Notes under the pieces: model-generated | Told to the model about the DNA's origin: nothing | The model's database searches: none | What the model saw: only the letters and a program-made list of their open reading frames with translations | In this document: positions 1 to 49,881 of the stretch, piece by piece | Layout: every line of letters starts with the position of its first letter | Position numbering within the stretch: the first letter of the stretch is position 1 | Program-made: the position numbers and the translations under genes | DNA from: Prorocentrum cordatum | Taxonomy: Eukaryota | Assembly (NCBI GenBank): GCA_963575745.1 | Contig: CAUYUJ010000103.1 | Coordinates: 620,001-669,881, forward strand | Reading direction: 5' to 3' | DNA: 49,881 bases

Positions 1-119
1 GGGGGGAAGGCTTCTTCGAAGCACCCCTGCCTCTTAGAAGGCACGGGGCCCCCTCTATACTGCACATGTAAGGCTGGCGCCTTCTAAGAAGCAGCCCCCT
101 TCCAAGAAGCCTTCCCCCC
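1..119. repeat. Short palindromic repeat (possibly truncated by the window edge); right arm recurs at 21575-21627
   Basis: ggggggaaggcttctt ... aagaagccttcccccc; tgtaagg(ct/cc)ggcgcctt motif shared. Confidence 0.55.
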
Positions 120-697
120 TCAGCTCTATACACCCAGAGATCCAATGCATTGACAAAAATTAAGACGGGTTTGTTTCGCAAATTTCGGCCCCCAGGGGCA
201 CTCGCCGCCAAAGAGGCTCACCGTGCCAGCCTCGCCTGCCGTCGCCCCCGCCCAGTTACCGCCGAGGGAACAGCTGCCGGCGGCGCTGGCCACCACAACG
301 ACTCCGATTGCACTACGCGTTCGAGTCGCTCCCTTCGGCGTGTGCGCCCAACCTGCTGAGGGCTAGAGTTGGTGACCGCACCGTGATCGCAAGCACGGCG
401 CCCGATCAAAACAGGAACAGAACACGGGGGAGCAGCTGCAGGCCGCACTGCAGCGGTGCAGCCGCGGCCGAGGGCGTGAAGCCGCGCAGGCTCAGGTCGC
501 GCTCGCTGCGCATCGGCGGCGCACCCGCGCCGTGGCTGCCACGGTCGGGAACTTTTGGACAGCGCGTCGCGCCGCAGAGTCTGGCCAGCCATGCTGCGGC
601 GCGACACGCTATCCGCTCCACGGCCCCGGGGCGTCAACGTCCCGAGCTTCCCGCGGAGCGGAGCGGCACGCTATATCCGCTCGCATGGCACAGCGTG

Positions 698-955
698 TCA
701 CCAGGGCCGCCGCGGCGGCACGCCGTGCAAAGGTTCCTGGTCGTAGGAGGAATAGAAGGAGCGAGCCTGCTTGAGCATCATCAGTTGTGGTGCCTTTCCA
801 TGGGGTTTTGGCCGCCACTCCCGCTCGCCAGCAGTAACAATAGATTGTGCATGGTTCAGTTCTGCTGAACTTGGTAGTTGACCAATACGTGTGAGTTTGT
901 CATGAGCACTGAAGCGCTGTTTTTTGGAAGCAGGGGGAACCTCAACCGTTTTGCC
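698..955 (-). CDS. Candidate terminal exon (no 5' ATG, not in the ORF track)
   Basis: CAG|G acceptor then 85 codons GKTVEVPPASKKQRFSAHDKLTRIGQLP...LKQARSFYSSYDQEPLHGVPPRRPW*. Confidence 0.28.
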   Translation of the reverse strand, partial: GKTVEVPPASKKQRFSAHDKLTRIGQLPSSAELNHAQSIVTAGEREWRPKPHGKAPQLMMLKQARSFYSSYDQEPLHGVPPRRPW

Positions 956-1304
956 CTGCCCGCTGAGCCTTCCCAGCGGGTCCGAAGTGGTTCCTCCTCC
1001 ACTCGTTTTTTAACATCTTCACCGCCTCTCCGGGGTGTAGGCGGCGGAGGTGCAGCGGTGGACGCACGACGGCTCCACATCTGGCGCTACTCGACACCTG
1101 GTGCTGCTAATGGCAAGTCGCCCGCTTGAGGATCACCAGTTGCGATTCCTCTCGCTCTGCCGGAGGTCCGTGCGGAGCACGTAAAGACTGGGAGTTGGAT
1201 GGTTTACCCTGCTCGTCTGCTGCGCTGGTCTGCCGGGTCGTTCTGCCCGCCCCGGGGCCTGGCCAGTGCCCGGGGGGCGGATGCGCCTCCCTTCGGGGCT
1301 CAAG

Positions 1305-1462
1305 AGACGGGGGTCAATGCAAATGGGTGTCAGTCAGAGCGCCAGAGTTCGCAGGATCTTGCAGAGCCAAGGTCGCATCGGCCCGGGCTTGGGTGCAGTA
1401 TCCTGCAGGATTTGGCAGGATCCTGCAGAGCCTGACTGATCTGGGTTTGGATTGACCCGGGT
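1305..1462. repeat. Dispersed repeat with internal 10-bp gcaggatcct units; second copy 32311-32462
   Basis: gacgggggtcaatgcaaa...cagagcgccaga...ggcccgggcttg...gacccgggt at both loci. Confidence 0.75.
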
Positions 1463-1614
1463 CAGCAGATCCCCGACCACCCTCCCCCGTTTCAGCGCCA
1501 GGACGAGCGTGCGAATGTCCACGAGGGCAATGCGCATTCGCCGCGTGTCAGCACTAGGCAACGCCAAATTCAAGCTTCGATGACCATTGCAGCAACGCGC
1601 CATTTGTAAACAAT

Positions 1615-2420
1615 TCCGCGAGCCTCTGGGTGGTTTCTTGGGGCCGTTCGGGGGCTTCTTAGGGGCCTTTGGGAGGCTTCCTGGGGGCTTCTTTCGGACC
1701 TCTTGGGAGCCTCTTTGTGGCCTCTTGGGACCTGTAGTGGGCGTCCTGGGCCGTCTTGGGGCGCTCTTGCGCCGTCTGGCTCCTTAGGAGGCCGTTTTGG
1801 GGTCTCTCGGGACCGCCCTGTGGCTCTCTTAGGGTTCTCGTGGACCGTCTTGGGGGGCCTCTTGGACCGTCTTGGGGGCCTCTTTGGACCACCTTGGGTC
1901 CTCTGGCCGTCTTGGGGCCTTGTTTGCTAGCTTGGGGGCCGTCGTGGGGCCATCTTGGAGGCTGCTTGGGCCATCATGGCCCCTCTGATTTAACAAAAAA
2001 GGCGAGGGCGCGAACCTTTTCTCTATTGGGTCCTCTTGGGCCGTCTTGGGGGCCTCTTGGATCGTCTAGGGGACCTCTTTGGGCCATCTTGGGGCCCTCT
2101 TGGGCCGTCTTGGGGCCCTCTTGGGGGCCTCTGGGGCCGTCTTGGGGCCATCTTGGAGGCTGTTTGGGCCGTCATGGGCCCCCCAACTTTTGTTTGTTGA
2201 AGAGGCGAGGGCGCGAACATGTTTCAAAAACCTCTGCATAATCAATGTCTTGTGCCTTTGACTGGAGGTGTTCCTGGGGGCCCCCTTGGGGCCCTCTGGG
2301 ACCATGTCAGGGGCCTCTTCGGCTCTCTGGGGGCGGTTCTGCGCCGTCTTGGGGCCGTCTTCGGCCGCCTTGAGGCCATCTTGTGCCGTCGTGAGGCCCG
2401 CTGGGACTCCCAGGAGGCCC
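1615..2420. repeat. Degenerate 10-11 bp tcttggggcc satellite; also ~5200-5540 and ~14050-14520
   Basis: Recurrent (g)tcttgggg(g)cc units. Confidence 0.8.
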
Positions 2421-2589
2421 ACGAAACCCAAATCAGACATGTTCTTTGAGTTTGGGTTGGCTTTTGAAGTCCAATGGGTGGGGTGGTGGGGGGGCACCCT
2501 AGGGCACCCTGGGCCTGAACGGATGTGGCGCGATTCCAGGGGGGGGCTTGGGGGGATTACATCATAATGTAAGCTACTTCTACGACCAC

Positions 2590-4820
2590 CCGTCGGGTGA
2601 TCGGAGGTTGGGGGTTAAGATCGCAGTGGAACGGAGAGCCCCCACAGGGAAATCGGTTTCGGTTTCGTGTTCGTGTCGTGCGTGCGGGCGCGGCGAATAT
2701 TGGTGGGCGCGCGAGAGGAATGACCCCGCCGTCGCTGGGGCGAACCGGACGCAGTGGACCGCCCCTCCGCCCAAGGTAGGCGCGCGGTGGCCCGGGGTGT
2801 CTCGCCGTCCTGTCCTGTGGTGTACCGTCGGCGTACCGTTGGTGTCCCGTTGGTGTCCCGTCGGCGTTCCGTCGGCGTTGGGCGGGCGGTGTCCCAGGGT
2901 GTCCCGCCTTCGTAACGATAGTGAAGTCGATCGTGAGATCGATAATGAGATTGCTGGAATGGGATGGACAGTGATATCAGAAGTGGGATCGACATTAAGG
3001 TTGATTGTGACATTGGCTGTGTGATCGGTCGTGAGATCGATAGAGGAACCGATCGTGAGATCGATAGTGAGATCGGAAGCGAGACCTATAGTGGCATCGA
3101 TCGAGTGTGACCGATCCTGTGAGGTCGATAGTGGGGTTAATCGAGTGAGATCGGAAGCGCGCAACATCGTCATCACGCGCCGTCGCTAACTCGAGGGCGC
3201 GTCACCAGCATCGTCATCATCACACCCATCGCATGTGCCAGCAGTTGGTTATTTCCCCCCGCCCACCCCTAACCTCCTTCTCACCCGAAGGGTGGTGGTA
3301 TAGGTAAGGCGGTCGTGGCGGGGAAACCACTTGATGACAACTGCGACGGGACACCATCGGGACACTCTGGGGACAAATGAATGCCACCATCAGGACACCA
3401 TCGGGACACCATCGGAACACCATCGGGACACCATTGTAGTCCATCCGTCCACGATTTGTCCATCGATCTCATTATCGGCCTCACTATAGGTCTCCCTACC
3501 GATCGCACGATCGATCTCACTATCACCCTCACTATCGGTTATCAATGTCACGATCGGTCTCACTATCGATCTCACTACCAGTTCCGCTATCGATCTCACT
3601 ATTTGTTGATCGATCCCAATCTCGGTCCCTCTATCGATCTATCGGTCTCACGATCAACCGCATTATATCATTACCGGTATTAGTATCGGAGTTTGGGAGG
3701 TGAGATCGCAGTGGGACGGAGAGCCCCCCACCGGGAAATCGTTTCGGTTGCGTGCTCGCGCCGCGCGTGCGGGTTTGAGGCGAAGCCGCGCGGGCGCGCG
3801 GGAGGAATGCCCCCGCCGTCGCCAGCGCGATTCGGATGCTCGGATGCATTCGTCCGCCCCTCCGCCCCAAGTGGGCGCGCGGTGGCCCGGGGTGTCCCGC
3901 CGTGGCGTCCTTGCGGTGTCCCACTGATGTCCCGTTGGTGTTCCGTCGGCGGTGGTGCGGGCGGTGGCCGAGGGTGTCTCGCCCGGGTGAGGACAGTGAA
4001 GTCCACAGTGCGATCGAGAATGGGATCGTTAGAATGGGATGGATGGTGTGATCGGCAGTGAGGTTGATTGTGACATTGGTGGTGAAATCGAATGTTCAAA
4101 TTGATAACGAAGTTGATGGTGAGATCGATCGTGAGATCGGAAGCGAGATCTGTGGTGAGATTCAAAGTGAGATCGATCGAGTTTGATCGATCCTGTGAGG
4201 TCGATAGTGGGATCGATCGAGTGAGATCGAAAGCGAGGACGATAGTGACATCACACCGCGGCGCGACATCACCATCACGCGTCGTCGCTAACTCGAGGGT
4301 GCGTCACCAACAACGTCATCATCACACCCATCGCATTTGTCAGCAGTTCGTTCTTTCCCCCCACCCCTCAACCTCCTTCTCACCCGAAGGGTTGTCGTAT
4401 AGATATGTTCATCGACCTCATTATTGATATCATCATCGGGCACTGTATCAATATCCCAGTCACTATCAATCGGTCTCACCATCCATGTCACAATCGATCC
4501 CACGATATGACAATCGATCGGTCTAACGAATCACCGGTCTCAATCTCTATTTATCGATCTCACGGTACAACTATCGGGACAACCATCGGGACACCATCGG
4601 GACATTATCGGGACCCATTTGGACACCATCGGGACACCATCCGGGCACCATGCGGACACCATCGGGACACCATCGGGACATCATCGGGGCACAATTGGGG
4701 CACCATGGGGACACCATGGGGACACCATCGGGACACCATGGAGACACCATGGAGACACCATTGGGGCACCATCGGGACACCATCTAGACACCATCGGGAC
4801 ACCTGTGGGCACCCATCGGC
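2590..4820. repeat. Two diverged ~1.1-kb tandem units with GATC-rich 12-mer arrays and 11-bp ccatcgggaca arrays
   Basis: gatcgcagtgg..cggagagccccc at 2619 and 3703; cgtcgctaactcgaggg at 3181 and 4283; 11-mer arrays at 3345-3435 and 4573-4820. Confidence 0.8.
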
Positions 4821-5088
4821 TAGGGTCTTTCCGGGGCCATCTTGAACAATCTTAGAAATTTTGTGCCGTATTGATGTCCTTTGGGGCCTCCAAGAAGCCC
4901 CCGAGGCACTAATCAGAGATTTTCTTTGAGCTTGGGTTGGTCTTTGAGGCCCAAAAGGAGGGCCGCCCTAGTCTCGGCGGATGGGGCGCGACTCCAGGGG
5001 GGGTTAGGGGATCACGTGATAATGTAAAGTATTACCACGTGCAGTAATCTGGCAGGAATTAGATGCAGTGGGTACTTTGCATTTTCGC

Positions 5089-6537
5089 CTTCGCAGAAAT
5101 CGCTGCCGCTAAGCACGCCATCTCCGGACGTGGATTCATCTCGCGTCGCGGGGTGCACGTCCGGAGCACCTACTATACTACCAAGTCGTTGTGGGGCTTA
5201 CTCGGGGTCTCCTAGGTGTCTCTTCGAGGCGTCTTGGGGGCTTCTTCGGGTCTCGTGGGGGCCTCTTTGGGGCATCTTGGGGCCCCTTCGGGGCGTTTTA
5301 GGCAGTCTTGGGGTGCTCCTGCGTTGTCTGTCCCCTTTGGAGGCCGTCTTGGGGCCCTCGCGGGGCCGCCTTGGAGCTCTTCTGAGGTCCTCTTGAGCAA
5401 TTTTGGGCGTCTTGGGCCGTCTCGGGGGTCTCTTTGGGCCTCTTGGGGCCCTCTTGGGCCGTCTTGGGGGCCTTTTGAGTTGTTTCGGGGCCATCTTGGA
5501 TGCTGCTTGGGCCGCCATGGCCCCCGAGAACCCCCAAAGGCGAGAAGGGTAAAGACGCTCAGGAGCCCGCAGGGAATCAAAGTTCTTCGCCCCTGGATGG
5601 TTCCCTGATAGCATGTCTTTAGAGGGTTTGAACGGTGTCCAAAGATTTCCCATCGCTAGAATCCTCACAGGGGGAGACCTCGGGGGAGGCGTCTCTCCCA
5701 GGCCCGGCGGAAGTGCGGCAGCGTTCACTATGGCGTTCTGGCCCGGTTCGGCCCAGAACTGCGACTCATTATGGTGCTCTGGCGGCCCAGAATTTGCTTG
5801 CAGCGCTCCCTATGTTGTTCTGGCTCGGTTTGGCCCAGGCATGCGACTCACTATGGTGGTCTGGCTCGGTTTGGTCCAGAAATGAGACTCATTATGGTGT
5901 TCTGGCAGCGCTCGCTATGTTGTTCTGGCTCGCGATGGCCCAGAAGTGCGACTCACTATGATGTTCTGGCTCGATGTCAGCCCTCGCAGGAAGTGTTCAA
6001 ATATTCCCCCCCAGCAGAATCTCCACGTGAGGGGCCCCGGGGAGGTGTCTCACCAGTCCGGCCGTGCTTTTTGGCAGCGTTCACTATGCATGGTGTTTGG
6101 GCTCGACTTGGCTCAGACATGCGACTCTCCATGGTGCTCTGGTTAAGTCGGGCCTGTCCCTCTACAGGGAGAATATTCAAACATAGTATAGATATAGTCT
6201 GGGGACCATTTTTAAGACATTTTTTGACCATTTTGAAGCATTTTTTACGTATTTTTGATTCTTCGTCGAAAATCCCGCTGTAGGGGGACACGCCCGACTT
6301 AATGCTCTGGCTCGACGCGGGCAGGTAGTTGGCCAGACTGGAGGGGCAGCCCGAGGCCCCAGTCTGTCGACGCCGCCACCAGGCGCCGCGCCCCGTCGCG
6401 CAGCCTGCCACACCAGCGACAGCGGGTCGCCGACTACAATGCCCAGAGCCTCGAGCTTTGTGGAGGACGATCAACAGAGAGGAAGCATGCTGCCAAATAA
6501 TTTCCAGATGTCTACAAGATGTTTCAAACATTATTTC
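5089..6537 (-). CDS. Candidate exons 6450-6537 and 5089-5169 of an unidentified minus-strand gene
   Basis: AG|G acceptors, AG|GC donors, compatible phase; EIMFETSCRHLEIIWQHASSLLIVLHKAR/GAPDVHPATRDESTSGDGVLSGSDFCE. Confidence 0.3.
5720..6142. repeat. Degenerate tandem repeat (gcgactcactatggtgttctggc motif)
   Basis: Motif recurs at ~5761, 5843, 5884, 5948, 6121. Confidence 0.7.
6143..6302. mobile_element. MITE family A copy
   Basis: TIRs ttaagtcgggcctgtccctctaca / tgtagggggacacgcccgacttaa; perfect TSD tgctctgg. Confidence 0.9.
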
Positions 6538-6654
6538 CTGGCGGAGCCGGGTGAAATTCTGCGCCCGCCGGTGACTGACTGACTGACTGATTGACTGACT
6601 GATTGACTGACTGATTGACTGATTGACTGACTGAACGTCAGGAGGGCACCTTGA

Positions 6655-7840
6655 ACCACACATTTCAAACCGCCCGCGGGCGCGCAACCGCAACTGGGCG
6701 ACACATTTCGACCCGCCCGCGGGCGCGCAACCGCAACCGCAACTACGCGACACATTTCAACCCGCCCGCGGGCGCGCAACCGCAACCGCACATGGGCGAC
6801 ACATTCCAACCCGCCCGCGGGCGCGCAAAGGCAACTACGCGACACATTTCGACCCGCCCGCTGGCGCGCAACCGCAACCGCAACTGGGCGCCACATTTCG
6901 ACCCGCCCGCGGGCGCGCAACCGCAACCGCAACTGGGCGACACATTTCAACCCGCCCGCGGGCGCGCAAAGGCAACTACGCGACACATTTCGACCCGCCC
7001 GCGGGCGCGCAACCGCAACCGCAACTGGGCGCCACATTTCGACCCGCCCGCGGGCGCGCAACCGCAACCGCAACTGGGCGACACATTTCAACCCGCCCGC
7101 GGGCGCGCAACCGCAACCGCACCTGAGCGACACATCCCAACCCGCCCGCGGGCGCGCAACCGCAACCGCAACTGGGCGCCACATTTCGACCCGCCCACGG
7201 GCACGAAACAGCAACCGCGACTGGGCGACACATTTCAACCCGCCCGCGGGCACGCAACCGCAACTGGGCGACACATTTCAAACCGCCCGCCGGCGCGCAA
7301 CCGCAACCGCAACTACGCGCCACATTTCGACCCGCCCGCGGGCGCCCAAGCGCAACCGCAACTAGGCGACACATTTCAACCCGCCCGCGGGCGCGCAACC
7401 GCAAACGCAACTGGGCGACACATTTCAGACCGTCCGCGGGCGCGCAACCGCAACTGCACCTGAGCGACACATTTCATGCCGCCCGCGGGCGCGCAACTGC
7501 AACCGCTACTTGGCGACACATTTCAGACCGCCCGCGGGCGCGCAACCGCAACCGCAACTGGGCGACACATTTCAACCCGCCCGCGGGCGCGCAAAGGCAA
7601 CTACGCGACACATTTCGACCCGCCCGCGGGCGCGCAACCGCAACCGCAACTGGGCGCCACATTTCGACTCTCCCGCGGGCGCGCAACCGCAACCGCAACT
7701 GGGCGACACATTTCAAACCGCCCGCCGGCGCGCAACCGCAACTGGGCGACACATTTCAATCTGCTCGCGGGCGCGCAACCGCAATCCCAACTGGGCGACA
7801 CATTTCAACCCGCCCGCGGGCGCGCAACTGCAACCGCACC
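6655..7840. repeat. Minisatellite, 43-49 bp unit, about 25 copies
   Basis: ctgggcgacacatttcaacccgcccgcgggcgcgcaaccgcaaccgcaa with variable caaccg number; preceded by (GACT/GATT)n at 6572-6633. Confidence 0.95.
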
Positions 7841-9208
7841 GCTCACCTGCCATCCTCCTCCAGGGGCTCTGAGGCGGAGGAAGGGTGGGAGGGAGATGGG
7901 AGGGAGGGGGGAGGGAGGAGGAAGGCGGGAGGGAGGAGGAAGCAGGGGGGGGAGAGGAGACGGAGGGAGAGTAGAGAGCTCACAATGATTGGGGGCGGAC
8001 AACTTCTGACGCCCCCCCGTTCCACGCAAGTGGATCTCCACAAGGCTCCAGACCCAGGATCCCTTATCCAAGGCCTCCACGGTCTGCTAGCGGGATGGGT
8101 GGATTAACCGCCCCCGAGGGGGGAGACGAAGGTTTGACAGAAGCGGTCCGTTGCCTAGTTTGAAGTTGGGGGGGCGATGCCGCGGGCATCGATTGCGCGT
8201 TCACCCGCGCGCAAGCTGCCCGCGGATGTAGGTGCATCGGCGCCGTCTTATTCACGCAGCCTGCCGCGTTTTATCCATGATCTGGTGCAGGAGCAGGTGG
8301 AGGAGGAGGGGGAGGAGGACGAGGAGGAGGTAAGGGAGGAGGAGGAGGAGGAGGAGGAGGAGGAGAAACAGCAGGACGAGGAGGAGGATGAGGAGGAGGA
8401 GGAGCAGCAGCAGGACGAGGAGGAGGAGGAGGGGGAGGAGGAGGAGGAGGAGGAGGAGGAGGAGGAGGAGGAGGAGGAGGAGGACCAGGATGGCCAGGAG
8501 GAGGAGGAGGACGATGGGGAGGGGGATGCCAGGGTGGTGGTGCTTGAGAAGGTGCACGAGCAGGTGCTTGTTGCGGAGGACCGAGGAGGATGAAGTGATG
8601 GACGTCAAGGAGGATGGAGGTGGATGTCCTCCTCGCGGCCTCCGGGCGTGACCCGAAGGTTCTGCGCCCGGACATTGCAGCGGGGAGTCCCCGTTCCACG
8701 CTGCTGCCTCTGATTTAGGAAGAAAAAACATGTTTGACACGTGTTTAGAACATGTTTTTTTCACTGCTTAAACACATTTTTATTCAAGGATTGGATTCTT
8801 AGAGTGTCCATTGTCATGGCATCCACAACTCTAGTTCCGTAGCTGGGTGGACGGGGATCTCATCCACCGCGCCGCAGGCCGCCTGTACAGTGGTGGGGCC
8901 GTCCGCTGCCATGGCCGCGAGGCCTTTGGCGCCTCCTTGGAAGCGGTGCCTGTAGAATTTGCAAAGACTCGTCAGCAGCCCAATTTCCACCCGCGCAATC
9001 CCCGCCTCGTCAGGCTGGAGGGCGAACGCATCACTGCACCATCAGGAGTGACATCGCGATGCCCTCTGGCACGGCGAAGTCCAAGGAGACCCCTGGCGCC
9101 GCCGTTCGGCAGACCCCAGCAATGCCCTGATCAGGGCGCTCAAAAGGTGCACCCCGATCCGGCGCCCCTGGCACACGACGAAACCGACAGAGGCGTGGAT
9201 CGGCCCGA

Positions 9209-10221
9209 CTAGTGGACCCCAGCGAAGGCGAACGGATACTTCGCAAAAGGAGGCGGCAGCGGCAAGCCAGAAATGTCCGCGCAGCCAAGCGCACCTGAGC
9301 TGCATTGTCACTGCGTCTCTCCTTGACAGGTCAAAACCTTGCAGCGGACCCGCCTTCTGGATGACCGAGGCGGAGGGGGAAGGGGAGGAGAAGGAAAAGA
9401 AGAAGAGGAAGAGGGGGATGAGGCGGTTGGAAGAGTAGGAGGAGGAGGAGAAGGAGGAGGGTAGGAGCACGAGGAGGATGGAAGAGGATGGAGGAGGATG
9501 GAGGATGAAATGGAGGAGGCAGGAGGAAGAGGAGGAGGAGAAAGAGGAAAATGATGAGGATGAAGGAGAAGGGAGGATGGAGCAGGAGGAGGAGGAGGAG
9601 GTTGAGGTTGAGGTTGAGGGGGAGGAGGAGGAAAAGGAGGGAGGAGGGAGAGTATCGAGGAGTGGGAGGGAGAGGACGGAGGAGGATGGTGATGATGCTG
9701 ATGATGATGATGATGCTGCTGTTGGTGGTGATTATGATGATGATGATGAGGAGGAGGAGGAGTAGGAGCAGGAGGAGGAGGAGGACAAGGGAGGATGATG
9801 CCGCTGATGATGATGCTGATGATGGTGATGATGCTGGTGATGATGGTGGTGATGATCATGATCATGCTGATGCTGATCATGATGATGCTGGTGATGATGT
9901 TGGTTATGACGGTGAAGGTGACGATGTCGATGATGATGTTGCCTATGACGAGGATGATGATGATGCTGATTACGATGATGATGATGATGCTGATGCTGAT
10001 GTTGCTGATGATGATGTTGCTGATGATGATGATGATGCTGATGATGATGATGATGATGTTGATCATGATGCTGGTGGTGATGGTTTTGGTGATGGTGATG
10101 ATGGTAATGATGGTGATTGTATTGATGATGCTGATGCTGATGCTGATGATGATGCTGGTGATGATGATGATCATGTTGATGTTGATCATGATGTTGCTGC
10201 TGATGATGATGATGATGATGC

Positions 10222-10308
<87 letters not shown>

Positions 10309-11485
10309 ATGATGATCATGCTGATCATGATGCTGGTGGTGATGGTGATGGTTTTGGTAGTGGTGGTGATGATGTTGCTGTTGATGCTGATGATGATGAT
10401 GATGATGATGAGGAGGAGGAGGAGGAGGAGGAGGAGGAGGAGGGAGAAGGATGGGAGGAGAAGGATGCGAGCCAGCCTCGCCTCATCGGCGCACTGCTTC
10501 TCGTGCGTTGGAGCGCCCTCGGCGCTCGCTGGGCGTCCGCGTGTGGGGGTCGTTCCAGGGCTGCTGTGGCGCCCCCCCCCAACACGGCGCGTGTCAGGGA
10601 GCCCCGAGTTTCAAGCTGGTTGGTAGGCTCAGCGGCAACGTTGAGGGGGGGACAGGGCTGGGGACGTGCACCCTTAAGAGCCAATCGATCGCCGATATGG
10701 GGCCCGATGGCACACCCCGCCCTGGAGCGGGCGGGTTCGCTGTCGGGAGTCACATCGCCGATCGATCGGGGATGTATCGCCGATTCCACGTCGATGCTTC
10801 CCCCGTGAGCCAGTCCCCCCCAGATCGCTGCCCCTCGCAAGCGTTCGCAGAAGGCATCTGCACACCCTTTTCTCGCGAAAGGCCAGGCCATCCTGGACCC
10901 CTTTGGCGGCCGTGGATTAGCGTGTCGCGCAGCCGGTTCTGGCTTGCTGCGCTTCGGCGCGACACGCGAGCCGCTCCCTCCCGAACCCCCCGGCGTCATC
11001 GCCCCGAGCCTTTCGAAGCCGCCCGCCCCGCGGAGCGGAGCGACGCGCTGCCCGCTTGCAGGGCGCAGCGTGTCGCCGGGGCCGCCGTCGCCACACGCGA
11101 AGCCGAAAATCCGGAGCGTACACACCACCATCAGGGAAGCGCAGGCCATCCTGGACCTCCTCCTGCTCCTCCTCCTCCTCCTCCTCCTCCTCCTCCTCCT
11201 CCTCCTCCTCCCCGGCCTCGGCCAGATAGGCGCGTGCACCATGCCACTGCCTGAGGCATGGCCGTGGCCAGGCACGGCAAGGGGCCGCGAACTCGAGCCC
11301 GACAGGGTGGTGCGAAGTGGGCCTGTTCGGCAGCCGAATCGGCCCAATCCCGTGCCCACTCGGCGGCCGAATGGGCTCAGACGCCGAACGGGCTCAGAAG
11401 GTAACCCCGGGGAGTCTTTACCATGAAGGAAGCGGGTCCTGCTGGAAACGGACCCCGGGGCCTTCCTCAGGCCCAGCTCTTCATC
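9209..11485 (-). CDS. Candidate last two exons (11251-11485, 9209-9294) of an unidentified minus-strand gene; possible upstream exons near 15130-15230, 16270-16340, 16963-17039, 20628-20732
   Basis: AG|G acceptors, AG|GC donor, matching phase 1; reads DEELGLRK...HGHASG/ALGCADISGLPLPPPFAKYPFAFAGVH*; no recognisable domain. Confidence 0.35.
9370..10445. repeat. Compound (GAG)n / (GAT)n microsatellite
   Basis: Direct reading; similar (GAG)n at 8296-8510. Confidence 0.95.
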
Positions 11486-12019
11486 CTGAGCTTCCACTTG
11501 GCGGCTCTGGGTCACGTGGGTGGCCCAAGGATGTAAAAGCCGATGGAAACCCGCAGGCCGTGTTTCCCTCAGGACCCGCTTGCTTCACGCCAGACCCTCG
11601 GACGCCAAGCTGCCGTTCGGCCGCCCCCTCCTGCTCCTGTTCGCGCACACGCGGGACTCCTGCGCACAGCTTCCCGGGAAAGCAAGCCGCCGCCCGCCGG
11701 CCCGCGCCGCCCGCCGCTGCTGAGCGCTGGCCCGCAGATCGGCTACGCGCAAGGGTGGCCCTGGCCAAGAGTGACCTCTGGTGCGCGTCTTTTTGGGGGG
11801 CCGCGGGGGGGCCAACAAACCGCCCCCGACCGGCGCTGCCGGTCCGCCCGCCATGTGTGCGCGCGCGCGCCGCGCAGAGGCCCCGCCGGCAGCGGCCGCG
11901 GCGGCGCGGGGCCGTCTGGCGGCCGCGCGCCGTCGCCGCGCCGGAGGCGGCTGGTGGAGCGCGCCGTGCTGCAGGCCGCGGGCCCGCCCTCGCCCGCGGC
12001 GTGTCCCCGTCGTCCCTCG

Positions 12020-12105
12020 GCCCTCGACCCTCGAACCCCTCGAACCCCTCGAACCCCTCGAACCCCTCGACCCTCGAACCCCTCGACCCTCGAACCCCTC
12101 GACCC
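12020..12105. repeat. Tandem 8-10 bp ccctcgaacc repeat
   Basis: Direct reading; a degenerate relative lies at 30890-31040. Confidence 0.85.
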
Positions 12106-13052
12106 TGGGCCCTCGGCCATCTTCGTGGTCGGACCCGCCAGCAGTGCCTGGCGCAGGGTCTGCCGGCGGCGTGGGCGACCGCGGCAGCGACGGCGGCGGC
12201 CGCCGCGGACGCGGCACGACTCGGCGGCGCCTTCTAGCTCCCACGTTCTTCAGGAGGGAAAAAAACACAGACACAATTAATCCTCGATCCCCAGGAAAAT
12301 ATGGGAAAATATGGGAAGTGGTGGGGAAGACAAAAACCCAGAAAATATGAGAAAATATGGGGAATCTTTTTATTTGTGTGTATTTATTTGTGTGTCCTGG
12401 GGCCCCTTCAGTTCTGGCGGACGTATCGCGTAAGACCTGAGTTCTCCGTCTGCGTGCGGAGCTCCGTGTCGACACGCCACGGGTCGCGTGTTGCGTATCG
12501 GGGCAGCCAAGGGCGCCGGAATCCGATCCCCCCGCCCCGCTGATCGACGATTCGCGCAAGCTCGATGGGCGGCGGGGGTCAGGCTCGAGCTTCGGCGAGC
12601 ACGTGGCCAAGTCGGAACCCTACCGCAACCCCCCCCCGTGGATTCCAGGAGAATCGGTGTTTTGGGGGGGTAGGGCTCCGGCGTCGCCACCTCAACGGTG
12701 GCCGCCCCGGCCGCGGCACGACGGTGGAGCGCTGCAGGCGCTGCGGGCGCGGGCCCGCGCCGCTCGGAGGCTGTTCCGACGGCGGTGGCGACGGTCGGCA
12801 TGACGCTTTCCCGGCTTTCTGGGGTTTCCTCAAGCAGTTCTCGCCGTCGCCGCCGCGTCGGCGCCTCGCCGCCACCTCGTCGCCGTCCGTCGTCTTGGGC
12901 CCGGGTGGCGCTCTGGCGGCTCCGTGCTCGCCGTCGCCGTCCTGTCGCCGCCTTGTCGCCGCCCGTCGTCTGGGCCTGGGTGGCGCTCTGGCGGTTCCGT
13001 GCTCGCCGCCGCCGCCTCGTCGCGTAGATTTTCCAGTGAAAAGGAATGAGCA

Positions 13053-13790
13053 TCTATACATACATACATACATACATACATACATACATGCATGCATGCA
13101 TGCATGCATGCATGCATGCACGCATGCATGCATACATACATACATACATACATACATACATACATCCGTACATACATACATGTTTGCATGCATGCATACA
13201 TACATGCATGCATGCATGCATGCATACATACATACACACATGCGTACATGTATATATATATATATATATATCTATATATGCAGACATGCATGCGTGCATG
13301 CATACATACATACATGTATGTATGTATATAATTATATGCATACGTACATACATATTCGCATGCATGCATGCATGCATGCATGCATACATACATACATACA
13401 TACATGCGTGCATACAGACATGCATACATGCATTCATACATACACATATACATACATACATATATGCATGCATGCATGCATACATACATACATACACACA
13501 TGCATACATACATACGTATATACATACATACATACATACATACATACATACATACATACATACATACATACATACATACGTACATACATACATACATACA
13601 TACATACATGCATGCATGCATGCATGCATGCATGCATGCATTCATACACACATATAGACATACATACAAACAAACAAACAAACAAACAAACAAACAAACA
13701 AACATACATGCATGCATACATACATACATACATACACACACATACATACCTACACACATACCTATATACATGTATATAGATGTGTGTATA
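13053..13790. repeat. (CATA)n/(CATG)n/(TA)n/(CAAA)n compound microsatellite
   Basis: Direct reading. Confidence 0.97.
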
Positions 13791-16026
13791 CAAGATTGCA
13801 TTGGCGTTTCGCGCCATGCACCTTGGTCTTTGAAGTTTGGTATGCAAGCGGAGGGCAGAAAAGGTCAAAGAGACAATTTGGCGATGATTCCTTGTTGCCT
13901 TTTCCAGCATCGCCGTTATAATAACGTTATTCGGTATCCTTCCTCCTTGCTTCTTTTTCCTCATTCTCGCCCTACCCTGCGAATTCTCCCCCATCCTCCT
14001 CAGCTTTTTTTTGCGGAGGCTCCTCCTTGAAGTTGTTCAGGCTTTCTTAAGGCTTCTGGAGGCCTCCTTGGCGTCTTCTGGGGGCCTCTGGGGGTTTTCT
14101 CGGGCCACCCTGCCTCCAACCGCGGTCTCCCTGAACGACCGGGTCACGATTTGGAATGCTTCGGAGGGCGTCTTGGGGCCATCTTGGGCCGTCATGACGC
14201 TCTCTTAGGCCATCTTGGAACCCTGTTGTGTCGTCTTGTGGTTCTCTTGGACTGCCTGGGAGCCCCTTCGGATGGTTTTGGTGCGATTTTCGAGCCTCCC
14301 AGGCGGTCTCGGACGCCCAGAAGACCGAAGAACAGGGCATTCCCAAAATCGTGCGTAAACACGTTGGAGAATTAATGTCTGCTGCTTTTCGGAAGCCTCT
14401 TGGGAGTCTTTTTGGGGTCGTCTTCGGGCGTCTGGTGGGTGTCTGGGGCCTCTTGGGGCCCTCGGGGGGGCGTTCGGCCGCCCTCCTGACCGATTTGGGC
14501 CCGTTGCCTAGGCCGAGCAAGGGCTTCCAGGAGCAATGAAACGCTGACAGGGCCTCCTGCAGGGGCGTCCAGGGGGTCCCTGGGGCCACGGATCCAGGGG
14601 GTCTGGAGGGTCCCGGAGGCCCAGGATTCGGGTGTCCGACTAGGGGGGGGGAGGGTCCCGAGTAATTGAGATACACAAATGGGATGGGAATATCTAAAAC
14701 AATACGTATCATGATAATAGCAGTACGATCACAATCAGTACGAACAATACGAGTAGTCGCGACCAGAATACGAAGAACAATACTAACCATACTAATTGCA
14801 TTCATAATATATAGTACTACCAATAAGAAGAAGACCAGCAGTAATACCAATAACCATGATGGTGCGAGTCAAATCTTATTCCCAATATTGATAGTAGTAT
14901 TCATAAAACTGAAATTAAGAATACGAAGAATACAGGCATCCAGTATGAAGGTTTGGTCCCCTGGGAAAGAGGGCGAGATCTTGGGAGGGGTCAGCCCCGG
15001 ACTCGGCTGGAGCCGGAGGGATGTACACAACAAATTTAACCCAATCTGAGCTTGGTAGGCACAATATATACACATCCTTGCCTGACGCAGTACAATTGCA
15101 AAGCGCACGCTTTCGCTACTGACCATGCTTCTCACTGCAGTGACTTCAGTTGACGATGGTTCACAGAGAAGCGTTTACAAGAGGCAGGGGGCTGTGGTGG
15201 TTCGCCGCAGACGTCGTAGATGATCACATCCTGAGGGCTCAGGACAGAGGACCACAGGAGACCTGAGAACGCTCCACCTCCTGCCTCTCGGCACGCTGGC
15301 CGATGGGATGCCCTGCTTGCATCCCCCTCCTAGCCTTTCCTTTCTCGCAAGTCCTGCCCGCCTGCGCTCCGAGGTCGGGGCCCGCGGCTCTACCAGACTC
15401 GACTCTAGCTCGACTCCAGCTCGACTCGAGCCAGCTCGACTCAAATTCGATCGATGTCGACGGACGTTCGGCACGGCATCGACGGACGAGTGGAGAGAGC
15501 AGCTCCAGGAAGGCCCCCAGAATCAGCATCTGACTCCCCCTTCCCCTTCCCGGCGTCCTCCTCGCCCCGCTCCTGGGCCTCCCCGTCCTCCTCTCGCTCG
15601 CCCTCGCTCTCGTCGCCCCCGTCGTCGTGCTCGTCCCCTGCTCCCCTCCCGCTCCTCCGCCTCTGTCGTGCTCGCCCTCCGAGAGCGAGCCCTCCCCGTC
15701 GGCAGCCTCCAGAGCCCCCCCGAGAGCCTCCGAGACGCCTCAGAACCCTCGCTCTCGACCTCGCCCCTCCTGCCCCACCTCCTCGTGCACGTCCTCCGCC
15801 TCCTCCCCGTCCTCGCCCTCGCACGCTCCCTCCTCGTTCCCAACTTCTCGTCCTCCTCGCCCTCCTCCTGCCCGCCTCGTCCTCCTCCGGCGCCCGCCGG
15901 AGCCGCCCCCGCCTCGGCGCCTGGCCTGCCCCAGCCCGAGGCAGGCCGGCCCAGCACCCAGCACAGCTGGGCACGAGGACGAAGGACGAGCCCGGCCTTG
16001 GAAGGGGTGCCCTCGTGTTCTCTTGT

Positions 16027-16191
16027 CACCACGCACCAAACCACCCCAACCGAACCCGAAGGCTCAGATGTACCCTCGATTTCTAGTGGGGGGGGGGTCC
16101 GGGAACAGCGAAAAAACACACATGGAGCCCATACCCCCCCCCAACCCGAAATTCGGGTCTTCGGGTTGGGTTGGGGTGGTCTGGTAGGTAG
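16027..16191. mobile_element. MITE family C; second copy ~37927-38297 within an RRM-gene intron
   Basis: TIR accaaaccaccccaacc(c/g)aacccgaag ... cttcgggttgg(g/a)ttggggtggtctggt at both loci, with similar internal sequence. Confidence 0.72.
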
Positions 16192-17390
16192 TTCTTCTGT
16201 GCTCGGGCTCTCCACCATGGAATGTTCTCTGTTTCGGGCATTCCCAGGCGGCCTTCGGCGGGGGGGCTCACGCTGTTGACCCAGCGTTCTTGCGGCCATG
16301 CTTCGACTCTGTCCACGTCCTCTTGGACCCCACACTCCCCCTTGTCATCGACGTCGTCGGCTGAGAGCCGTGGCCGTGGCCGTCGCCACGCAGAGATGTT
16401 GAAAACCAAACATGGAAAACAAGTGTTCCTTCTTCGCAAGTGCCGCGGCGCAAATGTCCCTGGAGCTGTCCCTGGACCCCCTCGCTCCGTGAACAAACCA
16501 CGACGGAAGGGTGTTTGGCAATCCTCGGCCTCTCATGGAGGCCCTGGCGGGGCCCCAGAACCGTCAAAAACGGAAACGAGGATGAGAAGCCAGACCCACG
16601 GATGGGGTCGAGGCCTCATGGGTGTCCACGAAGCAATCATGAAGACGGGCCACTGGTTTCCGAGGTCTCCGCGGAGGTCTTCGCGGAGATCCCCGGAAGC
16701 TGCCCGAGGGCCCCAGACGCCCGACAAATGAAGGAGGCTCACGATGCTTAAACACCTCCAACCCCGACCCCATCCCTGCCTGCCAGCCCGCCAGTGCCCC
16801 CCCCCCCCCCCTCCCAGTGCCCTCGAGCCGCCGCCCTCGAACCCTGATCCCCCGCAGCGCCCGCCTCTCCAGGACTCCCCGCGGGGGCTGCAGCAGACGG
16901 GGCTGGAGGTTCGTGCCGCATCGCGCCTGCGTCGGCGATGCCGTTGCGATGCGGGGCCCGGCCTGTGCTCCCGCCCCGACGTCGCCAGCGCGTCGCCGAC
17001 CCGGACATCCAGCTGCTCCCATTTTTGGAGGGCGTGGACCTTGGAGGTCCGGACCACTTCTCCATGGGCCGGTTTTTCGTCCTGAGTCGTTTTGTTGACG
17101 TTCCCGAGGCCCGGTGAGGGCCCCCGGAGGCCGAAATTCGCCCAAACCTAACCGCTCCAATTTTTTGTGGAGCGTCGGATCTCAGGGGACGTCCCAGTGC
17201 TGCGGTGCGGAGCTCTGGCCCCGCCTGCTCGAGGCTGCCCCCCAGCCTCTGCCCGCCATCTTGGCGCGCGCGCGCCCCCCCCAAAAGAGCAGGCGGCCGC
17301 CCCGGCTGCCGCGCCCACGCCTCGGAGCGACAGGCGAGCCCGCCGCCGTGGTCGTCGTCGCCGCAATCGCCGCCCGCCGTCGCTGCTTCG

Positions 17391-17392
<2 letters not shown>

Positions 17393-17432
<40 letters not shown>

Positions 17433-18325
17433 TCCAACTCCCTCCTCCTCCTCCTCCTCCTCCTCCTCCTCCTCCTCCTCCTCCTCCTCCTCCTCCTCCT
17501 CCTCCTCCTCCTCCTCCTCCTCCTCCTCCTCCTCCTCCTCCGCCCTTCTCCTCCTCCTCCTCCTCCTCCTCCTCCTCCTCCTCCTCCTCCTCCTCCTCCT
17601 CCGCCCTTCTCCTTCTCCTCCTCCTCCTCCCCTCCTCCTCCTCCTCCTCCTCCTCCTCCTCCTCCTCCTCCTCCTCCTCCTCCTCCTCCTCCTCCTCCGC
17701 CTCCTCCTCCTCCTCCTCTCCGCCCTTCTCCCCCTCCTCCTCCTCCTCCTCCTCCTCCTCCTCCTCCTCCTCCTCCTCCGCCCTTCTCCTTCTCCTCCTC
17801 CTCCTCCCTCCTCCTCCTCCTCCTCCTCCTCCTCCTCCTCCTCCTCCTCCTCCTCCTCCTCCTCCTCCTCCTCCTCCTCCTCCTCCTCCTCCTCCTCCTC
17901 CTCCTCCTCCTCCTCCTCCTCCTCCTCCTCCTCCTCCTCCTCCTCCTCCTCCTCCCCTCCTCTCCTCCTCCCTCCTCCCCTCCTCCGCCTCCCTCCTCCC
18001 TCCCCCTCCTCCTCCTCCTCCTCCTCCCCTCCTCCTCCTCCTCCTCCTCCTCCTCCTTCTCCTCCTCCTCCTCCTCCTCCTCCTCCTCCTCCTCCTCCTC
18101 CTCCTCCTCCTCCTCCTCCTCCCTCCTCCTCCTTCTCCGCCCTTCTCCTCCTCCTCCTCCTCCTCTCCTCCTCCTCGTCCTCCTCCTCCGCCTCCTCCTC
18201 CTCCTCCTCCTCCTCCCCCTCCTCCTCCTCCTCCTCCTCCTCCTCCTCCTCCTCCTCCTCCTCCTCCTCCTCCTCCTCCTCCTCCTCCTCCTCCTCCTCC
18301 TCCTCCTCCTCCTCCTCCTCCTCCC
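17393..18325. repeat. (GTC)n followed by long (CCT)n; further CCT/GGA tracts at ~11157, 22035, 22319, 23812, 29820-30595, 32070, 36638, 39382, 40185, 40660, 43168, 43441, 44833, 45457, 45718
   Basis: Direct reading. Confidence 0.97.
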
Positions 18326-18756
18326 CCTCTGGCCGCAGAAGGGGTTGCGCTCTGGGCGCCCGCCGCTCCTCGGGCCCGAGGCAGAGGCCGCAGAACGTTG
18401 GAGCCGAGGGCCGGCGCGGCTTCTCCGTGTCTGCCCGCCGCCCCCCCTCCTCGTCTCGGCGGCGGGCGAGGGGGGGCGCGCGGAGGAGAAGCAGAAGGCC
18501 CTGTCACAGGGGCGGCCGGGCCTCTCGGGAAGCCTAAGCCTGGGAGGCCGTCTCTTGGAGCCGCGGGTCGGCGCGGCTTTCTCGCACCCGCCCGCCCCCC
18601 CCGCCTTCCTCTTGTCGTGCAGGCTCTCTCCCCCCGCCGTAGGGGGCCTGGCTTAACGTGGCGGACAGAGCGTGGAGCTCAACAAAAAAAACTCCTCTTG
18701 TCGGCGGCGAGCGAGGGGGGACGCGCGAAGGAGAGCAGGGGCAACGATGGGGGGGG

Positions 18757-18945
18757 GACAGGCATAGGGGGGGTGCATCGACCCCCAGTCGCCCACTGAT
18801 CGTCGATGGGGGCCCGACGGCTCCAACACGCCCAGGAGGGTGCGGATTCACTATCGGAGGCCAATCGCCGATCAATCGGCGATGTATCGCCGATTCCAGG
18901 TCGATGCATCCCCCCCTATGCCAGTCCCCCCCGATCGTTGCCCCT
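18757..18945. mobile_element. MITE-like family D; other copies ~10680-10835 and ~39950-40145
   Basis: Shared atcgccgatc..tcggcgatg(t/c)atcgccgattccaggtcgatgc core with inverted ggggggtgcatcga / tcgatgcatcccccc arms. Confidence 0.7.
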
Positions 18946-19267
18946 CAGGAGAAGGCCTTCTCAGAAGGCGGCGGGCTTCTCAGAAGCCTCCGGCCTCCTG
19001 AGAGGTCTCCTGCGTCCTCGGGGGAGGCTCCGAAAATTTGTCTCAGGAGGCCCGGGGGCTTCCGAGCCTTCAGAGAAGGCCGGCCCCTTTTTACTTCCCT
19101 TCCCCGCTCGCCGCCAGTCTTTCAGAGGAGGAATGGATGCCGATACTGCGACTGGGCCACTTCTCATCCATTCCCCCCGTCCTCGCCACCGGGGGAAGAC
19201 GGGGGACCCCCGCGTTCGCCTCGAAGCCTTGGTCCGAAACGCACCAGACCTCCGTGGTCTCCTCGGT

Positions 19268-19650
19268 TTAGCTGCCCCGACACGCCCCTTTTGATACGCA
19301 ACACGCGCCGTGTTCAAAATGTCCGTGTCAATATGTTGCGTGTTGGTCTAACGTGTTGGCCCACCGGCGAACGTATCGCGTCAGACCTACGGTCTCAGTC
19401 TGCGGCAGGTTCGAGTCGTGTTGACCTGCGGCGACCCCGCCGCCAGCGCTCAACGTTGAACGCCGCCAGCGACCCAGAATCGGTCGATGCTGAAGGATCT
19501 GACGCTTCGGAAACGGCCGATCGTTCAAGGTTGAACGATCCCCGCGGTGTCAGAAACCAACCCCGATGTCGTCACGACACGAACTTGCTGTACGTGTTGG
19601 GTTCCGTGTCGACACGCCACGGATCGCGTGTTGCGTATCGGGACAGCTGA
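19268..19650. mobile_element. TIR element family E; partial copy ~12410-12510
   Basis: Inverted ends agctgccccga...gatacgcaacacgcg / cgcgtgttgcgtatcgggacagct; same terminal 45 bp at 12463-12508. Confidence 0.6.
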
Positions 19651-20313
19651 GACCCTCAGCTTTCCTGTGGGTTCTGCTTTCTTCTCCTCGTCCTTCCCCT
19701 CCGCAGGCCTCCCCCCTGCCTCCTCGACATCGCTGCTCGCGCTCCCCGGGCTCCTCCTTGCTCCTCCGCACCCCTCCTACCACTTGGCATCGCTCGGACG
19801 TGTGCATACAGTGGGGACCCATGCCAAAAAAACACCCTGCTCGCCTCCAGGGTGCCCTGGGTTTCTTGGGTTCCGATGGTTTTGCGATGAAAAGCGCGAC
19901 GCTCCCTCACCAAAAACCAATGGACGTCTTGGGGTCTCAGGGTTGGGCTTCTTGTGGAAGGTTCCTTGTGGTCGGGCCCCTCCTGTACTCCAGATTTCGT
20001 AATAAAAGGGAGGGGGTCTGGACCCTTCAAGACAAGCCATTTCAGACCTCCCCCGTGGGAGAACCCCCCAAAGCATCGTCCCCAGACCCCCCCAGGCCCT
20101 CCAAGACAGCCTGGAAGAGACCCCCCCCGAAATGAGACCCCCCTCCCTTTATGACGCAATCTGGAGTATGTTTCTCGACGATGGCCACCGAGGATGATCC
20201 CGGATCCTCTTACGCAGAAAAGGCGCGCGCGAAGCCGAACAAAAAGCACGGGGAGCGGACCCCCGATAGCGATGGCGAGGCCAGGCGCTGGGGAGGAGAG
20301 GGTTGGGGTGGCA

Positions 20314-20447
20314 TCAAGTCGGGCCTGTCCCTCCACAGGAGGGATATTCCCAGCTAGTCTTACAGAAATAGTGTGCGGGCGAGGCTTTTGGTGTCTCTTC
20401 CAGTTGCTCCTCGAAGTTCGGCCCGTAGGGGGACAGGCCTGGCCTAA
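20314..20447. mobile_element. MITE family A copy
   Basis: Same TIRs; perfect TSD gggtggca (20306-20313, 20448-20455). Confidence 0.87.
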
Positions 20448-21809
20448 GGGTGGCATGGGAAAGCGGGCGAGCAGCATGGGAGCGATCCGTGCTGCGCCCA
20501 GCCGGCGGCGTGCTCGCTCCGGCGCCGGACGTGCTCCTCCCAGACGACACCTCTGTGGCTGCCGCGCGCGGGGGCCCATGCCACTGCACGTGGCGCGCTC
20601 CAGAGGAGCCCTCGAGGGAGGTGGCACCTCCTCCTCTGCGGAAGGATCCAGGCGGCGGAAGGGCGGCGGAAGATGGCGGAAGCGGAACGAGGGCGGCTCC
20701 GCCGGCGGAAGCCGGCGGAAGCAGAAACCGTCCTGCCGAGGGTTGGCATGGGTGCTGTGTTGGCTCCGGGCTCCCGGTACCCGCCCTGTGCGCGGGTGGC
20801 GTGCACGCCCGAGGGGAGGAAGGAGCGGCAGGAGGAGGTGGAGGCGCAAGGGGATCCGGAGAAGCGGAGGGCGGAGAGGCCCACGGATCAGGAGGGAAAG
20901 GCAGACGCGTGACACGTGACACGAGCGAGGCGCAGACCTCCAGGCACGCGCTGGGGAACGGAAAAACTTGGGATCTGGAGGGGAAGACAAGCATCCATCG
21001 CACATGGAGGATGGTGTGGGGAGTCCTGTAGCTAAGCGGTGTCTCCTTGATGGTGTCTCCCGGGGCGCCTGCCACGGAAGCAGCACCGTCCGCCGTTCTG
21101 CCGACGGGAGCACGGCCGCCAGGCCGGAGGCACTGCCCCGGCCCCGGTGGAGTCGGGCGCTGCGTCGTTCGGGGGACGTCGACTGAGCCCTTGTCGACTG
21201 AACTTTTTACGAACTTTCGGTTTTGCAGCTCTTCGAACTCGAACTTTGGATATCCCCCCGCCCGAACTTCAACCCGAATTTTCTTTATTTTCCAAGGATG
21301 ACCGTTCCTGCCCCACTCAGCCACTTGCAACCCTTGCGGGGCAAGTCCGCACGGAGTGTTAGAGGCGACGATAGGGGCGAATAGCCCAGGGGAGAGCAGT
21401 GCATGTATTCAGGTGCGCAGATGATTTATCTCTTCGAAACGCTCCCGGGCGAATGCGTGTAATGCCCGCCCCTGGGCCATTCGCCCCTATCGCCGCCGCC
21501 GAGAGTGCTCGGCCTCCGTCTGGGCTCGCCCCGCTTGGACTTCGCCTCTCTCGGACGGGGCTGGGCCTTCCAGATGTAAGGCCGGCGCCTTCCAAGAAGC
21601 AGCCTCCTCCCAAGGAGCCTTCCCCCTTCCCCTACCCTCGGACGGGGCTGGGACGAGGAGAAACCTGTTCCAGAGCGTTACCGAACGCTTTCAGAGCGTT
21701 CCAGATCGCTCCGAGAGGGCCGCGGCGCCCGTGACAGCCTCCAGAGCCGCCGGATCTCAGAGCTTCCCGATGTATCCCCACCCGAAGGTGCCCTCGTCTT
21801 GGCTTATGA

Positions 21810-21990
21810 TGTTCCAACCTACTTTTTAGCCTTGACCACCAGACAGAATCTCGAGCACCAAAAAAGTACCGAAACTCGAGGGTTTTCACGTGCCAGTCCC
21901 TGGGGGACACTCGCCCGACACTGTTTCGACACTCCTTCGACACTGTTTCCAGGTGCTCGAAATTATTTCTAGGGTGTGGTCCTTAAGTAC
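21810..21990. repeat. Dispersed repeat; second copy ~44670-44830
   Basis: aacctacttt..agcctt..cgagcacca..gtaccgaaact..cgacac.gtttcgaca..gtgctcgaaatt shared. Confidence 0.75.
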
Positions 21991-22301
21991 GGTGGGGGCA
22001 ACCGAAGTCGTGGCTTCGTCGTGCTTCCCCCTTGCCTCCTCCTCCTCCACCGTCCCTCCTCGTCCTCCTCCTCCCTCCTCCTCCTCTTCCTCCTCCGCCT
22101 CCTCCTCCTCTTGCTCCTCCTCCTCCTCCTCCTCCTCCTCCTCCTCCTCCTCTTGCTCCTCCTCCTCCTCCTCCTCCTCCTCCTCCTCCTCCTCCTCCTC
22201 CTCCTGCGTGTCGCCGATCCCGCCAGCGTGTCGCCGAGGGCACGGGGCAGCGCGGAGCATGCTCCGCCCGGCACACGGCTGCAGCCATCCTCGCTCCAGA
22301 G

Positions 22302-23141
22302 TTGAGTCGGGCCTGTCGTCCTCCTCCTCCTCCTCCTCCTCCCTCCTCCTCCTCCTCCTCCTCCTCCTAATCCTCCTCCTCTCTTCCTCCCTCCTCCTCC
22401 TCCTCCTCCTCCTCCTCCTCCTCCTCCTCCTCCCTCCTCCTCCTCCTCCTCCTCCTCCTCCTCCTCCTCCTCCTCCTCCTCCTCTCCTCCTCCTCCCTCC
22501 TCCCTCCTCCTCCTCCTCCTCCTCCTCCTCCTCCTCCTCCTCTCCTCCTCCTCCTCCTCCTCCTCCTCCTCCTCCTCCTCCTCCTCCTCCTCCTCCTCCT
22601 CCTCCTCCTCCTCCTCCTCCTCCTCCTCCTCCCTCCTCCTGCTTCTCCTCCTCCTCCTCCCTCCTTCTCCTCCTCCTCTCCTCCTCCTCCTCCTCCTCCT
22701 CCTCCTCCTCCTCCTCCTCCTCCTCCTCCCTCCTCCTCCTCCTCCTCCTCCTCCTCCTCCTCCTCCACCTCCTCCTCCTCCTCCTCCTCCTCCTCCTCCT
22801 CCTCCCTCCTCCTCCTCCTCCTCCTCCTCCTCCTCCTCCTCCCTCCTCCTCCTCCTCCTCCTCCTCCTCCTCCTCCTCCTCCTCCTCCTCCTCCTCCTCC
22901 TCCTCCTCCTCCTTCCTCCTCCTCCCTCCTCCTCCTCCTCCTCCTCCTCCTCCTCCTCCTCCTCCTCCTCCTCCTCCTCCTCCTCCTCCTCCTCCTCCTC
23001 CTCCTCCTCCTCCTCCTCCTCCTCCTCCTCCTCCTCTACGGGGACGATGCGTTGATTCTTTTGTGGGCTATTCTGACGCATCTTGGGGGTATTTTTAGTG
23101 TTCCGCTCAAAATCCGCCTGTAGGGGGCACGCCCGGCGTAA
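22302..23141. mobile_element. MITE family A copy with ~720 bp (CCT)n tract inside its left TIR
   Basis: ttgagtcgggcctgtc...[CCT]n...ctctacg and right TIR tgtagggggcacgcccggcgtaa; TSD ctccagag/ctctagag (1 mismatch). Confidence 0.8.
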
Positions 23142-24307
23142 CTCTAGAGGGCTGGCGCCTTGTGAGGAGCAGCCTCCTCAGAATTGAGCAGGGGCCGACC
23201 GTCCCGGCCCCGGCATTCCTACAGGCCTGCACATTGTTCGCTTCTAAGTCTTCGAAAGTTCTTTGATTCTTAGGGGGGTCAAGATCCTTTCATTTCTAAT
23301 TGTTCTATATTGGGCCTCTTCCTGGCCTCTAGGGGGCCAGGAACAATTAGAAACGAGCACAATTCGAAATGAGCACGATTGGAAATGAACGACGTGTACC
23401 ACGACATGTTCTTAGAACCCTTGAATGTTCCAGTAACAAGAACGATGCTCTCATAACGTAAACCTCATGCATTGAAGCAGCAAGACGCCCTCGGCCTCAA
23501 ACACGTTCCACAGAGCACTCCGCGGAAGCCACAGACGGTTCCCAGAACATGTTCTGGGCCGGCCTATAGGCCAGCCAGGACGCCTCGTCACTGCTCGACA
23601 GAGCCCTTCCCCCCTTCCCCGGGCCCCCCTCTGCGCGCTGCCGATCACTCTGGCGTGTCGCCGAGGGGGCGGGCAGAGTGGAGCCAGCGCTCCGGCCCGC
23701 GGCCGCAGAGCTGCTCGTCGGGCGCGCCGGAGTCCTGGCTGGGTCGGGGCCCCCAGTGGCGGGGCCCTCGCGGCCTCGGATCCGGGCCGGCCATCTCGGG
23801 CCATGCTGCAGGGAGGAGGAGGAGGAGGAGGAGGAGGAGGAGGAGGAGGAGGAGGAGGAGGAGGAGGAGGAAGAGGAGGAGGAGGAGGAGGAGGAGGAAG
23901 AGGTTTGTTTGGCTTTTGGGTTTTTTGTTTCTGGTGTTCTTGGGTTTTTCGTTCGCCCCTCGCCTGGATGCCACGCGCGTGGGCCCTCTTCAGACGAAGG
24001 GCAATGACAAGACACGGATGCAGATACGGCGGAGGAGCAGGGAGGAGGAGGAGGAGGAGGAGGAGGAGGAGGAGGAGGAGGAGGAGGAGATAAGATAAGA
24101 TAAGACCCTGGGGCGCCGATCCCTCCCTGCACTGCTATGCAAGCCCTCGCTCACAACCACACATGCTGCAAAAAAGAAGGGCGCCTGGGTTCGCCATGTT
24201 GGCGGACTGGAAACGTAGCCACCGCGCTGCCCCACAGCCACGACGGCGTGGGGACTGGCCCGATGGCGGACCCGACGGCACGCAGCCTGCGGCTGCCATC
24301 ATAGGCG

Positions 24308-27300
24308 CTAACCTCGGGCACCTCTGCCTGAAGTTGCGCCTCGCTCTGATCCTGCGCCTCTGCCCCGACGATTTCGAGATCGGGGTGGGAGCTGGATTGC
24401 TGGACCTACCTCTGGGGCAGTTGGGAAGTAGACGGGAGCGGGGGAGGACGTAACGAGGCCAGGGGGCGGCGGGAGGGAGGAAGGGGAAATCACGCTAGGG
24501 AGACTATTATCAGTCAAACCTGAAACTCTCCTGCTAGCATCTTCACTCAGGAGCCCTGCCCTCAGAAGCTGCTGCGCACGCTCACTGTTGGCCCAGCTGA
24601 AACCTCTCGAGCCCCCTACTTGCATTGGTCTAGCAGGCGCTGGGCCTCCCTTACCAAGACCCCGCGCGGGGCTGCCCCCACGGTCTTCTCTCCTCCCTCG
24701 GCCTTGAGGCAGTGGCGGATCGCCGAGAGCAGCTGGTTGCCGCGCTCGCTGGTGTCCAGAAGGAACTGCACCTTTGCCATCTCCTTGTCGTCCTTGCCCT
24801 TTGTTTTGAGACGCTTCGCCTTGCAGTACCTCACCACCTCGCTCAGCACCACTGGGTCCTCCGCTGCCATCACCGTCGACTCCCAGTACTGCGCCGCCGC
24901 CGACTGCTCCTTGGGCAGCTGCCCTGCAGCCTCCTCGAACGCCGCCCCCTTGATCAATGCCGCGAACGCCCTCAGGTGGGGGGCGTGCATCTTCACCCTC
25001 GTGAACTCCTTGCCCTCCTTCTCCGCTGCCTTCTGGAGCTCGCGTTGCTGCTGGGCCTCTGCATTGAAGCTCTGGCCCTCCTCGAGCATGAACTGCACCG
25101 TGCGACTGTCGAGCGGCAACAACCAAGTGTCGTACACCGCGCCGATGAGCGCTCGCAGCTCCGCCTCGTCGTTGAGCACCAACTTTGCCAAAACGATGAC
25201 GAGCTCGTCCAGGTTCTGCTTCTTTCCGCCACGCTGTGCCCCATGACGAGCTTCTTGCGCGCCTCCCCCTGCTGGCCCGACGATGCGACGCATCTTGCCA
25301 CTGCCCTCGTCGGTGTTGCGCGTCATCCACTTGGGGACCGCCGCCGTCGTGTTCGGCATGGCTGGGGAGGTCGACTGGCCCCGACCGTGGAGCAGCCCGA
25401 GCTCGCTGCACTCGCAGCTGCAGAACACTGGAACGTGTAGCTACAGTATCAAGAACTCGAGGAAGATGACCACGGATGTGTTGCTGAAAATCATCTGTGT
25501 CCGATGCGTGATATTCACAAAGGGGGCAAGCCAGGTCAGTAATTTGAGACCGAGTAGCCTGAGACTTTCCACCCCCAGCAATACAGTAACCCCTGTTCAT
25601 GGAGCCCACGAGGTGCCTGCTAGCCGTGATCACCCCCGAGAAGATCCCCTGACAGTTTGGGCACTCGTTAGTACGACATAGAACATGCCCCAATGAACGA
25701 TAATGATGATGGAATCGTAAGTGGTTTAGCGCAGACTTCTTATCGGGGAACTTCGCATCGCATCGAACTCGACGACCAATAGTATCGCTAGGATCGCATC
25801 TATGTTCATAAACACCACAGACCCATTTCACAGCACCACCCTGGACGATCTCAGTAGATAACATAGCACTAAGTTGAGGATCATACTCTGGAGGAGGAAT
25901 CGCTACAGTATGAAGACGTCGTCGTAGGAGAGAGAAATCAATCTTACATAATGCTTTTCCAAGCTCCTTATCCCACCAAAGTGCGAGAAACGAGCCCTGC
26001 AGACGTTCGAGCAACTCTCGACCGTCCTCAATATCCTCCAGTGCCTGTACATCTTCAAAGAACTGCTTCGCCCAGGGGTTCGCATAGGCGGCGAGACGAC
26101 CCATGTCATCGTACTGCGGACGATCGTCCACCTCCAATTCAGCAAAAAGAGCTGCCAGAATCTGAGCGTGCCGCCCAGGATAACGGATGAACTGCACGAG
26201 CCACCCCAAACGACGGACCCTGAGCTCGATGAAGGCAGGCGTGATACGCCAGTGATTGAGCACCTGCTCATTGCTGAGACTCAGAACATGTGTAGTGCCC
26301 TCATAACTAGCCCCTCTCATAGCCACTCTACAATATCTTACCATAAGAGAATCCAACTTCTTACATAACCCCTCCGTCACCAAGTAAGCCTCCAAATTCT
26401 GAACCCCCGCGTTCTGGACACCCAACAAGACCGAGCGTTTCAGCCGAAACGAAATGCCAGGAGTCGACCAGAATCTTCCCAACGAATGAAACGAACTTTT
26501 TATCGCGTTCAGGCGCTTGTTAACCTCTGGAGTGATCGAGCCCATGGAATGAATCTCCCCGCCCAGTACCCTCATAGACGGACTGACTCCTCCTTCAAAC
26601 AGTTCAGACGCAGAGGCTCGCAATCGACGATTCGCAGCGACAGAGCCCTGGCCAGAGAGACAGACGATGGTGTTCTGCTTGCTCCTGTTCTGCGCCCATC
26701 CCCCTATCTTCAGAACCTCATCCAAGACTTGATTGGAGTAAAAGTTGGCGGCAGAAAGCTCTGCCAAGCCCGCGTCACCACACGAGGCCTCAGGACCACC
26801 GCCTACGTGCAGCTTCGTGAGACCGTCGGCATACTTAGTCAGAGACAAATCTACAACCATGCCTGTAATCGGACAAGTGGCTGCAAGAAGCGCCTCCGAA
26901 GGCATCTGGGCATACAACACCTCACTCCATTCGCATACAGGAATCTCATAGGCTCTGCCAAAGCTCTCCACCGCGTAAGGATCACCCATGAGAGCTCCGC
27001 ATCTAGGCTTTACAACAAGTGTACGAGCACGGGCAGGAAGACATATCGAAGCCGATTCGAATCGGTCGCGTCCAAACTGACGGTCAGGAAAATCTAAAAG
27101 AGCAGAGTTCGCTTCCTCCAGGAGACTCCAAGACGTACTCGGGAAAGCGTTGCTAAGGTCCTTGTTTGACCACGTAAAACTGTACCCTCCCCGTCGCAAA
27201 CGATGAGAAACCAACATCATCACCAGCATGGCCCCCTCCTTACGCCTCCCCTTGCAGAACCCATAGTCGTTGGGACCTAGCGCAACTGGATTGTTCCTAC

Positions 27301-29191
27301 GAATGGCCCCAGCTAACCAAGCCTTGCCCAGCGGGTCCAGCAGGTGGATGACTCGTTTCCCCTTGGGGCCAGGGGTGGCACTCTTCGGTAAGGCGCAGCC
27401 AAAACTCCTATTCCACAAGGCAGGGAACCTGTTCGCAAGACGGATACACTGCAAACCACGAGTTAGTGCCTCCTGCAGCGGTTCAGGTTGAAACTCGACG
27501 GAGTATCCAACTCCTGAGAAACTCTTAGAAAGTCCAAAAACAGGGTCCGCGATCATGCCCCAGATCTCTGCTGGTACACTCCACGGCGGGCACGATCGGC
27601 GTTTGGGTGCATGACGCAAATACTTAGTAATAGATAACATATCCGTAGTAGCCTCCACATTGAACATGCCCAGGTACCCGTTCACCCCCTCCTCCAGCTC
27701 CTCCCCCTCCTGGTTGATCTCGATAACCTGCATGCCTCCCTGTGGTCCCTCCTTCTCCCAGACCTCAAGCCACTCCTTAGCACTTAGTGAAGCACCCTCA
27801 AGATGGCGATAACTGCGACCACGGGGTCCACGACCCTTGCAGGCGAGAACTCGGATCAAGCGATGGGCTTCTTTGTGATTTCTCTTCCGCCAAGCCTCCT
27901 CCAACTCCTCCGTAATGTTCTCCCTCCACTCCTTGAACTGCTGTTTCCTCTGCTGCTGACACTGCTTGCTAATAACTTTGAGCTGCTGAACCACTTCCTC
28001 CTCCTCCTCATCGCAACCAGCTCGGGCGAGGCGACGGCGAATCTCCAATCGCCTTTGCAGAAGAGCCTTGCGCTCCCTGGCCTGCACGCGGTAGGCCTCG
28101 GACGCGTTGGGCAACGATCCACAGAAAAATAAACTAGCCTGCTCGCGCACAAGATCATTCAAGATAGCAAAATACGCATCTGGCTTTCCAGCCGTAGCCG
28201 CCGAGGACAGCTCGGGCTCACGTTCTTGCAACTTGGCATTCGCCCGAATGAGGAAGTTCTCGCGCACCGAGGCATTCTTCATGGTGTCAAAGTTCCAATA
28301 AAGACGGTTCCTCCCCAGCTGCTCGGGCTCAACAAAAGACCACTTCAGATTACAATGCAGCGGTATGTGGTCACGCGGATGACGGGAGGGTATACGTTGA
28401 TGCTGCCTCATGACCCTCATCAGCGGACCAGCTGTGTTAATCAGGTTCTGGGCGACGACTGGACCGAAGATGTAGTCCACCCTGCTGGAAATACCGTCCT
28501 GGCCGAACCACGTGTCCTCCACTCGGTCGCGCACCCCCAGCACCACAAAACCGAACTCCTCCATCAATTCTCGTACTAACTGACCAGCCCCTCCCACAAG
28601 ATTCTCACGAGTGGCCAGGTGCGATGGAATAACAGTAGTGTCGTAGCTCTGCCACCTTCCTTCAGAACAAACAATGCCAATGCCGTCGTTCAAATCCATA
28701 CTTATCAATGGCATGGTACGTGATGATCGAGCTATGTCAACTAAGAGACCGCGGAGCCACGAGACCAGCCTGTTCGTCGCAGCGAAATAATGCGGGCGGC
28801 CAGCTCGTCCCCGCGGTCGGGGAGGAAAATAAACTCCAGCCACTGTCAAATCCAAACCAGTTCGCTTCAGGCGAAGTCCAAAAGCACGGCCAGCAATCTC
28901 GGGAGGTGCTTGCCATTGCCTCACTATATGGTGCTCACGCAGCCCCGAACTGATCGTAATACTAATACCAGCCGACTTATTTGTGTACGCCCCAGGACTC
29001 CACCCAGCCTCAATGAGCAGTGTATTGTGCAGCTTGCGTTTCTGAACAGCCATTCCAGGAAGTGCCCTCACCTGCGTACCTATGAAAACGCACGCGTGGA
29101 AGCTCTTGGCGGTCGCCATGATTATTTCCTCCTGACGATCTCTAGAATTCATACTCAATGGATTCCAGTGCAGAAATCGAAGCAAAGACAT
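24308..29191 (-). CDS. LINE polyprotein: AP-endonuclease + reverse transcriptase + C-terminal C2H2-like zinc fingers (1627 aa; last ~370 aa are probably a shadow of the nested ORF)
   Basis: APE motifs: FLHWN, GVYFPP, MDLND, TW..SRVDYIF, RDHIPL. RT motifs: RVIHLLD, YGFCKGR, KDLSNAFPS, GALMGDP, KYADG, NRSK, LGG. Zinc-finger-like segments at ~25470-25820: CxxxF...HLRFHH, CPNC...RH...C, CPLC...HIRGH. Confidence 0.92.
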   Translation of the reverse strand: MSLLRFLHWNPLSMNSRDRQEEIIMATAKSFHACVFIGTQVRALPGMAVQKRKLHNTLLIEAGWSPGAYTNKSAGISITISSGLREHHIVRQWQAPPEIAGRAFGLRLKRTGLDLTVAGVYFPPRPRGRAGRPHYFAATNRLVSWLRGLLVDIARSSRTMPLISMDLNDGIGIVCSEGRWQSYDTTVIPSHLATRENLVGGAGQLVRELMEEFGFVVLGVRDRVEDTWFGQDGISSRVDYIFGPVVAQNLINTAGPLMRVMRQHQRIPSRHPRDHIPLHCNLKWSFVEPEQLGRNRLYWNFDTMKNASVRENFLIRANAKLQEREPELSSAATAGKPDAYFAILNDLVREQASLFFCGSLPNASEAYRVQARERKALLQRRLEIRRRLARAGCDEEEEEVVQQLKVISKQCQQQRKQQFKEWRENITEELEEAWRKRNHKEAHRLIRVLACKGRGPRGRSYRHLEGASLSAKEWLEVWEKEGPQGGMQVIEINQEGEELEEGVNGYLGMFNVEATTDMLSITKYLRHAPKRRSCPPWSVPAEIWGMIADPVFGLSKSFSGVGYSVEFQPEPLQEALTRGLQCIRLANRFPALWNRSFGCALPKSATPGPKGKRVIHLLDPLGKAWLAGAIRRNNPVALGPNDYGFCKGRRKEGAMLVMMLVSHRLRRGGYSFTWSNKDLSNAFPSTSWSLLEEANSALLDFPDRQFGRDRFESASICLPARARTLVVKPRCGALMGDPYAVESFGRAYEIPVCEWSEVLYAQMPSEALLAATCPITGMVVDLSLTKYADGLTKLHVGGGPEASCGDAGLAELSAANFYSNQVLDEVLKIGGWAQNRSKQNTIVCLSGQGSVAANRRLRASASELFEGGVSPSMRVLGGEIHSMGSITPEVNKRLNAIKSSFHSLGRFWSTPGISFRLKRSVLLGVQNAGVQNLEAYLVTEGLCKKLDSLMVRYCRVAMRGASYEGTTHVLSLSNEQVLNHWRITPAFIELRVRRLGWLVQFIRYPGRHAQILAALFAELEVDDRPQYDDMGRLAAYANPWAKQFFEDVQALEDIEDGRELLERLQGSFLALWWDKELGKALCKIDFSLLRRRLHTVAIPPPEYDPQLSAMLSTEIVQGGAVKWVCGVYEHRCDPSDTIGRRVRCDAKFPDKKSALNHLRFHHHYRSLGHVLCRTNECPNCQGIFSGVITASRHLVGSMNRGYCIAGGGKSQATRSQITDLACPLCEYHASDTDDFQQHIRGHLPRVLDTVATRSSVLQLRVQRARAAPRSGPVDLPSHAEHDGGGPQVDDAQHRRGQWQDASHRRASRGRRARSSSWGTAWRKEAEPGRARHRFGKVGAQRRGGAASAHRRGVRHLVVAARQSHGAVHARGGPELQCRGPAATRAPEGSGEGGQGVHEGEDARPPPEGVRGIDQGGGVRGGCRAAAQGAVGGGAVLGVDGDGSGGPSGAERGGEVLQGEASQNKGQGRQGDGKGAVPSGHQRARQPAALGDPPLPQGRGRREDRGGSPARGLGKGGPAPARPMQVGGSRGFSWANSERAQQLLRAGLLSEDASRRVSGLTDNSLPSVISPSSLPPPPGLVTSSPAPVYFPTAPEVGPAIQLPPRSRNRRGRGAGSERGATSGRGARG
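24616..25359 (-). CDS. Uncharacterised 247-aa helical protein nested in the 3' part of the LINE pol ORF (same strand, different frame)
   Basis: ATG at 25359 (MPNTT...), TAG at 24616. Strong GC3 codon bias and natural protein composition (LVIVLAKLVLNDEAELRAL, QQQRELQKAAEKEGKE, GAAPRGVLVREAQRLL), whereas the overlapping pol frame reads as R/G/A-rich junk. Confidence 0.78.
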   Translation of the reverse strand: MPNTTAAVPKWMTRNTDEGSGKMRRIVGPAGGGAQEARHGAQRGGKKQNLDELVIVLAKLVLNDEAELRALIGAVYDTWLLPLDSRTVQFMLEEGQSFNAEAQQQRELQKAAEKEGKEFTRVKMHAPHLRAFAALIKGAAFEEAAGQLPKEQSAAAQYWESTVMAAEDPVVLSEVVRYCKAKRLKTKGKDDKEMAKVQFLLDTSERGNQLLSAIRHCLKAEGGEKTVGAAPRGVLVREAQRLLDQCK

Positions 29192-31284
29192 CGGCTAGCC
29201 GCGGCGGCTCTCCAACCGAAACCGCCCGCTGCTCAAGATTCGGTGAACGGAGTGTGTGGGTATGAAACATATGGAAGGTGGGAAGCGAGAGAGGGTGCAC
29301 TCGCGCCACCTGGAGGAGGAGGAGGAGGAGGAGGAGGAGGAGGAGGAAGAGGAGGGCAGAAGAAGGAACGAACCGAGGAAGGAAGGGGAGACGGGAAGAG
29401 AGCGGTTCCATTTCAAACCCTTTGAGGGCCGAATGCGCCCCACCCCCATCCAGTCTGGTGCTCCTCCCTCCCCCCACGGGCGAACTCGTGGGGAAAATCC
29501 GTTGGCTTTTTTCAAGCCCACCCACCCTGCGGCCGGCGCGCCTCGCGGATTCGCCAGGAATGAGGGTGGTACATTGGGTCGCCCCTCTTGTCGTGCTGCG
29601 AATGTGGATTCCGGGTGAGTTTACAAAACGCGATCGATCCCGAGGCCTCTGGAAGAGTCACGCGGGCGAGACAAGCAGCACCCGAGAGTGCCCAGGAGAG
29701 CGCAGAACAGGCCTGCGCCCGGTGAGAGCACCGCAGTATTGAACACAGAGAGCCAGTGGGACCCGAGGGCACTCCACTCAGTGCCTACGGCACGGTGCCA
29801 GATTAAGGATGAGGGATGGAGGAGCAAGAGGATGAGGAAGAGCAGGAGGCGGACGAGGAGGAGAAGCAGCAGGCGAGAGGAGGAGGACGAGGAAGAGGAG
29901 GAGGAGGAGGAGGAGGAGGAGGAGGAGGAGGAGAAGCAGCTGGCGAGACGAGGAGGAGGAGGAGGAGGAAGAGGAGGACGAGGAGGAGGAGGAGGAGGGG
30001 GGTCCTGGGATGGAGCGCGAGCGGGAGCAATGGGTGAGAGCGAGGAGGAGCAGGGTTTGGTGCGGCCTGGCCAACCCTCCACTCCTCCTCCTCTTCCTCC
30101 TCGAACTCAAACTCAAACTCACACTCCTCCTCCTCCTCCTCCTCCTCCTCCTCCTCCTCCTCCTCCTCCTCCTCCTCCTCCTCCTCCTCCTCCTCCTCCT
30201 CCTCCTCCTCCTCCTCCTCCTCCTCCTGCCCCGGACGGTGCTCCGTCGAGCGCCTCGGGGCGGGTGCGGCTGGGGCGATGGGAGCGCCCCGAGAGGCCCA
30301 ATGCCGTGAGCCCCAGGGCTCTCTGGACCCCAACCGGCGGAGCCCAGGAGAAAGCCAAAGAACGCAGGCATATGGAGGAGGAGGAGGAGGAGGAGGAGGA
30401 GGAGGAGAAGGAGTAGGAGGAGTGTGTGAGTTTGGTTTGAGTTTGAGGAGGAGGAGGAGGAGGAGGAGGAGGAGGAGGAATTTGAGCTTGACTTCGAGTT
30501 TGAGGAGGAGGATGAGGAGGAGGATTGGAGGAGTGAGTGCGAGGAGGAGGAGGAGGAGGAGGAGGAGGTGGAAGAGTGTAAGGAGGAGGAGCTTGAGGGG
30601 GAGACGAACATCCAGAAAATATGAACAGATGAGAAATGCTGGAATATGTGTCTCTTTGTTTGTGTGCCCCTGGGTCCCTTCATGAGAGCCAGACGATCAG
30701 GGTACGTTCTAGGCCGAGATTACTGGCGATACGCATGGAAGTCGTAATGGGCAACCTTCCTGGCCGCGACCCTCCCTACATTTGTCTGGTCGTCCAGGTT
30801 TGGGGATATCCCCATTTTCTAATGGCTCCTGCTGGCCTCTTGATTCCTCTGGAGGCTGAGAACATCCGAACTCATGCAGAAACATCACGAAACCTCGACC
30901 ATCCTCGACAAGCCTTCACCCTCGATTCTCGATCCCGAAACCCTGTCCCCCCGATACCTCGATCCCGCACCCTCGATGCTGATGCAGGAGAGGGGCGCGG
31001 CTGAATCCCCGATCCCCGCACCTCGACCCTCGATCCTGAAACTCTTCCTTACCAGAAGCATCCAGAGTACGGTGGGGGCGCGCATCAAGAAACCATCTGC
31101 TTTCCGTCAGGGTATCCTGGGTTTCTTCGCTCCGCGAGCTGCGCGGCGACTTCCCGCAGCCGCTGAAGAAGTGGCTGCGTTCAGGATGCTCTGGGTTTCC
31201 CCTCAGGTACCCCTCGCGCATGGGTTTTCAGGGTTGGATTTCTTGCGAGGGTTTCTTGCGGCCGCCCTCGCACTGTACTCCCGC

Positions 31285-31307
31285 CCTTAGCTGTTTTTTG
31301 GCTCAAT
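31285..31307 (+). other. Degenerate relic of the dinoflagellate spliced leader
   Basis: ccttagctgttttttggctcaat versus DinoSL CCGTAGCCATTTTGGCTCAAG; sense-oriented ~625 bp upstream of the RRM gene ATG. Confidence 0.5.
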
Positions 31308-31931
31308 CGAGAACGCTTCTGGCAGCCCTGGCCCTCCTCCCAAGCACCAGCGGCCCTCGAGCGCGTGCCCGGCACGGGCTCGGTCAGAAAGAGAAGCATT
31401 GGGTTGAGAGGATGCGGCTGGGAGAACTGATCAAATCTTCTGTATCAAGGTACTCTTAAGGTGCTTATCACACAGTCGTTCGGAGGCGAGCGAGGGGAGG
31501 AAGTGAGAAGGAGAAGACCTTCGCAGACGGCGGCGGGACTTCAGAAGCCCTCGCACCTTCCGAGAAGGTGTTATGTGTCTCCAGGGAAGGCCCAGAAAAC
31601 TTTTCGGAAGGCCCGGAACTTCCAGGGAAGGCCCAGAAAACTTGTTCGGAAAACTTTTCGGAAGGCCCAGAAAATTTCTCGGATCGGCGCTGGGGCCCCC
31701 TGGCGGCGCATCCGGCGCCGCCCCTGGCGCGCTCCGCGTGCCAGGGGGCTCCAGCGCCGATCCGAACAGTCCGCGCGGGCCTCCGAGCTTTTCGGTTTCC
31801 GTCAGCGCCCGCTCCCCTTTGAGGAGGCCGCCCCTGCTCAGCTCACCCCGAGCATCGCCGCCGCGTCTTGCCCTGTATCTTCCCAGCCCCGGTCCTCCCA
31901 GCACGATCACTGCCGTCCTCACCCCGACGCC

Positions 31932-32039
31932 ATGGGCGCCGAGCAGAGCACGCTGCCGGAGCCCGGCGCGGAGCAGGCCCCCCCGGCGCCCCTCCAGCCC
32001 AGAGGCTGCGGCGATGCCGCCGCCGACGCGCGCCTGCAG
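31932..32039 (+). CDS. Exon 1 of RRM gene (MGAEQS..., N-myristoylation-type start)
   Basis: gccATGG start, GC3-rich codons, ends CAG|GT, phase 0 matches next exon. Confidence 0.6.
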
Positions 32040-34700
32040 GTCAGAGGAGGAGATGTGCTTTCCTCCCCCCCGTCCTCCTCTTCCTCCTCCTCCTCCTCCT
32101 CCTCCTCCTCCGCCTCCTCCTCCTCCTCCTCCGCCTCCTCCTCCTCCTCCTCCTCCTCCTCCTCCTCCTCTTGATCCACTCAGCTAGCGCAGCGTTTCAC
32201 CCTCCATGTCGCCTCGCTGCTTGAGACTGTGTTCCTGCCCACGGGCCGGACGGCGTGTGGCTTGTGAGTGAGTGAGTACCTGATACCCTTGCCTCGTTTC
32301 GGAAGCCTTGGGACGGGGGTCAATGCAAACGGGGTCCGCCAGAGCGCCAGATCTTGCAGGATCCTGCAGAGCCAGGGTTGCCTTGGCCCGGGCTTGCGTG
32401 TAGGATCTTGCAGGATCCTGCAGGATCTGGCAGGATCCTTCGAAGCCTGACTGACCCGGGTTTACGGGATGCTGCGGGCCCGTAGATCCCCGATCGTGGT
32501 CTCCCTTTGGAGCCTCCTGGGAGGCCTTCGCCCGCCACCGCTGGATTCGCCTCGAGATCTTGGCCGCGAGCGCACCCTTAAGGAGAGGTCCGGAGAGTAG
32601 CGGCCTTGGTATTTGCTGGTCCCGTGCATGGACAATGAGCTCGAGCCCTGCAGCGCAAGATGCCCTCCCAGGCCCCACAAAGTGATGTTGAGGGTGCAGC
32701 GCCAGAGGGGGCTTGGATGGGCAAAGCAATCGAACCCCCAAACCATCACCGATGCTAAAACCAGCGTTGATTTCGGGGGCTGGGGGGTACTGAACATCCC
32801 CCTCAAGTGTGTGAGGGTTCGAATATGTTGTCCACGCACTGTCCCCCCCGCAGGGATCCCCCGCAGCGCCACCCCCAGCGCCCCCGGCGGCTGTGGGCGG
32901 CGGCCCAGCAGGCACCGACCAGGTCGCCATGAGGGAAACGGGTCCTGAGAGGAACGGGTCCTGCGGTTTCTGTCGCTGTTTTTCTGGCCTCGCGGGGCCC
33001 TCCACGCGCCCTGGTAGTGTCAGAATACGACTCGGGATGATGCACCGGTCCTGGGGGAAGGCCCTGGGGTCCAGGACTCGTTTCCCTCGGGGCCCGCTCC
33101 CTTCTCATGCTGGCCAGGCCACCATGGATCTCCTGACCCACGTCATGCAGCAGCTGGGGCAGCGGGAGGGCCACGTGCTCCTCCTGAGCGACCTCGGGGC
33201 GCTGCTCCCTCCGGACCTGCGCAGTCACGTGAAGGAGCGCGGCGGCCTCCGCAGCACGCTCCAGCGGTTCGGCCAGCTCTTCTCGGTCACCGGCAATCCT
33301 GGCAAGGAGTGCGTGCAGCTGGACTTCCGCATACGCGGTGGTCTGGCACCAGCGACCGGGCTCGCCGCATCTGGGACCGGCACTGCCGCATCGTCGCCAG
33401 CTGCGCGGATCGCGGCTGGAGGTGCTCCCGTCGGCCAACGTCAAGTCGGGCACGTCCCTCTACAGGAGGAGTATTCCAAAATTTTCAAGAATAGTCTGGG
33501 GACGATTTTTCATAGTATTTCTGACTACCTTTGAATATTTTTGGGGTTATTTTTCTTCTTTCATCTAGGGGGACACGCCCGACCTGAGGCCAACGCGACG
33601 AGAGCGATGGCGACGACTCGGCGCTGCAGCTGCGCGGGCTGCCCTACCGCGCGACCGCGGGGGACGTGCGGGCCTTCCTCGGCCGCCACGCGAAGAACCT
33701 GCAGGACGACGCAGGCGGCCAGTCCATCACCCTGGTGATGAACCGCGAGGGGCGCCCGTCGGGCTTCGCCAACGTGCGGCTCAGCTCGCCCCAGGCGGCC
33801 CGGGCCGCGCGGGACGAGCTGCACAACAGGCTGATGGAGGTAGCGCCGGACGATGCTGGCCCGAGGGCCACCGCGACAAAGGCGAACCGCTACGTGGAGG
33901 TGTTCCTGTTCTCGGAGCGTCCGAGCAAGCCGCGCTCCAAGAAGGATAAGGCGGTCGACATGCTCGCGGAGCAGTCCGCCGAGCCAGGCGTTTGCGGCAT
34001 CACCGCGGAGCAGGTGTACGCCGAGTGCTGCGCCTACATGTCAACTCCAGGCCGGGGGCAGCTGCTCCTCAGCATGCTGGGCGTGGCCTTGTCGCCAGCC
34101 GCTCGGAGCTACCTCAAGAGGACCGACCAGGGCCTCAAGCAGTTCTTGCTGAAGCATCCGCAGGTGCTCGCGGTGGAGGGCGCGAAGGGGCGCGAGAGCA
34201 TCACGTACCTCCCGACCATGCCCACCCAGTGCAGCGAGCTCAGATACGAGATGGACGGCCACAGCGCGATGGCAGCCTTTCTGCAGGAGTCCGAGCTGGG
34301 AGTTTGTCCATGGCCGCCGCCTGATCGGTCGATCTTCGGGGACCTCGGCAGGCGGTGGACATGGACATGTTCGGGCCGGGGGGGCGGGGAATCTGTGATT
34401 CCCGGGTCGAGGGTTCACTGCCCCCGCCCCTGATGAGATGGGCCCTAGGGTTCCACAGCCCCCCCCCAACCCCCAGATAGGATGGGGGGGCGACGACGAC
34501 GCAGACGCCGACGCCGACGCCAACGCCGAATGACGCCGACGCCGACGCCGCCGACGACGACGACGATGACGACGACGGCGACGCAGAGACAGACGCAGAT
34601 GCAGAGGCCGACGCCGACGACGCCGACGCCGGAAGACGACGACGGAGGCCGACGCCGACGACACCGCCGCCGCCGCCGCCGACGACGACGATGACGACGA

Positions 34701-34740
<40 letters not shown>

Positions 34741-37700
34741 AGAAGACGACGACGACGACGCTGACGACGACGACGACGCCGACGACGACGACGCCGACGA
34801 ACCACCCCACACCCACGGCGGGGGGGGGAGCGATCCCGCGGGGGGGGGAGCGATCCCACTCGCCTTCGCGAGGCTCACGGGCGAAACGTATGTCAGGCGA
34901 TCGCTGGGCCCCCCCGGCGGCGCCTCCGGCGCCGCCCCTGGCGCGCTCCGCGCGCCAGGCAGGGGGGGTCCAGCGCAGATCCCGGACTTTCGCGCGGAGC
35001 GCCAAAAGTTGATGATCATGTCGTTTTTCTTCCTCTCTCACAGGCCAGGCGATCGCAAACACGGATCAAGGGGGCGTGGATTAGCGACGGGTCCCATTTC
35101 CACGGGAAGTCGCGGGCTTCCCGCCGCCGAACGAGGCGGCACCGGCCGCATTTGGGGATGTACCTCCCCCGATCCATGGATGCGGCGACCGCGCGCCACA
35201 TCCATGGATCGCTAATCCATGTTTGCGCGCCCCCGAGCACGGCTGGGGAGGGGGGGCTCGATCCCATATGCATGGGGAGGGGGGGGGGCGCCACCTTAAA
35301 CCGAAGGTCCATACCCACCGCCTGCCGAGGTTCCCGAGCAGCAATCCCCAGGCGGTGGTCAGGGGCGCAATCGACGTCGCCCGAACGTGTTTGCGCTGTG
35401 GAAACGTCGCCCCCAGAAGAGCGGCGAGCGGGCCCTCTCTAAGACATCTTATCGTCCGTGTCCGGTGTCGGGCGCTGTTCGGCCATGCCGCTGGGGTGAC
35501 GACCTGTGTTCAGGCTGCTAGCTGCTAGTATGATACGATCTGAGCTGGCGGCACGCTCCCAAGGAGGGCACGTGGTACCAGTAAATCCGTCCGCGCTCCC
35601 AAACCCCTGCTCCGCAAGGAGGCGTACTGGACGTCGCAGCAGCAGCAGCCGACGGAGCGCGCGCACGCGCTGGAGTGCGGCAGCCCCGGCGGCCTGCAGG
35701 CCCACCAGCGGGCGCCCGAGCGCGCGCACGAGAGCGACGGCATCAAAGACCTCCAGCAGGAGCTCTCTCCGTGAAGCACTTGATGGGATGCTGCATCTCC
35801 CAAGCTGTCCGCCGCCTCGCGGTGTGCGTGCGGCGGACGCGGCGGAAAGCTTGAGCGATCCATCCCACAAAACGCATCCGCGGCCTGCAGGCCCACCAGC
35901 GGGCGCCCGAGCGCACATACGAGAGCGGCAGCATCAAAGACCTCCAGCAGGAGCTCGCCATGAAGCAAACGTGTCCTGAGCCGAGGAACCAAAAAGTCAA
36001 GTAAACGTAAACTTTCGGGGCTCCGCGCGGATTTCTGGGATCGGCGTTGGCCCCCCCCCTGGCGGCGCCTCGGGCGCCGCCCCTGGTGCGCTCCGCGCGC
36101 CAGGGAGGGGTTGTTTCCGCCTTGCTGTTCGTTCCTCTGCAGAGCAACGGGTGCTGAGGTGTTCCGCCCTTGTGGAGCTCCGTGGGCCCTCTTCACGGGC
36201 CCCGGGCCCGTCGAACAGCTGTTCGCCTTGGGGAGGGCCCCGGGGCCCAGGACCCATCTCCCTCCGGACCTTCTTGCCTCATGCCCAGGAGCGCCTCCTT
36301 GCCAGCCCGACGGCGCCCGCGCCCGCGCGCGCGCACGGGACACCGGTGCGGGGGACTCCCGGCTCGTCCGAGGCGGCGCCGAAGTGGTTCGAGAAGACGC
36401 CCAGCATCTGGGGCGACTCCCCGGCCGTGGCCCCGTGCACGACGGGAGCACGTGCTTGGCAGCCGCCGGCCCTGCTGCCAGAGCTGGGGGGCGACGCTGC
36501 CCTGCACGGGGCCGCCCCTCGTCGTGGGCGGTGAACATATACGGTGGGGGCGTTCGTTCGGGAGTGTGCCCAGGATGCTTCAGACCCTGGAGGATTGCTT
36601 GTGGCATCCATGGCCAATCCACGATTGGACTTCCAGCAGGAGGACGAGGACGAGGAGGAGGTGGAGGAGGAGGAGGAGGATGAAGGGAGGAGGAGGAAGG
36701 AGGAGGAGGAGCAGGAGGAGGAGGAGGAGGAGGAGGAGGAGGAGGAGGAGGGAGGAGGAGGAGGAGGAGGAGGTTCCAGACCCTGGATTCCTCACCCACT
36801 GGTTCCGTATCCAATGCCCTCACCGTATCCACGTCGACGCCTGCGCGGGCCGGGCCCCTGGGCCGCGACCCCATGGATGCGGGGCGTGTTTTCGCGGGTG
36901 CCCCGCGCGGAACGTACCCCTGCGACCGCGTGTCCACGAGACCGCGCCCCGGAACCCAGATCGCTATGGCGTGGATCTGTATCTGCTCACCGCTCGCGAC
37001 CGCAGGCCGGCATGCCCGCCGGGGGCGCCTTCGAGGGCCTGGGCCCGTTCAAGTTTGGCCTCCCGTCTGCGCCGTGGGCGCTGTCACAGCCAGCGGGGTT
37101 CCTGCCGCAGTACGACTGCTTCCATGAGGCCCCTTTTGACCGCCCTCTGGGACGCATGAGCTAACTGACTTGAAGGCTTCTACCGCATGCAAGTTTCCGT
37201 GTTCGTTCATAGAGATCGGAAGCGTCTTTCTTGGGCACATACACACAAGACAAAGAAACGCCCTTCAGGCTCCGCCGTCGCCCTGGACGGGCCACGCCGC
37301 GGAGATAGCGCAGGCCCTGACCGACCACTCCGCATGGCTGCACCAGAACCCCTACGGCAGAGGGAAACAATCAATTAGTGGACACTCCCCCTCTCCCCCA
37401 ACCCTCGAAGTTGGCACGCGCGGGGGAGACTGCGGTCGAAGTGCAACCCATCGGACCCACCGCCAACTTTGAACATCGGGGGATGGGGGAGGCGTTGACC
37501 GATGAATGCGGCATGCCTGTGCGCTATTTTTTGTCCGAGGCTCGTACCTGGGGTGCCACACGGGGCTGACGATGCCCGGCGCCGGTGAAGGCGCCGCGCC
37601 CGGGGCGGAGCCAGCCGAGCCCGCTCGCCGCGTGAAGCTGCGCGGGCTGCCGTTCGATTCGACGGATCAGGACGTCTACTGCTTCTTCTCCAAGTACGAC

Positions 37701-40700
37701 GTGGTGGACACAATAGCCTGTGGGCCCGGTGCGGTCCAGCTGCTCACGAAGCCCAACGGCCGGAAGTCGGGCATAGCCATGGTGACGCTGGGCGCCCAGG
37801 CAGACGCCCGCAGGGTGCGAGACGTGCTGCAGGGCAAGATGATGGGGACGCGCTACATCGAGGTCTTCGTTGCCACCGAGGGCGAGGAAGAGAAGCTCGA
37901 GGCGTCTGGCAAGCAGGCCTCCAAGGCTCACCACCCAGGCCCACCAAACCACCCCAACCCAACCCGAAGGCCTCCATGTGCCCTCCGTTTCCAGTGGGGG
38001 GGGGTCGAGGAACATTGGAAAGACGCATGAAACCCGTACAGTGAGCGGCTTGAATAAGGAACACTTACTTTTCAAAAGGGGCTCGGTCGTTCCTTAGGTT
38101 TTACATGCGTTATTTACAGTTCCTTATGCGTTATCTATTATTTATCGTTTCTTATGCGTTATTCCTTGGGATGAAGAGGGGCTTCGTTCCTTATTTATCG
38201 TTCCTTAGGTCAGGCCGATGACTGTACCTCCCCCGACCCGAAACTCGGGTCAGCTTCGGGTCTTCGGGTTGGATTGGGGTGGTGGTCTGGTCGGTAGCCA
38301 AAGGCAGGCAGAGGTGGCAGCGCCGCCGCGGCCGGCTCCAGGGCGCCGCAGCCGCCGCCGCCGCCGCCGCAGCCGCAGCCGTCGCAGCGGCGGGCGCCCG
38401 AACCGCCGGCCCCGCAGGGGGCGCGCCCGCCGCGCTGCTGCGTGTCCCCGCCGCGCAGCCCCGGGCCCGCGGCGGCCGCCTTCGGCACGGGCACCCCGGA
38501 GATGCGGCAGCGGGTCAGGTCCGGGGCTCGCGCAGACGTGCTCGCGTCGTAGGACACAAATCCGGCTGCCGCTCTTTTCGGCCCCCCAGGGGGGCCCCTC
38601 GCGTCGTAGAACAAAAATCCGGCTGTCGCTCTTTTCGGCCCCCCCAGGGGGGCCCTCTCGCCAGGCCCAGGGACCGTGACAAAACGACGCAGGGTGAAAA
38701 ACCGGTCCTCGGGAAAGGGTCGGGACTTCCAGGGGCGCCGCACCGAAAAAATCAGGACGTCGCATGTCTGGGTTCGGGGCTCACGTAACTCCAGGCATCC
38801 CAGATGGGGTCGGAGCAGATGGAGTCGCAGGATCGTGCCGCATCGCCGATGCGGCTCGATGCGGAGCCCGATTTCTCCACGCCGACGTCTTCGATGCATC
38901 GCCAGCGTCGCTGGTGTACATATGGCCAATGCATCGCCGATGCATCGGCGATGCATCGCCGATGTAACGGCGATGCGGCGGTATCCTCCGATCCCATCCA
39001 CTCGTACACCATCTAGGAGGCCTCTAGTAACGGGGGCAAGCGCTGACGGGGATCAGCCAATCCCCTCTGGCCGACGCAGGTTCGGGGAGCCACGTGGGCG
39101 ACGCAAAGAAGCGCGGTCGTCTTCACCGACACTGGCGCGTCAGCTTCCCGCGCAGGTTCGGGGAGCCACGTGGGCGACGCAAAGAAGCGCGGTCGTCTTC
39201 ACCGACACTGGCGCGTCAGCTTCCCGCGTAAGGTCGCACGTGAGCGCCCTCGTTTCAAGTGTGGTGTGCCGCGCGGGCGGCCCGCGTAAGCCACCGTGCA
39301 GGGCCGCCGCGTCATCTCACGCGAGACGCGTCGTCGCCCACGTCGGGCCGGTTCCCCTTTTCTGCCCTCCGCTGACCTGGGCCTCCTCCTCCTCCTCCTC
39401 CTCCTCCTCCTCCTCCTCCTCCTCCTCCTCCTCCTCCTCTTCGTCGCCTCCTCCCTCCGCCTCCTCCTCCTCCTCCTCCTCCTCCTCCTCCTCCTCCGCT
39501 GACCTGGGCCTCGGAGTTGCCAAGGAAGTGGCCAGCCGGGCTTCGCGACAGGGCCCTGGCCGACGGGGGGGTGGGGGGTGACCCAGTGCAGTTCGAGCAG
39601 GAGATCGAGTTGAGAACTCATGTGCTCCAAATCTGACTTGTGCGACGAATCCACAAAGTATGCGCGGCCTGCCCGAAGATCAACGGCGCCCTGGCTGGTC
39701 TGCGCATTCAGCGATTGTGGCTTTGTCTGGTTGAGCTTCTCTTGCCCCCCGTCTTGCGGCGGCGAGCGAGGGGGGGAAGTGAGAGGGAGAAGGCCTCCTC
39801 AGAAGGCGGCGGGACCTCTCAGAAGCCCTCGCGCCTTCTAGGAAGTTGTTCTGTCTTCGGGGAAGGCTTGGAAAACTTCTCAGCAGGCCGGGGGACTTCC
39901 GAGCCTTCTGAGAAGGCCTTCTCCTTCTCTCGGGGGCAACGATAGAGGGAGATAGGCATAGGGCATAGGGGGGGTGTGCATCGATCCCCAATCGCCCATT
40001 GATCGCCCATACGGGCCCGATAGCCCCAACCTGCCCGGTCTCCGGTGCGAACTCATTACCGGAGGCCCATCGCCGATCTGTCGGCGATGCATCGCCGATT
40101 CCAGGTCGATGCTCCCCCCCTATCCCTACCCCCCCCTATCGTTGCCACTCCTTCTCACTTCCCCCCGAGGCTCGCCGCCGAGTCTTCCTCGCCTCCTCCC
40201 TCCTCCCCTCCTCCTCCTCCTCCTCCTCCTCCTCCTCCTCCTTCCTTCTCCTCCTCCTCCTCCTCCTCCTCCCTCTCCTCCTCCTCCTCCTCCTCCTCCT
40301 CCTCCTCTCCTCCTCCTCTTCGTCGCCTCCCTCCTCCTCCTCCTCCTCCTCCCTCCTCCTCTTCCTCCTCCTCCTCCTCCTCCTCCTCCTCCTCCTCCTC
40401 CTCCTCCTCCTCCCTCCTCCTCCTCCTCCTCCTCTCCTCCTCCCCCCCCTCCCCCTCCCTCCTCCTCCTCCTCCTCCTCCTCCTCCTCCCTCCTCCTCCT
40501 CCTCCTCCTCCTCCTCCTCCTCCTCCTCCTCCTCCTCGCCCGTCGGCGTCGGGGCGCCGCGGCCTCGCCCGGGCAGTCACTACCACGGGGCTGCAGCTTT
40601 AAAAGTCGGGCGCGCCCCTCTGCAGGAGGAACAGATCCAGAAACAGTCAAACCATAGTCCTCGTCCTCCTCCTCCTCCTCCTCCTCCTCCTCCTCCTCCT

Positions 40701-43700
40701 CCTCTCTCCTCCTCCTCCTCCTCCCTCCTCCTCTCTCCTCTCCTCCTCCTCCTCCTCCTCCTCCTCCTCCTCCTCCTCCTCCTCCTTCTCCTCCTCCTCC
40801 TCCAGAAACAGTCAAACCATAGTCTGGGGGCGAATTTCCGATTTTTAATGACCACTTTGGGGTATCTTTTGACTATTTTTTTGGTCGTCCAGCATTCCGC
40901 CTGTAGGGGGACACGCTCGACCTAACCACAGCTCCGCCATCGCGCCGGCAGCGACCGCATCGTTCGTGACCCAGCTGGTGGACCATGCGGCAGTCTCTCC
41001 CCGCGGGCTGCGGCCTGATCCCCTCCGGCAAAGGGGACCAAAAAGTGGAATCCCTTCGTCTTCGACCCCGCGTTCGCCTGCCCCCCCTCCCCCCAATGTC
41101 AGAGTTGGCTTCGGCCTCCCGGAGGCCCCTGGCGCTTCCACTTTGTTTGTCCTCTCACGCCTGTGCTGCCGAATGCTTGGGGCCTACTTTGGAATTGGGG
41201 GGAAGGGGGGGCGCGATGTCAAGGGTTCCACTTTTTGGTCCGTCTACGGTCCCTTGCTCTCCGGTTGCGCTTCATGGAAGACATGTTCATAGATCCACGA
41301 ACAATCGCTGCGTATTGTTCGTAGGTTCGACGAACGAGTCGATTGACCCCCAATCAGAGCTTGCCTCTCTAGGGGTCCTAGCGGATTCACATGGTTAGGT
41401 GAGGCATGGCGCCGATTTCCGCGGCACGCCCGGGTGCCCAGGTGCCCGGTAGCCTTCCAACTAGCCCTGTAGCCCTACAGCCTCATAGCCCCCAATAGCC
41501 CTGTCCATCGCCGTTTTTCGTAGGTTCGACGAACGAGCCGATTGTGGGGTACACGAGTTTTGTGGTCGATCTCCTGCCCGATCAGTGCTAGGGGAACAAA
41601 AAAGTGGCATAAACATAAAAACTCGGAGGTCCGCGCGGATTTCTCGGATCGGCGCTGGCCCCCCCCTCCCTGGCGCGCGGAGCGCGCCAGGAGCGGCGCC
41701 GGAGGCGCCGCCGGGGGGCCCCAGCGCCGATCCGAGAAATCCGCGCGGACCTCCGAGTTGTTATGTTTATGTTACTCCGAGAAATCCGAGTTTTTTTTTA
41801 TGTTAATCCGAGTTTAGAAATCCGCCGATCCGAGAAATCCGAGTTTAGAAATCCGCCGATCCGAGAAATCCGAGAAATCCGAGTTTTTATGTTTATGCCA
41901 CTTTTTGTTCCCCTGTGATCCGTGCGCCCCCGACAGGTGGAGCGACCTGAGCAGCCCGAGCCCCTTCCCCGACACGGGCGGCACCGGCGGCGCTGCGCCC
42001 CCCGCGCCGTGGGAGAAGGCCGCGGCCGCCACGCCGCGGGGCGCGCTCGAGCACCTCCAGGCTCGACTGCGCGTAAGGTTCTGTCGAGCGTGTCCCCCTA
42101 CAGGGGGATCTTCGACGAAAAATAACAAATACCCCCAAAGTACAACAAAAAGGCAAGAACAACCACAAAAAAGATGCAAAAAGAGTCCCCAGACTATTTT
42201 TGGATTATTTTTGATTATTTTGGGGGTATTTTTTATTTTTCGTCGAAAATCCCCCTGTAGGGGGACAGGCCCGACTGAAGCGTAAGGGTGGCCCTTCGCC
42301 AGAGTGACCTCCCCAGACCTCCTCGGGTAACGAAAAAATCATGACGGGAGGTCTTTTGCTATTTCTGGCCACTGGGGGCCCTTGCCGGCCCTCGGGACCG
42401 TCAAAAAACAATTCAGGATGAAGAACCGGTCCTGGGGAGGGGGTCGAGACCTCCATGGGCCGACGTCATGAAAAATTATGACGTCGGGGGTCGGGGTCTA
42501 GTATCGCTTAACCGATCCCCATCCCCATACCCATCCCCATCCCCTTCGAGACCCCCACCAAATTACCGCCCAGTTGGGGATACACCCCTCGAAGCCCGAA
42601 GGGAGCGGCCTGTATCCCCATCTAGGGGGATAAATCGGCCAGTGGGGCCCAGGCCACGCCGCTGGGGATAGGGATCGGTTAAACGATACTCAGTAGGGGT
42701 TGCCCTTCGCCAGAGTGACCTCTGGAGCAGGCTCACCTCTCAGAAGAAAATGATGCCATAAACACAAACTTTGGGCGCTCCGCGCGGATTTCCTGGACCC
42801 GCGCTGGGCCCCCCCCGGCGGCGCGCGGATTTCCTGGACCCGCGCTGGGCCCCCCCGGCGGCGCTGGAGGCGCCGCCCCTGGCGCGCTCCGCGCGCCAGG
42901 CAGGGGGGTCCAGCGCAGATCCCAGACATTCGCGCGGAGCGCCAAAAGTTGATGATAATGGCGCTTTTCTTCCTCTCTCTCACAGGTCAGGCGATCGCAA
43001 ACACGGATCAAGGGGGCGTGGATTGGCGACGGGTCCTGCTTCCATGGGAAGTCGCGGAGTCCCGCCGCCGAACGAGGCGGCACCGGCCGCCTTCTGGGGA
43101 GGGCACCTCCCCCGATCCGTGGATGTGGCGACCGCGCGCCAAATCCGTGGATCGCTGGATGCCTGCGCTCCTCCTCCCTCCTTCCTCGCTCCTCCTCCCT
43201 CCTTCCTCCTCCTCCTCCTCCTCCTCCTCCTCCTCCTCCTCCTCCTCCTCCTCCTCCTCCTCCTCCTCCTCCTCCTCCGCCTCGAGCTTCCTGGGACAAC
43301 TGGGGGGGGCTGGGCGCCCCCCCCCGGGGGCGGGTCTGCGGGCCCCCCCCGCGTCGCCCAACACGCCTGGACGTGGCCGCGCCCGCGGCCCCGCGCGCCT
43401 CGCAGCCTGGAGGCCACTCCCGCACTCATTGTAGGGGCCGCTCCTCCTCCTCCTCCTCCTCCTCCTCCTCCTCCTCCTCCTCCTCCCCTCCTCCTCCTCC
43501 TCCTCCTCTCCTCCCTCCTCCACTCCTCCCTCCTCCTCCTCCTCCTCCTCCTCCTCCTCCTCCTCCTCCTCCTCCTCCCCTCCTCCTCCTCCTCCTCCTC
43601 CTCCTCCTCCTCCTTCCTCCTCCTCCTCCTCCTCCTCCTCCTCCTCCTCCTCCTCCTCCTCCTTCCTCCTCCTCCTCCTCCTCCTCCTCCTCCTCCTCCC

Positions 43701-43878
43701 CCTCCTCCTCCTCCTCCTCCTCCTCCTCCTCCTCCTCCTCCTCCTCCTCGGCCACTCCCGCCTCATGTTATAGGGCCGCTCCCGCGCGCAGCCCGCAGAG
43801 GCTCAGCTCCAGACGGCGCTCGCGGCCGGCGCGGGCGACGAGCACCTCCGGAAGTCGCTGCTCGCCAGCATGGAGGAG
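31932..43878 (+). CDS. Spliced gene for an RNA-binding protein with two hnRNP F/H/ESRP-like (quasi-)RRMs and two winged-helix/LOTUS-like repeats; 3' end unresolved
   Basis: Manually joined, phase-compatible exons: 31932-32039, 33118-33433, 33589-34286, 36289-36510, 37006-37128, 37269-37356, 37540-37908, 38308-38518, 41937-42060, 43801-43878 (2337 nt, 779 aa, no stops). RRM signatures LQLRGLPY...GRPSGFA...RYVEVF and VKLRGLPF...GRKSGIA...RYIEVF. Confidence 0.8.
33118..33433 (+). CDS. Exon 2 of RRM gene (first winged-helix-like repeat)
   Basis: AG|G acceptor; LLLSDLGALLPP..VKERGGLRSTLQRFGQLFSV; GC donor created by the MITE target-site duplication. Confidence 0.82.
33441..33587. mobile_element. 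MITE (family A) acting as an intron (introner)
   Basis: Perfect 8-bp TSD ggccaacg (33433-33440, 33588-33595); imperfect ~22-bp TIRs tcaagtcgggcacgtccctcta / tagggggacacgcccgacctga; intron 33434-33588 is GC..AG and restores the frame. Confidence 0.9.
33589..34286 (+). CDS. Exon 3 of RRM gene (RRM1 + second winged-helix-like repeat)
   Basis: LQLRGLPYRAT...RYVEVF then LLLSMLGVALSP..LKRTDQGLKQFLLKHPQVLAVEG; putative GA donor CAG|GA. Confidence 0.87.
34490..34800. repeat. (GAC)n degenerate microsatellite in an intron
   Basis: Direct reading. Confidence 0.95.
37540..37908 (+). CDS. Exon 7 of RRM gene (RRM2)
   Basis: VKLRGLPFDSTDQDVYCFF...MGTRYIEVF; AG|G acceptor; donor G|GCAAG (alternative donor after 37925 paired with acceptor at 38304). 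Confidence 0.87.
39075..39226. repeat. Perfect 76-bp tandem duplication
   Basis: cgcaggttcggggagcc...cagcttcccg at 39075 and 39151. Confidence 0.9.
40599..40925. mobile_element. MITE family A copy interrupted by a (CCT)n insertion
   Basis: Degenerate TIRs; TSD ctgcagct/ccacagct (2 mismatches). Confidence 0.75.
41589..41915. mobile_element. Foldback/MITE family B (long TIRs, GC-rich core); related copies at ~31570-31810, 34880-35040, 35980-36110, 42740-42980
   Basis: TIR ggggaacaaaaaagtggcataaacataaaaactcgga and its reverse complement; flanks cgatcagtgc/tgatccgtgc (possible 9-10 bp TSD); shared core ggcggcgcctccggcgccgcccctggcgcgctccgcgcgccagg. Confidence 0.8.
42079..42279. mobile_element. 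MITE family A copy (reverse orientation, extended inverted arms)
   Basis: Perfect TSD gcgtaagg (42071-42078, 42280-42287); inverted arms of roughly 60-70 bp. Confidence 0.88.
42500..42690. mobile_element. Small TIR element
   Basis: agtatcgcttaaccgatccc ... gggatcggttaaacgatact inverted ends. Confidence 0.6.
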
Positions 43879-44319
43879 GCGGGGGCCGCCCCCGATCGCC
43901 GGCCCGCGGCGTCGGCCGCTGCGTCGGCCGCGATATGCCGCGAGGGCCCGCGGCGCGAGCCGGGTCGGCCCGAGCTTCGCCGGCCTGCGCCGGGGCCGCC
44001 CGCGCGCCGGCCCGCGGCGGTCCGAGCTCGGTGCGGCGAGCCCGATGCCTGTCGGGTCCGAGCTCGGCGCGGCGCGGCGGTGCGAGCTCGACGCGCGGCG
44101 GTCCGAGCTCGGCGCGGCGAGCCGGCTCCGCCCTACTTTCGGGGGAAATTCGTGAGTAGGGCTTGGAATTTTTTCGCCTTACTTCTCAGGCCCCGCGGAT
44201 GCAAATTTCCACCCTACTTTTTGGCTTCTTATAGGTGGATTTCCGACGCAATTGTAAGTCGGAAAAAAAAGCCAAAGTAGGGCGGATCTGGAGTCAGGGC
44301 GATGTCTTCGGGCCTCCCA

Positions 44320-44495
44320 GATGGGCTCGGAGCAGATGGGGTCGGAGGATCGCGCCGCACCGCCGGCACATCGCCGATGCGGCTCGATGTTATGCCCCTG
44401 CTCTCTCCGCGCTGGCGTCGCCGCAGAACCGCCAGAGTCGCCGGTGCATCGGCGATGCGGCGCGATCCTCCGACCCCATCTGCTCGGACCCCGTC
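44320..44495. mobile_element. Palindromic foldback element family F; second copy ~38800-39000
   Basis: agcagatggggtcggaggatcgcgccgca ... tgcggcgcgatcctccgaccccatctgct inverted arms. Confidence 0.7.
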
Positions 44496-46291
44496 TACAT
44501 CCCTCTGCGAAACCTGTAGCAAGTTTTTCCTGCGCCGCGTCGGCCCCTCCAGACCCCAGAATTTCGACGTTGATGCCGAGACACGTGACCTCAAAATGTT
44601 CGTCGGCGTCCGCGGACCAGGCCGCGCGCGCAACCGAACATTAAAACACTGGGAGCGAGGGTGATGATGTCTTAACCTACTTTAGCCTTAACCAGAAAGA
44701 GCTTCGAGCACCAGTACCGAAACTGCAGGGCTTCCACGTGTCGGGCCCTGGGAGGCGATACTCGTTCGACACCGTTTCGACATTTTTCTGGGGTGCTCGA
44801 AATTCTTTCTGGGATGTGGTCCTTCAGGGTGCTCCTCCTCCTCCCCCTCCCCCTCCTCCTCCTCCTCCTCCTCCTCCTCCTCCTCCTCCTCTGGGATTAT
44901 TTGTGGGATTATTTCTGGGGTACGATGGGAGCAGCATAACTCTGGGCTCTGGGGCGCTCCTCGGGCTCAAAAGACTGGAGAGGCGTGGCCGAGGCCCGCC
45001 ATGGCCGGCAAGGCCCCATCGTCGCGCTTCTCTCGGCGCCGCTGGTGGCAGCGCGGGGAGGGCACCTCGGCGGCGAGCCCAGAGGGGGAACCCGCCTTCT
45101 CGGCAGGGGAAGCAGAGGGGGAAACCCCGAGAGAGAGAAGCCGCCCTCGCAGAAGGCCCGGAGGGGCCGGCCTTCCTACCCCGCAGACAGAGGGTGGCGC
45201 TGCCCAGGAGGCTTCAAACATTGAACATGCAAGAGACGCGGTAGGATGGGAGCAACATATAACCCAGACGTCCGACGTCTCGATTCTTTCGAGACACGGG
45301 GCCCCCGACCTCCCGACCACTTCGCCAGGACCGGTTTCTCGTCCCGAGTCGTTTCTTGACGGCCCCGAGGCCCGGCGAGGGCCTCGAGAGGCCGAAAACC
45401 ACATAAAACCGCCGTCTCGATTTTTTCGAGACGCCCGATGTCTGGGAAAACCGAACAGGAGGAGGAGGAGGAGGAGGAGGAGGAGGAGGAGGAGGAGGCG
45501 GAGGAGGAGGAGGCAGAGGCGGAGGCGGAGGAGGCGGAGGCGGAGGAGAGAGGCGGAGGAGGAGGAGGCGGAGGCGGAGGCGGAGGAGGAGGAGGAGGAG
45601 GCGGAGGAGGAGGAGGAGTAAGCAACTGGGGGCGAGGGCTGGTCGGCAGAGCTCGCGCCCTGCGCTTCGCGGGGCGCGGAGGGAGGCCTCGGCCCTCGTG
45701 CGGCCAGGCATGCCAGCCCTCCTCCTCCTCCTCCTCCTCTCTCCTCCTCCTCCTCCTCCTCCTCCTCCTCCTCCTCCTCCTCCTCCTCCTCCTCTCGGCC
45801 GTCGCTTCGTCGTCTTCCTCTCTCCGCCTGCGTGGTGACACGATTCGCTCAACGGCAGCCTTTTTCCGCTTTCTCGCCAGCGCATTGGCTCTGCCAAGCC
45901 GCCGACGAACCAAAAACAGTTTGTATCCAGCGCGTGGCCTCAAGATGTTCCACGTGCGAGGCGTTCCAGGAAGGGCCTGCGGCCCTGCCGGCGGGAGCAG
46001 ACGGAAGGCTGGCGGAAGAGCGAAGTACAACATGCGTCTTCAAGAGATGCCAGTCTTTCTTGTCGGGAGTGGGAACGTCTACAGTACCAGCGGCAGACTG
46101 CTCTTCAATCCCAGGGCTTTTGAGGGTCGGGGGCGACGTCGGGGTGGTGTGGCGTATACTTTTCGTCCTCTTCCTAAGGGAAACAACAGAACATGCATAC
46201 ACCAGGATCCCTGCACACCAGGATCCGCTTTCCTGTTTGCAAGCTTCAGCGCATGGCCGGAAACGGCGTCGGTGTGTATGTATTTATATTT

Positions 46292-46326
<35 letters not shown>

Positions 46327-46433
46327 AAAAAAAGAGAGAGAGAGAGAGATACGGCTCCCTATTTTGTGTTCAGGGTTTCTGAAAGCCGCCACGTGAATAC
46401 AGCCACGCGTGTCTCCAGCTTCCAGCCCCTCGC

Positions 46434-47555
46434 GGAGGAGGGGGAGAAGGAGGGGGACTGGGAGGACGAGGGGGAGGAGGAGGAGGAGGAGGAGGAGGAC
46501 GAGGGGGAGGAGGAGGAGGAGGAGGAGGAGGAGGAGGAGGAGGAGGAGGAGGAGGAGGGGAGGCAGGAGCAGGAGGAGCAGGGCAGGAGGAGCAGGAGGG
46601 GGAGCAGGTTGGAGGGGAGCAGGAGGGTGAGAGGGGGAGCAGGAGGAGGGGGAGGGGGAGGGGGAGGGGGGGGAGGAGGAGGAAGGAGGATGGAGGAGGA
46701 GGAGGAGGAGGAGGAGGAGGAGGAGGAGGAGAGGAGGGACGAGGACGAGAGGAGGAGGAGAAGGAGGGAGGAGGAGGACAACGAGAAGGAGGTAGGAGGA
46801 GGAGGAGGAGGTGGAGGGTGAAGGAGGAGGGGGAGGAGAGGAGACGGAGGAGGAGGAGGAGGACGGAGGGGAGGAAGGAGGAGGAGGAGGAGGAGGAGGA
46901 TGGAGGAGGAGGAGGAGGAGGAGGAGGAGGGAAGGGGGCGTGGAGGAGGTAGGAGGAGGGAGGAGGAGGAGGAAGGAGGAGGAGGAGGAAGAGGAGGGAC
47001 GGGGGGACGAGGAGGAGGAGGAGGAGGAGGCTGAGGAGGGGCGGGGATAGGAGAAGGAAGGGAGGAGGAGGACAACGAGAAGGATGTGGGAGAGGAGGAG
47101 GGAGGAGGAGGAGGAGGAGGGGAGGAGAGGAGGAGGAGGGAGGATGAGGAGGAGGAGGAAGGAGGAGGGGGAGGATGGGGAGGATGGGGAGGAGGAGGAG
47201 GAGAGGAGGAGGAGGAGGAGGTGGGAGGAGGAGGGAGGAGGAGGAGAAGAGGAGCAGGTACAGGAGGAGGAGGAGGACGGAGGAGGGGTGGAGGAGGAGG
47301 AGGAGGAGGTAGGAGGAGGAGCGGAGCAGGTGCAGGAGGAGGAGCAGGAGCAGGAGGAGGAGGAGGAGGGGAGGAGGTGGGAGGAGGAAGGAGGGGAGGG
47401 GGGAGGAAGGAGGAGCGGAGGAGGGGAGGAGGAGGGCGGAGGAGGCGGAGGAGGGAAGGAGGTGGCACAGCGAGGAGGACGAGGAGGAGGAGGAGGAGGA
47501 GGAGGAGGAGTAGGAGGAGGAGGATGAGGAGGAGGAGGAGGAGGAGGAGGAGGAG
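46434..47555. repeat. Degenerate (GGA)n tract
   Basis: Direct reading. Confidence 0.95.
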
Positions 47556-47654
47556 GGGGGGCCCACCGCGCCGAAGCAAGAACACCGCGCGGACCTCCCC
47601 GAGAGTCTGTGCTGCTTCTATGGTGTGCGGCCGGCCGCTGCCGTGGCCGCCTCC

Positions 47655-49881
47655 GTCGTCGTCGCCGTCGCCGTCGTCGTTGTCGTCGCCGCCGTCGTCG
47701 TCGTCTTCGTCGTCGTCGTCGTCCTCGTCGTCCTTGTCGGCGCCCTCGTCGTCGTCATCGTCGTCGTCGTAGTCGTCGTCGTCGCCCTCATCGTCGTCGT
47801 CGTCATCGTCATTGTCGTCGTCGGCATCCTCGTCGCCGTGGTCGTCGACGTCGTTTTTGTTCGTCCTCGTCGTCGTCCTCGTCGTCGTCGTCGTCGTCGC
47901 CCTCGTTGTCGTCGTCCTCGTCGTCGCCCTCGTCGTCGTCGTTGCTTTCGTCGTCGTCGTCATCATCGTCGTCGCCCTCGTCGTCGTCGTCGTCGTCGTC
48001 GTCTTTGTCCTCGTCGTCGCCCTAGTCCTCCTCCTCGTCGCCCTCGTCGTCGTCGTCGTCGTCGTAATCGTCGTCGCCCTCGTCGTCGTCGTCGTCGCCG
48101 TCAGCGTCCTCGTCTTCGTCCTCGTCCTCGTCGTCGCCCTCGTCGTCATCGTCGCCCTCGTCGTCGTCGTGGTCGCCCTCGTCGCCATAGTGGTCGTCGT
48201 CGTCGCCCTCGTCGTCCTCGTGTCGCCCTCGTCGTCGTAGTCGTGGTCGTCGTCGTCGCGCCCTCGTCGTCCTCGTTCGTCGCCCTCGTCGTCGTCATCG
48301 TAGTCGTCATCGTCGTCGTCATCGTTGTGGGCGTCCCTTTCGCGCCATCGTTAGACCCGTCGTCCTTGTCGTCGCCCTCGTCCTCGTCGTCGTCGTCGTG
48401 GTCGCCCTCGTCGTCCTTGTCGTCGCCCTCGTCGTCGTCATCGTCGTCGTCGCCCTCGGCGTCCTTGTCGTCGCCCTCGTCGTCTTCGCCGTCGTCGTCG
48501 TCGTCGCCCTCGTCGTTCTTGTCGTCGCCCTCGTCGTCCTCGTCGTCGTCGTTGTCGTCGTGGTCGCCCCCGTCGTCCTTGTCGTCGCCATCGTCGTTGT
48601 CGTTGTCCTCGTCGTGGTCGTCGTCGTCGTTGTCCTGTCGTCGCCCTCGGCGTCCTTGTCGTTGGCCTCGTCGTCGTCGTCGTCGTCGCCCCCGTCGTCC
48701 TTGTCGTCGCCCGTCGTCCTCGTCGTCATCGTTGTCGTCGTCGTCGTCGTGGTCGCCGTCGTCGTCCTTGTCGTCGCCCTCGTCGTCGTCGTCGTCGCCG
48801 TCGTGGTCGTCGCCCTCGTCGTCGTCCTTGTCGTCGCCCTCGTCGTCATCGTCGTCGTCCTCGTCGTCGTCGTCTCCCTCGTCGTCGTCGTCGTGGTCGT
48901 CGCCCTCGCCGTCCTTGTCGTCGCCCTCGTTGTCGTCGTCGTCGTCGTCGCCCTCGTGGTCCTTGTCGTCGCCCTCGTCGTCGCCCTCCGCGTCGTCGTG
49001 GTTCTCGTCGTCGTCGTCGTCGTCCTCGTCGTCGCCCTCGTCTTTCTTGTCGTCGCCCTCGTCGCCGTCGTCGTCGAAGTCGTCCTCGTCGTCACCATCG
49101 TCGTCCTTGTCGTCGGCGCCCTCGTCGTCGTCGTCGTTGCCCTCGTCGTCCTTGTGGTCGCGCTCGTTCGTCGTCGTCGTCGTCGTCGCCCTCGTCGTCC
49201 TTTTCGTCGCCCTCGTCGTCGTCGTCGTCATCGTCGTCGTCGCCCTCGTCGTCCTCGTCGTCGCCCTCGTCGTCGTCGTCGTCCTTGTCGTTGTCGTGGC
49301 CATCGTCGCCCTCGTCGTCGTCCTCGTCCTCGTCGTGGTCGTCGTCGTCGTCACCCTCGTCGTCCTTGTCGTCGCCCTCGTCGTCCTCGTCGTCCTTGTC
49401 GTCGCCCTCGTCGTCCTTGTTGTCGCCCTCGTCGTTGTCCTTATCGTCGTCGTGGTCGCCCTCGTTGTCCTTGTCTTCGCCCTCGTCGTCGTCGTTGTCG
49501 TCATCGTCCTGTCGTCGCCCTCGCCGTCCTTGTCGTCGCCCCCGTCGTCGTCGTCGTCGTCCTCGTCGTCCTCGTCGTCGTCCTCGTCGTCCTCGTCGTC
49601 GCCCTCGGCGTCCTTGTCGTTGGCCTCGTCGTCGTCGTCGTCGTCGCCCTTGTCGTCCTTGTCGTCGCCCTCGTCGTCGTCGTCGCCCTCGTCGTCGTCG
49701 CCGTCGTCGTTGTCGTCGCCCTCGTCGTCGTCTTCGTCGTCGCCCTCGTCGTCCTCGTCGTCGCCCTCGTCGTCGTCGCCCTCGTCGTCCTTGTCGAGGT
49801 TTCGTCGTCGTCGTCGCCCTCGTCCTTGTCGTCGCCCTCGTCGTCGTCGTCGCCCCCGTCGTCCTCGTCGTCGCCCTCGTC
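47655..49881. repeat. Long degenerate (GTC)n tract with higher-order gtcgccctc / gtccttgtc subunits
   Basis: Direct reading; runs to window end. Confidence 0.95.

What the first reader, a model, noticed from the sequence alone, without database searches (positions are those of the whole stretch)
24616..29191. LINE with reversed gene order: no ORF1 upstream, but an unknown 247-aa ORF nested downstream of RT/zinc fingers
Seen: the APE-RT ORF begins ~120 nt from the element 5' end. About 110 nt after the last zinc finger a second ATG (25359) opens a GC3-biased, helical/coiled-coil-like ORF in another frame, which ends well inside the element ahead of the 3' tail. The pol frame probably stays open across it because its codons start on the G/C third positions of the nested ORF. 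Known: in characterised two-ORF LINEs (L1, Jockey, CR1, I) the accessory ORF1 precedes pol. Inference: this is an element-encoded accessory protein (an ORF1-like RNA chaperone or targeting factor) in an atypical position, expressed by frameshift, reinitiation or internal SL trans-splicing. I do not recognise the family, so it may define an undescribed retroelement architecture.
Basis: partly seen in the sequence, partly recalled or inferred. Interest (0 to 1): 0.85.

Follow-up and report, generated by a model that had tools for sequence, protein, structure and literature searches.

The report
LINE with accessory gene nested inside pol
A dinoflagellate jumping gene (a LINE retrotransposon) carries a second, conserved protein gene of unknown fold hidden in another reading frame inside the tail of its polymerase gene, an arrangement seen again in two distant relatives and resembling the gene nesting of hepatitis B virus more than any described LINE.

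Summary
On the minus strand a pol frame runs from ATG 29191 to TAG 24310-24308. It has endonuclease-like and RT-like motifs and three C2H2 fingers. A 247-aa ORF (ORFx, 25359-24616) lies 107 nt after the last finger, in the +1 frame.

ORFx is a genuine gene of the element:
- It has 154 representative relatives, mostly 200-290 aa, usually with a Met just upstream of a conserved N-terminal W/F.
- 8 of 10 listed copy-to-copy differences inside it are synonymous in its frame.
- Two metagenome contigs (L001, L002) with only 25% ORFx identity show the same order: pol C-terminus, three fingers, ORFx at +1.

In L001 and L002 zero stops across ORFx is far beyond chance (p 0.0004 and 0.0022 under a conservative null). 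The frame also stays open about 100 codons past the ORFx stop. ORFx is therefore nested inside a stop-free pol extension.

The ORFx model is confident (pLDDT 87.7) but matches no solved or viral structure. Its function (RNA-binding partner, inferred) and its mode of expression are untested. The window copy itself has a mutated RT catalytic box (YADG where other copies have YADD).

The parts
29312..29355 (.). (GGA)n microsatellite flanking the 5' end of the insertion; likely target and duplicated flank
   Evidence: TRF; the repeat finder family D1, with copies on both sides 5232 nt apart
29192..29311 (-). 5' UTR of the element (120 nt)
   Evidence: Lies between the microsatellite and the pol ATG. 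Logan depth is almost nil here (0.64), so it is present in few copies
24308..29191 (-). pol ORF, ATG 29191 to TAG 24310-24308 (1627 codons), including the stop-free C-terminal extension
   Evidence: 22 of 29 listed differences from 25376 to 28991 are synonymous in this frame
28355..29173 (-). endonuclease-like (EEP/APE) region at the N-terminus of pol
   Evidence: Motif positions. phmmer alignment to the C-terminal catalytic motif of PDE12, E 0.11. No Pfam hit
26552..27355 (-). RT-like core (motifs 1-7 by reading)
   Evidence: Motif positions. No profile hit. Gene model P0004 carries the same stretch with YADD
26822..26833 (-). RT catalytic box, YADG in this copy. All 13 Logan contigs that cover 26823 read Asp (YADD)
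   Evidence: table 3 (26823 C>T in 10 of 10 X1, 2 of 2 X2 and 1 of 1 X4 contigs)
25466..25762 (-). three C2H2-like zinc fingers at the conserved C-terminus of pol
   Evidence: Weak Pfam zf-C2H2 hits. All three fingers align with L001 and L002
24616..25359 (-). ORFx, 247 aa plus stop, +1 frame relative to pol, entirely nested in the pol ORF
24311..25375 (-). pol-frame extension: low-complexity G/R-rich, sequence unconstrained but kept free of stops
   Evidence: 8 of 10 listed differences are nonsynonymous in this frame. Shuffle tests. No conservation among the three loci
24106..24307 (-). 3' UTR after the pol stop. Other copies lose likeness at 24180
   Evidence: Loose ends at 24180 in X1 (2) and X4 (1), table 7; sequence
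24091..24105 (-). short tandem tail, three 5-nt units, at the 3' end of the insertion; no poly(A)
   Evidence: Read directly; abuts the flanking microsatellite
24031..24089 (.). (GGA)n microsatellite flanking the 3' end

Best explanation
This is one full-length copy, about 5.2 kb (29311-24091, minus strand), of a divergent single-pol LINE. Its closest relatives are in the dinoflagellate Prorocentrum cordatum. It is inserted in a (GGA)n microsatellite.

Shown:
- The pol ORF (endonuclease-like, RT-like, three C2H2 fingers) does not stop after the fingers. It runs on for about 370 codons.
- Nested in the +1 frame of that extension is ORFx. It is a conserved, basic protein of about 27 kDa with a start codon of its own.
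- The ORFx frame carries the amino-acid constraint. In the pol frame only the absence of stop codons is maintained.

Inferred:
- Full-length RNA is translated into pol with a disordered G/R-rich tail that ends about 200 nt before the RNA 3' end. This leaves the genomic RNA without a long 3' UTR and brings the ribosome and nascent pol close to the 3' end, where reverse transcription starts.
- ORFx is made separately from its own AUG, which has a purine at -3 in all three loci. The likely template is a 3'-coterminal subgenomic RNA, made by spliced-leader trans-splicing or an internal promoter, or transcripts of the many 5'-truncated copies.
- ORFx acts as the element's nucleic-acid-binding RNP partner, taking the role that ORF1p has elsewhere. 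It has a K/R/G-rich disordered N-terminal stretch, a long helical hairpin and a ferredoxin-like alpha/beta core.

The window copy itself is probably dead, because its RT box reads YADG.
For: Linkage and order:
- L001 and L002 have a pol C-terminus and three fingers homologous to the window's, followed by ORFx at frame offset +1 in all three.
- ORFx identity is 25% (window vs L001), 25% (window vs L002) and 33% (L001 vs L002). L002's ORFx is 100% identical to representative P0062.
- A 476-nt Logan contig spans 25144-25619 with 15 differences and 0 gaps.
- P0009 and P0004 join pol pieces to ORFx.

Real gene:
- 154 representatives at E<=1e-3. 138 of 148 start with M.
- 66 of 70 aligned rows have a Met within 14 residues upstream of the conserved W/F, against 30% of control windows.
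- The AF2 model has pLDDT 87.7 and pTM 0.78.

Selection:
- Inside ORFx, 8 of 10 listed differences are synonymous in the ORFx frame and 2 of 10 in the pol frame.
- Upstream, 22 of 29 are synonymous in the pol frame.

Pol frame kept open:
- There are 0 stops across ORFx.
- Synonymous-shuffle p is 0.036 (window), 0 of 5000 (L001, mean 11.3 stops) and 0.0002 (L002, mean 7.3).
- The junction-preserving null gives p 0.15, 0.0004 and 0.0022.
- The frame stays open 101, 97 and at least 35 codons past the ORFx stop, while the other two frames have 2-8 stops.

Protein properties: median family pI is 9.2. The N-terminal linker is 20% K+R and 15% G.

Background: trans-splicing of multi-gene transcripts in dinoflagellates (PMC11453091, passages).
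Against: - There is no RNA or protein evidence. No RNA run was listed, so separate initiation, a subgenomic RNA and translation of the pol tail are all inferred.
- Pol is not recognised as RT or EEP by any profile library.
- Only three DNA loci could be examined. One (L001) has a frameshift in pol near its 5' end.
- The window's own openness test is weak (p 0.036, or 0.15 under the conservative null).
- The substitution counts use the 40 best-supported of 750 differences.
- Two 5'-partial representatives, P0129 and P0069, carry the end of the last finger in the same frame as ORFx.
- ORFx GC3 exceeds pol GC3 in all three loci, which could point to a separate origin.
- No structural or sequence match supports RNA binding.
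Confidence: 0.68

Rival explanations
1. ORFx is made as the C-terminal domain of pol. This would happen either through a programmed +1 ribosomal frameshift just upstream of 25359, or because functional master copies are in frame and the copies seen here carry an indel.
For: There is no pol stop before ORFx. The constraint switches frame between 25376 and 25366. P0129 and P0069 have the last-finger motif and ORFx in one frame. The ORFx stop would give pol a normal terminator.
Against: - The +1 offset is the same in three loci with 25-33% ORFx identity and in a gapless 97%-alike contig, so it is not a private indel.
- A Met lies just upstream of the conserved W/F in 66 of 70 rows.
- The distance from the finger to the AUG varies: 32 codons in the window and 8 in L001. 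The junctions share nothing beyond the CAT-G that holds the AUG.
- The one listed variant at 25366 removes the only candidate slip codon.
- Selection to keep the zero frame open is pointless if ribosomes leave it.
- P0129 has a frameshifted C-terminus, so it is a decayed copy.
Confidence: 0.12
2. ORFx is a real downstream gene, but pol ends functionally near 25376. The open pol frame beyond it is a compositional by-product, and the tail is meaningless.
For: The window copy alone gives p 0.036, or 0.15 with the junction-preserving null. The tail is low-complexity and not conserved among loci. 8 of 10 listed differences are nonsynonymous in it.
Against: L001 and L002 have ORFx GC3 of only 0.64 and 0.70, with 38 and 29 T-ending codons, yet 0 stops where 11.3 and 7.3 are expected (p <= 0.0002; 0.0004 and 0.0022 under the conservative null). 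The pol frame is also the only open frame for 97-101 codons after the ORFx stop.
Confidence: 0.1
3. ORFx is mainly a host (dinoflagellate) gene family. The LINE-linked copies result from capture of a host mRNA by one LINE lineage, or from site-specific insertion of the LINE in front of ORFx genes.
For: ORFx has host-like GC3: 0.85, while P. cordatum coding sequences average 65.9% G+C (PMC10666404, passage). Most of the 154 representatives are stand-alone gene models. Only 3 of 155 proteins showed pol-like pieces by BLASTP at E <= 0.001. Genomic context is unknown for all but three loci.
Against: Linkage, order and frame offset are identical at 25% ORFx identity. Both distant family members for which DNA could be fetched were nested in pol, 2 of 2. 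Pol has no stop or 3' UTR of its own ahead of ORFx. Gene-model pipelines remove recognisable TE parts (PMC10666404, methods passage), which would leave ORFx looking solitary.
Confidence: 0.08

Closest known systems
APE-type non-LTR retrotransposons with a single pol ORF (general LINE plan; recalled examples RTE, L1-like protist elements)
   Same: N-terminal endonuclease-like region, then an RT-like core with a YxDD box, then a Cys/His region. No LTRs. Many 5'-truncated copies. Short tandem-repeat 3' tail.
   Different: Pol is too divergent for Pfam RVT_1 or Exo_endo_phos. Pol has three C2H2 fingers and a stop-free extension of about 370 codons that holds a second gene in the +1 frame. There is no ORF1 upstream in this copy.
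SymbioLINE-Dnmt of Symbiodinium (PMC5890265; passages read)
   Same: Dinoflagellate LINEs with an unusual accessory gene, TSDs and no poly(A) tail.
   Different: There the accessory ORF (a DNMT) lies upstream of the RT ORF as ORF1, and the pol domains are recognised by Pfam. Here the accessory ORF is downstream and nested, and has no known domain.
L1-type ORF1p (coiled coil, RRM and CTD RNA chaperone; PMC5940361, abstract seen in listing)
   Same: Works-like resemblance only: a basic protein with a disordered charged N-terminus, long helices and an alpha/beta core of beta-alpha-beta-beta-alpha-beta order.
   Different: No sequence or significant structural match. It is placed after pol, not before. 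Its oligomeric state is unknown.
Hepadnavirus P/S overlap (envelope gene nested in another frame of the polymerase spacer; recalled, not read here)
   Same: A reverse-transcribing element in which a complete second gene lies in another frame of a tolerant, disordered part of the polymerase ORF. That gene is expressed, in the virus, from a subgenomic RNA.
   Different: Different element class and unrelated proteins. Here the tolerant region is a C-terminal extension rather than an internal spacer.
ORF3 of bdelloid LTR retrotransposons and Athena/Terminon Penelope-like elements (PMC5408684; passages read)
   Same: Extra ORFs placed downstream of pol, some coiled-coil, captured and shared among retroelements.
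   Different: Those are LTR and Penelope-like elements with separate, non-nested ORF3s. None of my searches showed the same in a LINE.

Membership tests
Non-LTR (LINE) retrotransposon, APE type | Reverse transcriptase domain with the catalytic YxDD box | tested here: inconclusive
   No RVT profile hit at E<=10 and no PDB hit. The single-sequence AF2 model was unusable (pLDDT 30). By reading, seven motifs stand in the expected order (motif definitions recalled; positions). All 13 other copies covering the box read YADD, and the window reads YADG.
Non-LTR (LINE) retrotransposon, APE type | N-terminal apurinic-like (EEP) endonuclease | tested here: inconclusive
   No Pfam hit. Borderline phmmer alignment of pol 236-285 to the C-terminal catalytic motif of the EEP enzyme PDE12, E 0.11.
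Non-LTR (LINE) retrotransposon, APE type | No terminal repeats; dispersed multicopy with 5' truncation | tested here: met
   Only the flanking microsatellite repeats, and there is no second copy in the window. 279 Logan contigs of X1 lie on it. Summed depth is lower over 27923-29140 (9-20) than over 24617-27226 (12-76; 26-76 apart from the junction bin 25313-25486) and drops outside. Depth is not a copy number.
Non-LTR (LINE) retrotransposon, APE type | Target-site duplication | tested here: inconclusive
   No unique TSD. Both flanks are (GGA)n arrays, which could be the duplicated target.
Two-ORF LINE with ORF1 upstream (L1, I, Jockey, CR1 plan) | Accessory ORF precedes pol | tested here: not met
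   The pol ATG lies 120 nt from the 5' flank with no coding ORF upstream. ORFx lies downstream in all three DNA loci.
L1 ORF1p / Transposase_22 family | Sequence or fold similarity to ORF1p (coiled coil, RRM, CTD) | tested here: inconclusive
   No Pfam or PDB sequence hit. Foldseek finds nothing at E<=0.001. VIA gives Z<=6.4 on the hairpin only and Z 3.5-4.5 on ferredoxin-like domains.
Overlapping (nested) gene pair | Both frames kept open beyond chance, with constraint in at least one | tested here: met
   Shuffle tests; substitution pattern; conserved +1 offset in 3 of 3 loci.

The most novel reading that the evidence does not exclude
A whole clade of protist LINEs has replaced the upstream ORF1 with a new-fold RNP protein. 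Its gene is nested, hepadnavirus-style, in the +1 frame of a pol extension. Selection keeps that extension free of stops so that ribosomes run almost to the RNA 3' end, which would avoid a long 3' UTR and decay or deliver RT in cis. ORFx is expressed from spliced-leader trans-spliced subgenomic RNA and from the mass of 5'-truncated copies. That would explain why it appears as a large 'orphan' gene family in dinoflagellate annotations.
Probability: 0.3. Interest if true: 0.85.

Novelty: new variant of a known kind. Interest (0 to 1): 0.72.

Why it matters
LINEs are usually described as having ORF1 before pol, or pol alone. A conserved gene nested in another frame of a stop-free pol extension would be a new coding strategy for non-LTR elements. 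It would also be a rare eukaryotic case of a long, selected gene overlap outside viruses.

It assigns a large orphan protein family (154 representative clusters, confident fold, no match in PDB or BFVD) to a mobile element. That affects gene counts and 'dark' gene families in dinoflagellate genomes. It also gives a concrete system for asking how a 3' cistron is expressed in organisms that use spliced-leader trans-splicing.

Tried and rejected
- Own-genome search: no genome is held.
- Earlier findings of this scan: four look-ups, nothing.
- RNA evidence: no RNA holder was listed for the stretch.
- Pol homologues of 687-2188 aa: none at E<=0.001.
- ESM Atlas: no usable hit for P0005 or P0015.
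- The search for related loci: A2 was too diverse. A3 found none in metagenome contigs. A4 found none in viral contigs.
- Pfam, NCBIfam, PADLOC and PHROGs on pol pieces and ORFx: nothing beyond weak C2H2.
- tblastn of the RT region on plasmids: no match.
- The AF2 model of the RT region from a single sequence had pLDDT 30 and was not searched.
- ORFx self-association job: no verdict.
- Spliced-leader relic upstream of ORFx (motif recalled): 0 matches with up to 3 mismatches. A shorter core matched at chance level and not near ORFx.
- Unique TSD search: none.
- P0135, which carries ORFx after a 470-aa N-terminal region: no Pfam, PHROGs or PDB hit.
- Considered and dropped: reinitiation after pol termination (no stop upstream of ORFx), and transcriptional slippage (no long homopolymer at the junction).
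Full report
WHAT IS THERE. On the minus strand one frame is open from 29194 to 24308 (1628 aa stop to stop). Its first ATG is at 29191 and its stop is TAG at 24310-24308. A second ORF, here ORFx, starts at ATG 25359 and ends at TAG 24618-24616, giving 247 aa. It begins 107 nt after the last zinc finger (finger 3 ends at 25466) and lies in the +1 frame relative to pol. ORFx GC3 is 0.85 against 0.555 for pol. The pol frame has no stop across ORFx, while the third frame has 9.

The insertion is bracketed by (GGA)n arrays at 29312-29355 and 24031-24089, 5232 nt apart. The 3' end carries three 5-nt tandem units (24105-24091) and no poly(A). No second copy and no terminal repeats exist in the window. 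I found no unique target-site duplication; the microsatellite itself may be the duplicated target.

IS POL A LINE POL? No profile library recognises it. Pfam, NCBIfam, PADLOC and PHROGs give no RT or endonuclease hit even at E 10. PDB sequence searches give nothing for the RT part. A single-sequence AF2 model was useless (pLDDT 30).

What supports the label:
- A borderline phmmer alignment (E 0.11) places pol 236-285 on the C-terminal catalytic motif of the EEP nuclease PDE12.
- Seven RT-like motifs stand in the usual order (positions; the motif definitions are recalled, not tested).
- The catalytic box reads YADG in the window. All 13 Logan contigs that cover position 26823 read Asp there, giving YADD (10 of 10 in X1, 2 of 2 in X2, 1 of 1 in X4). 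Gene model P0004 also has YADD.
- 22 of 29 listed copy-to-copy differences between 25376 and 28991 are synonymous in the pol frame.
- 279 contigs of run X1 lie on the element. Summed depth is lower over the 5' third and drops outside 24617-29140. Depth is not a copy number.

I therefore accept 'divergent APE-type LINE' as the best reading, but mark the two domain tests as inconclusive. The window copy, with YADG, is probably inactive.

IS ORFx A REAL GENE? Its nearest relatives are six unnamed proteins, five of them from Prorocentrum cordatum, at 42-55% identity (6 hits among 1979 candidates). A full HMMER pass over 1.84 billion representatives found 154 at E<=1e-3 and 39 at E<=1e-10, mostly 200-290 aa with the match running to their C-termini. 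138 of 148 start with Met.

In an alignment of 104 members, 70 have W or F at the column of W11. Of these 70, 66 have a Met within the 14 residues upstream, against 30% of control windows. 40 of them simply start there. Of the other 30, which have longer N-termini or lack a Met start, 26 have an internal Met at that place. The start codon is therefore conserved.

Among the differences that read laying listed (the 40 best supported of 750), 10 fall inside ORFx. 8 are synonymous in the ORFx frame and only 2 in the pol frame. The switch of constrained frame lies between 25376 and 25366.

AF2 on the 104-row alignment gives a confident model (pLDDT 87.7, pTM 0.78). It has a disordered N-terminal 45 residues, a long helical hairpin (45-75 and 86-115) and an alpha/beta core in beta-alpha-beta-beta-alpha-beta order. 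None of the searches gives a convincing match:
- Foldseek on PDB: best E 0.17.
- Foldseek on BFVD: best E 0.058.
- VIA-align over 48,161 chains: best Z 6.4 over 49-64 residues of the hairpin.
- Second look at Foldseek's top chains: Wzz Z 6.1 over 46 residues, and ferredoxin-like domains at Z 3.5-4.5.

Pfam and a PDB profile search are also blank. The family is basic (median pI 9.2) with a K/R/G-rich N-terminal linker.

IS ORFx PART OF THE ELEMENT? Yes.
(a) A 476-nt Logan contig spans 25144-25619 with 15 differences and no gap. A 204-nt contig of another study spans 25346-25549 with 12 differences and no gap. The frame offset is therefore not a private indel.
(b) Gene models P0009 (952 aa) and P0004 (387 aa) string pol pieces of this family before ORFx.
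(c) P0129 and P0069, both 5'-partial, begin with the end of finger 3 and continue into ORFx.
(d) Decisive: a pattern scan of JGI metagenome contigs with 16 distant family members returned two loci (74 pattern matches, 2 confirmed). Both have a pol C-terminus homologous to the window's, including all three fingers, followed by ORFx in the +1 frame (offset 1 in 3 of 3 loci).

In those two loci ORFx identity to the window is only 25%, and 33% between them. L002's ORFx is identical to representative P0062, and L001's is 55% identical to P0113. So 2 of 2 distant family members for which I could obtain DNA are nested behind pol. L001 has a frameshift in pol near its 5' end, so it is not fully intact.

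THE POL FRAME IS KEPT OPEN. For the window alone that cannot be excluded: 3.6% of 5000 synonymous shuffles have no stop, and 15% under a null that also preserves the base pair across each codon boundary.

L001 and L002 have ORFx GC3 of only 0.64 and 0.70, with 38 and 29 T-ending codons. Shuffles expect 11.3 and 7.3 pol-frame stops, and none is present (0 of 5000 and 0.0002; conservative null 0.0004 and 0.0022).

The pol frame also remains the only open frame for 101, 97 and at least 35 codons after the ORFx stop, where the other frames have 2-8 stops (mononucleotide-shuffle p 0.049, 0.0098 and 0.17). The pol-frame peptide there is G/R/S-rich, unconserved among the three loci, and changes freely between copies.

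ORFx is therefore nested inside a stop-free C-terminal extension of pol. In that extension the absence of stops is selected, but the residues are not.

HOW IT LIKELY WORKS (inferred). Full-length RNA yields pol with a disordered tail that ends about 200 nt before the 3' end. Keeping that frame open would spare the genomic RNA a 1.2-kb 3' UTR, a recalled trigger of mRNA decay. It would also bring the translating ribosome and nascent RT to the 3' end, where target-primed reverse transcription starts.

ORFx most likely initiates at its own AUG. The start codon is conserved, and all three loci have a purine at -3 (G at +4 in L001 and L002). Since it lies 3.8 kb into the RNA, a 3'-coterminal subgenomic RNA is the simplest route. 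Dinoflagellates resolve multi-gene transcripts by spliced-leader trans-splicing (PMC11453091, passages), and AG dinucleotides precede the AUG. I have no RNA data, and I found no leader relic in the DNA. 5'-truncated copies would also retain ORFx.

By its charge, disordered basic N-terminus, long helices and alpha/beta core, ORFx is most plausibly the nucleic-acid-binding RNP partner of pol. That is a guess at about one in three.

RIVALS.
- A pol-ORFx fusion by +1 frameshifting, or in-frame masters, is suggested by the missing stop and by P0129 and P0069. Against it stand the conserved Met, the variable finger-to-AUG distance (32 and 8 codons), the lack of a shared slip site, the selected openness of the zero frame, and the decayed state of P0129.
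- 'Open frame is a by-product' fails in L001 and L002.
- 'Captured or targeted host gene' is contradicted by identical order and offset at 25% identity.

KNOWN OR NEW. SymbioLINE-Dnmt elements of Symbiodinium carry their extra gene upstream as ORF1 (PMC5890265, passages). Downstream ORF3s are described for bdelloid LTR and Penelope-like elements (PMC5408684, passages). Five full-text searches returned no LINE with a gene downstream of, or nested in, pol. This is not proof of absence: subscription literature and Repbase reports are not covered. The nearest working analogy is the hepadnavirus envelope gene nested in the polymerase spacer (recalled). I rate it a new variant of a known kind.

Noticed in passing
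window 26822-26833: The RT catalytic box reads YADG in this copy only. Every Logan contig covering 26823 (13 of 13) reads Asp. This otherwise intact copy is therefore probably a dead one.
   Followed up: yes
window 24106-24180: Other copies lose likeness at 24180 and continue with T-rich letters. The window copy has about 75 more bases before its own tandem tail at 24105-24091. This may be a short 3' transduction or a variant 3' end.
   Followed up: partly
window 22503-23036, 23812-23903, 24031-24089, 29312-29355, 29818-30591: The neighbourhood is packed with (GGA)n/(CCT)n microsatellites, one of 176 units. The element sits inside one, which may reflect a target preference of its endonuclease or just their abundance.
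   Followed up: no
window 27575-27748: Logan depth in run X1 spikes to 235 in this one bin, against 20-75 in its neighbours. Some sub-fragment of pol is far more abundant than the rest. Unexplained.
   Followed up: no
protein P0135 (714 aa): One family member carries ORFx after a 470-aa N-terminal region with a Walker-A-like motif and no Pfam, PHROGs or PDB match. It may be a chimeric gene model or a second kind of carrier for ORFx.
   Followed up: partly
protein P0008: A 151-aa ORFx fragment labelled Pyramimonas sp. in EukProt looks nearly identical by eye to the ORFx part of the P. cordatum gene model P0009 (sequences; identity not computed). This looks like a cross-contaminated or mislabelled data set. 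If that set is a transcriptome, it hints that ORFx is transcribed.
   Followed up: no
L001 about 100-135: The pol frame of L001 shifts from frame 3 to frame 1 here (homology to the window's pol continues across the shift), while ORFx and the pol tail downstream are intact.
   Followed up: partly
window 33588-34430 (+): A 281-aa open frame whose start looks RRM-like by eye (recalled motif). Pfam gives no hit at E<=0.01, so this is unconfirmed.
   Followed up: partly
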